Shown here: positions 1-64,000 of the stretch, in pieces
How positions within the stretch are numbered: position 1 is the first letter of the stretch
Layout of the letters: the number at the start of each line of letters is the position of its first letter
Assembly (NCBI GenBank): GCA_018433345.1
Contig: JAHDRK010000033.1
Coordinates: 9,166 to 73,165, forward strand
DNA: 64,000 nt
Origin: Syntrophobacterales bacterium
GTDB taxonomy: Bacteria > Desulfobacterota > Syntrophia > Syntrophales > UBA2210
Direction of reading: 5' to 3'
Notes under the pieces: model-generated
What the model was told of the DNA's origin: nothing
The model's input: only the letters and a program-made list of their open reading frames with translations
The model's database searches: none
Position numbers and translations under genes: made by a program

Positions 1-453
1 GCCGCCGTCACCCGAAAAAACGAAATGGCGGAAAAAGCCGCCGAGGTGGTTAAGGCCGACGTCCCTGCAAGCACGATCAAACCATGGCTGGACGAAAACT
101 TCGATCACGATTTCTGGAACAAGATACACATCGGCTGCCTGGCCTGTGGAACCTGCACCTATCTCTGCCCCACTTGCCACTGTTTCGACATAACGGACGA
201 AATGAAAAAGGAAGAAGGCAGGCGTGCCAGGAGCTGGGACTCTTGTATGTACTGGCTCTTCACCCAGGAAACATCGGGTCATAATCCCAGGCCTACACAG
301 AAAGAACGTTGGCGCCAGCGGTTCATGCACAAGTTCAAGTACTTCGTTGACAACTTCGGTGCCGTCGCCTGCGTGGGTTGCGGGCGATGTGTCAGGTACT
401 GCCCTGTCAACATCGATATACGGAAAATCGCTCAAGATATTTCGAAACTTTAG
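1..453 (+). CDS. 4Fe-4S dicluster protein, C-terminal part (AsrA/HydB-like Fe-S subunit); 5' end lies outside the window
   Basis: Frame 1 is open from nt 1. Two ferredoxin-type Cys clusters are present (CLACGTCTYLCPTCHC and CVGCGRCVRYCP). The TAG stop at 451-453 lies 3 nt before the next gene. Confidence 0.7.
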   Translation, partial: AAVTRKNEMAEKAAEVVKADVPASTIKPWLDENFDHDFWNKIHIGCLACGTCTYLCPTCHCFDITDEMKKEEGRRARSWDSCMYWLFTQETSGHNPRPTQKERWRQRFMHKFKYFVDNFGAVACVGCGRCVRYCPVNIDIRKIAQDISKL

Positions 454-456
454 TTT

Positions 457-1311
457 TTGGAGATCATGATGGAAATAAATCCCTATGTGCCCATGCCGGT
501 TAAGGTCGACAAGATAATTACGGAAGTGACCAGCAAAGATATCAAGACCTTCCGCCTCACCTTCATAAACAAGGAAGATGAAGAACGGTTCGACTATCTT
601 CCGGGGCAGTTCGCCGAACTTTCCATATTCGGCAAGGGGGAGTCGCCCATTGGAATCGCATCGTCTCCGACCGACAAAGGTTACGTGGAGTTTACAGTGC
701 AAAAGGCCGGTGTCGTGACATCGGAACTGCACAGCCTGGAAGAAGGCGCACTCATAGGTGTGCGAGGCCCGCTGGGCAATAGTTGGCCGCTGGACTATCT
801 GAAAGGAAAGAACCTGGTCCTGGTGGGAGGCGGTTTTGCCTTTACCACCATCAGGTCCTTGATCAGATACGCGCTCGATGAAGAAAACCGTTCCCGCTTT
901 GAGAAGATCACCGTAGTTTACGGCGCCCGCGAACCCGGGCTGCTTCTTTACAAGGAAGAACTCGCCCTTTGGGAAAAGCGCGACGACATCGAAATGTATG
1001 TGACGGTGGACAAGGGAGACGCCGATTGGAAGGGGCGGGAAGGTTTCGTGCCCGCCGTCTGCAAGGAAGTGGCGCCCAGCTCGGAAAATGCCGTGGCTCT
1101 AATTTGCGGGCCGCCCATCATGATCCGTTTCACGCTCCCCGAATTCTTCAATCTCGGTTTTTCGAAGGAGAACATTTACACATCCCTCGAAATGAGAATG
1201 AAGTGCGGCATCGGCAAATGCGGCCGCTGCAACGTGGGGAACAAATACGTCTGCAAGGACGGACCCGTCTTTTCGCTGGCGGAACTCGACAAACTAACCC
1301 CGGAATATTAA
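457..1311 (+). CDS. FAD/NAD(P)-binding oxidoreductase with C-terminal 2Fe-2S site (PyrK/AsrB/HydG-like electron-transfer subunit)
   Basis: 284 aa. Ferredoxin-reductase-type fold motifs are present (PGQFAELS, VLVGGGFAF) with a C-terminal CGIGKCGRCNVG...C cluster. It is tightly coupled to the upstream Fe-S gene. Confidence 0.75.
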   Translation: MEIMMEINPYVPMPVKVDKIITEVTSKDIKTFRLTFINKEDEERFDYLPGQFAELSIFGKGESPIGIASSPTDKGYVEFTVQKAGVVTSELHSLEEGALIGVRGPLGNSWPLDYLKGKNLVLVGGGFAFTTIRSLIRYALDEENRSRFEKITVVYGAREPGLLLYKEELALWEKRDDIEMYVTVDKGDADWKGREGFVPAVCKEVAPSSENAVALICGPPIMIRFTLPEFFNLGFSKENIYTSLEMRMKCGIGKCGRCNVGNKYVCKDGPVFSLAELDKLTPEY

Positions 1312-1433
1312 AGAACGCCGGTACATAATCGCTGATGGCAATCACATCCCGGGTTCCGTTTTTCTTTTTCGCGACCTGCCGGTCTTTGACGGCTACCTGT
1401 GGTTTCGACGATCGGAGGTAAAAACCTTCTTTC

Positions 1434-1462
1434 TTGACCTGGCCGGATGATGGTGATAATTA
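1434..1462 (+). promoter_or_regulatory. candidate sigma70-type promoter for the nfnAB genes
   Basis: TTGACC at 1434-1439 followed by GATAAT/TAATTA at 1455-1462 (15-17 nt spacing), about 90 nt upstream of the GTG start at 1552. Confidence 0.3.
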
Positions 1463-1551
1463 TTCAGAATTCCAGCGAAATGCCATGGCTCCGGCTTTTT
1501 CGGAGATCGGCGGAATATTAAGGCTGACATAATAGGAGGAATGAGAAGAAC

Positions 1552-2385
1552 GTGCCTCTAATACGAAAAAAAGAATTCCTGTCTTCGGGCGTTTTCAAGA
1601 TGGTGATCGACGCGCCTCATGTAGCGTCCACTCGAAAACCGGGACAATTTATCGTTCTTATGACCGAGGAAAGTGGGGAAAGGATTCCCCTCACAATCGT
1701 CGATTCCGACGAGGACGACGGAACGATCACCATAATCGTACAGATCGTCGGCAAGACCACCACTTGTCTGAGCGAAATGAATCCGGGCGAAGAGCTGTAC
1801 GCCTTGCTGGGTCCCCTGGGTCGCCCCACGGATATCAAGAATTTTGGAACCGTCGTGTGCGTCGGCGGCGGCGTCGGCATCGGTGTCGTCTATCCCATCT
1901 CGAAGGCCTTGAAAGAAGCCGGCAATAACGTGATCTCCATCATCGGCGCCCGGACAAAGGATATCTTGATTCTCGAGGAAGAAACCCGGCTGACCAGCGA
2001 CCGGCTTATCATAACCACCGACGACGGCAGCTATGGAATGAAGGGATTTGTGAGCCAGGCCCTCCAGGATCTCATCGACTAGGGAGAAAAAATCGATCAT
2101 GTCTTCGCCATCGGTCCCGTTCCCATGATGAGGGTGGTCTGCGATACCACCCGTCCCTATGGGATAAAAACGGTGGTAAGCCTCAATCCAATCATGGTCG
2201 ACGCCACGGGCATGTGCGGTGCCTGCCGCGTTTCCGTGGGAAACGAAACAAAGTTCGCCTGCGTGGACGGCCCCGAATTCGACGGCCACCAGGTGGACTT
2301 CGATCTGCTGGCGACCCGTTTGCGCATCTATTACCGCGAAGAAAAAGAGGCCATGGAAGAATTCAGGTGCCGGTGTCGTGATTGA
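1552..2385 (+). pseudogene. nfnA: NfnA/SudB-type ferredoxin-NADP reductase-like subunit (PyrK family), interrupted by an in-frame TAG at 2080-2082
   Basis: ORFs 1552-2082 and 2125-2385 are in the same frame. Reading through the TAG gives a continuous 277-codon protein (..LQDLID*GEKIDHVFAIGPVPMM..) with the C-terminal CGACRVSVGNETKFACVDGPEF cluster typical of the family. Confidence 0.8.
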
Positions 2386-2492
2386 CGGTACCTTCTAAAG
2401 GACGCCGCTCGGGAAGATGTTGCGGCCGGTAAGAGCGGCTTGTAATAGCGGACGAAGAATTCATCAATGTTTACAGGATTGCCGAGGTCACC

Positions 2493-3908
2493 ATGACTGA
2501 CGATACCAAGAAAAAGAAACGAGAAAAGATACCCAGGCAGGCAATGCCGGAGCAGGACCCGGCTGTACGAAGTAAAAATTTTGAAGAAGTACCGCTTGGA
2601 TATACTGAAGAACAAGCTCTGGCCGAGGCCTCGAGGTGTCTCCACTGCAAGAAACCGCTTTGTGTGACCGGGTGTCCCGTGGAAATCGACATTCCGGGGT
2701 TTATCAATCTTATATCGGAAAAGCGGTACGCCCCGGCGGCCCGCCTGATAAAGGAAACAAACAGCCTCCCCGCCGTATGCGGCAGGGTCTGTCCCCAGGA
2801 ATCCCAGTGCGAATCACTCTGTGTACTAGGCAAGAAGGATGATCCCGTGGCCATCGGGAGGCTCGAGCGATACGTGGCGGATTTCGAGCGGGAATCGGGC
2901 GACGTGCCCCTTCCATCTATCCCGCCTTCAACGGGAAAACGGGTGGCCGTGGTCGGCGCAGGACCCGCGGGTCTCACCATCGCCGGCGACCTCGTTAAGA
3001 AGGGCCACGGAGTCACTATCTTCGAGGGTCTGCACAAGCCCGGCGGGGTTCTAATGTACGGCATTCCCGAATTCCGGTTGCCCAAGGCCATCGTGGAGGC
3101 GGAGGTCGACTACTTGGTGCGCCTGGGCGTCGAAATCAGGTGTGACATGGTGATCGGAAGGGGAACGACCGTCGATGATCTCTTCGCCCAGGGTTACGAC
3201 GCCGTTTTTCTCGGGGTTGGGGCGGGGGCACCGGTATTCATGGACATCCCCGGCGAAAACCTAAGCGGTATTTATTCCGCCAACGAGTACCTGACCCGTT
3301 CGAATCTCATGAAAGCCTACCGTTTTCCCGAATACGACACTCCCATCGCGAGGGGAAAGCGCGTGGCCGTTCTCGGCGGCGGAAACGTCTCCATGGACTC
3401 GGTACGGACCGCGCTTCGCCTGGGAGCCGAGAAGGCGACCATCGTGTACCGGCGGACGGAAGTGGAAATGCCGGCCAGAAAAGAAGAGATACATCACGCC
3501 ATGGAAGAGGGAGTGGAGTTCCAGTTTCTCACGAATCCGGTGGAGTACATAGGCGACGACCAAGGGTGGGTAAAGGCCATGAAGTGCATCCGAATGGAAC
3601 TCGGCGAACCCGACGAGTCCGGCCGTCGCCGTCCCGTTCCCATCGAGGGATCCGAATTTATCATCGATGTGGACATGGTCGTGGTTGCCATAGGGACACA
3701 GGCAAATCCCGTCATACCGGTCACCACGCCGGGACTGGAAACAAACCGGCGGGGCTATATCGTGGCCGACGAAGAAAGCGGCGCAACCAGCCGACCAGGC
3801 GTATACGCAGGCGGGGACATCGTTACGGGATCGGCGACGGTCATCCAGGCCATGGGCGCGGCCAAGAAGGCTGCGAGAGCCATCGACGAGTACCTGAACA
3901 GCCTGTAA
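2493..3908 (+). CDS. nfnB: NfnB/SudA/GltD-type NADPH-dependent oxidoreductase (glutamate synthase small-subunit family)
   Basis: 471 aa. N-terminal Fe-S motifs (CLHCKKPLCVTGCP, CGRVCPQESQCESLC), two dinucleotide-binding motifs (VAVVGAGPAGL, VAVLGGGNVSMD) and a C-terminal GDIVTGSATVI motif. Confidence 0.85.
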   Translation: MTDDTKKKKREKIPRQAMPEQDPAVRSKNFEEVPLGYTEEQALAEASRCLHCKKPLCVTGCPVEIDIPGFINLISEKRYAPAARLIKETNSLPAVCGRVCPQESQCESLCVLGKKDDPVAIGRLERYVADFERESGDVPLPSIPPSTGKRVAVVGAGPAGLTIAGDLVKKGHGVTIFEGLHKPGGVLMYGIPEFRLPKAIVEAEVDYLVRLGVEIRCDMVIGRGTTVDDLFAQGYDAVFLGVGAGAPVFMDIPGENLSGIYSANEYLTRSNLMKAYRFPEYDTPIARGKRVAVLGGGNVSMDSVRTALRLGAEKATIVYRRTEVEMPARKEEIHHAMEEGVEFQFLTNPVEYIGDDQGWVKAMKCIRMELGEPDESGRRRPVPIEGSEFIIDVDMVVVAIGTQANPVIPVTTPGLETNRRGYIVADEESGATSRPGVYAGGDIVTGSATVIQAMGAAKKAARAIDEYLNSL

Positions 3909-3938
3909 TTTCTTGGGGAGAAGGTTCTCGGACCCGGC

Positions 3939-5201
3939 GTGGGAATCATGATCCTTGTTACACGAATATCTCACATCATAGGCGTGGGCGCGGCGGTTCT
4001 CCTTGGATTTTCCATCCCCGTTTCCACGGCGCTTGATACCGTTCTCGTTTCGCTCATAGTGATTGCCTGGATCGTGGGCGGCCGGTACAGGGACAAGGCC
4101 GCCGTAATTCACAATCCCGTGGTCATCGCGTCTCTCGCCATTTTCGCCGCTTATCTGGCGGGGTCACTCTACAGCATAGGCGACAGTGAAACGATCTTTG
4201 AATCTCTCCGCGATGCCCGCATATTTCTGATTCTGCCCTTTCTCATGTACTTTTTTGCTTCGCGGCCGGAGGCAAAGCGCCTTGGCCTCAACGCCTTCAT
4301 GATCGCCGTCATCGCCACGCTGGCATTGTCCTGGCTTGCCTGGTTCGATCTTCTGCCGAAGGCGTCCTTTTTGAAGATAGACGACGATAATCCCACCCCC
4401 TTCAAGCTCCGTATCACCCATAATATTTTCATGGCCTTCGGGGCCTATCTTTTCGCCGTCATGACCCTGAACACACAGTCCCGAAGGCGGCGAATCGTCT
4501 TTGCCGTTCTATGCGCAGCGGCTGTGTTCAACGTATTGTTCATGGTCCAGGGGCGCACCGGATACGTGGTTCTATCGGCGCTCATGATCCTTTTCTCCTA
4601 CCAGGCGGCCCGCTGGAAGGGGTTAGCCGTTGCGCTGGTGTCGATACTACTGATAGGCGGAGGTGCCTGGCTTCACAAGGACAACGCCCTTTACACCAGG
4701 ATCTCGGTTACAATACATGAATTGAAAGCGTTGGAAAGCGCCGAAACGGTGGCCGCCGAACCTGTCATCAGGCTCAACTATTATGTCTATACCCTAAAGA
4801 TCATAAGGGAAAATCCATTTTTCGGCGTTGGTACGGGGGGATTTCGACAGGCCTACGCCGACGTGGTCGCCGGGACCGACCATGAGATCGCCCTTCATCC
4901 CCACAACGAGTACCTGATGGTGGGAGTGCAGCTCGGCCTGTTCGGCCTCTTTTGTTATGCCTTGCTTTTTATCGTCCAATGGCGGTACTCTGCGCGGATG
5001 GACGATCCACTGCACCGGATGCTTGCCCGTGGTCTCGTCGTCGCCATTCTCTCGGCAAGCCCGGTGAACTCCACGCTCATCGATCACTCGGAAGGTCTCT
5101 TCTGGCTTTGGATGAGCGCCCTGCTTTATGCAGATATAAGGTCCGATTTCCGGCGGAGGGTTCGAAGTGTCGCTTTCAGTGGTCATAATAACGAAAAATG
5201 A
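3939..5201 (+). CDS. O-antigen ligase / Wzy_C family polytopic membrane protein
   Basis: 420 aa with many hydrophobic segments. It carries the HPHNEYLMVGVQLGLFG motif characteristic of O-antigen ligase-like proteins. Start uncertain (GTG 3939 or ATG 3948). Confidence 0.7.
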   Translation: MGIMILVTRISHIIGVGAAVLLGFSIPVSTALDTVLVSLIVIAWIVGGRYRDKAAVIHNPVVIASLAIFAAYLAGSLYSIGDSETIFESLRDARIFLILPFLMYFFASRPEAKRLGLNAFMIAVIATLALSWLAWFDLLPKASFLKIDDDNPTPFKLRITHNIFMAFGAYLFAVMTLNTQSRRRRIVFAVLCAAAVFNVLFMVQGRTGYVVLSALMILFSYQAARWKGLAVALVSILLIGGGAWLHKDNALYTRISVTIHELKALESAETVAAEPVIRLNYYVYTLKIIRENPFFGVGTGGFRQAYADVVAGTDHEIALHPHNEYLMVGVQLGLFGLFCYALLFIVQWRYSARMDDPLHRMLARGLVVAILSASPVNSTLIDHSEGLFWLWMSALLYADIRSDFRRRVRSVAFSGHNNEK

Positions 5202-5919
5202 AGAGGGCGCCATAGAGGACTGCCTCGATTCCGTGGCATGGGCCGACGAGATAATCGTCCTCGATTCGGGCAGTGTAGACAGGACGGTGGAAATATGCCG
5301 ACGCTACACGGACAAGGTTTATGAAACGGACTGGCCCGGTTTCGGCCCCCAGAAAAACCGCGCACTTGAAAAGGCCACGGGAGACTGGGTACTGTCGCTC
5401 GACGCCGACGAGCGGATATCACCTGAACTTAAAGAAGAAATCCTTCAGGCCGTTGCCGATCCCAATGCCCCGGCAGCCTTTGAAATGCCGCGTTTGTCAA
5501 GCTTTTGCGGGCGACAGATACTCCACGGCGGCTGGTGGCCCGATTACATTGTCCGCCTGGCGCGAAGGGGGCGTGCCCGTTTCAGCGACGATATAGTTCA
5601 CGAACGGATGATCATTGACGGAACCACGAAACGGCTCAAGAATCCCATTCTGCACGAGGCATTCGAATCACTGGAAGACGTCATTCAAACCATGAACCGG
5701 TACACCACGGCGGGGGCGGTGATGATGCGCCACAGGGGTGAACCTTCCTCGCTGTATCGCGCCGTCTCGCACGGACTGTGGGCCTTTTTCTACACCTGGA
5801 TCGGACGGTTCGGCTTCCTGGACGGACGGGAAGGCTTTCTTGTGGCGCTCTATAACGCCGAACATACATTCTACCGCTACGCCAAGAGGATCTACCTGGA
5901 CGAGGAAACGAAAACGTGA
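5167..5919 (+). CDS. family 2 glycosyltransferase (LPS core-type)
   Basis: 250 aa. N-terminal LSVVIITKNEE..., DSGSVDRT and the LSLDADE (DxD) motif. It overlaps the ligase gene by 35 nt. Confidence 0.8.
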   Translation: MSLSVVIITKNEEGAIEDCLDSVAWADEIIVLDSGSVDRTVEICRRYTDKVYETDWPGFGPQKNRALEKATGDWVLSLDADERISPELKEEILQAVADPNAPAAFEMPRLSSFCGRQILHGGWWPDYIVRLARRGRARFSDDIVHERMIIDGTTKRLKNPILHEAFESLEDVIQTMNRYTTAGAVMMRHRGEPSSLYRAVSHGLWAFFYTWIGRFGFLDGREGFLVALYNAEHTFYRYAKRIYLDEETKT

Positions 5920-6081
5920 CGGCCCCGCAAAAGGCCGAGAATTGCCATTTTCGCCGTCTTGACGAAGGCCGCTTTTAATTCCCATTACGGGGGGACATGA
6001 CGTTTCGGACTTTTCGCGAGCGCGCCGAATCATGAAGCTTCAAAAGCGCGCTCATGAGGGGACCGGCTACGAAATTCCGTT

Positions 6082-7173
6082 ATGAAGACGCCGAAGAACA
6101 TACTTGTCATTGTAACCAGGCGCATAGGAGACGTGCTTCTGGCCACCCCGCTTCTGCATTCGCTCCGTGTCGCGTGGCCCGATTCATTCATCGATGTGCT
6201 GGTCTACCGGGGGACGGAATCGTGCCTTACGGCCAACAACGACATCAACAGGGTGCTTGCCGTCGACGAAAGATCAGACCTCTCCGACCAGGTCTCCTTT
6301 ATGCGGACCATAACCGGTCGATATGACATGGCGCTGTCCACGCAGATCGGCGACCGTCCGACCTTATACGCCTTTCTCGCAGGGAAAAAGAGGCTCGGCC
6401 TCGTGGAGAAGGAATTCAAACAGTTATGGAAACGGATCCTCCTCTCCGGCTGGAAGGAATTCGACAATCGCGACACCCACACGGTGTTGATGAACCTGGC
6501 CCTGGCGGACATACTGGGAATCGAGAAACACTATAACGTGATCGCCTCTTGGAACGGTGTCAACGAGGAACGCCTGCGTGACCTTATGGCTTTTGAAAAA
6601 AAGGAGGAGACCTTCGCCGTCATCCATCCCTCCCCCAAGTTCACGTACAAAATGTGGCGGCTGGAGGCCTGGGGGCAACTGGCATCGGCCCTCCGTGAAA
6701 GGGGTTACCGTATTGTGGTCACCGGAGGAGGCGACCCAAATGAACAGAGATACATCGACACACTCCTTGCCCATTTTCCCCTCGACACCGTGAACATGAG
6801 CGGGCAGCTCGACCTCGGCGAGGTCGCCCGCCTGATAAGCGACGCTGCGATCTACGTGGGACCGGATACCTGTGTCACACACATGGCCGCCGCGCTCGGC
6901 ACCCCCACGGTGGCCCTCTACGGCCCCACCAATCCCGTCAAATGGGGTCCCTGGCCCCTGGGATGGACCTCGCACACCAACCCCTACAAACGAAGGGGAA
7001 CTCCCCAGCGCGCAGGCAACGTGATATTGTTGCAGGGAAAGATGGACTGCGTTCCCTGCGCCGAGGAAGGCTGCGATCGTTCAATCGACAGCGAGAGTCG
7101 CTGCCTCCACTCCATAACCGTGAACGACGTGCTGTCCGCCGTCGACTCGTTCGCTATGGGGTCAAATCTTTAA
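6082..7173 (+). CDS. family 9 glycosyltransferase (LPS heptosyltransferase-like)
   Basis: 363 aa. ILVIVTRRIGDVLLATPLL N-terminus and a C-terminal YVGPDTCVTHMAAALGTPTVALYGPT motif typical of GT9. Confidence 0.8.
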   Translation: MKTPKNILVIVTRRIGDVLLATPLLHSLRVAWPDSFIDVLVYRGTESCLTANNDINRVLAVDERSDLSDQVSFMRTITGRYDMALSTQIGDRPTLYAFLAGKKRLGLVEKEFKQLWKRILLSGWKEFDNRDTHTVLMNLALADILGIEKHYNVIASWNGVNEERLRDLMAFEKKEETFAVIHPSPKFTYKMWRLEAWGQLASALRERGYRIVVTGGGDPNEQRYIDTLLAHFPLDTVNMSGQLDLGEVARLISDAAIYVGPDTCVTHMAAALGTPTVALYGPTNPVKWGPWPLGWTSHTNPYKRRGTPQRAGNVILLQGKMDCVPCAEEGCDRSIDSESRCLHSITVNDVLSAVDSFAMGSNL

Positions 7174-7184
7174 ACTTGACATTT
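7156..7184. repeat. copy 1 of a 29-30 bp sequence repeated in inverted orientation at 38287-38316
   Basis: atggggtcaaatctttaaacttgacattt compared with the reverse complement of 38287-38316 (atgggggtcgaatctttaaacttgacattt) shows one indel and one mismatch. It spans the GT9 stop codon. Confidence 0.85.
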
Positions 7185-7300
7185 CGCTAGAACCGCGCCG
7201 CGTTCATCCCGCCGGTCTGTCTCCGTTCTTTACACCTTGTGGCTGCTGTAGTATAGACGGGAGGCATGGCTGAAAGATCGGAAGAAAGGCGGAACCCATC

Positions 7301-8398
7301 ATGGAGGCCGATTCCGACATAGGGTTCATGAAACGGGCCCTTGCCCTCGCCCGCAGGGGGATGGGAAAAGTCAGTCCCAATCCGATGGTGGGGGCTGTCA
7401 TAGTCAAAGACGGTAGGATCATCGGCGAGGGATGGCACAGGGAATTCGGCGGGAAACACGCTGAAATCAACGCCATTGAAAGCGCCGTTGGGGATCCCCG
7501 GGGCGCCGTTTTCTATGTAACCCTCGAACCTTGCAGTCACCAGGGGAAGACACCTCCGTGTGTGGACCGCCTCATCGAGATCGCCCCCTCCCGGGTTGTC
7601 GTAGGAACGGCGGACCCAAATCCCCTCGTTTCGGGAAGGGGGATCGCCGCCCTCAGAAAGCACGGAATCCGGACTGACGTGGGTGTTCTCGAAGAAGAGT
7701 GCAGGCGCTTGAACGAGGTCTTTTTTACATTCATGGAACGAGGAACCCCCTTCGTAACGCTCAAGTACGCCCAGACACTCGACGGCAGAATCGCCTCTTC
7801 AAGGGGCGATTCTCGCTGGATAAGCTCTTACAAATCCCGGCGCTTCGCTCACCGGCTAAGAAGTCGTCACGACGCCGTCCTGGTAGGCATAGGAACGGTC
7901 ATCGCGGACGACCCGGAGCTGACGGTACGCCATGTTCGCGGTAGAAACCCCGTTCGAATCGTGGCGGACTCCCGGCTTCGCATTCCCAGAGAAGCGCGTC
8001 TACTGAAAGACGCTGAAAAGGCCCGAACCTTTATTTTTACTTCTACCCGAGCCGACAAGACAAAGATGGAGCGATTACGGAAAGAGGGTGTCAAGGTCAT
8101 CCTCGTTGATGAAGAGGAGCCGGGCCGCCTGGACATGATGGAGATTTTCGCGGTATTGGGGCAAATGGGCTTGTCTTCCGTTCTCGTGGAAGGCGGTTCG
8201 GGAATTATCACGTCTTGCCTGGCGAGGGGTTGCGTTGACCGCCTGGTGGTGATCATAGCCCCCCGGATACTGGGGGCGGGGATCGATGCCGTGGGTGACC
8301 TGGGAATTGCCGCCGTGGACCGATCGTTAAACCTCTTAGTGGACAAGCTCAGCGTAAGTGGCGGAGACATTATAATCGACGCCAGGCCGCGAAAGTAA
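7301..8398 (+). CDS. ribD: bifunctional riboflavin biosynthesis deaminase/reductase RibD
   Basis: 365 aa. Deaminase motifs (NPMVGAVIV, HAEINAI, TLEPCSHQGKTPPC) followed by a reductase domain (TLKYAQTLDGRIA, VLVEGG). Confidence 0.9.
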   Translation: MEADSDIGFMKRALALARRGMGKVSPNPMVGAVIVKDGRIIGEGWHREFGGKHAEINAIESAVGDPRGAVFYVTLEPCSHQGKTPPCVDRLIEIAPSRVVVGTADPNPLVSGRGIAALRKHGIRTDVGVLEEECRRLNEVFFTFMERGTPFVTLKYAQTLDGRIASSRGDSRWISSYKSRRFAHRLRSRHDAVLVGIGTVIADDPELTVRHVRGRNPVRIVADSRLRIPREARLLKDAEKARTFIFTSTRADKTKMERLRKEGVKVILVDEEEPGRLDMMEIFAVLGQMGLSSVLVEGGSGIITSCLARGCVDRLVVIIAPRILGAGIDAVGDLGIAAVDRSLNLLVDKLSVSGGDIIIDARPRK

Positions 8399-8408
8399 AG
8401 GACAGGCG

Positions 8409-8912
8409 ATGTCTTGGTACGCCGTCTATACTAAAAGCCGTTGCGAGGACAAGGTTCACCGGGGATTTCTGCAGCGGGACATAAAACCTTTCCTGCCGAA
8501 GATCGAGGTATGGAGCCGCCGCAAGGACAGGAAAAAGAAAATTCAAATCCCCCTCTTTTCAGGATACCTCTTCGTAGATCTTGACGATATAAACGGCGCC
8601 AAGAGGCTTGCGGTACTGAAAACACCGGGGGTGGTGAAAATCCTGGGAAACCCGACGGGAGGCGAACCCGTTCCCATCCCTGACGCCCAGATCGACGCCG
8701 TGAGGAGACTCGTCGATTCGAAGGTGGAACTTCGATCCTGCCTCTATCCCCGGGTGGGGGAAAGGGCTCGCATAACCAGCGGCCCTTTTAAGGGAATAGA
8801 AGGCGTCGTTTTACAGACCGATTACGACAAGGACCTCTTCGCCGTGTCGATCGACTTGCTCAGGCGTTCCGTGGCCGTCAAACTTGAAGGTTTCCGCGTG
8901 GAAAAGATTTAG
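8409..8912 (+). CDS. NusG paralog (RfaH/UpxY-like specialised transcription antiterminator)
   Basis: 167 aa. NGN-like N-terminus (WYAVYTKSRCEDKV...PLFSGYLFV) and a C-terminal KOW-like segment (ITSGPFKGIEGVV). Confidence 0.7.
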   Translation: MSWYAVYTKSRCEDKVHRGFLQRDIKPFLPKIEVWSRRKDRKKKIQIPLFSGYLFVDLDDINGAKRLAVLKTPGVVKILGNPTGGEPVPIPDAQIDAVRRLVDSKVELRSCLYPRVGERARITSGPFKGIEGVVLQTDYDKDLFAVSIDLLRRSVAVKLEGFRVEKI

Positions 8913-9020
8913 ATACGCCTCGCGGCGGGGTTCGAGGTGTATCTTCCCCCATTCTGCGATCATGCCGGCCGCGGCCGAGAGGAAATCGAAAAAAGATGGA
9001 GACGGGATACGACGGCACTC

Positions 9021-9410
9021 TCACTCCAGGGGATAGGAACCGTCGGGAAGATGCACCTCCCCTCCCGTCAACGGGGGGCTGAAGACGCAAACCAGCCGCA
9101 TGTCGGTGTCGTGGGCCCTCAGGTAATGCCTGTCATGCTTGTTCAGGGCGTACATGGTGCCCGGCTTTATTTCGAATATCTCGCCGCTGTCGTAAAGCTC
9201 GATTTCTCCCTCGCCTTCGACACAGTACACCGCTTCCAGGTGGTTTTTGTACCATATATGGGTTTCCGTACCCGCGAAGATCACCGTCTCGTGGAAGGAA
9301 AATCCCATGTCGTCCTTTTTGAGAAGCAGACGCCGGCTGACCCAGTTGCCGTTTTCGGCGAAGACTTCCCGGTCGGTGCCCTTCATTTCATTAATCGTTC
9401 TCACTATCAA
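9021..9410 (-). CDS. ectC: L-ectoine synthase
   Basis: 129 aa. MIVR..., ENGNW, FAGTETHIWYKNHLEAVYCVEGEGE and the rest are collinear with EctC. Confidence 0.9.
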   Translation of the reverse strand: MIVRTINEMKGTDREVFAENGNWVSRRLLLKKDDMGFSFHETVIFAGTETHIWYKNHLEAVYCVEGEGEIELYDSGEIFEIKPGTMYALNKHDRHYLRAHDTDMRLVCVFSPPLTGGEVHLPDGSYPLE

Positions 9411-10701
9411 GGGTATAGGCTCCTTTCATCATGGATTCGCGCTTTTCCAGGCAGGCCGCGATGGATTCATCTATGATGCCGATTCCCTTCCGGAGGACCT
9501 CTTCCTCTATCACGAGGGGCGGAAGAAACTTGATCACGTCATCGTTAGCCCCCGACCGCTCTATTATCAATCCCCTGTCGAATGCTTCCGACGTGACATT
9601 TCCGGCGAATCCCTGCTGGGGAAAATAGAGACCGTAAATCAGACCCCGCCCCCTCACGGAACATTCGGTCTCACCGTATTTATAGGCTATGGTCTCGAGT
9701 TCGTCCCTCAGGATATCTCCGCGATAGCTGATCGACTCCGAAAAATCGCCGTTGTCCCAGTAACCGAGCAGTTCCGTTGAGGCCACGAATGCCAGGTTGT
9801 TGCCCCGGAATGTACCCGTGTGTTCTCCCGGTTTCCACTGGTCAAGCTCGGGCTTCATGAGTACCATGGCCAACGGGAGGCCGGCGCCTATAGATTTTGA
9901 AAGGGTTACGATATCGGGATTGAGACCCGCATCCTCGAAACTGAAAAAGGCTCCCGTTCGGCCGTTCCCCACCTGTATGTCGTCCACGATAATCAAGATA
10001 TCGAAATCCCGGCATATCTGTTCGATTTCCCTCAGCCATTCACTGCTCGCCACGTTGATGCCTCCCTCGGCCTGTACCGTCTCCAGTATTACCGCCGCGG
10101 GCAAATCCACTCCGCTGCTATTGTCTTCCAGAAATTTTCTCATGTACTGCGCCGTGTTCGTTCCGTCGCCGAAATAGCCGTCGAAGGGCATGAAGGACAC
10201 GTTGGAACGATTTATGAAAGCCTCGTCCCTGTAGAAGGCATTACCCGTAACAGCCATTGAGCCCATGGTAAGACCGTGAAAGCCATTGGTAAAAGAAATG
10301 ACGTTCGACCGTCCTTTTACCATGCGGGCGATTTTCAACGCCGTCTCCACGGCGTTGGTTCCCGTAGGACCGGAGAACTGTATTTTATAATTCATGTAAC
10401 GGGGCGCGAGAATGGTATCGTTGAATTTCTGAAGGAAATTTACCTTCGCCGTGGTGGCCATGTCGAGGCCGTGAATAATCCCGTCATTCTGCAGGTACTC
10501 GATAATAGCCGACGTGGCGGCTGGGTTGTTGTGGCCGTAATTGAGAGTACCGGCGCCCGCAAAAAAATCGATGTATTCGTTTCCCTGCTCGTCGTAAAGC
10601 ATGGACCACTTGGCCGACTTGAAAACCGTCGGAAAATGTCGCACGTAACTACGTACCTGGGATTCCAGTTGTTCTATTATTCTCATGACTTGTCTCCTCA
10701 T
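9391..10701 (-). CDS. ectB: diaminobutyrate--2-oxoglutarate transaminase
   Basis: 436 aa class III aminotransferase (ESQVRSYVRHFP, DFFAGAGTLNYGHNNP, DDIQVGNGRTG, LSKSIG). It lies between ectA and ectC. Confidence 0.88.
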   Translation of the reverse strand: MRRQVMRIIEQLESQVRSYVRHFPTVFKSAKWSMLYDEQGNEYIDFFAGAGTLNYGHNNPAATSAIIEYLQNDGIIHGLDMATTAKVNFLQKFNDTILAPRYMNYKIQFSGPTGTNAVETALKIARMVKGRSNVISFTNGFHGLTMGSMAVTGNAFYRDEAFINRSNVSFMPFDGYFGDGTNTAQYMRKFLEDNSSGVDLPAAVILETVQAEGGINVASSEWLREIEQICRDFDILIIVDDIQVGNGRTGAFFSFEDAGLNPDIVTLSKSIGAGLPLAMVLMKPELDQWKPGEHTGTFRGNNLAFVASTELLGYWDNGDFSESISYRGDILRDELETIAYKYGETECSVRGRGLIYGLYFPQQGFAGNVTSEAFDRGLIIERSGANDDVIKFLPPLVIEEEVLRKGIGIIDESIAACLEKRESMMKGAYTLDSEND

Positions 10702-11222
10702 CTTGGTTGGGCGCGAACGAAGGGTCCTATCGTTATCAATAGTTCCTCTTCATGCCCTTCGTCACCGAAAAGTTCCGCTCCGTAGCCTGAACCTGTCGAA
10801 AAAGGCGCACCCAGTTTCGAAGCAAAGGCCTTGAAAAAGGCCATCGATACCCTGTTTGAAGGGGTCACCGTCGTTTCCAGGCGATGCAGACCGCTCAATT
10901 CATCCCTGGCGAGCAGACTTTTCAACATCTTCGTCGCCAGTGAACGATTCCGCATAGCTTCATCCACGGCCACCTGCCAGACGAACACGGTGTCCTTCCG
11001 TCCCGGGGGGATATAGGCGGATATGAAGCCGACCAATTGGGATTCGCTCTCGGCCACTATGCAGGTGCTTCTGAAATGATCGCAAAGCAGGATGTAGCAA
11101 TAGACAGAGTTCGGGTCGAGCGGCTTCGACCGACGAACAAGGTCGTACACATCCGCCGCGTCCCATGGAGTGGGAGCTCTTAGGTAAACGGGTTTCTCTG
11201 TGAGTGATTGCTTCATAATCAT
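10698..11222 (-). CDS. ectA: L-2,4-diaminobutyrate acetyltransferase
   Basis: 174 aa GNAT-fold protein, first gene of the ectABC order, with a 4-nt overlap with ectB. Confidence 0.8.
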   Translation of the reverse strand: MIMKQSLTEKPVYLRAPTPWDAADVYDLVRRSKPLDPNSVYCYILLCDHFRSTCIVAESESQLVGFISAYIPPGRKDTVFVWQVAVDEAMRNRSLATKMLKSLLARDELSGLHRLETTVTPSNRVSMAFFKAFASKLGAPFSTGSGYGAELFGDEGHEEELLITIGPFVRAQPR

Positions 11223-11367
11223 GCCGCCCTTACTCAGAACTTATACCGGATATTCACCGAGAGGATTGAACTAAGAAAAAACTTGGCACGCGGCTATTCC
11301 GGAAAGCGGGGAAGAGCCTTTCCTTCGACACTGTCCGTCACGGCGCTCTTATTTGAAAGATGTGCCT

Positions 11368-11395
11368 TTATTACAGAAAATCCTGCCGCTGTCAA
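11368..11395 (-). promoter_or_regulatory. candidate promoter of ectABC
   Basis: On the minus strand: TTGACA (11390-11395), 16 nt, TAATAA (11368-11373), about 145 nt upstream of the ectA start. Confidence 0.3.
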
Positions 11396-11491
11396 GGAAT
11401 GATCGGATTTTTTTGCTGTTTTCGATGGATAACACACCGATTATAATGACAAATTACACCATAGACCCGAGTCGGGACCGGCCTTTTTCAC

Positions 11492-13462
11492 TTATCGCCC
11501 GATGGGAATATGGAGACCGACCTGCCGACGGCGTCTCCTCCTCCTTCGACGGATCAGGGTGACGAACAAAACCGGAATCGCCAGGATCACCAAAAGTACG
11601 GCGATTACCACCCAAGTGATCATGGTGCTCCCTTGGACCAACTTGAGGGGGTTCCAGGATGGTTCAACCAGGATTCGCCCCTCCGGTGACGCGTAGCTGA
11701 ATGGAATATCGGGAAGCCCGTCTCCCGTGCGGTCGGGAAAGCTTTCAAGGAAGGACAAAAGAGAAAGCCATTCCTTGACTTCGCCGCCTCCCTTACTGCC
11801 GGTACCCGACACTATCCCGTCGGTCAGGCGTTCAAGGGGCTTCCCGTTGCGGTCTTTCAGCTCCATGGAGAGAAGTCCGAAGGATACGTCGCTTATATAG
11901 TCGACCATGTAGGCGGTGTAAAGATTTGCCGCTATGCGGTACAGGCGGTCCCGTTCCACCGGAACATAATCGCCCCTTTCGTTTTCGACGAAAAGGGAGG
12001 TCACACGGTCAAAGGGCACCCGGTAAGGATTGTAGGTCATCTTGACACCCGACACCTGGAGCTGCGCTTCGGGCTTCATTTGTCGAATGGTGGTCTCCAC
12101 TTCCATGAGTTTCTTCAGCTCCCCGCCCGTCAGATATCCGGTGAGAAGGGGATAGCCCACTCGGTTGTCCGGACCGATGCCCAGCGACAGAACCCTGAAG
12201 ACATCATCGACGGTGACGGGGCCTCGAGTAATTGAATCGCGAATGTGTCCGATGGGCTGAACGGCCAGGGTAACGTGTTCGTAATTTTCCGCCTCCGCCC
12301 GTCTGATGGCGTAACGGTAGGAATCGGTAACGAGGTTTCCCAACCCCAGTTCACCGGGATTTTCAGAAACATTGGCCGGGATTTTCAAGGAAAAATCGGT
12401 CACGGCCACGACTTGGTCGAAGGAGAGACCCAAGGGGGCCAGGAGCTCTTCGTCGATCCTTTCCTTGATGTATTCGATTGTTGCCGCCGTCGCCTCGCCT
12501 TCCGGCACATGGAAGGCCGTTTTTTGGATTTCATAGGACACCATTCGGGGTCCGCCACCGGCTTCGACGGCCATTTCCAAGATCCCCAGGTGCCGACCGT
12601 AGTTGCCCGCCGACACGATATGAGTCCTTCCCACCACTATAGGCTCTTCGAGAAGGGTGTGGGTATGGCCGCTGACAAGCACGTCTATGCCCGGGACCTC
12701 CCCGGCGATCCGCTCGTCCTCCGACAGTTTCTTTTCCTCCGATGTCCCCGTGTGAGACAGGCAGACGACCAGGTCGACCCCCTCACGGTTCCTCAGGATG
12801 TCAACCACGCGTCTCCCCTCTTCCATGGGATCGGAAAAGGTTACGGGGGACGCGAAGGGAGCGTCCACCATGGCCTTCTTCCCCAAGATGCCGAATATGC
12901 CGACGCGGATACCGCCTTTTTCGATTACCAGGTAATCGTGCACGGGGTACCGCCGGAATTCTTCTTTCAAGGAGCGGTCCCCGGGGTCATCCGCTGTGAA
13001 AACAACGTTGGAAGCGACTATGGGGGGCGGGCTGACGAGTATCTCTCGGGCGCGGGCCAGGGATTTAGCCAAACCCTCGGGTTTGAAGTCAAATTCATGG
13101 TTACCCAAGGTGACGGCGTCGTAACCCATGGCCGCCATGAGGCGCAGCTCCCAAGATTCGCTCATGAAACCGGAATGAAATAGAGTCCCCATGCTGTAAT
13201 CGCCGGCATCAACCAACAAAACGGCGTCTCCGTGCCGCTCCCGCTGTCGCTCAACGGCCGTCGCCAGCCGCGCGTAACCTCCCTCCACGGCGAAGGACCC
13301 GTCGGGTTGTTCAACCCGCTGGGGGAGAAAATAGGAATGGAGGTCATGGGTAAAAAGAATAACGAGCCGTCGGTCCTTATCAGCCCCCCGCGCCGCCCCG
13401 ACAAGGAACAGCGCTACGACAACGGAAACGACCAGGAACGACCAACGTTTTGTTATCTCCAT
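11492..13462 (-). CDS. bifunctional metallophosphatase/5'-nucleotidase (UshA-like), secreted and C-terminally membrane-anchored
   Basis: Metallophosphatase motifs (FTHDLHS, DAGD, GNHEFD, SHTG, GHTH) are present. A signal-peptide-like N-terminus starts at M13462, which has a GGAGA RBS; the ORF-track start at 13519 is the alternative. The C-terminus has a TM helix plus an R9 tail. Confidence 0.8.
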   Translation of the reverse strand: MEITKRWSFLVVSVVVALFLVGAARGADKDRRLVILFTHDLHSYFLPQRVEQPDGSFAVEGGYARLATAVERQRERHGDAVLLVDAGDYSMGTLFHSGFMSESWELRLMAAMGYDAVTLGNHEFDFKPEGLAKSLARAREILVSPPPIVASNVVFTADDPGDRSLKEEFRRYPVHDYLVIEKGGIRVGIFGILGKKAMVDAPFASPVTFSDPMEEGRRVVDILRNREGVDLVVCLSHTGTSEEKKLSEDERIAGEVPGIDVLVSGHTHTLLEEPIVVGRTHIVSAGNYGRHLGILEMAVEAGGGPRMVSYEIQKTAFHVPEGEATAATIEYIKERIDEELLAPLGLSFDQVVAVTDFSLKIPANVSENPGELGLGNLVTDSYRYAIRRAEAENYEHVTLAVQPIGHIRDSITRGPVTVDDVFRVLSLGIGPDNRVGYPLLTGYLTGGELKKLMEVETTIRQMKPEAQLQVSGVKMTYNPYRVPFDRVTSLFVENERGDYVPVERDRLYRIAANLYTAYMVDYISDVSFGLLSMELKDRNGKPLERLTDGIVSGTGSKGGGEVKEWLSLLSFLESFPDRTGDGLPDIPFSYASPEGRILVEPSWNPLKLVQGSTMITWVVIAVLLVILAIPVLFVTLIRRRRRRRRRQVGLHIPIGR

Positions 13463-13650
13463 GGCGCCATTTCTCCCGATGTTTTCTCGTGTTATTCTCG
13501 GAATCTTCCCGGACGGCACGACCGCGAACCGCCCGGGGAGCTCGAAACACTGTTTTTAAGGAACACATGATTCTAAATCCGGCGAACAGCGCGCCGGGCA
13601 GCCGGTTCCGGATCGGGAAGTACCGATTCCCCCCTCCCCAAGATAATTGA

Positions 13651-13678
13651 CTATTACAAAGACGAAAGGGGGTGTCAA
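13651..13678 (-). promoter_or_regulatory. candidate sigma70-type promoter for the nucleotidase gene
   Basis: On the minus strand: TTGACA (13673-13678), 16 nt, TAATAG (13651-13656). Confidence 0.4.
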
Positions 13679-13732
13679 CAAGATTCAGGTGTGTTTTCGG
13701 CGGAGATCAAAGGCCGGAGAAGCGGCCGGGGG

Positions 13733-14893
13733 TTACCCCGCTATTGTATCGAGGGCTTCCAGGGCGGCATCTATGTCTTCTTCATCTGTGAGGCAGCCGA
13801 AGCTGAAACGGACCGTTCCTTGGGGATAAGTTCCCAGCGTGCGATGCGCTGCGGGCGCGCAGTGAAGGCCGGGTCGGGTCATGATGGAATACTCCTCGTC
13901 AAGCACCTGTGAAACCAGTGACGGTTCCATTCCGACAATAGAGAGGGACACCACGGGGATCATGCTTTCCGGATCTCCCGTCCCGTGAACGATAACCTTC
14001 TTCAGGCAAGAAAGACCTTCCAGAAAACGACGAAGCAGGAGCTTCTCCTTTTTATTTACGGTATCCACGCCATTTTCCGTCACGAACTCGATTCCCGCCC
14101 CCAGCCCCGCGATACCCGGGCTGTTGGGCGTTCCCGGTTCGTATCGGTCGGGCATGAACAGGGGCTGTTCCTCCTGTTCTGAAAGGCTTCCCGTCCCCCC
14201 TTTTAAAAGGGGGGTCATCTCTTTCTCCAATCCTCGGCGCAGATAGAGACCTCCCGTCCCCTGGGGGCCGTACAGGGACTTGTGGCCGGTAAAGACCAAG
14301 ATGTCTATGCCCATTGCTTCGACGGAGATAGGCAGGGCTCCGGCTGTCTGGGCCGCGTCGAGACAGAAGAGAACCCCCCTCTCCCGGGCGACGGCGGCCA
14401 CGGCTTCCACGGGCATAATCGTTCCCGTCACGTTCGAGGCGTGAGTGAGAATAATCATTCGTGTTTCCGGCCGAATAGACGATTCAACCAAGCAAGGATC
14501 GAGAATTCCGCCTTTGTCGCAGTGAAGAACCGTAAGGGAAGCCCCGGCCGCTTCCATGGCCCGCAATGGGCGCATGACAGAGTTGTGCTCCATGCTCGAG
14601 GTTATCACGTGATCGCCGGACCTGACCAGGCCCGAGACGGCCATGTTGAGCCCCATGGTCGCGTTTGCGGTGAAAACAAGCCGGAGGGGGTCGGATATTC
14701 CCAGCAGATCGGCCGCGGCGGCCCGGACGGAAAAAATGGTCCTCGCCGTCTCGATGGACAGTCTGTGCCCCGAACGGCCGGGGTTGGCGCACCCCCGCTC
14801 CAGAAGGCCGGTGATTGCCTTCCCTACGGCCGGCGGTTTCGGCCATGAGGTGGCGGCATGATCGAAATAACGTATGGGGGTTCCCCTGTCCAT
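13733..14893 (-). CDS. class V aminotransferase-fold cysteine desulfurase / selenocysteine lyase family protein
   Basis: 386 aa. PLP-Lys context (FTGHKSLYGPQG) and an active-site Cys loop (RPGLHCAP). Confidence 0.75.
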   Translation of the reverse strand: MDRGTPIRYFDHAATSWPKPPAVGKAITGLLERGCANPGRSGHRLSIETARTIFSVRAAAADLLGISDPLRLVFTANATMGLNMAVSGLVRSGDHVITSSMEHNSVMRPLRAMEAAGASLTVLHCDKGGILDPCLVESSIRPETRMIILTHASNVTGTIMPVEAVAAVARERGVLFCLDAAQTAGALPISVEAMGIDILVFTGHKSLYGPQGTGGLYLRRGLEKEMTPLLKGGTGSLSEQEEQPLFMPDRYEPGTPNSPGIAGLGAGIEFVTENGVDTVNKKEKLLLRRFLEGLSCLKKVIVHGTGDPESMIPVVSLSIVGMEPSLVSQVLDEEYSIMTRPGLHCAPAAHRTLGTYPQGTVRFSFGCLTDEEDIDAALEALDTIAG

Positions 14894-15016
14894 GGCGGAC
14901 TGTCCATATTCCTCGCTTACGGCGATTTGCCGCTCTTATCGTAACCGCTCATGGAAGGTCAAATTCTTTTTATGAATAAAAAAGGCGGTCTCATAGGGAC
15001 CCGACATGATGGAAGA

Positions 15017-15460
15017 TCAGCGGGTCGGCAGATCCCATAGAAAGAGTCCCGTTTCATCGTCGAAACTCCGTTCCAAGCTCCGGCCGTCCAAGGCCTCCAC
15101 CATGAATTCGCAGGCGAAAGCGATGGTCCCCGGGGCGAGGTGGCCTCCGTAGACCCTGCCATCCCTGTCCGCGAGCGTGATGTGGGCGTGAACGAAGGGC
15201 TCTCCATCACGAAGAGAAACGTTTCCCACAAGACTTGTTATTTCGAGAGGACGATCGATCTCCATGAACTGATACTCCTGCGCCTGTTGGTCGTAGTAAC
15301 CTATGCGGGCCCTCTCTACTGCACCGATCGCCTCAACACGGCCAAGTCTGACATCTTCGCGACGGCAAAGGTTCGTCAACGCTTCCAGGATGTCGCCGCC
15401 TCGTGGAAAGCGGCCAAGATAGCGGCCCTTCAATGACTCGATCGCCTGATAACGCAGCAC
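15017..15460 (-). CDS. PPC (DUF296) domain protein
   Basis: 147 aa. The pattern (G.I.S..G......V.LHAHI.L.D..G...GGHL) is typical of PPC/DUF296 proteins. Confidence 0.6.
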   Translation of the reverse strand: MLRYQAIESLKGRYLGRFPRGGDILEALTNLCRREDVRLGRVEAIGAVERARIGYYDQQAQEYQFMEIDRPLEITSLVGNVSLRDGEPFVHAHITLADRDGRVYGGHLAPGTIAFACEFMVEALDGRSLERSFDDETGLFLWDLPTR

Positions 15461-15503
15461 CTTTCCCTCCTTGCCTTTTCTTGTCTTTTATCGCCTTTTC
15501 TTG

Positions 15504-17726
15504 TCAAGAGCACTCCGTGTACCCGCATGCCCGGCAAACAGCACACCCACCCTCGTGTTCAACGATGCCGCCGCAGTCCGGACAGGCGCCCCTCAGAAGG
15601 GCTCGTTCTTCACGAACCGACCCGTATCCGTTGGCCGACATGTGGGCCTGGATCGCCTTTGCGACGGCATCGGCGCAGGACAGCACCTTGTTGTCGCCGA
15701 ATCCCGCGGGTGAATGACAGGAAATCCCCTGGAGCTGCCTGATGACCTGTCGCGCATGTATACCGCTACGCCAGGCCAATGAAACCATGCGCCCTATGGC
15801 TTCACACTGGGATGCGGCGCAACCGCCGGCCTTGCCCATGGTGGTAAACAATTCAAAGAGGCCTGATTCGTCCTCGTTGATGGTGATGTAAAGCGGGCCG
15901 CATCCCGTCTGCATCTGGTAGGTCCAGCCCTTCAGAACCTTCGGCCGTTCCCGCTTGACACGCCGCACTCCTTCGGCGCTCCTTTCCTCACTTTCCGGTG
16001 TGCGGCCGGTGGATAGGACTTGACGCTCGCGCGAACCGTCCCGGTAGATGGTAACGCCTTTGCATCCCAGCTTCCACGCCAGCTCGTATACGGTGCGCAC
16101 GTCGTCTTCGGCGGCGCCGTTGGCGAAATTGACGGTCTTGCTTACCGCATTGTCGGTGTATTCCTGAAATGCCGCCTGCATTCGGATGTGCATCTCCGGG
16201 GAAATATCGTGGGCGGTCACGAATAAACGCTTGATATCCGGCGGAACATCCTCTATTTCCCGGAGAGAACCGTGTCGGGCTATGAGCTGCATTAATTCGG
16301 GGGAATAAAAACCTCTTTCCCGCGCCATTCGTTCGAAAATGGGGTGCACCTCCACGAGAATGTCGTTGTCCATAACCTGTCTCACGTACGATACGGCAAA
16401 AAGCGGCTCCACGCCGGAAGAGGCGTCGGCTATGATCGAGATAGTCCCGGTGGGCGCGATGGTGGTGACCGTGGCGTTGCGGATGGGCGGTTCCCCCCGT
16501 TCCTCGAAGACCGATCCGGGAAAGTTGGGGAAAGGCCCCCGTGTTTCCGCCAGCTTCCGCGAGGCTTCCCGCCCCACGTCGCTTATGAACTTCATCACCT
16601 TCCCGCCCAATTCAACCGCTTCATCGGTATCGTATGGAATACCCAAGAGAATGAGCATGTCGGCCCAGCCCATGACGCCCAGCCCGATTTTCCGGTTTCC
16701 CATGGTCATGCGCGCGATCTGCTCAAGGGGATAGCGGTTCACTTCCACCACGTTGTCGAGAAAATGCACCGCCAAATGAACTGTTTCCCCCAGGCGTTTC
16801 CAGTCGATTGCGCCGTTCTTCACCATCATGCCCAGGTTGATCGATCCAAGGTTGCAGGATTCGTAAGGCAGAAGAGGCTGCTCGCCGCAGGGATTGGTAG
16901 ATTCGATCACGCCCACGTGGGGAGTTGGGTTGTCACGATTCAGGCGGTCGAGAAATATGATTCCAGGCTCACCGTTTTCCCACGCCTGGTGTACGATCCG
17001 AGCGAAGACCTTCCGAGCGTTCAGTACCCCCGTGACCTCGCCGTTCCGCGGGTTTACAAGCTCATAGTCCTCATCCTTTTTTACGGCCTCCATGAAGGCC
17101 TCGGTAACACCGACGGAAATATTGAAATTGTTGAGCTGTCTCTTGTCGGCCTTGCACATGATGAAATCCATGATGTCGGGATGATCCACCCTGAGAATCC
17201 CCATGTTGGCGCCTCGGCGCGTTCCTCCTTGCTTGATGGTCTCCGTGGCCACGTCAAAGACCCGCATGAACGAGATTGGACCGCTTGAAACACCGGTAGT
17301 GCTCTTAACCACGTCCCGGGCCGGCCGTAGGCGGGAGAAAGAAAAGCCCGTCCCGCCGCCGGACTTGTGGATGAGAGCGGTGTACTTCACGGCATCAAAT
17401 ATTTCCTCCATGGAATCTCCCACGGGTAAAACAAAGCAGGCCGACAACTGGCCGAGCTCTCGACCGGCATTCATAAGCGTTGGAGAATTAGGCATAAATT
17501 CAAGACTTGTCATCATGTTATAGAAACGGTCCTCCGTTTTTTTCGTGTCGGCCCCGGGATCAAAAATACCGTCGGCCTCGGCGATTGCTGACGCCACTCT
17601 ACGGAACATGCTCGCGGGGGTTTCCAGGACATTCCCGTCCTTGTCCCTTTTGAGATACCGCCGTTCCAGCACGGTAATCGCATTGGGCGCAAGGCGCGGT
17701 TCGGTCATGGAAGCGTTCCGGGACAT
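15504..17726 (-). CDS. nrdJ: adenosylcobalamin-dependent ribonucleotide reductase (class II)
   Basis: 740 aa. VLERRYL, PNSPTLMNAG, TNPCGEQPL and CNLGSINL motifs with a C-terminal Cys-rich tail (CPDCGG...CAVCRACGYTEC). Confidence 0.9.
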   Translation of the reverse strand: MSRNASMTEPRLAPNAITVLERRYLKRDKDGNVLETPASMFRRVASAIAEADGIFDPGADTKKTEDRFYNMMTSLEFMPNSPTLMNAGRELGQLSACFVLPVGDSMEEIFDAVKYTALIHKSGGGTGFSFSRLRPARDVVKSTTGVSSGPISFMRVFDVATETIKQGGTRRGANMGILRVDHPDIMDFIMCKADKRQLNNFNISVGVTEAFMEAVKKDEDYELVNPRNGEVTGVLNARKVFARIVHQAWENGEPGIIFLDRLNRDNPTPHVGVIESTNPCGEQPLLPYESCNLGSINLGMMVKNGAIDWKRLGETVHLAVHFLDNVVEVNRYPLEQIARMTMGNRKIGLGVMGWADMLILLGIPYDTDEAVELGGKVMKFISDVGREASRKLAETRGPFPNFPGSVFEERGEPPIRNATVTTIAPTGTISIIADASSGVEPLFAVSYVRQVMDNDILVEVHPIFERMARERGFYSPELMQLIARHGSLREIEDVPPDIKRLFVTAHDISPEMHIRMQAAFQEYTDNAVSKTVNFANGAAEDDVRTVYELAWKLGCKGVTIYRDGSRERQVLSTGRTPESEERSAEGVRRVKRERPKVLKGWTYQMQTGCGPLYITINEDESGLFELFTTMGKAGGCAASQCEAIGRMVSLAWRSGIHARQVIRQLQGISCHSPAGFGDNKVLSCADAVAKAIQAHMSANGYGSVREERALLRGACPDCGGIVEHEGGCAVCRACGYTECS

Positions 17727-17771
17727 GATGCCTTTCTCCTTTAAAAAGTATGTGATTTTTATAGGAATGAA

Positions 17772-17824
17772 CTTCTATATATAGAACGACTTTTTATTTG
17801 ACCACAATATATTGAGCCTGTCAA
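17772..17824 (-). promoter_or_regulatory. nrdJ promoter with two NrdR-box-like palindromes
   Basis: On the minus strand: TTGACA (17819-17824), 17 nt, TCAAAT (17796-17801). The 16-mers ccACAATATATTGagc (17802-17817) and cttCTATATATAGaac (17772-17787) have centres 30 bp apart. One lies in the spacer and one just downstream of the -10. Confidence 0.5.
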
Positions 17825-17971
17825 AAACTTTTTAATTCGGGGAAACAACACTTGACGAACTCGTAAAATGTTGAGAAATGAACATATTTTACCCCGGAGC
17901 ACAGAACCCGGAACCTATGATCTAGAACGTAGAATGTAGAACCTTTCGTCGAGAATTGCGCCCCCGGAATC

Positions 17972-18412
17972 ATGGAATCAAAGGAGGGAATTATGGAAAA
18001 AGAAGTCACAAAGCTACTTGGAGAAAAGTCAACGGAAGAACCCTTCGCCCGGTTTATGGGGCTGAAGGTACTGGAGGTCGGCGAGGGGTCGGCCCTGGTG
18101 GAAATGACTCTCACGAAGGACATGGAAAACATTTTCGGCATGGCTCACGGCGGCGCGATTTTCTCCCTCATGGACGAGGCCTTCGAGATGGCTTCGAACT
18201 CACACGGAACCATGGCGGTGGCGTTGAACATAAACGTAACCTATATTGCAGCGGCCCGTACAGGCGACATTCTGCGCGCCGAGGCCCGCGAAAACAGCAG
18301 AACCCGGCGGACGGCCCATTACACTATAAACGTGTATAAAAACGAGGGCGATCTGGTGGCCACCTGCGGCGCCCTGGTGTACCGGATGGACCAAACGCTT
18401 CCTTTCCCGTGA
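17972..18412 (+). CDS. PaaI-family hotdog-fold thioesterase
   Basis: 146 aa. The GMAHGGAIFSLMDEAF motif and the overall pattern match PaaI/YbdB-like thioesterases. Confidence 0.75.
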   Translation: MESKEGIMEKEVTKLLGEKSTEEPFARFMGLKVLEVGEGSALVEMTLTKDMENIFGMAHGGAIFSLMDEAFEMASNSHGTMAVALNINVTYIAAARTGDILRAEARENSRTRRTAHYTINVYKNEGDLVATCGALVYRMDQTLPFP

Positions 18413-18434
18413 TTTTTAAGGTTCTCGAAGGTCA

Positions 18435-18463
18435 TTGACAGTCACGATGCATGCAACTATACT
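18435..18463 (+). promoter_or_regulatory. candidate sigma70-type promoter
   Basis: TTGACA (18435-18440), 17 nt, TATACT (18458-18463). It sits upstream of the AAGGAGAG RBS and ATG 18496. Confidence 0.5.
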
Positions 18464-18495
18464 CCCTGCAAACAACGCAGAAGGAGAGTCTCACA

Positions 18496-19401
18496 ATGAG
18501 AATCACCGAAGCGGGCAAAGTGACCGAGGGAATCTGGTTCCTGGGAAGCGAGGAATCAGGACTGTATCTGGTGGAAGGTTCGTCGTCGTCGATGCTCGTC
18601 AGCAGTGGGATGAGCTGGCTCGCGGATGACGTACTCGAACAGATGAAACGTTTCAATCTCGACGAGGAGCGGATCGAAAAAATCCTTATCCTTCACGCCC
18701 ACTTCGACCATATCGGTCTTGTGCCCTTGTTCACCCGCCGCCTTCCCGAGGCAAAGGTATACGGGGCGGCGGCGGCTTGGAAGGCCATCGGTGATCCCCG
18801 GATCATGGAACGCGTGAACCACTATAACCGGAAGATGGCCAAACGCTATGGTCGGCCGAACATCTTCGAGTCATACGACCTGGAGTGGCGTGACGATATA
18901 AAGGGATTTACCGTCTCCGAAGGCGACCGCCTCGACTGTGGCGATCTCGGTATCGAAATAATTGAAATCCCTGGACATTCTCCCTGCTCCATAGCAGCCT
19001 ATGAACCATCGACAAAGACATTGTTCCCTTCCGACGGAGGAGGGATACCCTTCAAGGATACCATCATCCCCTCGGGGACCTTTAATTACACACTCTTCCA
19101 GGAAAGCCTGGAAAAGCTCGGCCTGCTCGAAGTAGATCATTTTTGCGCGGACCATGGAGGTTACATAAAAGGAGAAGACGCCCGGCAATTCGTAAGAAAG
19201 GCCATGGATGCGGCCCGCGATTTCAGGAAACTCATGGAACGGGTATATCGCCGCAGCGGATCTGTAGAAGCCGCCGTCGGGAGACTTGTTTCCATCGCCC
19301 TTGCAGCCCGGCCGGACTATTTTCTTAACCGGGATATTCTTGAAGGCATATACCTGCAGATGATCCGCCACGTAGCTTCGCGCATGGGCGAAGCCGGTTA
19401 G
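18496..19401 (+). CDS. MBL-fold metallo-hydrolase
   Basis: The HAHFDHIG metal-binding motif is present. I prefer the start at 18496 (RBS 18481-18488) because the ORF-track start at 18451 lies inside the predicted promoter. Confidence 0.75.
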   Translation: MRITEAGKVTEGIWFLGSEESGLYLVEGSSSSMLVSSGMSWLADDVLEQMKRFNLDEERIEKILILHAHFDHIGLVPLFTRRLPEAKVYGAAAAWKAIGDPRIMERVNHYNRKMAKRYGRPNIFESYDLEWRDDIKGFTVSEGDRLDCGDLGIEIIEIPGHSPCSIAAYEPSTKTLFPSDGGGIPFKDTIIPSGTFNYTLFQESLEKLGLLEVDHFCADHGGYIKGEDARQFVRKAMDAARDFRKLMERVYRRSGSVEAAVGRLVSIALAARPDYFLNRDILEGIYLQMIRHVASRMGEAG

Positions 19402-19471
19402 ACTCATCGCTTTTTCACGGTAAAAAAACCGGTATCGGCTTGCATTTTTGAGTATTTGTGGTACGCTCATT

Positions 19472-19513
19472 AGGATAAAATATTAAAGATGCCAGGATAA
19501 AATATTAAAGATG
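19472..19513. repeat. perfect 20-bp direct repeat with 22-bp period (aggataaaatattaaagatg x2)
   Basis: 19472-19491 and 19494-19513 are identical. The repeat is AT-rich and lies about 100 nt upstream of the helicase start. Confidence 0.9.
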
Positions 19514-19608
19514 GCACAGGGTTGCCCCCGCCCTTCGTGAAGCATCCTTATTATATCGAACATTCTCATGAAACATCTTTACAATAACAAGGAAGATACC
19601 AGAATAGC

Positions 19609-21201
19609 GTGAAATTTACAGAGCTTGGATTCAATGAAAAAATCCTAAAAGGAATCAAAGATACGGGATTCGAGGAATGCACGAAGGTCCAGGAAATAAC
19701 CTTCCAGGAAAGCCTGAAGGGAAAAGACGTGGCGGTGCAATCACAAACCGGAACAGGTAAAACGGCCGCCTTTCTACTCACGATTTACCATCTCTTCTGC
19801 GAGGAAGAAACCCCATACAGAAAAAAGGCCCTCATCGTCGTCCCGACGCGGGAGCTTGCGGTCCAGATCGAAAAAGAGGCGAGGACCCTGGGCAGACACC
19901 TGGACTTTACCATGGGAAGCATCTACGGGGGGGTAGGTTACGCGGAGCAGGAGGCGCTCCTCGAGAAAGACGCCGACATTATCATCGGGACACCGGGACG
20001 GCTCCTGGATTTCAGCCAGTCGGAAAAACTGAAACTCAAGGACAGGGGTTTTTTGGTTATCGACGAAGCCGATCGCCTCTTCGACATGGGATTTCTACCC
20101 GATCTGCGGCGCATAATTCGAAAAATGCCCCCTCCGGACCGCCGGATGACAATGCTTTTCAGCGCAACGCTGGACGCCGCGGCCCGGGAACTCGCCTGGG
20201 AACACATGAACGATCCCGTTGAAATAGTGGCGACGCCGGACAGGCTTCTTGTGGAAAATGTGACCCAAGAACTATACCACGTGGGTTTGGACGAAAAAAT
20301 GAATCTCCTGCTCGGCCTGTTGAAGCGCGACGATCCCAAGAGCGTGCTTATTTTCACCAACACAAAACACGATGCCTTCGAGGTATCCAAGCGACTGGAA
20401 TACAACGGTTATCGCAGCACCTACATGATCGGCGATCTGCCCCAAGGCAAACGTCTCAAGATCATATCCGACCTCAAGTCGGGCAAGGTTCGCTACCTCG
20501 TAGCCACCGACGTGGCCGCCCGGGGACTTCACGTGGATGATCTCGAAATGGTCATCAATTACGACATCCCGCAGGATTTCGAAAATTATGTCCACCGGAT
20601 CGGACGAACGGCACGGGCCGGCCGGGAGGGGAAGGCCGTAACGCTGGCCTGTGAGAAGTATGTCTACGGGCTCGAGGCGATTGAAAAATATATCGGCATG
20701 CAGATTCCCGTCGTCTGGCCGGAAGAGGGTTTCTTTGTGGAGGACGCAAGCGCCGGTATGCGTTTCAGGCTTAGCGAGAGGGAACGGAAACCTAAACTGA
20801 AAACCAAAAGGGCCGACATGGAAAAATCACAACGACGGAGGAAAAAACAGGCCGAAACCAAGGGGGAGCAACCGGAGAAGAAAGAAAAGAAGAAAGGGGG
20901 CAAGACTCCCCGCAAGTTTGATGAACCCAAGCTGACGTCCCCGGAAAAGAAAAAGAAGTCAAAAGATAGCGCCAGGCCTCCTGACCGCGATGCTTCGCGT
21001 GAGGACCGCATCGCGTATTATGAACGGAAGTACGGCGAATCCTTTGCGGCCGTTCCGACACGGCAGGAACATGGAAAGGAACGGAAAGAGATCGAGCCCT
21101 CGCAGAGGGCGGATCACGGCTCAATGTATAAAACAAAGGGGGAAAAGTCGGCCTTCCTCCAGAAAATAAAACGCCTTTTCTCCGGTTTGCGAGGGGCCTG
21201 A
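19609..21201 (+). CDS. DEAD-box ATP-dependent RNA helicase with Lys/Arg-rich C-terminal tail
   Basis: 530 aa. Q-motif, SQTGTGKT, PTRELA, DEAD (VIDEADRL), SAT and HRIGRTARAG are present, with a basic low-complexity C-terminus. GTG start. Confidence 0.88.
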   Translation: MKFTELGFNEKILKGIKDTGFEECTKVQEITFQESLKGKDVAVQSQTGTGKTAAFLLTIYHLFCEEETPYRKKALIVVPTRELAVQIEKEARTLGRHLDFTMGSIYGGVGYAEQEALLEKDADIIIGTPGRLLDFSQSEKLKLKDRGFLVIDEADRLFDMGFLPDLRRIIRKMPPPDRRMTMLFSATLDAAARELAWEHMNDPVEIVATPDRLLVENVTQELYHVGLDEKMNLLLGLLKRDDPKSVLIFTNTKHDAFEVSKRLEYNGYRSTYMIGDLPQGKRLKIISDLKSGKVRYLVATDVAARGLHVDDLEMVINYDIPQDFENYVHRIGRTARAGREGKAVTLACEKYVYGLEAIEKYIGMQIPVVWPEEGFFVEDASAGMRFRLSERERKPKLKTKRADMEKSQRRRKKQAETKGEQPEKKEKKKGGKTPRKFDEPKLTSPEKKKKSKDSARPPDRDASREDRIAYYERKYGESFAAVPTRQEHGKERKEIEPSQRADHGSMYKTKGEKSAFLQKIKRLFSGLRGA

Positions 21202-21264
21202 AGGGATTATGCCGACGGATACCTGATTCGACTTCCTTCCGATAAGGACGCCGCTCGTACTCAC

Positions 21265-22248
21265 TTACAGGTATCGCTTGATATCCGCCTTTTCCCGAAG
21301 TTCGTTCACGTACTCCTCGACCTTTTCGTTCGCCTTTTCACCCCTTAGATAGTTGTCGATGTTTTCCTTGGCCTCATCGTAGGGAATCACCCTCGCCTCC
21401 TTCCTGTCGGTTACCTTTATGATGTGATAACCGAAGGAACTTTTTACGATGGGGCTCGTCTCCCCCGTCTCCAGGGAAAAGGCCGCTTCTTCAAAGGCCT
21501 TGTCCATGTTTCCCCGCGAGAAGAATCCCAGATCACCGCCATGTTCACTGCTGGGACATTGGGATGTTTCGCGGGCCAGTTCTCCAAAATCCTCACCTTC
21601 GTTCAGACGTTTTTGAACATCTTCGATGGCGGCTTCCACCTTCCGGCTCTCTTCTTCAGAGGCGTCCTCCTTAAGACCTATATATATATGACTGGCCTTG
21701 ACCTGTTCGGGTTCTTCAAAAAATTCGGAATGGTTCTTGTAAAAACTCTCGCTTTGGTCGGACGCCACTTCGATCTTGTTTACCACTTCCTCTTCGATCA
21801 GCCTTCTGACGGCGATATTTTTCCTTATGCTCGAGCGAAGCTGAGCCTCGGTTATCCCCATGCCTTCAACGACCTGCTTAAAGGAACTCTCATCGGGGAA
21901 TTGGTTTTTCAATCTCTGCAGTTCATCGGTAACCGCCTGGTCGGAAACGACAACGCCTTTCTTGACGCTCTCCTGCCACAGCAACTCGTAATTGATAAGC
22001 CGCTCCAGTAGGTCCCTTTTTATATCCTTGACACGGGCCTCGTCGAGGGGATCACCCTGCATCGCGGACATCTCCATCATCTTGGCCGCCTCGCCTTCAA
22101 GCGTCTCCCAGGAAATCACCACTCCGTTCACCAAGGCAACAGGCTTTTCCACTGCCTGCTCTTCGGCGGCCGGGGCGGGCGCTGCAATGAGAAATATAAA
22201 AAAAATGGCGAGAAACGCCGGCGTCCATAGTGATCGTTTTTTGTACAT
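21265..22248 (-). CDS. periplasmic parvulin-type peptidyl-prolyl isomerase (SurA/PpiD-like)
   Basis: The signal peptide starts at M22248 (GGAAGGAG RBS). A parvulin domain is present (ASHIYI..., FGYHIIKV). Confidence 0.75.
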   Translation of the reverse strand: MYKKRSLWTPAFLAIFFIFLIAAPAPAAEEQAVEKPVALVNGVVISWETLEGEAAKMMEMSAMQGDPLDEARVKDIKRDLLERLINYELLWQESVKKGVVVSDQAVTDELQRLKNQFPDESSFKQVVEGMGITEAQLRSSIRKNIAVRRLIEEEVVNKIEVASDQSESFYKNHSEFFEEPEQVKASHIYIGLKEDASEEESRKVEAAIEDVQKRLNEGEDFGELARETSQCPSSEHGGDLGFFSRGNMDKAFEEAAFSLETGETSPIVKSSFGYHIIKVTDRKEARVIPYDEAKENIDNYLRGEKANEKVEEYVNELREKADIKRYL

Positions 22249-22326
22249 AGGTTTTGCTCCTTCCCATGGATTTGAAAAAGGGCCCATGAAACTTCACATG
22301 ATGAAAGTCGAAGTGCCCGCCCGGGA

Positions 22327-22359
22327 TTAACGCTTCGTTAACGCTTCGTTAACGCTTCG
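22327..22359. repeat. three perfect tandem copies of an 11-bp unit (ttaacgcttcg) generating CGTTAACG palindromes 11 bp apart
   Basis: Read directly at 22327-22337, 22338-22348 and 22349-22359, in the divergent intergenic region between the PPIase and kinase genes. Confidence 0.9.
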
Positions 22360-22477
22360 AGGATGTGAGAATCGGAAACCCTTAATCGTAAGGAATGTCG
22401 AAATACTAACACAAACAGGTGCGTTGTAAAGAAATTTTTTGACTGTTACATCGGCCAGACACAGTCTAAAGATAGCT

Positions 22478-22506
22478 TTGCAAAGATGAAAATGATTTTA
22501 TAGTAT
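22478..22506 (+). promoter_or_regulatory. candidate promoter for the hybrid kinase gene
   Basis: TTGCAA (22478-22483), 17 nt, TAGTAT (22501-22506). Confidence 0.3.
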
Positions 22507-22697
22507 TCTAATTGATCGCGCGTTATCCACGTAAAGGTTCCCTTCTTTTCCAAACAGAATGATCAACCACGCTGTCGGCCCTTGGGGGCATGGATTTTGC
22601 TTAAATAATTCGTATAACCCACTAAACAGGCCCGGCATCGGCACTTGAGCGAAATACATTATGTGAACCTGTTCAAGCGTGAGAGAGAACAAAGCCT

Positions 22698-25217
22698 ATG
22701 CGTGAAAACCGGTTCGACAAAAAAATCGAGCGCATAATCGAAGACCTCGGAGAAAGGATCGACGGACTTGAGCTCGAACGAAAGGACCTGTTGTATCGTC
22801 TCCGTTTCGAAGAACTTATCACAACCATTTCTTCCACATTCATCAACCTTCCCTCGGCGGCGATCGACGAAGAAATAGAAAGGGCCCTTGAAGTTGTTGG
22901 AGAAATGACGGGGGCCGACCGGATGTACATTTTCCGTTACGACGAAGATCGGCAAACAATGGACAACACTCACGAATGGCGCGCCGCGGGGCAGGAGCCT
23001 TTCAAGGACCGTCTCAGGAAAATCCCCCTGGAATGGGCCGCATGGCTCGTCGACCAAATAAACGCCTCGAGAATCGTATACATTCCCCGCCTGGAGGATC
23101 TTCCGCCGGAGGCGTCCAAACTGAAGCGGCTGAATATTGAACAGGGAACGAAATCTTCCCTCATAATCCCCCTCCAATATAAAGGAAAGACAACAGGGAT
23201 GTTCGGCCTTGACTCGACGCGTCGTCACATGACATGGTCCCCCGAAGTCGTTACGTTGCTACGGGTCTTGGGGGAAATTTTTTCAAACGCCCTGGAGCGC
23301 AAGCACGCAGAAGAAGCCTTGCGACAGAGCGAAGAGAAGTACCGGACCATTCTCGAAACTATGGAGGAAAGTTACTGGGAAGTGGACCTAAAGGGCAATC
23401 TGGTCTTTTTCAACAACGCCCTCAGCCGCCTTTTGGGTTACGAATACGAAGAATTGGCAGGTATTAATTATCGAGTCTACACCTCTCCGGAGGACAAAGA
23501 AAGGATCGCCCATTCGTTCAACAAGATATATCGCACGGGTATCGGCGTCATGGCCGATAATTACACCTTCATCGACCGACATGGCCGTCCCGTGGCCGTG
23601 GAAATGTCCACCTATCCCATCGAGGACGATAGCGGCGATGTTGTCGGATTCAGGGGTGTGTCTCGTAACGTGACGGACCGCCAGAAAGCAATAGAAGCCC
23701 TGAAAGAAAGCGAAAAAAAGTACCGCACCGCCCTGGAGGCGAGTCCCGACCCCCTGGTCGTCTATGACATGGAAGGCCGCGTCGTTTATCTGAACCCGGC
23801 CTTTGAAGAGGTCTTCGGGTGGAGCCTGGAGGAACTCCACGGTCTCGTCATGGAAAACTTTATTCCCAAAGACCGCCGGGAAGAAGCCCGTTCAATGGCC
23901 CAGCGGATGGTGGACGGCAAACCCTTCTCGGGAATCGAAACGGAGCGTCTCACGCGATCGGGCGGGCGCATTCCCGTAAGCATAAGCGGTGCGGGCTATC
24001 GAAACGGTGACGAAACCCCTCGGGGCGGCATCATCACCTTCAGGGACATCCGGGAACAAAAACGTCTCGAAAATCAGCTTCTCAATATTCAAAAGCTTGA
24101 ATCAATCGGCACCCTCGCGGGTGGTATCGCGCACGACTTCAACAACCTGCTCATGGCGATCCAGGGTAATGTTTCTTTGGCCCTTTACAACTTGCCTGAA
24201 GGCCACCCCCACTATCGATATCTTGAAAACATACAAAAGAGCGTCGCCAGCGGTTCCCGGCTGACCCGTCAACTTCTCGGGTTCGCCCGCAAGGGCCGCT
24301 ACGAAGTAAAAAAGATCGATCTTAATCGTCTCGTGAGACAAGTGGCGGGGGTCTTCGAAAGAACGAGAAAGGAAATAATCATTCACAGCGATTTCGCTCC
24401 CGATCTTTACACCGTGGAAGCGGACGAGGGACAGCTCGAACAGGTGCTTCTCAACATATTCCTCAACGCGGCCCAGGCCATGGAGGGAGGGGGCGACCTT
24501 TACCTGGAAACGAAGAACCAGATCATCGAAGAAGACCGATTCATCGATCTCGCCCCGGGAGCTTACGTGCAATTGTCAATCAGGGACACGGGCGTCGGCA
24601 TGGACAAAAGGACCTTGGGCCATCTGTTCGAACCCTTTTTCACCTCCCGCGAAATGGGACGGGGCACCGGTCTCGGCCTGGCATCGACCTACGGGATCGT
24701 CAAGGGTCACGGGGGCCACATAGAGGCCCATTCTATCTTGGGAAAGGGTTCTACATTTAATATATACCTCCCCGCAGCGAGTGGAACTGAGACGACAAAG
24801 GAGGATTCCCCCGAAAGGATAGAAAGGGGAAATATGGAAACGGTCCTCTTCGTGGACGATGAAGAGATGGTTCTCGAGGCGGGAAGCCTGATGCTTCAAA
24901 AACTAGGATATGATGTACTGAAAGCCCGGAACGGAAAGGAAGCGGTCGCTCTTTTCGAAAAACACAAGGAAGAGATCGACCTGGTCATTCTCGACATGAT
25001 CATGCCCGCCATGGGTGGTGGAGAGGTATTCAACCGGATAAGAGAAATAAACCCCCGCGTACCGGTCTTACTCTCCAGCGGTTACAGCATCGACGGTCAG
25101 GCACGGGAAATCATGGACAGGGGTTGTGACGGGTTTATTCAGAAACCCTTCACCATAGAGACCTTATCAAAGAGTATCAGGGTGATCCTTGACCGAACCG
25201 CTCCCGATTTTCGGTAA
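22698..25217 (+). CDS. hybrid sensor histidine kinase/response regulator (GAF, PAS repeats, HisKA, HATPase_c, REC)
   Basis: 839 aa. H-box GGIAHDFNNLL, N/G boxes (FLNAAQAM, DTGVGMD, GTGLGL) and a C-terminal receiver (LFVDDEE...DLVILDMIMP...K). Confidence 0.88.
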   Translation: MRENRFDKKIERIIEDLGERIDGLELERKDLLYRLRFEELITTISSTFINLPSAAIDEEIERALEVVGEMTGADRMYIFRYDEDRQTMDNTHEWRAAGQEPFKDRLRKIPLEWAAWLVDQINASRIVYIPRLEDLPPEASKLKRLNIEQGTKSSLIIPLQYKGKTTGMFGLDSTRRHMTWSPEVVTLLRVLGEIFSNALERKHAEEALRQSEEKYRTILETMEESYWEVDLKGNLVFFNNALSRLLGYEYEELAGINYRVYTSPEDKERIAHSFNKIYRTGIGVMADNYTFIDRHGRPVAVEMSTYPIEDDSGDVVGFRGVSRNVTDRQKAIEALKESEKKYRTALEASPDPLVVYDMEGRVVYLNPAFEEVFGWSLEELHGLVMENFIPKDRREEARSMAQRMVDGKPFSGIETERLTRSGGRIPVSISGAGYRNGDETPRGGIITFRDIREQKRLENQLLNIQKLESIGTLAGGIAHDFNNLLMAIQGNVSLALYNLPEGHPHYRYLENIQKSVASGSRLTRQLLGFARKGRYEVKKIDLNRLVRQVAGVFERTRKEIIIHSDFAPDLYTVEADEGQLEQVLLNIFLNAAQAMEGGGDLYLETKNQIIEEDRFIDLAPGAYVQLSIRDTGVGMDKRTLGHLFEPFFTSREMGRGTGLGLASTYGIVKGHGGHIEAHSILGKGSTFNIYLPAASGTETTKEDSPERIERGNMETVLFVDDEEMVLEAGSLMLQKLGYDVLKARNGKEAVALFEKHKEEIDLVILDMIMPAMGGGEVFNRIREINPRVPVLLSSGYSIDGQAREIMDRGCDGFIQKPFTIETLSKSIRVILDRTAPDFR

Positions 25218-26844
25218 CCTCTCTTTCCCCGGGAGAGAAAAACTTCTCCCCCTCGATCACTATGCCTCGCCGCTGGAGGAGAGACCCGTCAAGACGATAT
25301 AGAGTTATGCGTGCCTTGCGATACTGTATGATCGTATCGATTTCGTCGAGGCGGCTTTCCAGGAGATCGCGCTGTGCCAGGGCCACCGCGAGGGAGGTGC
25401 CCCGCCCCACGTCGAACTTTACCTCTTCCGCCCTCACCGCCTCTTCCTGGAGGCGCCTCCGCTCGGCGGAGGCATCTATCTGTGCCCGTGCTCGTCTCGC
25501 TTCCAGGTGGGCGCCGTGGATGTCCTCCACCACCAGCTGGGCCAGGTTGTCCAGGCTTGCAACAGCTTGGGCCCTGCTTGCAACAGCGCGGGCCTCAAGC
25601 GCGCGCGCCGCCCGATTTCGGAGAGACCAATCGAAACGCGCGCCCACGGTCAACACGTAGCCGGGACCGTCGAGATCAGAAAAAGAACTGCCGAAACTGT
25701 CGGCGTATCCCGTCTTACCCAGGGTAATAAACAGATCGAGGCGGGGGAGCAGCCCATCTCGGGTCTGGATCACCTCCAGGTCTCCACGTTCTATACGAAG
25801 CTCCGCTTCAGCCATTTCAGGGCGCATGCTCAAGCCCAAGGCGATATGATCTTCAACGGGATCAAGCTCGAGATCCGGCTCCCTCGGGCTGTCACGGGGC
25901 TCCAACTCCAAGGACCAGCCATATCTCCCTCCGGGACTTAGAAGGCGTAGCAGGGAAAGGCGGGTCTGCTCCCGCCGGCTTCGGGCGTCAATCAGCCCTT
26001 GGCGCCTGGATGCCAATTCGGCACGGGCGGCCGCGATCTCGGTTTCGGCAACAGTCCCCACGTCGATTCGACGCGCGATCTGCAGGGCCTCTCTGAATAT
26101 CGCGACCTGCTGTTCCGCGAGAACAAGATCCCAATAAGTGTTTTCGATTTCAGCAACCAAGGACTCAACAAAACCACGCAACTCGTAAAGGGATATCATG
26201 GTGTCCAGCTCGGCCCGGCGGATTCCCGCAAGGTTCGCTTCCCTGGAAGCGCCCCTAAGTAACGCCTGCGTCAGTGACAATTCCACGGCCGCCTCTTGAC
26301 GATCCAGCGTCGACGCAGAGTCCGACCGCGCCTGGCGAAGGGCCAGGTCCACCGCGGTTCCCGTAGAAAAGCTTTTCTCGATACCGACGCGGTAGGTCTC
26401 CGATTCACTGCGCAATCCCACGGGCTCACCGGTCACAAGATTTCTACGTTCCGCCTTATCCCTGTAAACAGAAGTTTCGGCAAAGAGGGAAGCGTCGAAA
26501 ACGGCTCGCTCTTCCTCCTCGAAGGTCCCGGCGATGATCGGAGAATAGAGCTGCACCCCCAGGGAACGGTTGTTTTTCAAGGCGATAAAAACCGTCTCTT
26601 CCACGGAGATGGACAGCCTCCCATCTTTAGGCGCGGGAAGCTTTTCGGGAGTTTCCACGGGGTAGGGCCTAAGGTGATCGACGGGCGGTTCACCGTATTC
26701 CGCAGGTCTTTCGCGGAGTCTCTCGATATATTCGCCGGTAAATGTCCCCTTTGCCGAGGCCGATTGTCCATGCTGCACAGAAACAAGGAGAACCAAAAGA
26801 ACAGCGACTGCAAGCTGTCCCACCCGCGGTTTCATTCCGTCCAC
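25177..26844 (-). CDS. TolC-family outer membrane efflux protein
   Basis: 555 aa with a signal peptide and two-repeat coiled-coil/beta-barrel sequence character. It is the last gene of the MFP-RND-OMF operon and overlaps the RND gene by 13 nt. Confidence 0.75.
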   Translation of the reverse strand: MDGMKPRVGQLAVAVLLVLLVSVQHGQSASAKGTFTGEYIERLRERPAEYGEPPVDHLRPYPVETPEKLPAPKDGRLSISVEETVFIALKNNRSLGVQLYSPIIAGTFEEEERAVFDASLFAETSVYRDKAERRNLVTGEPVGLRSESETYRVGIEKSFSTGTAVDLALRQARSDSASTLDRQEAAVELSLTQALLRGASREANLAGIRRAELDTMISLYELRGFVESLVAEIENTYWDLVLAEQQVAIFREALQIARRIDVGTVAETEIAAARAELASRRQGLIDARSRREQTRLSLLRLLSPGGRYGWSLELEPRDSPREPDLELDPVEDHIALGLSMRPEMAEAELRIERGDLEVIQTRDGLLPRLDLFITLGKTGYADSFGSSFSDLDGPGYVLTVGARFDWSLRNRAARALEARAVASRAQAVASLDNLAQLVVEDIHGAHLEARRARAQIDASAERRRLQEEAVRAEEVKFDVGRGTSLAVALAQRDLLESRLDEIDTIIQYRKARITLYRLDGSLLQRRGIVIEGEKFFSPGEREVTENRERFGQGSP

Positions 26845-29800
26845 CTCCCCGTTGTTTCTTTCTTCCCGCCTTCCCGGCGCCGGTAAAAAAACGTATATAG
26901 AACAGGGATGAGAATCAAGGTTATAAAGGTTGAACTCGTGAGGCCTCCTATTACCACGCGCGCCATGGGCGCCTGCTGCTCGCTCCCTTCACCGATGCCG
27001 AGGGCCAGTGGAATGAGCGCTATTATCGTGGTTAGAGAAGTCATGAGTATGGGACGAAACCTACGGGTTCCAGCTTCGAAAGCGGCGCGGCTCGGCGAAA
27101 GACCCTCCTCGACCCTGAGTCGCCCGGCTTGGTCCACGATGAGGATGGCGTTATTGACAACGATGCCCACGAGCATGATCCCGCCGATGAATGACTGCGC
27201 GTTTAAAGTCGTTCCCGTCGCCAGGAGAATGACAACCACTCCGATAAGGGCCATGGGAACCGAAAACATGACTATGAGGGGATCCCGGAACGACTCGTAA
27301 AGACAGGCCATTACCATGTAAACGAGGGCGACGGCCAAAAGAAGCCCCCAGGCCAGTTCGTTGAATGTCTTTTCCTGTTCCTCGTAATCGGCGCCGAATG
27401 TGATATCGATGTCCCGGGGCATGGGAATGGAAGCGACCCTCTCCCGTATGTCGGAGACGACTGAACCAAGGTCCCGGCCGGAAATATTCACCTGGATGCG
27501 GCTCACCCGCTGCTGATCCCGCCGTTCTATTGTCTGCGGACCTTCAGCGCTTTCAATGGTCACAACATTGCGAAGATTGACAAATTCCCCCCGGTTGTTC
27601 ATGACGCCTATGTTTAGAATATCGTCGAAATCGAGCTGCTCCGCGTCCTTGAGGCGGACGAAAATGCGATACTCGGACCCCCCGTCGCGGAAATACCCGG
27701 CGGATGATCCCGCAATCGCCGTTTCAATGGTTTGTGCAATTCCGACCACTGAAAGGCCGAGATCGGCGGCCCGGACTCTGTCTATTTGAAGAAGATTCAA
27801 CGGAACCCCCCCCTCGCGGCTCAGGCGCATATCGGTGATTCCTTCAACCGGAGCGATGGTCTCCTGCACTTTCTTCGCTATACTATCCAATTGCGCCAGA
27901 TTGTAGCCTCGAACGTCGATGCTCAGTTGTTCCTCGTCGGCGGCCGCGGTGAGCCTCATAACGAACAGTCCGCCGCTTGCCTGCGCTCTAATACGGGCGC
28001 CGGGTATCTGCGTCAATCTCCCCCTTAGGTCATCGGCGATCTCTTCGCTCGAGCGGGATCGGTGTCGTTGGGGAACCAGGCTTAATCTAATGTCGGCCCC
28101 CATGGGAGCCCCGGTGCTGAAGGACGTACCTCCCACGCTCACAACGGAAGCCGCCGCTTCGGGAACTGCCGGCAAAACTATGCTTTCAACCCGGCGTACC
28201 GTTTCGTCGAGAATGGCAAGCCGGGTCCCCGGTTCCATCTCGATGGATATTCGGACCTCCCCCTCGTCGGCGGACGGCATGAACTCCGACCCCACGTAAG
28301 GAAGCAGCAGTATGGAAGCAACGAAGAGTCCCAGGAACATCCACACAACCGCACCTCGATTCTCCAGGGCCGCGCCGAGAATCCCCCTATAAAAGTTTTC
28401 CATCCCGCCGAAGAAGAGAGCGGTCAGGTTGTACAACCTTTTCATGGGGCCGTTGTCTTCACCGGGGGATCCCGAAGGAGGACGAATCAGCCTGGCCGAC
28501 AGTGTCGGAGTCACCGTCAAGGCCACCACGAGTGAAACGAGAAGGGCGAATCCCACCACCCAGGCAAGCTGTCGAAAGAGGACACCCGCCAACTCCCTGG
28601 CGAAAAACATAGGCAGAAAGATGACCATCGTCGTCAACGTGCCCGCCGCCACCGCAGCGGCCACTTCTCCCGTGCCTCTCACCGCGGCCTCTTTAATAAG
28701 GGTGTCCCCCCTCTTCTCCCGAAGGCGGGAAATGTTCTCCAAAACCACGATGGAGCTATCCACCATTATGCCCACCCCCAGGGCGAGACCGCCGAGGGTC
28801 ATCAGGTTCAAGGTGAAGCCGCCGAAATATATGAGCCCGAAGGTGACTATAACCGAAACGGGGATCGCCGTAGCCGCAACCAGGGATGAAGACAGACTTC
28901 GCAGAAAAAAGAACAGCACCAAAAAGGCCAAAGCACCGCCGAAAACGATGGACCGGCTCACGTTGTCGATGGCAAGCCGGATGTACTCCGAGGTATCCCT
29001 GATAGGAAAGATCGATACCTGCGGATAATCACGGTTCAGATTTTCTATTTCCCGGTTCACCGCCCCGGCGACAGCCACGGTATTGTAGTCAGGCTGCTTC
29101 ATGATCGCCATGCGGACACCCGGTTCGTTATTTATGCGCACGAGTCTTGTCACTCTGCGATGGGTGTCCAGGACTTCCGCAACTTGTCCGAGGGTGATGG
29201 GAGCTCCGTCACGAACCGCCAGCACCATGGAAGAAAGCTCTTCAAGGCTGGTAAACTGTCCCGGCGTTCGCAGGGTAACGTTAAAGCGCCCCCTTTCTAC
29301 ATCGCCGGCGGGCACGGTGACGTTTGCGTCCCTAATGGACTGGCGGATGCCGTCGAGCGTCAGGTCCAGTGCCTGCACCTTGTCGACGTCCAAGTTCACC
29401 TGGATCTCGCGCTCGAGCCCTCCCCAGACATTGACGGAAGCCACGCCGGGGATGCGCTCGAGACGGTAGCTCATGTGCTCGTCGATGAGGATGCGCAGTT
29501 CCATCGGATCCATGGAGCTGGAAACTCCCAGGAGCATGATGGGAATGGCGGATATGTCGAATTTCCGAACCTGGGGACGATCGGAGTCATCGGGCAGCAT
29601 TTCTATAATCCGGTCCAGGCGATCCCTGATATCAATCGCCGCAACGTCGATATCCGTCCCCCACGAAAATGAAACACGAACGTTGCTGACCCCTTCCGAG
29701 GAATAGGAATTGATCTGCTCAACGCCCGCAACGGCGGCCACCGCCTGTTCCACGGGCCGGGTGATCAGCTCTTCCACGTCCTCCGGACTGGCGTTCTCAT

Positions 29801-29951
29801 AGGTTGTCATGATGGTCAGCGTAGGATAAGTGACGTCCGGCATCAGGTCTATTGGAATTCGAACGAGTGCCGCCATGCCGAGCATCACCGCAATGAGCGT
29901 CGACATGAGGGTGAAAACCGGCCGATGCACGGTAAAGCGTGCCGGGTTCAT
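26832..29951 (-). CDS. RND efflux transporter permease (AcrB/HAE1-like)
   Basis: 1039 aa with 12-TM/large-loop architecture. The N-terminus is typical of AcrB-family proteins (F.V.RPV...M......L.G......IP...LP). Confidence 0.88.
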   Translation of the reverse strand: MNPARFTVHRPVFTLMSTLIAVMLGMAALVRIPIDLMPDVTYPTLTIMTTYENASPEDVEELITRPVEQAVAAVAGVEQINSYSSEGVSNVRVSFSWGTDIDVAAIDIRDRLDRIIEMLPDDSDRPQVRKFDISAIPIMLLGVSSSMDPMELRILIDEHMSYRLERIPGVASVNVWGGLEREIQVNLDVDKVQALDLTLDGIRQSIRDANVTVPAGDVERGRFNVTLRTPGQFTSLEELSSMVLAVRDGAPITLGQVAEVLDTHRRVTRLVRINNEPGVRMAIMKQPDYNTVAVAGAVNREIENLNRDYPQVSIFPIRDTSEYIRLAIDNVSRSIVFGGALAFLVLFFFLRSLSSSLVAATAIPVSVIVTFGLIYFGGFTLNLMTLGGLALGVGIMVDSSIVVLENISRLREKRGDTLIKEAAVRGTGEVAAAVAAGTLTTMVIFLPMFFARELAGVLFRQLAWVVGFALLVSLVVALTVTPTLSARLIRPPSGSPGEDNGPMKRLYNLTALFFGGMENFYRGILGAALENRGAVVWMFLGLFVASILLLPYVGSEFMPSADEGEVRISIEMEPGTRLAILDETVRRVESIVLPAVPEAAASVVSVGGTSFSTGAPMGADIRLSLVPQRHRSRSSEEIADDLRGRLTQIPGARIRAQASGGLFVMRLTAAADEEQLSIDVRGYNLAQLDSIAKKVQETIAPVEGITDMRLSREGGVPLNLLQIDRVRAADLGLSVVGIAQTIETAIAGSSAGYFRDGGSEYRIFVRLKDAEQLDFDDILNIGVMNNRGEFVNLRNVVTIESAEGPQTIERRDQQRVSRIQVNISGRDLGSVVSDIRERVASIPMPRDIDITFGADYEEQEKTFNELAWGLLLAVALVYMVMACLYESFRDPLIVMFSVPMALIGVVVILLATGTTLNAQSFIGGIMLVGIVVNNAILIVDQAGRLRVEEGLSPSRAAFEAGTRRFRPILMTSLTTIIALIPLALGIGEGSEQQAPMARVVIGGLTSSTFITLILIPVLYTFFYRRREGGKKETTGRWTE

Positions 29952-31156
29952 CAGAGGTCGGCCTGCCTTTCCTGCGTTTTGGATTCTTCTACACCGCTTC
30001 CGTCGTGGATAACAATGGGCGCGCCGTCACTTAGAAGATACTGACCCAGCGTGACCACGTACCCCTCCAGGATGGGTCTGCGGATCTCCACGTAATCCCT
30101 GTCCTGCAAACCCAGTTCCACCTCCACCAACCTGGCCCGGTTCTCCTCGAGGTCCGCCACGTAAAGGACTATTTGACCCGCTCGTTCGATAAGCGCGGAA
30201 CGGGGAACTACAAGGGCGTCTTCCTTGCGATCGAGCACGATTTCCAGCCGCACGAACATACCCGGTGTCAGAATCTCCCGGGGATTGTCCACGTCAACTT
30301 CGAGGCGGGCCTGACGGGAGGTTTCTTTCACCACCGGTGAAAGACGAGCCAAAGTTCCGAAAAAGTGACTGTCGGGAACAGCGTCGGCCGTTACTCTTAC
30401 CTCTTGGCCCAGCTTAAGGCGTGGGTAGTCTGTTTCGGTGGCGTGGGCGACTGCGATCAGCCTCTTGACGCACACGATGGACATGAGGGGCGTCTGGGCC
30501 GGGAGATAGGCGCCCTCGTCCACGTACCGTTCCGCTACCACGCGGTACCCGTCTTCCCCCTGCCAGTCGGCCTTGATGACCGTGTAAGAAAGCATCAACT
30601 CGGCTCCCATGAGCGCGGCCTGGCGCTGGGCTATCTGGGCGGAGGCGACCCGGACACGGGCCTGCTGAGCCCGGTACTCAGCCAAAACCGAATCCAGCTC
30701 CGATTCAGAGGCGACCCCCTGCTCACGCAATCTTCTGACCCGTTCATATTCGCGTCGGCGCGTTTCCAAGGTGCTTTCCGCTTCCACCAGGTTCGCCAGG
30801 GCCACTTCCAGTTCAGCCCTGGCCTGTTCGACTTCGAACCGGTACTTGTCGTCGTCCAGGATGGCCACTACCTGGCCCAGTTCGACCTGGTCCCCCAAAT
30901 CCACCATGAGCCTCTCCAGTCGCGCCGCAATCTGTGTGGAAAGGTCGAAAACGGCGCCCGCCCTAAGCGAACCCGTCAGAGTGCGCCTCTCCTCGATCGC
31001 CCCCCTTATCACGGGGGCAACCTCCACGGCCACGGGCCGCTGCCCGAGGCTTACGGTCTTCCGATCCCCGGCCTTTTTGCCTCCGCCGAACGACAGGAGC
31101 ACAACGACAACCACGACGAGAACTCCGGAACCGATCCAGATCACGGTTTTTTTCAA
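29951..31156 (-). CDS. RND efflux periplasmic adaptor (membrane fusion protein, HlyD family)
   Basis: 401 aa with an N-terminal TM anchor, a coiled-coil hairpin and a beta-barrel. TTG start. It overlaps the RND start by 1 nt. Confidence 0.8.
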   Translation of the reverse strand: MKKTVIWIGSGVLVVVVVVLLSFGGGKKAGDRKTVSLGQRPVAVEVAPVIRGAIEERRTLTGSLRAGAVFDLSTQIAARLERLMVDLGDQVELGQVVAILDDDKYRFEVEQARAELEVALANLVEAESTLETRRREYERVRRLREQGVASESELDSVLAEYRAQQARVRVASAQIAQRQAALMGAELMLSYTVIKADWQGEDGYRVVAERYVDEGAYLPAQTPLMSIVCVKRLIAVAHATETDYPRLKLGQEVRVTADAVPDSHFFGTLARLSPVVKETSRQARLEVDVDNPREILTPGMFVRLEIVLDRKEDALVVPRSALIERAGQIVLYVADLEENRARLVEVELGLQDRDYVEIRRPILEGYVVTLGQYLLSDGAPIVIHDGSGVEESKTQERQADL

Positions 31157-31185
31157 TGTCTCAGACCTCCCCTTATGACGACACC

Positions 31186-31198
31186 TTGTAATTTACAA
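31186..31198. promoter_or_regulatory. 13-bp palindrome TTGTAA-T-TTACAA upstream of the efflux operon (candidate operator)
   Basis: Perfect 6-bp arms, 30-42 nt upstream of the MFP start codon. Confidence 0.35.
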
Positions 31199-31455
31199 AA
31201 CTCGTGCCTAGACCCCCGGCAAGAATTATGCCCGCCGAACCGACACAGCGTAACCACGAGAAAAAAGGGCATAAAAATCTATCGATCTCCGGAGGGAAAT
31301 CTTAATGGGATTCATTGTATCCGGTTTCCGTGGTCAAGTGGATACTTTCAGCTCCTACATCAGGGTACCGTCGCACAGGTCCCGGGGATTCCACCATCCG
31401 GCGGAAAATGATCACGGGGCGAAAAGGAGAAGACGCACTTAACGGGAAATACGTT

Positions 31456-34400
31456 TCAATCCAACAGGTCCCGTATCTTTCTTGAAAGCTCTTGCAAATG
31501 AAAGGGCTTTTGAATAAAGGCGTCACAGCCCTTGTCCATGATTTTTTTCGCCTCTCCATTGATGCTGTAGCCGCTGGAGAGAATAACTTTCACATTCTCA
31601 TTTATCGCCTTCAACTCGTTGTAGGTGCCGCTTCCCGAAATGCCCGGCATGATCATGTCGAGTATAACCAAGTCGATCTCGTTTCTATGTTCCGCGTACA
31701 GGGCCACCGCCTCCTGTCCGCTTCCCGCAACGAATACCTTATATCCCAGGGACTCGACAAGTTCCCGGCTTACCTCGAGCACCGACGGTTCATCGTCGAC
31801 GAGCAGTATGGTTCCCGATCCCTTGATGACCGTTTCTTTTTCCTCTTCCATGATCTCCGGGACGGCGGCTTTTTCCGAGGCCGGCAGATATATGGTGAAG
31901 GTCGTGCCTTCGCCTGGCTCGCTGTACACGTTGATTATACCGCGGTGACCGCGGACAATGCCGTACACCGTGGCCAATCCCAAGCCCGTCCCCCGCCTCA
32001 TGGATTTCGTGGAAAAGAAGGGATCGAATATACGCTCCATGGTCCGTTCGTCCATTCCCATACCCGTATCGGTGACAGATATCTTCACGTAGGGACCGGG
32101 CTCGATTTCGTAAGGCCTTACCTTGGAGTCGTCGAGAAAAATGTTTTCCGTTTCCAGGTAGATTTCACCGCCCCCAGGCATCGCCTGCCACGCATTGATG
32201 TAAAGATGCATCAATAGTTGCTCCATCTGGGTCCTATCCACCTCCACACTCCATAGGTCCGGCTCCAAATTCTTGTAGATCTCCACCTCCCTCTTTGTCC
32301 TGCCGAACATTTGAGAGGTCTTTTGAACGATGTCGTTCATCGACGTGGGTTTTACTTCGTAGCGACCACCCCGCGCAAAACCCAGCAGTTTACTCGTGAG
32401 GTCAGCGGCGCTGGCGACCTGTTCCTCGATATTTTTGAGGCGCCTGCAATGGGGGTGAGAGGGATCGAGATCGAGCAGCATGAGTGACGCATTGCCCTGG
32501 ATACCCATGAGAATGTTGTTGAAGTCATGGGCGATACCCCCTGCCAGTGTCCCTACGGATTCAAGCTTTTGAGCCCGCATGAGCCGGCGCTCCAATTCCA
32601 GCCGCTGTTCCTCCATTTCCCTCATTTCCGTTATATCTCGGATGATGGCATGGAGATAGGGGACACCGTCAATGGTTATGAGACTCGACGAAACGAGACC
32701 GGTCGTCACGCGGCCGTCCTTCATTCGAAAGTTGGCCTCCAGGTTTCTCACATGTCCCTGCTCCTTCATAATCTCCACGTATCTCTTCCTGGCCTCGAAA
32801 TCATACCACGTGTTGAGCTCCAGATCGGACTTTCCGATGACTTCCTCGCGGGAGTATCCCGTGATGCGGAGAAATTCCTCGTTGACTTCATAATAGAGGG
32901 CGTCCCTAAAGCCGCTCAAGGTGATGGAATCGGGACTGTTCCGGAAAATATCCCGGTACTTCTCCTCGCTCACCCGGAGGGCCTCCAAGGCACGCTCCCG
33001 CTCCTCCTCCGCCCGCTTGCGGCCGGTGATATCGCGGCTTACGCCGGAATAACCCACTATCCGCCCATTTTCATCTTTTATAGCGGAAGCGGCTGTCTCC
33101 ATCCAAATGGTTCCGCCCCCGGCCACGTAGTGCTCTATTTCCAAGTACAGGCGGTCACCTGGAAGCTTACCCTCTCTAAGATCTTGAAAGGCGGCCCTCA
33201 TCCGTCTCCGGCTTTCCCGGGGATACACTTCGAAAGGCTTCTTGTTCAACAGCTCTTCCAAGGGGAACCCTATCACCCGCTCGGCCGACGGGGAAATGTA
33301 GGTAAAACTTTCAGAGTCAAGATCGAATGTCCAGATTATATCCTGGGCGTTCTCCACAACCAGTCGGTACCGCTCCTCGCTCTCCCGCAGGAACTCCAAG
33401 GCACGCTCCCTTTCTTCTTCGACCCGCCTGCGGTCGGTGATGTCACGGCTTATGCCGGAAAAACCAATCACCCGCCCCTCGCCATCCTTTACGGCCGAGG
33501 CGCTTATTTCAATCCACAAGGTGCCTCCTCCGGCCACGTAGTGCTCTACCTCCATTGTCAACCTGTCTCCCGGTAAACGCCCGTACCTAAGGTCTCCGAA
33601 GGCCTTCCAAAGCTTCCGAAGGCTATCAGGAGGATAGAGTTCTTCCAAGGGTCTCCTCATGATCTCTTCTACGGAAAATCCGTAGACTCGCTCCACCGAC
33701 GGCGATACATAAACGTAGTTCATGGAGGAAAGATCGTATGTCCAGATGACGTCGTATACATTTTCCACGACCAGGCGATACCGCTCTTCGCTCTCCCGCA
33801 GCGCCCCGGTGATCCTTTCCCGTTCCCTTTCAATCCGCTTTCGATCGGTGATATCCCGACCTATCCCGCGAAAACCTATTGGTTCCCCCGAATTATCATG
33901 AATAAGAGATATGGAAACCTCGATATCGGCGGTGGAACCGTCTTTCCGCACGACTTGGTATTCCACGGCCCTCGCCGGCTTTCCCGTGCGGTAGACATCG
34001 AGGTATATACCGAAGACACGGCGCGCCTCCTCCGCCGTCGGGTGACGTTCCTTGAGAGAAAGACGCTCGTGCTCTTCGAAGGTGTATCCCGTCAGTTTCA
34101 GAAAAGGCTCATTACAGAACGTAACATTCCCCGAAAGATCGAGCTCGAAGCAGGAGTCTTCGATGTTTTCGATGAATTCGCGGTAGCGGGTCAGTTCGTG
34201 CTCCGCTTTTTTCTGGGCCGTTATGTCCCCGTAAATTACCTGGTGGTGGCGGGAACCGTTCCACATCACTCTCTTCCGCCAGGTCCTCAGATGTCTTATC
34301 TCGCCTTTTTTCGTAACGATGTCTATTTCGTACTCTTCCTGGCCGTCACTGCCCGATTGCCTCGCCTTCTTCCGTTCCAGGTGTTTCCTGTAGCTTTCTT

Positions 34401-36441
34401 CCGTGTACCGGGCGCGGCCGGGCGTCCTGTTCCACTCGTCGATATCGTCGTACCCGAAGATATGGAGGGCGGCGCGGTTGGCATGGAGGGTCTCTCCTTC
34501 ATCGGACACGATCCGTATACCGAGCGGGGATTCATCGAGGGAGCGCCTGAAGTTTTCCTCGCTTGCGCGCAAGGCCTCTATGGCCTTGTTGCGTTCCTCC
34601 TCCGCCACCTTCCGGGCAGTGATGTCTTCCACCGTTCCCTCGAAATAGAGAGCGTCTCCCTGATCGCTTCGCACCACTCTTGTATTGAAGCTGGCCCAAA
34701 AGATTCCACCGTCCTTTTTGACCATCGGCGCTTCAAAACCAGTCACATATCCCCTTTCTTCTAGTATCTTGCGGTACCGCAGGCGATCTTCGGCGTTCAA
34801 GTAAAGTTCCCGCCCGATGTCACTGACGGCACTGATCATTTCTTCAGGCGACCCATAACCGGCCATGTGGGCAAATGCCGGATTTACGGAAAGAAAACGA
34901 CCCTCCGGTGTTGATTGGAAAATGCCCTCCAGGGCGTTTTCAAAGATGGACCGGTACTTGTCTTCCGCCTTCCGTCGTTCCACCGCCTCGAGATAATTTG
35001 ACAAACAGGCCCCGAGCGCCTGGGCCGTCAGCTCTTCTTCGGGAAGCCATTCACGCCGGGATGTCACCTGTTCAAAGCTCAGCACGGCCGCAAGACGCCC
35101 CCTGAGACTGACTGGAACATGAAGCACGGACAGGACGCCGGCGGACCGGAAATAGTCTCCCTCGATCTTTGCGGTTCGAGGATCGGTGTCTACATCGAAA
35201 ACCGCCATTACACGACCCATGAAATGTCCCTCTTCCTGTTCAGAAAACAAGCCGAGCCTCATCACCTCACCGGTGCTATGCCAGTTTCTTCGGTAGTCAT
35301 AGAGATCCCTGCAGACCAACTCTGAATAATCCCCGCTGTAGAACCACACCCCCGCCCTGTCGGACTCCAAAACGGCCGCCGCCGTTTCGGTCAAGTTTAT
35401 CAAACCGCCCATCGAATCATCTTCGTGAAGACCCAAGTCACCCATCAGCTCCGAGAGCATCTCCATGTTGCGCCTCTGGCGGCGGGCATGTTCCCACGCT
35501 TCTCTGAGCGCTTCTTCCTTCTTGAATTCCGCCTCCTTTCGCTCCGTTATATCCGTGTGGGTTCCCACGAAGCGGCGTGGGACACCCTCCCGATCCCTGT
35601 CAATGACCTTGCCACGCGCCAGTATCCACCTGTAGCTCCCGTCCTTGCATCTCAGGCGATATTCATGGAGGTAGAGGGGTGTGCGGCCTAGAAAATGGTC
35701 TTCCAGGGCTTTTTGGCACCCTGCGCGGTCCTCGGGATGGATCCGCCTCAGCCATTCATCCATGTTGTTTGAGATTTCGTGGTCCTCGTAGCCTATGATC
35801 TGTTTCCAGCGGGGAGAAAAGTACGTTTCCCCCGTATCGAGATGACGATCCCACACTCCAAATCCCGATCCCTCGATGGCGAACTTCCACCGCTCCTCGC
35901 TCAGGCGGAGGGCCTCCCTGGCCTCGTACTTCTCCGTGACATCCGAAAAGACCAGCACCACTCCCCGTATCTTCCCGGCCTCGTCCCGAATGGGCGCCGC
36001 GCTGTCCATGATCTGGTATTCCCTGCCGTCGCGGGATATCAGTTTCGTGTGATTGGCGAGTCCCACCACAAACCCCGTCTCCAGGACCCGCGCCACGGGA
36101 TCGTCGACGGGTTTCCCCGTTACGGCGTTTTCGATTCGGAAAACATGGGCCAGGGGTTCCCCCAGGGCCTCGGAAAGGGACCATCCCGTGATGGTCTCGG
36201 CCACGGGGTTCATATGGATCACACGACCCTTTTCATCCGTCGCCACCACCCCGTCTCCAATGGACTGAAAGGTTATCCTCCAGAGCTCTTCGCTTTTCCG
36301 CAGCTCTTCCATGGAAACTTCCGGCTCTTTGTGGGTCTTGCGATCCTTCGTTTTTTTCGATTCCTTCTTTCGAACGATCCTATCGCCGTCAGAACGTTTC
36401 CTTTTCGGCCCGGATTGCGTCTTTCCCTGTTCCCTCGACAT
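31456..36441 (-). CDS. very large multi-PAS/GAF hybrid sensor histidine kinase/response regulator
   Basis: 1661 aa with many PAS/PAC modules separated by coiled-coil linkers. The H-box is [11 protein letters not shown], followed by HATPase motifs and a C-terminal receiver (LLVDDEPS...[11 protein letters not shown]...K). Confidence 0.88.
   Translation of the reverse strand: [1661 protein letters not shown]
33034..33858. repeat. internal tandem duplication (about 411-bp period) encoding two near-identical PAS modules
   Basis: aa 862-998 and aa 999-1136 are collinear (e.g. [21 protein letters not shown] / [33 protein letters not shown] / [12 protein letters not shown]). The DNA string ctccaaggcacgctccc recurs 411 nt apart (about 32983 and 33394). 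Confidence 0.85.
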
Positions 36442-36642
36442 TTCTCAACCCCCGTTTATATCACCCTGCCACCGGTGATTCTCATTCCCCGGGCGCCACT
36501 TCTATCTCCCCGGAGAAAAAAGTTTTCGCTGTTTGAAAAAGCATCACGCGGAACATAAGGAACGGAAGGCCGCAGCGGTTGTTTTCATCGGTCGTAATCC
36601 AATAATCGTAGGAAAAAATATTCGGTCCCGGCGGCATACTAA

Positions 36643-37635
36643 CTACGGCACCAGGTAATGATTGGCCGGCTGAAGTTCCTTCGAGGAGTCGAATCCCTTT
36701 TCAACCACGAGAAATCGCCGCATTTCATAACAAAGCATACAATCGACGGTATAAGATCGCCGTTGGGGCCGGAAAGAATACTTTTCCATCACCCAGGAAA
36801 GAAGCGCGCCTGTTCCTCCGTCAGCCAGGCGGGTGATAACGGGATACTCGTCCGGATCGAGGGGATGTCCCAGGTCTTCCTTTGCTATGGAAAGTCCGGC
36901 ACACATGCCTGGTATGTAGTTTCCGTAAAGATCGATATGAAAGTGACTCGTGTCGGAAAGTTCGATACAGCCCGTTTCCCTTTTCGCTTCCGTCAGTTCT
37001 TCGATAGAGCTCTCTTCCATTATACCATCGAAGGTCTCGAGAGCTCGGCCCCCGGGAACAATACCGTAGCGGCGGGGGAGATTCTCCACGTAGGTTTCTC
37101 CGAATTGCCGCCTGTACTCATCCAGGGAGTGAGTCACGCTATCGTCGAAGGTGTCGAGGTCAAGATAAAAATCCGCAATCCACGGAAAAAGCGATACCCC
37201 TGATTCATGGCAGGCCTCGATAACGCCCTTTACCTTGTTGAAGGGGATATGTTCATTGTGAAAGGGGCTCATTGAAATAAGAAGCGTGTGAAGCCCATGG
37301 GAACTCAAACGCTCCAGCAGGGTACGGGAAGAATCTTTATCCCTGTACCAGGAGCAACCCGTCTCTACGTACCGTATTTCCACGCCCGCGTCGCGTGCCG
37401 CGTCGAGCACAAGACAGAGTCCGTCGGGATCGAGAAGTGTCTCCCCTCCACCGACATGTACCGAGGAACATCCCAGGAGAGCCATGATGGCAAAATCCTC
37501 GAGGGCCTCTCCATAAGTCACGTAGTCCTTCGGCCAATGAGAACCACACCTATACAAGCAATGCCCGCAGGAGGAACCGCAGTAATAATTTGTTATCAGG
37601 CCGCCTGACTGTAAACGAGATATCGTAAGAGACAC
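36643..37635 (-). CDS. radical SAM protein of unknown specificity
   Basis: 330 aa. A CGSSCGHC (CxxxCxxC) motif near the N-terminus and a GGGETLLDP glycine-rich SAM motif. The GTG start lies 3 nt after the stop of the upstream THX gene. Confidence 0.75.
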   Translation of the reverse strand: MSLTISRLQSGGLITNYYCGSSCGHCLYRCGSHWPKDYVTYGEALEDFAIMALLGCSSVHVGGGETLLDPDGLCLVLDAARDAGVEIRYVETGCSWYRDKDSSRTLLERLSSHGLHTLLISMSPFHNEHIPFNKVKGVIEACHESGVSLFPWIADFYLDLDTFDDSVTHSLDEYRRQFGETYVENLPRRYGIVPGGRALETFDGIMEESSIEELTEAKRETGCIELSDTSHFHIDLYGNYIPGMCAGLSIAKEDLGHPLDPDEYPVITRLADGGTGALLSWVMEKYSFRPQRRSYTVDCMLCYEMRRFLVVEKGFDSSKELQPANHYLVP

Positions 37636-37638
37636 ACC

Positions 37639-37758
37639 CTATTTCTTCTTTCCCGGAGACTTGTTCGAAGGGGTCTTTTGAATCTTCCTCGGTCGGGTTT
37701 TTCCGAAAGTTCCCCGATATATTTTGCCTCTTCGAGAACGCCTATCGCCCTTTCCCAT
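37639..37758 (-). CDS. 30S ribosomal protein bTHX-like small basic protein (39 aa)
   Basis: [25 protein letters not shown]... matches the THX signature ([20 protein letters not shown]..RPRK). A GGGGGAG RBS lies 5 nt upstream of ATG 37758. The ORF-track 86-aa version is an upstream extension. Confidence 0.75.
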
Positions 37759-37898
37759 AAATGCTCCCCCGTGAATAACCGTAACCTGAATTTTATACTG
37801 AAATATACCCGCTGCATATACATCAGCTACGCAGAACATGCAAGACACTTCATTTTTCTCAACCCTTCCCAGCTGCAAACCTAAAAGCCCCTCACCCA

Positions 37899-37964
37899 TA
37901 GCCTATCGCCCATGGGCCATCGCCTGCGGCAAAGCCGCGCCCTTTACCCTTTACCCTCAACCCC
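37899..37964. repeat. direct repeat copy A (66 bp) ending in CCC-TTTA-CCC-TTTA-CCC-TCAA-CCCC
   Basis: It aligns with 38201-38273 at about 58 of 66 positions plus a 7-nt indel, and contains the GCGGC-AAA-GCCGC hairpin. Confidence 0.85.
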
Positions 37965-38200
37965 TAACCACCCTATCCCCGGCCCTGATTCCTCGGTCTC
38001 AGAATCTCTTTTCGACGGTTCCAGATCTCGCTTCACTGCGCCTCGAAAACTCGCCCTCCGGGCTCAGACAGTTCGAGGCGCGGTCGTTCCGCTTCGATGG
38101 GAACCGTTACCGAAAAAAGCTTGATTCACCCTTCGGAATCACGGCCGGAGAATATCCCGTCGCAAAACATACGATCCCTTTACCGTTCACCCTTTACCAA

Positions 38201-38273
38201 TAGCCTATAGCCCATAGCCAATCACCTGCGGCAAAGCCGCGCCCCTCGCCTTTTACCCTTTACCCTTCACCCC
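38201..38273. repeat. direct repeat copy B (73 bp)
   Basis: See copy A. A third partial ccctttacc motif precedes it at 38176-38198. Confidence 0.85.
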
Positions 38274-38286
38274 GGTCTTTTTCCCC

Positions 38287-38316
38287 AAATGTCAAGTTTA
38301 AAGATTCGACCCCCAT
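38287..38316. repeat. copy 2 (inverted) of the 29-30 bp sequence at 7156-7184
   Basis: aaatgtcaagtttaaagattcgacccccat. It lies immediately upstream of the -35 box of the aminotransferase promoter. Confidence 0.85.
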
Positions 38317-38323
38317 ATGGGTC

Positions 38324-38352
38324 TTGACATGAAACGTCATACTACTCATAAT
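38324..38352 (+). promoter_or_regulatory. candidate sigma70-type promoter of the aminotransferase gene
   Basis: TTGACA (38324-38329), 17 nt, CATAAT (38347-38352), about 30 nt upstream of ATG 38385. Confidence 0.5.
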
Positions 38353-38384
38353 TATGCATTATTCTTCCTGCAGAGGAGCGTCCT

Positions 38385-39689
38385 ATGAGGTTCGACATAG
38401 CGAAAAGCGGTACCGGCCTTACCTACGAGATACGAAACATCGTCGGCGTAGCGGATAAGTTACAGGAATACGGAAAAACGATTACCTGGGAGAATATAGG
38501 AGACCCCATCGCCAAAGGAGAAAAAATCCCCCAATGGATGAAAGAGGTCCTAATGGAGATCATGAGCGACGACATCTCCTACGGGTACAGCCCAACGAAG
38601 GGTATCGCCCAAACGAGGGAGTTTCTGGCGGAGGAGGTATCCAAGCGAGGCAAGTATAAGCTTCATATGGACGATATAATATTTTTCAACGGCCTTGGCG
38701 ATGCCATTGCCCGGTCGTACGGCGCCATCAGAATAGACGCCCGGGTTATAATGCCGGAGCCGACATATTCCACGCACCTGTTGGCCGAAGTCCTTCATGC
38801 CTCCTTTCCGCCCAACACGTACAGGATGAATCCCTACCACAACTGGCATCCCGATATAGCCGAGCTGGAACGGAAAGTAAAAAGTCATAATACCATCGTG
38901 GGCGCCTTGGTCATCAATCCCGATAATCCAACAGGGTTCGTTTATCCGGCAAACACCCTGGAAAAGGTGGTCGACATAGCCAAGGAGTACGACCTGTTTC
39001 TCGTCTTCGACGAAACGTACCGTAACATCATTTATAACGGTCAAGAGACACTGCCCCTTTCGGATATCATCGGAGACGTGCCCGCCATGAGCATGAAGGG
39101 GATCTCGAAAGAATTTCCATGGCCGGGCGCTCGATGTGGTTGGATCGAGGTCTATAACGCCGAAAAGGACGAAACCTTCGCCAGGTACGTAAACGCGATC
39201 CTGACACAGAAGATGGCCGAGGTCTGCTCCACCACCCTTCCCCAGATGGCTATTCCGAAGATCATGACCCACCCCGAATATTACCCTTACCTGGAGTCCA
39301 GGAACCGCGTCTACGAAAAGCTCTCCAACATCGCCTTCAACATTCTCAAGGATGTCCCTTACATCGTGATCAACCGAACGAACGGAGCATTTTACATGAC
39401 CATCGTTTTCAACGAAGCGGTCCTCAACGGCAGGCAGAAACTGCCCATCGAAGAACCGGCCGTCAAGGACTACGTGGAATCCATCATGAGCGACAAGATG
39501 GAAAACGACAAACGCTTCGTCTATTACCTGCTGGCATCGACGGGCATATGCCTGGTACCGCTCACATCATTCTTCACCGCCTTGCAGGGATTCAGACTCA
39601 CCCTCCTGGAGAAAGACGTGGGGAGGTTCGAGGAAACGGTGCAGATCATTGCGGGCAAGATCGTTGAATATGTGGAATCTTCGAAGTAG
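38385..39689 (+). CDS. PLP-dependent class I/II aminotransferase (alanine/aspartate aminotransferase-like)
   Basis: 434 aa. Pattern Y.P..G, NPDNPTG, FDE.Y and a SMKGISKEF..PGARCGW (PLP-Lys) region. Confidence 0.75.
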   Translation: MRFDIAKSGTGLTYEIRNIVGVADKLQEYGKTITWENIGDPIAKGEKIPQWMKEVLMEIMSDDISYGYSPTKGIAQTREFLAEEVSKRGKYKLHMDDIIFFNGLGDAIARSYGAIRIDARVIMPEPTYSTHLLAEVLHASFPPNTYRMNPYHNWHPDIAELERKVKSHNTIVGALVINPDNPTGFVYPANTLEKVVDIAKEYDLFLVFDETYRNIIYNGQETLPLSDIIGDVPAMSMKGISKEFPWPGARCGWIEVYNAEKDETFARYVNAILTQKMAEVCSTTLPQMAIPKIMTHPEYYPYLESRNRVYEKLSNIAFNILKDVPYIVINRTNGAFYMTIVFNEAVLNGRQKLPIEEPAVKDYVESIMSDKMENDKRFVYYLLASTGICLVPLTSFFTALQGFRLTLLEKDVGRFEETVQIIAGKIVEYVESSK

Positions 39690-39803
39690 CCGCGGGCATC
39701 TTTCCGCTCGAAGAACCAAAGGTTGACGCGATCGTAAAAAGTCCAAAAACAAATGGCAATTCCCCACTTTTTACAAGCGTCATTTTTTGAACGTTTTATT
39801 TCT

Positions 39804-42230
39804 TCAGTCGCTTTCTTTCTTTTTTAAGAGTTCGCCGACCACCCGCACCGCCTCTACGCCGTCTTTCGCGTAACGGGCGCCTATGGATTCCGCCCATGAA
39901 GGAGTGACCACGGCTCCTCCCACAAGGAAAGGACATTTCAATCCTTCGCGGCGGGCTTGAAGGACGGTCTTCTCCATCTGCGTCATGGTCGTGGTCATGA
40001 GTGCCGAAAGTCCCACCAAGTCGGCCTTTGACCGGCTCGCCTCCTCTATGATGCGATGGGCGGAGACGTCTTTGCCCAGGTCGATCACCGTGTAACCTTG
40101 GTTTCTCAACATGAGCGCCACGATATTTTTTCCTATGTCATGTATGTCGCCTTCCACGGTGGCCATTACGATGGCGACGGACGAAATATCCTTGCCCCCA
40201 CCCCTTTCGATGAAAGGTTCCAGAAACGCCACGCCTTCCTGCATGGTTTCGGCTGCGGCAATAAGCTGTGGAAGAAAGTACTGCCTTTTCTCGTACATGT
40301 CGCCCACCTCGGTGATGGCCGGAATCAGCAGACCCGAAAGAATCGCCTGGGGTTTTTCTCCCGCATCCAGGGCCATTTTGAGCAATTCCCGGATTTCCGA
40401 CCTCGAACCTTCGATGACAGCCCGGGTAATCCGTTCCGGGAGGGACAGCGCCTGTTTCAAAACCGGCGCGGCGGTGGAAAAATCGGTGGAAAACCGCGAA
40501 CAGTAAGCGGCCGCGTCGGGATCCCGACCCGTCAGCACATCGCCTGCGGCTTTCAGGTGCATCAATTCTTCGTCCGCAGGGTTGGCGATCGCCACGGTCA
40601 GGCCCCGCGATTGGGCCATGGCGAGAAAGGCGCCGTTGATCCACTTTCGCTCCGGCAGGCCGAAAGAAACGTTGGACAGTCCAAGCAGTGTGCGGCAGTG
40701 GAAGGAACGGGACGCCCATTCGATGGTCTTCAGGACCTCCGCCGGTGCGTCCGGATTCGACGCGACGGTCATGACAAGCCCGTCGATGATAATATCGGCT
40801 TTTGTGAAGCCGTATTGGCGGGCCCTTTCGTAAATTGAGCGGACGGCGGCTTTTCTTTCTTCAAAACTCCCTGGCACCCCTTCACTGGTAAGGGGGAGAA
40901 GGATAAACATCGCACCGTAATGTCTCGCCGTCTCGAGAACCGCTTCCATACGGTCCTCTCCGCCGGAGACCGAATTTATAAGCGCCCGGCCGGGGTAGAT
41001 GCGAAGCGACCGTTCGATAACCGCGGGATCTGTCGAATCGACAACCAGCGGCAGCATGGAGGCCACGGAAAGGGTCTTGATCACCGATGCCGCCGTCTCT
41101 TTCTGGTCGATTCCCGGAACGCCTACGTTGACGTCAAGGAGATCGGCCCCTTGCCGTTCCTGGTCCCGGGCCATGCGGGCCGCCAGTTCCGTCCGCCCCG
41201 ATCGCAGCTCCTTCTGCAGGTCGGTTTTTCCCGTGGGATTTATCCGTTCCCCGATGATTAAAAGCGGCGCCCCGTCCTCGAACACCAGGGCCTTACGGGC
41301 GGAACTTACCGCGGACAGTCCCCCGCGGACAGGAGTCGGGGGGATCGCCCCCCTGAGATCTTCCTTCAGGGCGGCAATGTGATCGGGCGTGGTTCCGCAG
41401 CATCCTCCCATAAGCCCCACCCCAAGGGAGACGAAGGTCTTTCCGTACCCGGCGAACTCTTCCGGTGTCATTGAAAAAACTGTGGTCCCGTCCGGCTGCA
41501 ATCTGGGCATTCCGGCATTCGGTTTCGCCACGAGGGGAACACGCCGGAGGCGGCTCATGGACTTCACAGTATCCATCATCTCAGACGGTCCCGTGGAACA
41601 GTTGCACCCCACGGCGTGGGCGCCGAGACTCTGGAGGGTCACCAGGGCCGCGGCCGCATCGGTGCCGTTCAGGGTCCGTCCCCCTTTTTCAAAGGTCATG
41701 GTGGCCATGGTGAAAAGGCCGCTCCCTTCCCGGGCGGCGATCAGAGCCGCCCGGGCCTCCTGGATGTCCATCATGGTTTCGATGACCAGCAGGTCGACGC
41801 CGCCCGACACAAGACCGTCTATCTGCTCCCTGAAGACCGCCACCGCCTCTTCGAATGGAAGCTCTCCGAAGGGTTCCACAAAGTATCCCGTGGGCCCGAT
41901 GTCCCCGGCGACCATTACCTTGCGCCCGACGGAGACCCGCGCCAGGAGAGCCAGTTCACGATTGATCTCTCTCACTTCCGATCGGCCGTACTGGGCAAGC
42001 TTGAGTCGGTTCGCGCCGAACGTGCAGGTATAGATTATGTCGGAGCCGGCCTTCGCATATTCCTTGTGAATGGCCCGGATCTCTTCGGGATGGTCCAGAC
42101 ACCAGGTTTCGGGGCATGCACCGGCTGGCAACCCGCGCCGTTGAAGCTCGGTGCCCGTCGCCCCGTCCAGGATGAGACAACGCCTCCGAACCAATCGCCG
42201 AATATTTTGCAATCGCGTCACCGCAACCAT
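39804..42230 (-). CDS. metH: cobalamin-dependent methionine synthase core (Hcy-, pterin- and B12-binding modules; no reactivation module)
   Basis: 808 aa. S-methyltransferase domain (ILDGATGTEL, GGCCGTTP), a pterin-binding domain and the B12 motif (TVEGDIHDIGKNIV). The protein ends right after the B12 domain. Confidence 0.85.
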   Translation of the reverse strand: MVAVTRLQNIRRLVRRRCLILDGATGTELQRRGLPAGACPETWCLDHPEEIRAIHKEYAKAGSDIIYTCTFGANRLKLAQYGRSEVREINRELALLARVSVGRKVMVAGDIGPTGYFVEPFGELPFEEAVAVFREQIDGLVSGGVDLLVIETMMDIQEARAALIAAREGSGLFTMATMTFEKGGRTLNGTDAAAALVTLQSLGAHAVGCNCSTGPSEMMDTVKSMSRLRRVPLVAKPNAGMPRLQPDGTTVFSMTPEEFAGYGKTFVSLGVGLMGGCCGTTPDHIAALKEDLRGAIPPTPVRGGLSAVSSARKALVFEDGAPLLIIGERINPTGKTDLQKELRSGRTELAARMARDQERQGADLLDVNVGVPGIDQKETAASVIKTLSVASMLPLVVDSTDPAVIERSLRIYPGRALINSVSGGEDRMEAVLETARHYGAMFILLPLTSEGVPGSFEERKAAVRSIYERARQYGFTKADIIIDGLVMTVASNPDAPAEVLKTIEWASRSFHCRTLLGLSNVSFGLPERKWINGAFLAMAQSRGLTVAIANPADEELMHLKAAGDVLTGRDPDAAAYCSRFSTDFSTAAPVLKQALSLPERITRAVIEGSRSEIRELLKMALDAGEKPQAILSGLLIPAITEVGDMYEKRQYFLPQLIAAAETMQEGVAFLEPFIERGGGKDISSVAIVMATVEGDIHDIGKNIVALMLRNQGYTVIDLGKDVSAHRIIEEASRSKADLVGLSALMTTTMTQMEKTVLQARREGLKCPFLVGGAVVTPSWAESIGARYAKDGVEAVRVVGELLKKKESD

Positions 42231-42264
42231 TGTCCCCTTTCATTCCCATTACGACCGCAAAGAA

Positions 42265-42888
42265 TCATCTTTTCACTATTCCCGTTATGGCCGTCACCGA
42301 TTTCTCCGGCACCAGGATCGCCTGCTCCGTAATGGAAACTCCCAGTCGATGCATCTCCAGCAGTTCATAAATATCCTTCTGGTACAGCAGGTCGAAATCG
42401 CCGTAGCCCGCGGAATAGCGCCTGCCCATCAGACTCTTTCCCTCTCGCCGAAGCAGGTTGTTGTGGTACCCCGCAATCCAGTCGAGGGACGCGTCCACCA
42501 TTTCACTCGCCGCAGCATCGAGAACCACCGCTCCGGCCAGGTTCCGTTCCTCGGTTTCCCTCGCTATGGCCTCAATGATATCGCCGCCTCCGGTGGCGCC
42601 CATAAGAAGAACTTCCTCGCAACCTTCGAGGAACGAGGCCAATCGGGCGCTGTCGAAACGAACCCCGCCCGGAAGTTCGATTCCCGATGAATCGACGGAC
42701 AGGACGGACATGAGCAGGGAAGCACCGCGCAGATGGAGGTGATCACGGCCCCTTTCAATGGTTTCGTCCACCATCTTTCGTTCGCCCTCCGACAGTATAG
42801 TCGTCTTCCGCCGGTAGCCGAGTCGCCGGTAAATCCTTTCCTTCGGCGGATCGATGACAATTCTTTCGAAGAAATGAACCCTCGCCAC
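42265..42888 (-). CDS. stand-alone methionine synthase activation-domain-like protein
   Basis: 207 aa, immediately upstream of the truncated metH in the same operon. The ...RYSAGYGDF... pattern resembles the MetH AdoMet-binding/reactivation module (RxxPGYG-like). Confidence 0.6.
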   Translation of the reverse strand: MARVHFFERIVIDPPKERIYRRLGYRRKTTILSEGERKMVDETIERGRDHLHLRGASLLMSVLSVDSSGIELPGGVRFDSARLASFLEGCEEVLLMGATGGGDIIEAIARETEERNLAGAVVLDAAASEMVDASLDWIAGYHNNLLRREGKSLMGRRYSAGYGDFDLLYQKDIYELLEMHRLGVSITEQAILVPEKSVTAITGIVKR

Positions 42889-42922
42889 GATATTCTCCAG
42901 GCCTTTATATCTTCATGCCGCC

Positions 42923-44632
42923 TCACCCTATAGCCGCCGAAAGACTGCGTAACCCGGCGATGATATCATCGCCCAGGTGAAAAGCGATCACAGGGCGGCC
43001 AGCTTCCCGCAGCGCCTGGCGGTCGGCCCGGGCTTGGGCGTTTTTCAACACGCCGAAAGAAATTCCCTTCCCATGATTTCCTTCTTCAGCGGGGATATGA
43101 ATGTCCTGGAGATCGTTAGCCGTGATCATAATGAACAACCCATTGCCTCCGTCGCCCTTGAACAACTGTCCCGTGGAGTGAAGGTACCGCGGACCGTATC
43201 CCAGTGTCGTGGCGCAACCGTAGCGTTTGAGAATCGCCTCCCGCATTTCCGCCAAGGCCGCGGCCGTGTCGCCTTTTGGTTGCAAATATGCCAGGATTCC
43301 CACGTATCGGCCGGGTTCCACCTTCCCCAGGAAAGATTCAAGGGCGTCCTTGAGCTTTCCGCCCGGGGGGCCGCCGTGTATGGAGATGGATCGATCGGTG
43401 GCCGAAGGGCTTTCCGGATCGAAGGCCCCGCGCTGTCGGTACCCCTCCAGCAGGAGGCGCGTCAATTCTTTCGTCGATTCCACGTTGGGTTGATCGAAGG
43501 GATTGACGGACATCACGTGTCCCGCGACCGCCGTCGCGGCCTGCCAAAAAAAGAATTGACCTCCCAGCTCGTATAGGTCTTCAATCTCGACTGTCACCAC
43601 CGGTAATCCCGCCGCCGCAAGGTAGACCGCCCGCTCGTCCAAGGACCGGTCCCACTTGAGCTTCAGGTGCAAAAAGACACGGTCTGATCCATAGAATTCG
43701 GACTGCACGAAGGGCTCGTTAACAACGGGCAAAATGCCCTTCCCCTCCTTCCCGAGACTTTCCGCCACCAGTTGTTCGAGCCATGCTCCGAGTTCTCCGA
43801 CCTGCGGCGATATGATAAAGGTGAGCTTATCCCGTCCTTCAAGGGCGAGCGACCCCAGAAGCGCCCCGAGAAAAGCGGCGGGATTCAGGTCTTCGGAGAC
43901 CTCCCCCCCCTCGAAAAATATCCGGGCCGCGTCTCCCGCCCGAATCAACAAGAAGGATATATCGATGCCACAAAGCGCCGCCGGCGCCAGGCCGAAAAAC
44001 GTCAAGGCCGAATACCGACCGCCCACGTCGGGATCGTTCAGAAATACCTCGCGGAAAAAATGGCGGTCGGCGAGATCGACCAGGGGCGAGCCGGGATCCG
44101 TAATAGCGGTGAAATGGTCTCCAGCCCCGTCGGCCGCCTCATCGGAAATGATGGTATGAAACAATTTGAAAAGGGACAACGTCTCCACGGTAGTCCCGGA
44201 CTTGGTTGAAACAATAACCAGCGTCCGGGAGGGTATCATGCGAGAGGTGCAATTGAGAATCGTCGCCGGATCGGTGCTGTCCAGAATGGATAGATCGAGG
44301 TAATCTTTGCGGAAACCGAAGGTATGCCTGAGCACCTCCGGCGCCAGGCTCGACCCGCCCATTCCCAGCAGCACCGCTTCGGTAAATCCGTCTCCTCGGC
44401 ATCGGTCCACGTAGCGACGGATCCGCCCGACCTCCTTCTTCATCAGCGCGGGGGCATCCAGCCAGCCCAAGCGGTTGGTTATTTCCGCCGGATCAGGTTT
44501 CCAGACCGTGTGGTCCTTCCTTCGGATACGAGCGACGACATCTTCGTTTCTGATCCGTTTCACTGTGTCGTCAATAATCTCCCGGTACGATTCAAAACCG
44601 AAGAGGCGCAGGGTCGTCTTCATCTGTTTCAT
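42923..44632 (-). CDS. pgi: glucose-6-phosphate isomerase (SIS-domain PGI)
   Basis: 569 aa. HTVWKPDP...LGWL N-terminal pattern and [13 protein letters not shown]. It overlaps tkt by 4 nt. Confidence 0.75.
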
Positions 44633-46704
44633 CGTTCCTTTCCCGAAAGCAGCGTCCTCGCCGCCGCCACGGTGTTTTCCACGGTGATCCCGAATTTCTC
44701 GTAAAGAACACCCGCCGGGGCGCTGGCCCCGAAACCTTTCATGCCCACGGCGATGCCTTCCCCGCCGAGATAATGTTCCCAGCCCAGCGCAACGCCCGCC
44801 TCCACGGCAACCCGCGCCTTTACCCCGGGAGGCAGGACGTGGTCGCGATATTCCCGGGGCTGTTCGTCAAAAATGTCCCAGCTCGGGAGACTCACCACCC
44901 GGACCGCTGTCCCCTCGCGGGCCAGTTCTTCACCGGCGGCCAGGGCGATTTCAACCTCTGAGCCGGTCCCCATTATAATCACATCAGGGATTGCCTTCGA
45001 TGAATCCCACAGGATGTAGCCTCCCCGTCTCACACCCTCGGCGCCCGCCAGCCGGTTTCGGTCGTAAACGGGAAGCGCCTGGCGGGAAAGCACCAACGCC
45101 GTGGGACCTCCTGTTCTCAAGAGCGCGGCGCGCCAGGCCTCGACCGTTTCCGCCGCGTCCGCCGGACGAATCACCGAAAGATTCGGCATGGCCCGAAGGC
45201 TCATAAGCTGTTCCACGGGCTGATGGGTAGGTCCGTCTTCACCGACCCCTATGCTGTCGTGGGAAAAGACGTGGATCACCCGCACACCCATGAGAGCCGC
45301 CAAGCGAAGGGAAGGTCTCATGTAATCGGAAAAAGCGAAAAAGGTCCCCGTGTATGGAATGGTTCCACCGTGCAGGGTCATGCCCGAAGCAATCGCCGCC
45401 ATGGCGTGTTCCCGAACGCCGAAATGAATGTTTCTCCCCTCGTACCCCCAGGGCCCACCGACGGAGCCCTGCACCCCTTCGGCGGTAAAGACACCGGGCG
45501 GCTGGAAATCGCCCGCCCCCTTGACCCAGGCAAGAGTGGAAGGATTCAGGTCGGCCGTGCCTCCCACCAGTTCGGGAATTATCGAGCCCAGGGCCTGCAG
45601 GACCTCTTCCGAAGCCTTTCTCGTCGCGATCGAAGAACCCTGCATATCTGAAAAGGAAGGCAGGGCGGCCTCCCAACCCGTGGGGAGCCGCCCGTCCATT
45701 ACACGCTCCAATTCCTCGGCCTCGCGGGTGTAATCCGACCGGAACCGGTGAAACATGCTGCGCCATTCACCTTCGGCCTCCGCTCCCGCCGCCCTGCATT
45801 TCTCCGCCAGCACGGCAACGTTGTCCGGAACATAAAACTCCGGCGACTCCGGCCAGCCGAGCCGCCTTTTCGCCGCTGCCGCCTCTTCTTTCCCCAGGGG
45901 GGCGCCGTGTACGCCGAAGGTACCCTCTTTATTCGGAGCCCCGTATCCGATAACGGTCCTGACCAAGATCAGCGATGGGCGCGACGTCTCGGCCCGCGCC
46001 GCCCCGATCGCGTCATTTATGACATCGACGTCGTTCCCGTCGCTCACCCGCTGGACGTGCCATCCAGCCGCCTCGAATCCCGCCCCCACGTCTTCCGTAA
46101 AGGTGAGCGACGTGGTCCCCGCCAGGGATATTTTATTGTCGTCGTAAAGTACAATGAGTTTTCCCAACCGTAGGTGCCCCGCAAGCGAGCAGGCCTCCCT
46201 CGCCACGCCTTCCATGAGATCGCCGTCACCGGCGAGGACATAGGTGAAGTGATCGACGAGAGGGTAGCCGGGACGGTTGAACCGGGCCGCCAAGTGCGCC
46301 TCGGCGATCGCCATGCCCACCGCGTTGGCCACTCCCTGGCCCAGGGGACCGGTGGTCACTTCCACTCCCGGCGCGAGGCCGTGTTCCGGGTGCCCCGCCG
46401 TGGGGCTTCCCCAGGTTCGAAAGGCCTTGATGTCGTCTATCGATAGGTTGTAACCGGTCACGTGAAGAAGACCGTAAAGAAGCATTGAACCGTGTCCGGC
46501 CGACAGAACGAAGCGGTCCCGGTTGTGCCACCGGGGATTTGCCGGATTGTGCCGAAGATGGTTCAGCCAGAGTGCCGCCGCCATGGGGGCGGCTCCCATG
46601 GGAAGACCCGGATGGCCCGACTTCGCTCTTTCTATGGCATCGACCGCCAGAAACCGCAGGGTATTAACGGTGTCATTCATCAACTTCTTGTCATCGATTT
46701 TCAT
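44629..46704 (-). CDS. tkt: transketolase
   Basis: 691 aa. [31 protein letters not shown] and [18 protein letters not shown] motifs. Confidence 0.92.
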
Positions 46705-46892
46705 TCACTTCCTCCAGAGGGCTCATATTTCCGTGGGAAGGGTGACAATGGCAACCCCGCGAAGAGGTTGCTCCGATCCACCATGCCGCACAACCCCGAT
46801 TAGACTTCGCATTAGAACAGGGATCAGCCCTTTTGGCAATCAATTTTCCCACACAACTTTCAGTGCCGGCCCGCCTCAAAAAATGCGCCCCT

Positions 46893-46908
46893 TTGTACCA
46901 AGGTACAA
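46893..46908. promoter_or_regulatory. 16-bp palindrome TTGTACC-AA-GGTACAA (candidate operator)
   Basis: Perfect 7-bp arms in the divergent region between tkt (minus) and the plus-strand genes. Confidence 0.3.
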
Positions 46909-46999
46909 TAGACAAGAACACAATCGGGAGTATCGACAAATCGAACGTGTGATGTTTTAAATGGCGTCAAGGCTGAAAATAACAAGCAATCCGCGATAA

Positions 47000-47266
47000 G
47001 GAGGCGTCGCAACGGCAACCGGGCACGGAGAAGGAAACGAAATCCAGGTCATAGGAAAGGTATTCATCATTTACGGAACAGTGAAAGCCGCGGCGCCGGA
47101 CGGAACCACGCGTGTTCCAGGTCCGAACAGCATCGTTTTCGCGGGAGAGCGGATCATAACAGAAAGCGACGGCATGGTCATCCTCATGCTTGAAGGCCCT
47201 CCTCCGGTTCAGCTTGATATCGGCCGTATGAGCGACGTCATTCTCGATAGGTACTTGTCCCCGTGA
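47000..47266 (+). pseudogene. orphan fragment resembling the N-terminal FecR-like / retention-module domain of large secreted adhesins; no canonical start codon before the domain
   Basis: The open frame reads ..IQVIGKVFIIYGTVKAAAPDGTTRVPGPNSIVFAGERIITESDGMVILMLEGPPPVQLDIGRMSDVILD.. and stops at 47264-47266. The only canonical start (GTG 47081) would cut the domain. Confidence 0.3.
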
Positions 47267-47329
47267 TATTGATGTTCTATGATGGAATAGTACCGACCGA
47301 CGCGCAAGGAAAGGCAAAAAGGAGGACCT

Positions 47330-47878
47330 ATGAACGAGAAAAGGACCGCAGGGAATGGAACGATTATTTATAATATCCAGGGGGAAAAAGTCGATCTTCC
47401 GTCTCTCTGGTCTGATCGAACCATTCTCCTTGTTTTTCTCCGTCATTTCGGTTGACTCTTTACGGGGCAGCAGGTGGCCGCCCTCAAGGAAATAAAGGAC
47501 CTGTTGGATCGGGCCGGCATCCCCATCGTCGCTATAGGGAGCGGCTCCTTTGACCAGGCGCGAACCTTCGCCGACGGGACGGAATTCCCCGGTGAGTTGT
47601 ATGTCAGTCCGGATCTTGCGGCATATAGTGCCTTCGGCCTGGCGCGGGGGCGCCTGCGGACGCTGGGCCCACAATCCTTTCTACGGGCGCTCCGGGCGTT
47701 GAAAAGGGGATTCCGACAAGGATCGACCGCAGGCGATAATTGGCAGCAAGGCGGAGTGTTTCTGCTTGGACCTGGGAGAGAGGTGTTTTTAGAACACCGT
47801 AACAGGTTCGCGGGGGACTTTGTAGACAAGAAATATTTATCCGCCGCCCTGGAACCCTTTCTATATCAATTGAAATAA
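47330..47878 (+). CDS. peroxiredoxin-like (AhpC/TSA_2, PRXL2-type) thioredoxin-fold protein with in-frame TGA (probable selenocysteine) at codon 42
   Basis: ATG 47330 is preceded by GGAGG (47321-47325). Reading through gives ..ILLVFLRHFG-TGA-LFTGQQVAAL.., which continues in frame into the ORF-track ORF 47474-47878. The TGA (47453-47455) sits where Cys homologues have RHFGCxxC. Confidence 0.65.
47464..47484 (+). promoter_or_regulatory. candidate bacterial SECIS hairpin
   Basis: It starts 9 nt after the TGA. GGGGC/GCCCU pairs (47464-47468 with 47480-47484), an A-C mismatch, GC/GC pairs and an apical loop AGGUG. Confidence 0.45.
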
Positions 47879-47937
47879 TTGTATTTTCAGTATAGCTTCT
47901 TGTAGTCACCCATTTAAATGATGCGAGCGTACCGGGC

Positions 47938-48846
47938 ATGGAAAGATCTCTACAGCGGGACTCAATCCCCACCAACAGGATCGAGAGGTACATGGCTCGC
48001 ATGCCTAGTCTTCCAGTGACGGTGAACCGGGTTATGGAAATCTGCAACAGCCCTTCAACGTCACCATACGATTTGAACCGCGTTATCTCCCTGGATCCCG
48101 TTCTCACCGGGCAGGTCCTGAGGCTTGTAAACTCGGCCTACTACGGCCTCCGAAACGAGGTCACTTCTCTCCCCCGGGCCATAATCATGCTTGGAATGAA
48201 CACCATCAAAAACCTCGTTGTCAGCTCCGCGATTCTCAGCACCATGTCCGGACGGGACGATGTACATGCCCTCGACATGGACGCCTTTTGGCTTCATAGT
48301 CTATCTGCGGCCGTGGCGGCGAAACGGCTGGCGGCGTGCATCAAGATCCCCGCGGAAAACCAGGAAGAATACTTTGTCGGGGGACTGCTTCATGACCTGG
48401 GAAAAATACCTCTCAACAGTCTTTTCCCCTCTGAATACGCGGAAATCATGGCGGAAGCGCCTCAAAAGGGTACCGATCTCTGCGAAAAGGAACGGAAATT
48501 TCTGGGGATCGACCACACGCAGGTAGGCGGCATGATAGCCGAAAAATGGAAACTGGGAGTGGCGATCGAAGATTGCCTGCGCCTTCACCACGAAAGCCTG
48601 TCGGCGAGTGAAAGGAATGTCGATAGAGTTCGGATCGTCGCCCTGGCCGATCTTTGTGCGAGACGCTTCGGCCCCGACAATGCCGGAACCTGTTGTTTCG
48701 ACGAAGAGGCCGTGGACATGATGCGTCTCGCGCTTTCTATCGATCAAACCGACTTGGACGATCTTCGGGAAACGATGGCCGATGAAATCGAAAAGGCAAT
48801 GATATTCCTTCACATCGCCGGGGGGGATCATGGGGATAAGGATTAA
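47938..48846 (+). CDS. HDOD domain protein
   Basis: 302 aa. LPSLPVTVNRVMEI, DP.LTGQVLRLVNSAYYGL and GLLHDLGKIPL motifs. Confidence 0.8.
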   Translation: MERSLQRDSIPTNRIERYMARMPSLPVTVNRVMEICNSPSTSPYDLNRVISLDPVLTGQVLRLVNSAYYGLRNEVTSLPRAIIMLGMNTIKNLVVSSAILSTMSGRDDVHALDMDAFWLHSLSAAVAAKRLAACIKIPAENQEEYFVGGLLHDLGKIPLNSLFPSEYAEIMAEAPQKGTDLCEKERKFLGIDHTQVGGMIAEKWKLGVAIEDCLRLHHESLSASERNVDRVRIVALADLCARRFGPDNAGTCCFDEEAVDMMRLALSIDQTDLDDLRETMADEIEKAMIFLHIAGGDHGDKD

Positions 48847-49756
48847 ATTCTGGGGTGTCCGAGGATCCATTCCCAGCCCCGGACCGGACACCGTCCGTTA
48901 CGGAGGCAACACCATTTGCCTGGAGGCCCGCTGCGGAAAGGCCGACCGTCTGGTCATCATCGATGCCGGCTCGGGGATACGCTCCCTCGGCAACAGTCTC
49001 ATGGCCGCGGATGTCGCCGACGGCTTGAGAGAGGTCGATATTTTCCTTACCCATACCCACTGGGATCACATCCTGGGTTTCCCTTTTTTTGCCCCCTTGT
49101 ACATCCCGGGAATGACCGTCCGGATTCACGGCTCATCGAGCTACGAAGAAAACCATCTGGAGAAGGTCATCGGGGGACAATTCATGTATCGTTATTTTCC
49201 CGTGAGAGTGGAAGAACTGGCATCGATTATCGAGTATGTAGAACTTGGAGAGGGGGCCTTCGATCTTGGAGAGGGCCTCCTGCTGAGAACGAAGCGCCTC
49301 AATCATCCTGTAAGCTGCATGGGATATCGCTTCGAATGCGATGGAAAATCCTTCGCAACCGTCTTCGACATGGAACCATTCCAGAATCTGTTCGAGGCGG
49401 AAAAGTCCGGTTCCGCCTTTGACGAAAGGCTCGCTCGGGAGGGGGAGGAAACAGCCGCCGAACAAAACCGCCTGGTGGAAACCTTCTACGCCGGGGCCGA
49501 TCTTATCATTCACGACGCCCAGTACACGCGCCGCGAATACCATACGGCAAGAAAGGGCTGGGGCCATTCCGCCGTGGAAGACGTCATTGAAGCCGCCCAG
49601 GGAAACCGGGTGAAAAGACTCGCCCTTATTCACCACGATCCCGAACGCACCGATGACCAGATAGACGAGCTTGCAGGAAAATTCCATACTGAAGGCTCGT
49701 CGGACGAAGTCATGGATGTTTTCTTTGCCAGGGAGGGAATGGAGATAACGCTGTAA
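48830..49756 (+). CDS. MBL-fold metallo-hydrolase (Lactamase_B_2 type)
   Basis: 308 aa. FWGVRGS N-terminus and the THTHWDH motif. It overlaps the HDOD gene by 17 nt. Confidence 0.75.
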   Translation: MGIRIKFWGVRGSIPSPGPDTVRYGGNTICLEARCGKADRLVIIDAGSGIRSLGNSLMAADVADGLREVDIFLTHTHWDHILGFPFFAPLYIPGMTVRIHGSSSYEENHLEKVIGGQFMYRYFPVRVEELASIIEYVELGEGAFDLGEGLLLRTKRLNHPVSCMGYRFECDGKSFATVFDMEPFQNLFEAEKSGSAFDERLAREGEETAAEQNRLVETFYAGADLIIHDAQYTRREYHTARKGWGHSAVEDVIEAAQGNRVKRLALIHHDPERTDDQIDELAGKFHTEGSSDEVMDVFFAREGMEITL

Positions 49757-49878
49757 AACCATGATCGGCGATCCGCGGGGTCGAACCCCGGCGTACAGCC
49801 CCACGGGCTTATCAAAAACGTCGCAACCACCCTTGCCGTGTAAACAGGCGGCAACAACTTGTAGAGGAGGGATTTCTA

Positions 49879-50688
49879 ATGGAAAATACGGCTTATATAG
49901 TCCCTGAGTTGGTTACATCATACGGGCTGAGGGTGATTGCCTCCTTAGCCATTCTCGTCGTCGGGTACATCGCGGCGAGGCTGGTTCGAAACGTGGTTGG
50001 CCGGCTCATGAGAAGAGGGAGGGTGGATGAGACGCTCATCTCCTTCACATCTAGCCTGGTGTATGTAACTATCCTGGCCTTCATCATCATTGCCGCGCTT
50101 GGGCAACTCGGCATTCAGACCGCTTCCTTCATAGCCGTCGTCGGTGCCGCCGGCCTGGCCGTCGGTCTGGCCCTGCAGGGATCGCTCGCAAATTTTGCCG
50201 CCGGTGTCCTGATGGTGATCTTCAAGCCCTTCAAGGCGGGAGACTACATCGAGGGCGCGGGAACGGCGGGAACGGTCGAGGAGATAGGCATCTTCACCAC
50301 CGGGCTCAAAACCCCGGACAACAAAAAAATCATCATTCCCAACGCCAAGATTATGGCGGACAACATAACAAACTACTCGGCAAAGGACGAGCGCCGGGTG
50401 GACATTGTGGCATCTGTAAGCTACAATGATGACATCGACAAGGTGAAACAGGTGCTGAGCGACATCGTCTCAGGCGACGAGCGTGTTCTCGCCGAACCCG
50501 CTCCCACCATAGCCGTCCTGTCATTGGGCGACAGCAGCGTCGATTTTGCAGTCCGTCCCTGGGTCAGGACAGGCGATTACTGGGGGGTTTTCTTCGACAT
50601 GCAGGAGACCATAAAGAAAAGTTTCGATGCGGAAGGTATAACCATTCCCTTCCCGCAACAAGACGTACATCTGCACAAGTCGGACTGA
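49879..50688 (+). CDS. small-conductance mechanosensitive channel (MscS family)
   Basis: 269 aa with three N-terminal TM helices, a pore-helix pattern (GLALQGSLANFAAGVLMVIFKPF) and a beta domain (IIIPN...NYS). Confidence 0.85.
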   Translation: MENTAYIVPELVTSYGLRVIASLAILVVGYIAARLVRNVVGRLMRRGRVDETLISFTSSLVYVTILAFIIIAALGQLGIQTASFIAVVGAAGLAVGLALQGSLANFAAGVLMVIFKPFKAGDYIEGAGTAGTVEEIGIFTTGLKTPDNKKIIIPNAKIMADNITNYSAKDERRVDIVASVSYNDDIDKVKQVLSDIVSGDERVLAEPAPTIAVLSLGDSSVDFAVRPWVRTGDYWGVFFDMQETIKKSFDAEGITIPFPQQDVHLHKSD

Positions 50689-50730
50689 TCTGATCCGTGG
50701 AAATGAACGGGTCCGGAAAGCACGGTCACC

Positions 50731-52404
50731 ATGGACCATCTCAAGGAATTCACGAAAAGAAACGGGTATTACGTCATCGGCCTCAGGGAATCGGAGGAGA
50801 AGGGCACGGAGCTTGTTATAACCGTCTATCCACCCCTGGAAGGAGGGAAAGCACTGTCATTCGGGGAGGAAAAACCGAAACTCGCCCCGTACCTGCCGGG
50901 GAACACCGACTGGCAGGCGGTCTCCCGGGCCTTTGAAAACAGGAAAGGCCTGCCCGAACCGATCGCACTGCTCGAAACAGGCCCGGAATTCAACCTGCCG
51001 GGTTTCGTCTTCGCGGGAGTGTCAAAAGACGCCCTTTCAGCCTGGATCCTTTACACCGAACCCCTGGGAAGGGGTGAACCGGCCACGGCGCAACGGGCAT
51101 TGGAGGCGCTCGAGGAGGCGGGCGTGGTCTACGGCTTAGATCGGCAGGCCGTGGAATCGGTGTTGCGGTACGGCGAACCCGAAAAGGCCTACCTGGTCGC
51201 CAAAGGTACACCGGCCGTAAGGGGAGAGGATGCCCGTATCGAATACCTGGTCAACGTGGGCGCCCGGCATGTAGGTCCCAGGATTCTCATCGACGGCAGT
51301 GTGGATTATAAAAACGTGATACAGATAGACAGCGTTACGCCGGGACAGGCCATAGCGAGGAAGATTCCGGCCGGCGAAGGCGTGGACGGTACCACCGTCA
51401 CCGGCGAAGTGCTCAAGTCCAAACCGGGACGCGACAGGGAGCTTAAACTCGGCAGGGGCGTCCAGGTCAGTCCCCGCGATCCCCTCACATTAGAAGCGAA
51501 CACCGAGGGAGAGGTCTCGGTGAACAGGATAGGCTTGATCGAGGTGAGGGAGATCCTTGAAGTAAGAAGCAGCGTCAACTATTCCACGGGTAACGTGTCA
51601 TTCAAAGGAAATATAGTGATTTACGGCGATGTTGCCTCGGGGTTTCGAGTGGAAGCCACCGGAGACGTACGGGTGACCGGTACCGTCGAGGCGGCCGAGA
51701 TTGTCGCCGGGGGCGACGTTACGGTGCATGGAGGTTTCTTGGGCCATAAAAGAGGTTCAATAAGATCCTCGGGCAACGTAACGGTCGCCTTCGTTCAGAG
51801 TGGAAGGATTTCCGCCGGGGGCAACGTGATTGTCACACGGGGAATACTCAACAGTAAAATCGACTGTGGGGGCGAGCTGATAGCCGAAGGAACCAAGGGC
51901 GTAATCATGGGCGGAGAAGTGTTGGCAGAATGCGGAGTGAAGGTCACGGCGATCGGAAGCGAGGCCTTCACGCCCACCGTAATCCGCGTTGGAATGAAAA
52001 AGGAAGTCCTGGAGGAATTCCTAAAAGTAAACGAACGGCTCCACGATAACAGGCTCAAATTGGAGGAGGCCTCGAAGGGACTGAAAACCCTCGAACAAAT
52101 AGAACAAACCACCGGTCTCGATGAAAAAAAAGGGATGATACGTGAGAAGCTTCTTGCCGCCGTGGAAACACTGTCGCGGTCAATGGAAGAGGATGAACGA
52201 CGGCTCGAAGAACTCGACGAAATCATAAAATCAGGCAACCGGGCCAGGATCGTCGCCACAAAAGTGATCTATCCCGGTGCTCAACTGTTTTTTTCCACCT
52301 ACACCATGAAGGTAACCGACCCTCTCTACGGGGTCGCCGTTGTCCAACTAGAAGACGATGTGGCCTTCTTTCCCCTTGAAGACAGGCGGAAACCCCCGCC
52401 TTAA
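50731..52404 (+). CDS. FapA (DUF342) family protein
   Basis: 557 aa. The central region has beta-helix-like repeats (G.V.V.G.V..G) followed by a C-terminal coiled coil, as in DUF342 proteins. Confidence 0.6.
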   Translation: MDHLKEFTKRNGYYVIGLRESEEKGTELVITVYPPLEGGKALSFGEEKPKLAPYLPGNTDWQAVSRAFENRKGLPEPIALLETGPEFNLPGFVFAGVSKDALSAWILYTEPLGRGEPATAQRALEALEEAGVVYGLDRQAVESVLRYGEPEKAYLVAKGTPAVRGEDARIEYLVNVGARHVGPRILIDGSVDYKNVIQIDSVTPGQAIARKIPAGEGVDGTTVTGEVLKSKPGRDRELKLGRGVQVSPRDPLTLEANTEGEVSVNRIGLIEVREILEVRSSVNYSTGNVSFKGNIVIYGDVASGFRVEATGDVRVTGTVEAAEIVAGGDVTVHGGFLGHKRGSIRSSGNVTVAFVQSGRISAGGNVIVTRGILNSKIDCGGELIAEGTKGVIMGGEVLAECGVKVTAIGSEAFTPTVIRVGMKKEVLEEFLKVNERLHDNRLKLEEASKGLKTLEQIEQTTGLDEKKGMIREKLLAAVETLSRSMEEDERRLEELDEIIKSGNRARIVATKVIYPGAQLFFSTYTMKVTDPLYGVAVVQLEDDVAFFPLEDRRKPPP

Positions 52405-52697
52405 TTTTGCCTCTTTCCTTTCGGGTCGTTCTATCGGGCAACTTAACTTTCTTTCTTCTCTTTCGTTCTCTTTTAAAGCGATATATGCCCTCATCGTAAG
52501 AGGCGTCCTCTCTTTGCCGGCTTATTGAGTCCCCGCAAGTTGAAAGTTTCCCGTTTATGGTCCGCCGTTCGGAAGGCCGTAACAATATTCATTTATCTTT
52601 ATTTTTCCGAAAACTTCTGGTATGCACTGAAACACTGAAAACAGGAACCGAACACCGATCAACGAAACAATCAATCCCTATGAAAAGGAGAGAACCC

Positions 52698-53951
52698 ATG
52701 AAAGACGTAGTCATCGTGTCGGCCTGTCGCACGGCGATAGGAACCTTTGGAGGAACACTCAGGGACAGCAACGGGGCCTACCTTGCCGGCGTCACCATGA
52801 AAGAAGCCATCAAGAGGGCGGGAATCACGCCGGATATGATCGACGACATCCGTTACGGCTGCTGCCTGGAGCCCGTGGACGCACTCAACGTCTCCCGCGT
52901 GGCCGCGCTCCTGGCGGGAATTCCCGAAACATGCCCGGCGGTCACCATCAACAGGGTCTGCATCTCGGGCATGGAGGCGGCCGTTTCGGGCATGGCCATG
53001 ATCCAGGCCGACCTCGCCGAAATCATCCTGGCCGGAGGCGTGGAGCACATGTCGGGGGTTCCCTATACGGTACCTTCGGCTCGTTGGGGCGCCAGGCTGC
53101 AGGACCAGGTCTTCGTGGATTGGTTGATTCACGCGCTGCACTGCGGCTCACATATAATGCCCAATCCCGAAGACGGACCCGTCAAGGAGGGTGTGCCCCT
53201 GGAAATGTTCAAGGGCAAACCTTATATCATGGGACACACGGCGGAGTTTGTGGCACAGATGATGGACATCACCAGGGAAGAAATGGACGAAGTCGCCCTT
53301 AGAAGTCACAACAACGCGGAAAGAGCCACCAATGAAGGCCTTTTCAAGGAAGAGATCGTTCCCGTCGAGGTGCCCGCGAAGAAAAAGGGTAAACCGCCGG
53401 TGATCTTCGACAGGGACGAACACTTCCGCCCCGGCCTCACCATGGACGATCTAAGAAAACTTCCCCCGGCATTCATTCCCAAGATAGGCAAGGTGACCGC
53501 CGGCAACGCCTCCGGCATAAACGACGGATCCAGCGGCATGGTTATCATGTCGGCGGACAAGGCGAAGGACTTGGGTATCGCACCTATAGCCCGGATCAAG
53601 GCCGTGGGATACGGGGGCGTTCATCCTTCCGTGATGGGACTTGGACCTGTTCCCTCTGTGCGAAACCTCATGGAACGCTCGGGACTCGCCCTGGAGGATT
53701 TTGAGCTGATCGAGTTAAACGAGGCCTTCGCCGCCCAGTACCTGGGCTGTGAAAAAGAGTTGGGCCTCAATCGAGATATCACCAATATCTACGGGTCTGG
53801 TATCGGCCTGGGTCATCCGGTGGGATCAACCGGTTGCCGGATCATGGTGACGCTGCTTCACGCGATGAAACGAGAAGGCAAAACGCTTGGATTGGCCACC
53901 CTCTGCGGCGGCGGAGGCGTTTCAATGGCCTGCGCCTTGGAAATGATGTAA
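52698..53951 (+). CDS. acetyl-CoA C-acetyltransferase (thiolase)
   Basis: Start at ATG 52698 (AAAGGAGAG RBS). MKDVVIVSACRTAIGTFGG, NRVCISGMEA (catalytic Cys), GNASGINDG and CGGGGVSMA motifs. The ORF-track start at 52557 is an upstream extension. Confidence 0.88.
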   Translation: MKDVVIVSACRTAIGTFGGTLRDSNGAYLAGVTMKEAIKRAGITPDMIDDIRYGCCLEPVDALNVSRVAALLAGIPETCPAVTINRVCISGMEAAVSGMAMIQADLAEIILAGGVEHMSGVPYTVPSARWGARLQDQVFVDWLIHALHCGSHIMPNPEDGPVKEGVPLEMFKGKPYIMGHTAEFVAQMMDITREEMDEVALRSHNNAERATNEGLFKEEIVPVEVPAKKKGKPPVIFDRDEHFRPGLTMDDLRKLPPAFIPKIGKVTAGNASGINDGSSGMVIMSADKAKDLGIAPIARIKAVGYGGVHPSVMGLGPVPSVRNLMERSGLALEDFELIELNEAFAAQYLGCEKELGLNRDITNIYGSGIGLGHPVGSTGCRIMVTLLHAMKREGKTLGLATLCGGGGVSMACALEMM

Positions 53952-53977
53952 AGTTATATTAATATAGATCGGAAAAG

Positions 53978-54007
53978 GCGGGACGTGTTTTTCAACGCCC
54001 GCTTTTT
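53978..54007 (+). terminator. candidate intrinsic terminator after the thiolase gene
   Basis: GCGGG (53978-53982) pairs with CCCGC (53998-54002), followed by TTTTT (54003-54007). Confidence 0.45.
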
Positions 54008-54053
54008 CAGCATGGGTGAAATGTTAAAAACCAATAAATATGTACGGAGTGTG

Positions 54054-54905
54054 ATGTTAATGAAAGAAAAAGATCGATTCATCAAATTCAAGGGCGCCTC
54101 GCGGTATGTGCTCGACGATGAACTGGCGAAAATCGTCAATGTATCCATGGCCCTCGAAATGCCCCTGCTTCTCAAGGGAGAACCGGGAACGGGCAAAACG
54201 ATGCTGGCCCACGCCATAGCCGAAAACCTGGGGATGCCGCTTATCGTATTAAACGTGAAATCAAGCATGAAGCTGGTGGACGCCCTCTACCAATACGACA
54301 CGCTTACCCGTCTGAACGACAGCCGTTTCGGCGATTCAACAAGAGACGTAAGCAATATCGAGGAATACATCCGAATGGGAAAGATCGGGCAGGCCTTCAC
54401 CGCCGAACAACGGACGGTGCTGTTGATAGACGAGATCGACAAGGCGGATACTGATTTCCAGGATGACATGCTCGACATCCTCGACCAGATGCAGTTCGAT
54501 ATCATTGAAATCGACAAGACGATAAAGGCGAAGCACCGCCCGGTGGTCATCATCACCTCCAACGCCAAGAAGGACCTGTCGGATCCGTTCCTTGGACGGT
54601 GCAACTTCCACCATATCGCCTTCCCCGACGAGGAAATGATGGGAAATATCCTGAGGGTTCACTTTCCCAACCTGGAAGATGATATTATGCATGCCTGCAT
54701 TACGACATTCTATCGCCTGAGACGGATCGAGGGGGTGGAGAAGAGACCTGCCACCCGCGAGCTTATCAACTGGATACGCGCCCTGAAGGCTGATCCCGGT
54801 TTCGAGGTTTCGGGGCTGAAGCGGGGGAAGACCCCTTACCTGGGCGTTCTCTTCAAGAAAAGCTCCGATCTGGCCGTGGCCGATCGCCTTATGGGCATGA
54901 GTTAA
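54054..54905 (+). CDS. MoxR-like AAA+ ATPase
   Basis: Walker A (LLLKGEPGTGKT) and Walker B (VLLIDEIDKA) are present, with the overall MoxR/CbbQ pattern. I moved the start downstream of the terminator-like hairpin (ATG 54054 or 54060). Confidence 0.8.
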   Translation: MLMKEKDRFIKFKGASRYVLDDELAKIVNVSMALEMPLLLKGEPGTGKTMLAHAIAENLGMPLIVLNVKSSMKLVDALYQYDTLTRLNDSRFGDSTRDVSNIEEYIRMGKIGQAFTAEQRTVLLIDEIDKADTDFQDDMLDILDQMQFDIIEIDKTIKAKHRPVVIITSNAKKDLSDPFLGRCNFHHIAFPDEEMMGNILRVHFPNLEDDIMHACITTFYRLRRIEGVEKRPATRELINWIRALKADPGFEVSGLKRGKTPYLGVLFKKSSDLAVADRLMGMS

Positions 54906-54923
54906 GATACATTCATAAAGGTA

Positions 54924-56123
54924 TTGCACGTGTTTTCCGCATTTTTTTTCACTTTGAAAGAGAGAGGCGTACCGGTCACACCCACGGCCTTTCTCCGGCT
55001 TCACCGCGCGCTGAGGGAAGGACTGGTCCTGTCCATCGATGATTTTTATTCCGTCGCCAGGGCGGTTCTCGTAAAAAGCGAGCGTTACTTCGACATCTAC
55101 GACCAGGTATTCGCTCACCACTTCAGGGGGGCCGAACTGGAGGACGTGGACGACCTGGATTTGGACGAGATAACCCGGGCGCTCCTGGAAGACTGGCTGA
55201 AGAATCCCCGAGAAATGGCGGAAGCCCTGGGCGTAAGTGAGGAAGAACTGAGTGGAATGACGCCGGAGGAGGTGGTTCAATATTTTCTCGATCGCCTGAA
55301 AGACCAGACCGAGGAACATCACGGCGGATCGAAGTGGATTGGCACGGGAGGAAGATCACCCGTGGGGCATTCCGGGTATCATCCCGGCGGGATGCGCGTT
55401 GGAGGGTCGTCACGTAACAAGTCGGCGGTAAAAGTGGCCATGGATCGAAGATACAAGGATTACTCCCAAGATGGACCCCTTACCCAGTCCCAGATGGGAG
55501 AAGCCTTGAAGCGACTGCGCCGCCTCGTACCGGAAGGACCCAAGGACTTGGTCAACGTAGACAAGACCATCTATGAAACCATGAGAAAGGCTGGGGAAAT
55601 TGAAATCATCTTCGACCGTCGCCTCACGGACCGGCTGAAGGTCATCCTCATGATAGACAACGGCGGCTGGTCGATGGATCCCTATGTCCACGTGGTAAAA
55701 ACCCTTTTCGACTACGCGGGAAACCAGTTCAAAGATCTCACAACTTATTATTTTCACAATACCATCTACGACGAGGTTTGGCTTGATCCGCCCCGGAGGA
55801 GAAAACCGGAGGCCCTGATCGATTTTGCGGCAAAAGACCCGGAAACGCGTGTCATTATCGTGGGCGACGCCAGCATGGCACAGCACGAACTGTTGTCAAA
55901 GGGAGGATCCATCTACTTCGGCGAAAAAAACCGCACTCCAAGCATCGACAGTCTCCGCTTCCTGGCCGACACCTTCCGCCACTCGGTTTGGCTGAACCCG
56001 TGTCCAGAGTATGAATGGGACTATGTCTGGACCATCGGCGCCATTCGGCGCGTATTTCCCATGTTCCCCCTGACGCTGGACGGCCTGGAACAGGCGGTAC
56101 AATACCTGGCGGCGCGCCATTGA
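54924..56123 (+). CDS. VWA domain protein (CoxE-like), partner of the MoxR ATPase
   Basis: 399 aa. The N-terminal pattern (F...L...GV.V....FL.L..AL) is typical of CoxE-like VWA proteins. A C-terminal VWA-like region is present (VILMIDNGGWSMD). Start uncertain (TTG 54924 or GTG 54930). Confidence 0.65.
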   Translation: MHVFSAFFFTLKERGVPVTPTAFLRLHRALREGLVLSIDDFYSVARAVLVKSERYFDIYDQVFAHHFRGAELEDVDDLDLDEITRALLEDWLKNPREMAEALGVSEEELSGMTPEEVVQYFLDRLKDQTEEHHGGSKWIGTGGRSPVGHSGYHPGGMRVGGSSRNKSAVKVAMDRRYKDYSQDGPLTQSQMGEALKRLRRLVPEGPKDLVNVDKTIYETMRKAGEIEIIFDRRLTDRLKVILMIDNGGWSMDPYVHVVKTLFDYAGNQFKDLTTYYFHNTIYDEVWLDPPRRRKPEALIDFAAKDPETRVIIVGDASMAQHELLSKGGSIYFGEKNRTPSIDSLRFLADTFRHSVWLNPCPEYEWDYVWTIGAIRRVFPMFPLTLDGLEQAVQYLAARH

Positions 56124-56136
56124 CCCGAGAGGCTCT

Positions 56137-57876
56137 TCAGCTTTCTTTTCCAATTCCCCGGATCTCCATGAAATATTCGGCCATGTTTTCACTGTGGTCC
56201 GATATGCGTTCCATGTTGACTAAGATACCCATGAAGATAGGACCCGCTTCGGCGCGGCATATTTTCCTGGAATACCTGTCGAGGTGACCGATTTTCGCCT
56301 CCGCGAAAAGCCTGTCTATTTGCTTCTCCCGGGTAAAAATATTCTCGATCGCCTTTCCCGTGGCTCCACCCAGCAATTCGAGGGCGTCATTCAGGTTGGC
56401 CTCGACCAGCTCCCTTATCCCTGCTATATCTCTATGGGCTGCCTCGGTAAAGGGAATCTCTTTCTCTTTCTTCAGGGCGGCTAGTTCGGAGAGATTGACG
56501 GCGTGGTCCGCAACCCGTTCAATATCGCTCACAAGTGCCGAGTAATAAAAAAGTTCTCTCGACATCAATTGGGAAAGAGATCCCTCCGACACCCGTCGCA
56601 GGTAGGCTCCTATCTCCCTTTCAAGGGCGTTGACCACTTCCTCCATGAGCATGACGTCACTCATTTTCCCGCCCTGAAAATCATCTACCAGGTCCATGGA
56701 ACGAAGACACATTTTTCGGGCCAGTTTCATTTCCCGTTCCATTTCTTTCCGGACCGCCTCAAGGGCTGCCTCGGGATTGCCCATCAGGCGGTCGTCTAAA
56801 TACTCGGGCCAAAGAGAAAGCGCCCTCTGCTGTTCCGGCATAAGCCAGAGGGCAAAGCGGGCGTACAAAGGAAGAACGGGGAGAAATACAGCCGCCACCA
56901 GCAGATTGAAAACGATGTGCCCTAGAGATATCTGTTGGGGGACACTTGAGGAAAGCGACTCCAACAGCGACACCATCGGTGAAAAGAGAGCCATGCAGAG
57001 AACAACACCGGCAAACTTGAATAGGGCGTGGGATACAGCCACCCGCCTGCCCTCGATGTTGGCGGCCGCGGCCGCTATCATGGCCGTAGCGGCCGTTCCC
57101 AGGTTGGCTCCGAGAACAAAGGGCAGGGCGGCATCAAGAGAGAGGAGGCCGTGTCCCGCCAGGATAACGAGAAGGGCGATGGGTATGGCCGATGAATGAA
57201 CAAGGGCTGTCAAGCCGCATCCTATGAGAATTCCCGTGAGAGGACCGGCCGTTTCACTGAAAAATTGCAGAATCAGGGGACTTCCCTTGAAGGACTCCGT
57301 GATACGTGTCACAATATTCAACCCGTAGAACATGAGGCCGAAATAGAAAATACCTTCGCCGAAGTGACGCCATGCCCTTCGGCCGAGAACCCAGAGCAAG
57401 GCGCCCCCCACGACGAAAGCCGGGGACAGGTCGGTGACGCGCCAGACGACAAGCTGAACCGTCAAGGTGGTACCGATATCGGCGCCGAGAATGACTCCCA
57501 GGGAATGATAAAAACTCATGAGGCCGGCGCTTACCAGTCCCACCGCCAAAACAGTCGTGGCCGTACTGCTTTGAAAAAGGATCGTGATCACAAGACCGGT
57601 GGCCACTCCAAGGATCGGTGTGCGGACCGCGTGACGGAATAGTTCCCTGGTGCGTGTGTTCGTCACGTTACGCCGAACCGTGTCGGTAAGGCGGGCCATG
57701 GCGAAAAGGAAGATCGCCAAACCTGCTGCCGCCGTCAACGCCGATAAAATGTGTGACACGAAAATAGGGCCTCCCAACCCGCAGGCCAGTATAAACAAAA
57801 AGATACTCGGGAAACAGAAAAAAGTCGGGACTGATCGACAATACGCAACGATTGAGGAAATATGAAGTGTTTTCAT
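56137..57876 (-). CDS. Na/Pi cotransporter family protein with C-terminal PhoU-like domain
   Basis: A polytopic N-terminal part has duplicated QSSSAT-like motifs (FQSSTATT, HSSAIP). The C-terminal part is helical and PhoU-like. I chose the start at ATG 57876 to avoid overlapping the divergent trmH-like gene. Confidence 0.75.
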   Translation of the reverse strand: MKTLHISSIVAYCRSVPTFFCFPSIFLFILACGLGGPIFVSHILSALTAAAGLAIFLFAMARLTDTVRRNVTNTRTRELFRHAVRTPILGVATGLVITILFQSSTATTVLAVGLVSAGLMSFYHSLGVILGADIGTTLTVQLVVWRVTDLSPAFVVGGALLWVLGRRAWRHFGEGIFYFGLMFYGLNIVTRITESFKGSPLILQFFSETAGPLTGILIGCGLTALVHSSAIPIALLVILAGHGLLSLDAALPFVLGANLGTAATAMIAAAAANIEGRRVAVSHALFKFAGVVLCMALFSPMVSLLESLSSSVPQQISLGHIVFNLLVAAVFLPVLPLYARFALWLMPEQQRALSLWPEYLDDRLMGNPEAALEAVRKEMEREMKLARKMCLRSMDLVDDFQGGKMSDVMLMEEVVNALEREIGAYLRRVSEGSLSQLMSRELFYYSALVSDIERVADHAVNLSELAALKKEKEIPFTEAAHRDIAGIRELVEANLNDALELLGGATGKAIENIFTREKQIDRLFAEAKIGHLDRYSRKICRAEAGPIFMGILVNMERISDHSENMAEYFMEIRGIGKES

Positions 57877-58000
57877 GTGAAATTCTTCGATGAAAGAAGT
57901 CGAAACAAACCAAGACAGGTGAATATTTGAATGAAGAAAAGGATATTTCCGGTTGTCTTCCGATGCCGGTGTAGTTATTATCTCTCCACGGGAGGTTTTC

Positions 58001-58792
58001 ATGGACACCGAACCTCTTTCCCTGAACCACAAAAGGCGTCTCCGGAAACTGCGTCTCAAGAAATACCGCGAAAGAGAGGGACTATTCCTGGCGGAGGGCA
58101 GGAACGCCTGCCGCGAAGCCCTTCGCGGCGACCGTTACCCCCTGCGTGAAATAATCATCTCCCGGGACCTTCCCGACAACGACAGGGAGTGGCTGTCACG
58201 GGAACTTTCGTCACGGACGGTTCCAGTTTACTCCTGTTCCCGCGCCGACATAAACGAGCTGTCATCCGAAGAACATGCCCGAGGCATCCTCGTGGTCTGT
58301 AAATCCGTAGACTCTTCTCTTGACACGCCGAACAACGATCAACCCGACCGAATCGTTTACCTCGAAGGCATCTCCGATGCCGGGAACCTGGGAACAATAA
58401 TGAGGACGTCACTGTGGTTCGGCGTCAACCGGATCGCGCTGGGGCCATCCTGCATCGATCCTTACAATACCAAGGTGATCAGGGCTTCCGCGGGAACCAT
58501 CTTCGGTGTCTCACTTATACGGGATGTTGCGGCGGAAAAGCTCTTTTCCTTCGCCGAAACACAAGGCTATGACCTCGTAGCCACATCGCCCAGGGGCGGT
58601 ATTCCCCCGGCAGAACTGAAAAAAGAGGGGAGGATCGTCCTGCTTTTGGGAGAAGAGTCGAGGGGGCTCTCGTCTGAATTGATGGAACATGCCCACACAC
58701 TCGTCACCGTCCCTGGTTCGGGCGCCGCCGAATCGTTAAACCTGGCCGCGGCGGCCGCCATATTGCTCTACGAGACGAGAACCGTGCCCTGA
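58001..58792 (+). CDS. TrmH/SpoU-family RNA 2'-O-methyltransferase
   Basis: GGAGG RBS before ATG 58001. LFLAEG, LEGISDAGNLGTIMRT, LLLGEESRGL and ESLNLAAAAAILLYE motifs. Confidence 0.82.
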   Translation: MDTEPLSLNHKRRLRKLRLKKYREREGLFLAEGRNACREALRGDRYPLREIIISRDLPDNDREWLSRELSSRTVPVYSCSRADINELSSEEHARGILVVCKSVDSSLDTPNNDQPDRIVYLEGISDAGNLGTIMRTSLWFGVNRIALGPSCIDPYNTKVIRASAGTIFGVSLIRDVAAEKLFSFAETQGYDLVATSPRGGIPPAELKKEGRIVLLLGEESRGLSSELMEHAHTLVTVPGSGAAESLNLAAAAAILLYETRTVP

Positions 58793-59021
58793 GGTCTTGT
58801 TTGTCCCATGACATTGCCGCTTACATACAAAATAACCGCTCTTCCCGAGCCTGTGGAAGGATCGCGGGGTACGAGCGGGCAACGAGACGGAACACCTTAT
58901 CTCCACTTCCACAGGCCCGTTGCGGAAGGTGACAAAAAAGACCGCCGCCCGCCCATAGCCCCTCACCTCGCTGCCATATTTCTTCTTGACTGAAAAAACC
59001 CTTTTATATAGACGTAAAAAG

Positions 59022-59579
59022 ATGTCACCAAGACCCTGGGATATTATTTCGAGCAAGGAGGAAGGGTCCTTCGGGATCTTTTCAATACGGCGGAAGCGGG
59101 CCCGCTCGCCCCGAACGGCTCGCGAACACGATTTCATCATCTTGGAATGCCCTCCCTGGGTCAACGTGATTCCCGTCACCACCGAGGGCAAGGTGGTCAT
59201 GATACGTCAGTGGCGACACGGGATCGGCGGGGATACCCTGGAGATACCGGGAGGCGTGGTGGAACACGGCGATACGCCTCTTTTGGCCGCCCACCGAGAG
59301 CTTAGGGAAGAAACGGGGTACCTGGCGGAGGACATGGTTCCCGTGGGATTCGTCCATCCCAACCCCGCATTCATGGACAACCGATGCTACACCTACGTGG
59401 CGGAAGGGGCGACTCTCAACGGAAGCCAGGAGCTCGATGACAAGGAAGACATAGATGTCGTCCTAATGGAACCCTCGGAAATACCGGCCCTTATCCGCAA
59501 CGGCGTTATCACCCACTCCCTGGTCGTCGTAGCCTTCTATCGGTATTTCATGGAATATCTATCACATGAACCGGCTTAA
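59022..59579 (+). CDS. NUDIX hydrolase (ADP-ribose pyrophosphatase-like)
   Basis: Nudix box GGVVEHGDTPLLAAHRELREETGY. Start at ATG 59022. Confidence 0.8.
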   Translation: MSPRPWDIISSKEEGSFGIFSIRRKRARSPRTAREHDFIILECPPWVNVIPVTTEGKVVMIRQWRHGIGGDTLEIPGGVVEHGDTPLLAAHRELREETGYLAEDMVPVGFVHPNPAFMDNRCYTYVAEGATLNGSQELDDKEDIDVVLMEPSEIPALIRNGVITHSLVVVAFYRYFMEYLSHEPA

Positions 59580-60120
59580 AGAGTATCGGTTTTGTCCCCG
59601 CTGCGGCGGGAAGCTGGAGTCAAAGATCGTAAAAAGAGGCGAACCCGCCCGTCTTGTTTGTCTGTCCTGCGATTTCGTGTTTTATATAGACCCCAAAATA
59701 GCGGCCTGCACTATCGTTGAAAGAAGCGGGAAGATCCTCCTGTTGAAACGAGCGATCGAACCTGCCGGGGGCGCGTGGGTTATCCCCGGCGGGTTTGTCG
59801 ACGTGGGGGAAACAGTCCTCCAAGCCGCCGTCCGTGAAACGAAAGAGGAGGCCTTGCTTGACGTGGAGCCGGGTCCTCTGGTCGGTGTCTATTCTTACCC
59901 CGGGGTATCGGTGATTGTCATCGTCTACGAGGCGCAAATCATCAGGGGTATCCCGGGTGCCGGCGACGAATCCCTAGAGGCAGGCCTTTTCCTCCCTTCC
60001 GAGATTCCCTGGCCCTCCCTGGCCTTTACCAGTACCATGGACGCCCTCAAGGATTACCTGGATCGCCGTCATCCTGAAGCAACCCTTTCTTGGAACCGCC
60101 GTTCACCGAGGGACATTTGA
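59566..60120 (+). CDS. NUDIX hydrolase with N-terminal zinc-ribbon
   Basis: CPRCGG...CLSCDF zinc-ribbon followed by the Nudix box GGFVDVGETVLQAAVRETKEEALL. It overlaps the previous gene by 14 nt. Confidence 0.8.
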   Translation: MNRLKEYRFCPRCGGKLESKIVKRGEPARLVCLSCDFVFYIDPKIAACTIVERSGKILLLKRAIEPAGGAWVIPGGFVDVGETVLQAAVRETKEEALLDVEPGPLVGVYSYPGVSVIVIVYEAQIIRGIPGAGDESLEAGLFLPSEIPWPSLAFTSTMDALKDYLDRRHPEATLSWNRRSPRDI

Positions 60121-60198
60121 CGCCAACAACCCGATCGTATAATCTGAAGATGCTTCTATGAATACATTAGCCGAATGCCTGTTGAAAAGGAGGGGACA

Positions 60199-61944
60199 AT
60201 GAGCCAAGGAGGGATCGTTCGATTTGAAGATGAGCTGACACTGACGCTCTGCGGGGAAGCGGGGCATGGAATCCAATCGGTGGAACTGCTCGCGACGGCG
60301 CTTTTGAAAGATTCAGGACGCTACGTATTTTCAACCAAGGAATTTATGTCCCGCATCAGGGGGGGAAGCAACTCCACCACGATACGTGTCGCTTCGAGGC
60401 CTGTCGACGCTTCTCTCTATCGTATAGATATACTCATTCCCTTTGACAGGGCCGCTCTCGATCACGTAAGACGTCGCCTGTCGCCGGAAACGGTTATATT
60501 TGCCGACGAAGATACCTTGACCGGGAAAGAGATTCCGGGAAATCCCGTTACTATACCGATGCCTTTCAGAAAAACCGCCGAGGAACTGGGTAACGTGCTT
60601 TACACGAACATGGTTGCCTCGGGCTTCATCGCGGGACTCTTTTCAATAGATGAAAAGACCCTCGCCGCAAGGGTGCGGGGCATGTTCACCGGAGAACGAT
60701 CATCATTGGCGGACGTGAACGTGGAAGCCGCCCGCAAGGGGAGCGAATCGGCGCGGAGACTTGTCGGCGCGGGCGGGATCGCCGTCGAGATCCCGGGCGA
60801 TCCCGCTGTTCATGACTATATCTCGATCAACGGCGCGGAAGCGGTCGGACTCGGCGCCCTCGCCGGGGGGTGCGATTTCGTCTCATCCTACCCCATGTCT
60901 CCTTCAACGGCGGTACTCGTCTTCATGGCCGAGAAAGCCGATCAGTTCGGCGTTATCGTGGAACAGGCAGAGGACGAGATCAGCGCGGCCAACATGGTTA
61001 TCGGGGCATGGTACGCCGGTGCGAGGGCGATGGTCACCACGTCCGGCGGCGGGTTCGCCCTCATGGAAGAGACGGTTGGACTGGCTGGGATGCTCGAATC
61101 GCCGCTGGTCGTTCATCTGGCCCAGCGGCCCGGCCCTGCCACGGGGCTTCCCACGAGGACGGAACAAGGAGATCTCAACTTGGCCCTCTATTCGGGACAT
61201 GGCGAATTTCCACGCATTCTGCTCGCACCGGGGACACCCCTGGATGCGATCGAGCTTACCCAAAAAGCGTTCTCACTCGCCGACCTGTATCAGATCCCCG
61301 TCTTCGTACTGACAGATCAATACTTCATCGATTCCTCCTGGACCATTCCCGCGCCCCGATTCGGGGAAAACGCCCCTCGGCTGCGAATCGTGGAAACGAA
61401 AGGGGATTACCGCCGCTATCGGCTGACCGACGAAGGCATATCGCCCCGCGGGGTTCCAGGCTGGGGAGAGGGACTGGTGGTGGTCGACAGCGACGAGCAC
61501 GACGAAGAAGGTCACATCACGGAAAACCACGGAGTGCGGGTCGATATGGTCGATAAACGTCTGGCCAAGTACGCGGCCGTGAGACAGGACGCGCAGGCAC
61601 CCGAGCTTTACGGCCCCGAGGACTACGATACCCTTATCATAAGCTGGGGTTCCACGGGGCCGATTGTAAGGGAAGCCCTCCGACGTATTCGACGCCCCGG
61701 GACATCCCTGCTCCACTTCAGGCAGGTCTATCCTCTACACCCAAAAACGCCGGAGTACCTCGGCAAGGCACGCCGCCGGGTCATGGTTGAAGGTAACGCC
61801 ACGGCTCAATTCGAACGCCTGCTCCGCGCCGAAACGGGATACGGGGCGAGAGACCGTATCCTTAAATATGACGGCCTGCAATTCACCGTCGACGAACTGG
61901 TGCAAAAATTTGAAGAACTTGACGAAAGTGAGGTGGGGAAATGA
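60199..61944 (+). CDS. 2-oxoacid:ferredoxin (acceptor) oxidoreductase alpha subunit (fused gamma-alpha type)
   Basis: The G.GGQG-like motif GEAGHGIQS is present with a pyrimidine-binding domain pattern ([16 protein letters not shown]). An AAGGAGGGG RBS favours ATG 60199 over 60175. Confidence 0.8.
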
Positions 61945-62807
61945 ATTCCGGCAGGTTTGACATGGGCTCAATCGACGTGGCTTGGTGTCCGGGATGTGGA
62001 AATTTCGCCATTTTGAACACGCTGAAGGCGGCCCTGGAAGAGATCGGCATAACCCCGACCAAGTTGGTCATGGTGTCGGGAATCGGCCAAGCCGCTAAAA
62101 TTCCCCACTACATGAAATGTAACGTGTTCAATGGACTCCACGGACGGGCGCTGCCGGCGGCGACGGCTATCAAGGCGGTCAACCCTGGACTCACGGTGAT
62201 CGCAGAAAGCGGCGACGGCGACATGTACGGAGAAGGAGGCAACCATTTCCTTCACGCGATAAGGAGAAATCCCGACATTACCAACATCGTTCACAATAAC
62301 ATGGTCTACGGCCTTACCAAGGGACAGGCCTCGCCCACGAGCCGGCGGGGATTCGTCACACCCGTCCAGGTGAGGGGCGTTTCCGAAGAACCTTTTAACC
62401 CCCTTGCCGTTGCGATTGCCCAGAAGGCGACCTTCGTCGCCAGGGGTTTCGCCGGCGACCAGGAGCGGCTGAAAGAACTGCTCGTCAGGGCGGTCTCGCA
62501 CCGCGGCTACGCCCTGGTCGACATACTGCAGCCCTGTGTTTCGTTCAACAAGTTAAACACCTTCGCCTGGTTCCGGGAACACACGGTTTCATTGCCCTCT
62601 TCTCATGATCCAACGGATCCGGTGGAGGCCTTCCGGCGGGCCATGGAAGACGACCCCCTTCCACTCGGTGTTTTTTACGAGGAAACAGGCAGGCCGATCT
62701 TCGAAGAAACCCTTGGTCTCTACGAAAGAAGTGATCTCCCCCTGTTCCGTCGCGAGCGGAATATGGCGGAACTGCAACGGCTCGTTGACGGAAAGACCGG
62801 GCGGTGA
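61941..62807 (+). CDS. 2-oxoacid:ferredoxin oxidoreductase beta subunit (TPP-binding)
   Basis: WCPGCGNF N-terminus and the GDGD...N TPP motif ([32 protein letters not shown]). It overlaps the alpha gene by 4 nt. Confidence 0.85.
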
Positions 62808-62882
62808 GAAACGGGGGGATCGGTTTTTCGATCCGGCCGAACAAGGATAAACTTTTTTTGAAATAAGTGTGGGAAGAGGAAA

Positions 62883-64000
62883 ATGAAGAATTATTTCAAG
62901 GAAGCGGCACAGAAAATATACGAGGACGCAAAACGAGAGGGGCGATTGATCGAGGGTAAATCACTTGCCGAAATCAAGGAAATCGCTCTTCAGCAGGATG
63001 GGGTCATCCAAACCAATTTGGGATCCGTGGCGGCCGACTCGGAACCCATGTCACGTTCGGCCCCGCACACCAAGAACAATGGGGATCACGCCTTCGGAGA
63101 AGAAGAAGAGGCCTTGGCCGCAAAGGCGGTCAAGTACCTGTCCGGCGAGACAATCCTTTCTCTGGATACCATTGTGGGCGACGGTTCCGAGAATGTGACA
63201 GCCCGCTTTATCATGCCCGTCTGTTACGCCCAGATCGCCTACGGCCTGAAGCTCCTCTTCGAGGACACCCCTGCCGCCAGGGTTGTGGAAAATCCGACCT
63301 ACACCATTATCTACTTCACCGACGAGGCTTTCGAAACCAACAAGCTAAAAAAGCTTTTAGACAAGGACATCACTGTTCGACTCTGGATGGGCGACAAACG
63401 GGGGGAACAGGTCAAAATATGCCGAAACACGATTTATCTGGGCGAGGCCAAGAAAGGAGTCTTTCAGTTTGAAGGTTGGCGGGTGAAGACGCTTGACAAA
63501 ACCGGCATATTTCTTCATTGCGGCGCGCGCCGGGATATTCTCTGGATTTATGATCTCGAAACGGAGCGGCCGGAACTCAAGGAACGGGTGACGGGGGTTG
63601 CAGGATTGACGGCGACAGGCAAAACCACGACACTGTGCCGCAAGCTGGCGAAACTTCCGCGAGAAATATCCGAGATGATCGGCGACGACGGCGGCTCCGT
63701 GGGCATGGACGGAAGCTACGCGGCATTTGAGAAGGGCGGGGTGTACGTCAAGACGGAGGGTCTCGATGAAAGCCAGCCTGAAATCCTGAGGGCGGCGCTG
63801 TCCGCGGATGTGTTCCTCGAAAATGTCGCCATTTCCAAATATCCTTACACACCCGACTTTAAAGACACCAGTAAGACAGGAAACGGGAGGGCCGTCGTTC
63901 GTCGGGAACACCTTGGACTGGCCGGCACAAACCTCAGGGCCGACCGCCTGGATTACATCATTATACTCACCCGGAATCCTCTGGCTAACGTGGTGTCGAA
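62883..64000 (+). CDS. PEP carboxykinase (ATP) family protein, divergent; 3' end lies outside the window (absent from the ORF track)
   Basis: I translated it by hand and found no stop from ATG 62883 to the window end. GLTATGKTTTL matches kinase-1a GLSGTGKTTLS. MIGDDGGSVGMDGSYAAFEKGGVYVKT matches LIGDDEHGW..GVFNFEGGCYAKT. SKTGNGRAVV matches SKTENTRVSY. Confidence 0.7.
   Translation, partial: MKNYFKEAAQKIYEDAKREGRLIEGKSLAEIKEIALQQDGVIQTNLGSVAADSEPMSRSAPHTKNNGDHAFGEEEEALAAKAVKYLSGETILSLDTIVGDGSENVTARFIMPVCYAQIAYGLKLLFEDTPAARVVENPTYTIIYFTDEAFETNKLKKLLDKDITVRLWMGDKRGEQVKICRNTIYLGEAKKGVFQFEGWRVKTLDKTGIFLHCGARRDILWIYDLETERPELKERVTGVAGLTATGKTTTLCRKLAKLPREISEMIGDDGGSVGMDGSYAAFEKGGVYVKTEGLDESQPEILRAALSADVFLENVAISKYPYTPDFKDTSKTGNGRAVVRREHLGLAGTNLRADRLDYIIILTRNPLANVVS

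What the first reader, a model, noticed from the sequence alone, without database searches (positions are those of the whole stretch)
47330..47878. Probable unannotated selenoprotein: a peroxiredoxin-like gene with TGA at the catalytic-Cys position plus a SECIS-like hairpin
The ORF track reports only 47474-47878, which begins at an internal GTG. In the same frame, ATG 47330 (GGAGG RBS at 47321-47325) opens 41 codons of a thioredoxin-fold N-terminus ending ..ILLVFLRHFG. Next comes TGA (47453-47455), and the frame then continues as LFTGQQVAALKE.. straight into the reported ORF. In Cys-containing AhpC/TSA_2 (PRXL2-like) proteins this position is the redox Cys of an RHFG-C-x-x-C motif. Here the motif would be U-L-F-T. 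Nine nt after the TGA, a hairpin at 47464-47484 (5 bp, a mismatch, 2 bp, apical loop AGGUG) fits the general layout of bacterial SECIS elements. Peroxiredoxin-like selenoproteins are known in Sec-rich deltaproteobacteria, but gene callers routinely truncate such genes.
Basis: partly seen in the sequence, partly recalled or inferred. Interest (0 to 1): 0.75.

Follow-up and report, generated by a model that had tools for sequence, protein, structure and literature searches.

The report
Mis-called peroxiredoxin-like selenoprotein gene
This is a genuine selenocysteine-encoding gene for a small thioredoxin-fold redox protein that gene callers cut in half at the UGA codon, but it belongs to a kind of bacterial selenoprotein that is already catalogued, so it is an annotation fix, not a discovery.

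Summary
ATG 47330 with an upstream GGAGG opens 41 codons. An in-frame TGA follows at 47453-47455, and the frame runs on to TAA at 47876-47878, giving 182 codons. The read-through product is a PRXL2/AhpC-TSA_2 thioredoxin-fold protein. The TGA aligns with the first Cys of the family's RHFG-C-x-x-C redox box.

The comparative evidence is strong. The TGA sits at this codon in about 20 distinct homologous loci from several phyla, and in 6 independent assemblies of this same locus. The upstream segment evolves like coding sequence. Sec-form genes carry a much stronger hairpin after the codon than Cys-form genes do (p about 1e-5). The window-type hairpin shows synonymous-site conservation (p about 0.0004) and compensatory base changes.

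The hairpin meets the published bacterial SECIS criteria. The exception is that the window's copy alone has an A.C mismatch two pairs below the loop.

The gene is not new in kind. Prx-like proteins with the first redox-box Cys replaced by Sec are established in the literature. NCBI has a 'SelL-related redox protein' model, and a 2026 review lists an AhpC/TSA UxxS selenoprotein family.

The mildly interesting feature is that this clade (U-x-x-T/A/S) has no cysteine at all.

I could not test for Sec machinery (selABCD) in the source genome.

The parts
47255..47283 (+). Promoter-like site (TTGTCC-17-TATGAT), about 47 nt upstream of the ATG
   Evidence: Consensus scan only, 9 of 12 matches. This is weak evidence. 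No terminator-like site lies between this gene and the next one.
47318..47325 (+). Ribosome-binding site AAAGGAGG, 4 nt before the ATG
   Evidence: Read directly. The closest relatives L001 and L002 have aaaaggaggagg before their ATG.
47330..47878 (+). Full selenoprotein coding sequence: 182 codons (Sec at codon 42) plus TAA. It encodes a PRXL2/AhpC-TSA_2 (SelL-related) thioredoxin-fold protein.
   Evidence: Translation. Pfam PF13911, 77.8 bits against a cutoff of 27. NCBIfam NF040769, 111.6 bits against a cutoff of 120. PDB 9us9 (PRXL2B), E = 3.7e-17 over residues 12-171. ATG 47330 is the only start codon in the 54 open codons upstream of the TGA.
47453..47455 (+). In-frame TGA read as selenocysteine (codon 42). 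It is the first position of the redox box U-L-F-T (47453-47464).
   Evidence: It aligns with the first Cys of CxxC in homologues. TGA sits at the same codon in about 20 distinct homologous loci. It is identical in 6 independent assemblies of this locus.
47464..47484 (+). SECIS-like hairpin inside the coding sequence. Arms are 47464-47471 and 47477-47484, with apical loop AGGUG at 47472-47476 and an A47469.C47479 mismatch.
   Evidence: Fold. The hairpin alone is -10.2 kcal/mol and the loop starts 16 nt after the UGA. Synonymous sites in the arms are conserved, 0.125 against 0.555, p = 0.0004. Four of 7 pairs show changes on both sides, and 0 of 500 shuffles reach that. bSECIS criteria are taken from PMC13188914.
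47474..47878 (+). The truncated 134-aa ORF (GTG start) that ORF lists and JGI gene calls report (P0001). This is an artefact of stopping at the UGA.
   Evidence: It would lack the N-terminal strands and the active site. The GTG is not a conserved start. Relatives are called from other codons, often the codon directly after the TGA.
46967..47674 (-). Spurious 235-aa antisense ORF that some pipelines call in place of the real gene
   Evidence: It is called in Logan assemblies L091-L093 and has no Pfam hit on record there. The antisense open stretch varies from 97 to 237 aa in homologues. Substitutions follow the + strand codon phase.
47938..48846 (+). Downstream HDOD + HD domain gene, 59 nt after the stop. 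It is possibly co-transcribed and is syntenic in the closest relatives only.
   Evidence: Pfam HDOD 3.3e-58. The same neighbour occurs in L002 (64% identity) and L001 (74%, partial). It is absent next to the more distant clade members L095 and L099.

Best explanation
Window 47330-47878 (+) is one gene for a 182-residue cytoplasmic thioredoxin-fold oxidoreductase of the PRXL2 / AhpC-TSA_2 ('SelL-related', 'Prx-like') family. Codon 42 is UGA and is decoded as selenocysteine.

Inferred mechanism, from the established bacterial Sec pathway: as the ribosome reaches the UGA, the hairpin starting 9 nt downstream (loop AGGUG, 16 nt after the UGA) is bound by SelB-GTP-Sec-tRNA(Sec). That complex delivers Sec in place of termination.

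Sec occupies the nucleophilic first position of the family's C-x-x-C redox box. In this clade the second position is Thr, Ala or Ser, and the protein has no cysteine at all. The inference is that the enzyme works as a single-selenol catalyst. The Sec would be oxidised, or form a selenenylsulfide with a substrate, and would then be recycled by an external thiol partner. An internal Se-S bond is not possible.

Shown here: the reading frame, the family, the Sec/Cys alignment, conservation of the UGA, and conservation and covariation of the hairpin.

Inferred, not shown: actual Sec insertion in this organism, the SelB interaction, and the chemistry and substrate.
For: 1. Family and active-site alignment.
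- Pfam PF13911, E = 1e-21.
- NCBIfam 'SelL-related redox protein', 111.6 bits.
- PDB PRXL2B, E = 3.7e-17, with its CxxC first Cys opposite codon 42.
- CxxC in 41 genome loci and 102 representative proteins.

2. The UGA is conserved.
- All 6 closest database relatives are truncated. Their DNA has TGA at the same codon, preceded by a conserved in-frame 41-43-codon N-terminus with its own ATG and RBS.
- Eleven further genome loci from Desulfatibacillum alkenivorans and from Deltaproteobacteria, Myxococcales, Chloroflexota, Chthonomonas and other MAGs have it too.
- So do 5 more metagenome loci.

3. It is not an error. TGA is identical in 6 independent assemblies.

4. The code is standard. TGA ends 17 of 35 window genes.

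5. The upstream segment is coding. Pairwise differences at codon positions 1/2/3 are 216/146/370.

6. The hairpin is functional RNA.
- Sec forms have a best hairpin of -12.4 kcal/mol against -7.2 for Cys forms (Mann-Whitney p = 1e-5; composition-corrected p = 1.4e-4).
- The loop sits at a fixed +17 or +26.
- Arm codons are synonymously conserved (p = 0.0004).
- Four of 7 pairs have compensatory changes, and 0 of 500 shuffles reach that.

7. It fits the published bSECIS constraints on loop size, G in loop position 2, 16-nt spacing and MFE.

8. There is no Cys in the window protein or in L001, L002, L003, L006 and L008.
Against: - The window contains no selA, selB, selD or tRNA-Sec. The rest of the genome could not be examined, so Sec decoding capacity in this organism is assumed, not shown.
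- The window's hairpin is the only one of 14 with a mismatch at pair 17-27 (A.C). That leaves just 2 bp directly under the loop. Taken strictly, this fails the '4-16 bp upper stem' criterion.
- Taken alone, the hairpin is no more stable than shuffled sequence.
- Rfam has no match.
- The window protein scores just under the NCBIfam cutoff (111.6 against 120).
- There is no experimental evidence of any kind.
Confidence: 0.88

Rival explanations
1. Relic selenoprotein gene. The lineage inherited a Sec-form gene, but this organism no longer decodes UGA as Sec or decodes it poorly. Translation would then stop after 41 residues and the locus would be on its way to decay.
For: The window's hairpin alone carries an A.C mismatch next to the apical stem. 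No Sec machinery is visible in the 64 kb. The window protein is the lowest-scoring of its subclade (window, L001, L002) on NF040769.
Against: The frame is intact for all 182 codons with no other stop or frameshift. The RBS and ATG are intact. Overall hairpin stability is unchanged (-10.2 against -10.1 in L001), because extra base pairs form at the foot. The locus is identical across 6 assemblies from different samples. A 64-kb window is not expected to hold the sel genes anyway.
Confidence: 0.07
2. Ordinary nonsense mutation or pseudogene, or two separate genes: a 41-aa peptide and a 134-aa protein starting at GTG 47474.
For: Gene callers report exactly this.
Against: The TGA sits at the identical codon in about 20 distinct loci at 30-66% protein identity. 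A chance nonsense mutation cannot explain that. The 134-aa product would lack the active site and half of the fold. The internal start is not conserved: GTG here, ATG, ATT or other codons elsewhere.
Confidence: 0.02
3. UGA is read through by something other than Sec, such as near-cognate Trp or Cys insertion or a reassigned code.
For: Low-level UGA read-through exists in bacteria (general knowledge).
Against: TGA is the commonest normal stop in this window, ending 17 of 35 genes. The position is the catalytic Cys/Sec site. A conserved, covarying hairpin with a GGU loop at SECIS distance accompanies the UGA only in the TGA forms.
Confidence: 0.02
4. Sequencing or assembly error: the true codon is TGC or TGT.
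For: None found.
Against: Six independent assemblies (two JGI metagenomes, four SRA runs) all have TGA. At most one difference occurs elsewhere in the 549 bases.
Confidence: 0.005

Closest known systems
Prokaryotic 'Prx-like' / 'peroxiredoxin-like (AhpC/TSA) family' selenoproteins (Zhang & Gladyshev 2007 and 2008; Table 1 of the 2026 review PMC13188914, entry cd02970, UxxS)
   Same: Both are thioredoxin-fold proteins with the first residue of the redox box replaced by Sec and a SECIS in the coding region just after the UGA. Both are common in sulfate-reducer-type Deltaproteobacteria and routinely mis-annotated. A UxxS member of the window's own clade exists (L097/P0229).
   Different: I could not retrieve the review's reference protein (MDX2448127.1) to show that it is the same clade. 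The window has UxxT, not UxxS.
NCBIfam NF040769 'SelL-related redox protein'
   Same: It is the only NCBIfam hit and covers almost the full length (model positions 10-169 of 173). The closest relative L001 and the Sec forms L010, L011, L014 and L015 pass its cutoff. NCBI uses this name for a full-length CxxC member (P0163).
   Different: The window protein scores 111.6, below the curated cutoff of 120, so PGAP would not assign this name. Most family members are CxxC.
Mammalian PRXL2B (prostamide/prostaglandin F synthase, PDB 9us9) and the PRXL2 family
   Same: It is the best solved-structure match (E = 3.7e-17 over about 160 residues). The R-x-F-G-C-x-x-C box aligns with RHFG-U-L-F-T.
   Different: PRXL2B uses two cysteines. 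The window protein has Sec plus Thr and no Cys. Sharing the fold does not imply the same substrate.
Eukaryotic selenoprotein L (SelL), U-x-x-U
   Same: It is a Prx-like thioredoxin-fold protein with Sec in the redox box. The NCBIfam name refers to it.
   Different: SelL has two Sec residues that form a diselenide, and in eukaryotes its SECIS lies in the 3' UTR. Here there is one Sec and no second redox residue.
Glutathione peroxidase (U-x-x-T motif) and 1-Cys peroxiredoxins
   Same: The resemblance is in mechanism only. Each has a single catalytic chalcogen recycled by an external thiol. GPx-like selenoproteins are listed with the motif UxxT.
   Different: They are different families. The Pfam peroxiredoxin model PF00578 scores 17.1 against a cutoff of 26. 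The +3 residue is not conserved in the clade (T, A or S), so it is unlikely to be catalytic.

Membership tests
Bacterial selenoprotein gene (Sec-UGA plus bSECIS) | The in-frame UGA aligns with a conserved Cys in homologues (Sec/Cys pair) | tested here: met
   P0007, PRXL2B, 41 CxxC loci and 102 CxxC representatives
Bacterial selenoprotein gene (Sec-UGA plus bSECIS) | TGA-containing homologues exist in other organisms, with coding conservation on both sides of the UGA | tested here: met
   About 20 distinct loci. Codon-position differences upstream are 216/146/370.
Bacterial selenoprotein gene (Sec-UGA plus bSECIS) | bSECIS apical loop of 3-9 nt with a G in the first two loop positions (PMC13188914, Fig. 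2) | tested here: met
   The loop is AGGUG, 5 nt, with G at position 2 followed by G
Bacterial selenoprotein gene (Sec-UGA plus bSECIS) | bSECIS upper stem of 4-16 bp | tested here: inconclusive
   The window has 2 bp, an A.C mismatch, then 5 bp. All 13 relatives with this hairpin type pair at that position.
Bacterial selenoprotein gene (Sec-UGA plus bSECIS) | 16-37 nt between the UGA and the apical loop, and MFE at or below -7.5 kcal/mol | tested here: met
   The spacing is 16 nt (47456-47471), at the lower limit. The hairpin is -10.2 kcal/mol.
Bacterial selenoprotein gene (Sec-UGA plus bSECIS) | The genome encodes selA, selB, selC (tRNA-Sec) and selD | not testable with these tools
   None of these is in the 64-kb window. 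The source genome was not among the genome-collection hits.
Bacterial selenoprotein gene (Sec-UGA plus bSECIS) | Selenium is actually incorporated into a full-length product | not testable with these tools
   Needs 75Se labelling or mass spectrometry
Pfam PF13911 AhpC-TSA_2 (PRXL2-like) | Score above the Pfam gathering threshold | tested here: met
   77.8 bits against 27, residues 52-159
NCBIfam NF040769 SelL-related redox protein | Score above the curated cutoff (120 bits) | tested here: not met
   The window scores 111.6. Relatives L001 (122.8), L010 (130.4), L011 (140.9), L014 (151) and L015 (121.1) pass. L003, L009, L012, L017 and L021 do not.
Typical peroxiredoxin (PF00578, PxxxT/SxxC) | Score above the gathering threshold, with a peroxidatic Cys/Sec at the T-x-x-C position | tested here: not met
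   17.1 bits against 26. Sec sits at the first position of the box and Thr at the fourth, the reverse of the TxxU motif of Sec-peroxiredoxins.
Selenoprotein L (SelL) | U-x-x-U motif (two Sec residues) | tested here: not met
   The motif is U-L-F-T with a single TGA

The most novel reading that the evidence does not exclude
The U-x-x-T/A/S clade to which this gene belongs may be a mechanistically distinct branch of the SelL-related/PRXL2 family. Its proteins have a single selenol and no cysteine at all. They arose from U-x-x-C ancestors by loss of the resolving Cys. Their SECIS hairpin sits 9 nt closer to the UGA than in the other Sec forms (loop at +17 against +26). If so, the clade would act as a GPx-like peroxidase or a selenenylsulfide relay that depends on an external thiol partner. 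In the closest relatives it may be tied functionally to the adjacent HDOD signalling protein.
Probability: 0.3. Interest if true: 0.45.

Novelty: new member of a known kind. Interest (0 to 1): 0.3.

Why it matters
The practical value is in annotation. This gene and at least 15 relatives in public databases are stored as 123-140-aa fragments named 'AhpC/TSA family protein' or 'hypothetical protein', or are replaced by a spurious antisense ORF. Selenoproteomes of anaerobic, sulfate-reducer-type bacteria are therefore undercounted.

Biologically, the gene adds one more case of Cys-to-Sec replacement at a thioredoxin-fold active site. It also gives a neat small data set for two questions: how a SECIS is accommodated inside a coding sequence, and how it moves. 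The data set contains Sec and Cys forms, two SECIS registers, and possible Sec-to-Cys reversions that retain the hairpin.

The Cys-free single-Sec variant would be a convenient minimal model for selenol-only catalysis if someone expressed it.

Tried and rejected
- Rfam at gathering threshold on the whole window, and at E <= 10 on 47300-47600: no SECIS family. The only hit was a chance sRNA-Xcc1 match at E = 6. This is uninformative for short bacterial SECIS hairpins.
- tRNA scan of the window and of 11 Sec-form loci: no tRNA-Sec.
- Pfam annotation of 35 window genes: no selA, selB or selD.
- Mechanical scan for other TGA-split genes in the window: 38 candidates, nearly all antisense to or overlapping known genes. 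The two that lie in gene-free gaps (58736-59386 and 8370-8810, both minus strand) translate to junk.
- Viral contig scan: nothing.
I worked around this with an alignment of allowed pieces.
- Structure prediction of the read-through protein was not attempted, because the same restriction applies. The fold was inferred from the PDB sequence match instead.
- The genome-collection scan did not return the window's own genome, so the organism is unidentified. The best relative is Desulfatibacillum alkenivorans at 52%.
- The Haft 2023 and 2025 papers and the original SelL paper are not held in the library.
- A single covariation model across all Sec forms was abandoned, because the hairpin register differs between subgroups.
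- The split Pyr_redox gene next to the homologue in L003/L004 looked like a second selenoprotein. It is a decayed fragment with a TAG and a frameshift.

Full report
OBSERVATION

- AAAGGAGG ends at 47325 and ATG is at 47330.
- There are 41 sense codons (MNEKRTAGNGTIIYNIQGEKVDLPSLWSDRTILLVFLRHFG), then TGA at 47453-47455.
- The same frame continues LFTGQQVAALKEI... to TAA at 47876-47878, giving 182 codons.
- The mechanical ORF list shows only 47330-47455 (41 aa) and 47474-47878 (134 aa, GTG start).
- RNAfold places a hairpin at 47464-47484: 5 bp, an A47469.C47479 mismatch, 2 bp, and loop AGGUG at 47472-47476.

On its own, none of this is beyond chance.
- The hairpin is no more stable than shuffled sequence: z = 0.17, 1.5 and -1.1.
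- The window contains 38 other TGA-split open frames.

WHAT THE PROTEIN IS

With Cys in place of the TGA, the product has these matches:
- Pfam AhpC-TSA_2 (PF13911), E = 1e-21, 77.8 bits against a cutoff of 27.
- A single NCBIfam model, NF040769 'SelL-related redox protein', at 111.6 bits against a cutoff of 120.
- As best solved structure, prostamide/prostaglandin F synthase PRXL2B (9us9, E = 3.7e-17 over residues 12-171). Its RRFG-C-VV-C box lies opposite RHFG-U-LF-T. A second deposited entry has both Cys changed to Ser.

Typical peroxiredoxin (PF00578) scores below threshold.

COMPARATIVE EVIDENCE FOR THE UGA

A word-indexed search found only 7 relatives. The six closest were all 123-134 aa, meaning truncated.

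Fetching their contigs showed the same arrangement in every case:
- an in-frame TGA at the same codon;
- the context RHFG-U-[LI]F[TA][GR]QQ[VA]AAL;
- a conserved 41-43-codon N-terminus with its own ATG and Shine-Dalgarno sequence.

The single genome-collection scan returned 459 relatives. Among the 80 loci kept, the motif at this position was as follows.
- CxxC in 41.
- UxxC in 10: Deltaproteobacteria, Myxococcales, Chloroflexota, Chthonomonas, and MAGs labelled 'Spirochaetaceae' and 'Rickettsiales'.
- UxxA or UxxT in the window's clade, including the cultured Desulfatibacillum alkenivorans DSM 16219 at 52% identity.

A second profile search turned up ten more 133-140-aa truncations that begin MFARQQVAAL, MFAKQQ or MFSRQQ. 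One is named 'AhpC/TSA family protein [Desulfobacterales bacterium]' by NCBI. In the five whose DNA I fetched, TGA is the codon immediately before the called start.

ERROR, CODE AND CODING CHECKS
- The TGA is identical in six independent assemblies of this same locus: two JGI metagenomes and four SRA runs.
- TGA is the commonest ordinary stop in the window, ending 17 of 35 genes, so the code is standard.
- In the 30 codons upstream of the TGA, pairwise differences fall 216/146/370 on codon positions 1/2/3. That is the signature of a translated region.
- The 235-aa antisense ORF that Logan gene calls report instead is not conserved. Its open stretch varies from 97 to 237 aa in homologues.

THE HAIRPIN

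In the 13 relatives that share the window's hairpin type, the stem is a 5-8-bp helix. In most of them it is GGCAGC-AGGNN-GCUGCC.

Three independent tests support a constraint on the RNA.
1. Among invariant-residue codons across 8 clade members, the four arm codons (CAG CAG and GCU GCC) have a mean pairwise codon difference of 0.125. Thirty-nine other such codons average 0.555 (permutation p = 0.0004).
2. Across the family, the 17 distinct Sec-form genes have a best hairpin after the codon of -12.4 kcal/mol. The 41 Cys-form genes average -7.2 (Mann-Whitney p = 1e-5; p = 1.4e-4 on composition-corrected z-scores). The loop starts at a fixed +17 or +26 nt and contains G(G)U.
3. On 14 sequences with the window-type hairpin, 4 of 7 pairs show changes on both sides. 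Examples are G-C to U-A in L097, G-C to A-U in L099 and C-G to G-C in L015. Of all cells, 86.7% are paired, and 0 of 500 shuffles reach the observed values. Slid registers show fewer or no double changes.

Measured against the published bSECIS model (PMC13188914, Fig. 2), the window meets these criteria:
- loop size: 5 nt, within 3-9;
- a G in the first two loop positions: position 2;
- spacing: 16 nt, the lower limit of 16-37;
- MFE: -10.2, below -7.5.

The upper-stem criterion (4-16 bp) is met only if the A.C mismatch is tolerated. The window is the only one of the 14 sequences with that mismatch.

Rfam has no match. That says little for such short elements.

CONTEXT

The window is housekeeping DNA of an anaerobe. 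It encodes MetH, transketolase, PGI, pyruvate:ferredoxin oxidoreductase, thiolase, an RND efflux system and PAS histidine kinases. It has no selA, selB, selD or tRNA-Sec.

The downstream HDOD/HD gene (47938-48846) is syntenic in the two closest relatives only. A promoter-like site lies at 47255-47283, and there is no terminator before the HDOD gene.

The source organism could not be identified.

EVOLUTION

This rests on an NJ tree without bootstrap support.
- Most Sec forms make one clade.
- The window (UxxT, with L001 and L002) is sister to a UxxA group. That pair is next to L009 (UxxA) and L010 (UxxC). The pattern suggests CxxC to UxxC to Uxx[A/T/S].
- L014 looks like an independent Cys-to-Sec change.
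- L013 and L016 are CxxC forms nested among Sec forms that keep strong hairpins.

The window protein and L001, L002, L003, L006 and L008 contain no cysteine at all. Single-Cys analogues (CxxA, CxxS) exist among the Cys forms.

COMPARISON WITH WHAT IS KNOWN

- Several Prx-like selenoprotein families were described from marine metagenomes (PMC2398784).
- A UxxS member of the window's clade exists (L097). The clade is therefore very probably the catalogued one, but I could not fetch the reference accession to prove it.

On the formal membership test for NF040769, the window falls just short (111.6 against 120), while its closest relative passes.

VERDICT

This is a real, mis-called selenoprotein gene (confidence about 0.88). 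The main untested point is whether this organism has the Sec machinery.

It is a new member of a known kind, and its value is mostly in annotation. Modest points of interest are the Cys-free single-Sec redox box, the two SECIS registers within one family, and the unique A.C mismatch in this copy.

Noticed in passing
window 46967-47674 (-): A 235-aa TTG-start ORF antisense to the selenoprotein gene is what gene calls in several Logan assemblies report instead of the real gene. It has no Pfam hit on record, and its length is not conserved in homologues (97-237 aa).
   Followed up: yes
L013:3037-3100 and L016:10058-10120: These two CxxC forms nest among Sec forms in the NJ tree. They still have strong hairpins right after the Cys codon (-15.2 and -13.9 kcal/mol). 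They may be fossil SECIS elements left after Sec-to-Cys reversion.
   Followed up: partly
L011:9953-11494 (MAG HK-STAS-MYXO-51): The Sec-form ORF here reads on to 513 aa, with a C-terminal domain that looks like a short-chain dehydrogenase (TGASAGLG motif). A CxxC paralogue lies about 1.6 kb downstream in the same locus.
   Followed up: no
Sec-form loci L011, L012, L014, L017, L018, L021, L026, L030, compared with the window clade: One protein family uses two different SECIS registers. The apical loop starts 17 nt after the UGA in the window clade and 26 nt after it in most UxxC forms. The stem sequences are unrelated, but both have GU-containing loops.
   Followed up: partly
L003:1438-2085 and L004:1366-2043: Next to the homologue lie fragments of a pyridine nucleotide-disulfide oxidoreductase (Pyr_redox_2 and Pyr_redox_dim) beside an integrase. 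The interruption is a TAG plus a frameshift, so this is a decayed gene and not a second selenoprotein.
   Followed up: yes
window 47081-47266 (+): A 61-aa GTG-start ORF lies between transketolase and the selenoprotein gene. It is called as a gene in JGI contigs L089 and L090, has no Pfam hit, and overlaps the promoter-like site at 47255-47283. It is probably spurious.
   Followed up: no
Representative proteins P0015, P0021, P0023-P0029 and others: Many family members are 290-345 aa, with the PRXL2-like domain at the C-terminus and a hydrophobic N-terminal extension of about 150 residues. This is a membrane-anchored architecture that the window protein lacks.
   Followed up: no
window 58060-60175: This 2.1-kb stretch upstream of the pyruvate:ferredoxin oxidoreductase genes has no ORF of 200 aa or more. 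It holds only ORFs of 197 and 184 aa (58986-59579 and 59566-60120, + strand), which may be small POR subunits. The TGA-split frame on its minus strand translates to junk.
   Followed up: partly
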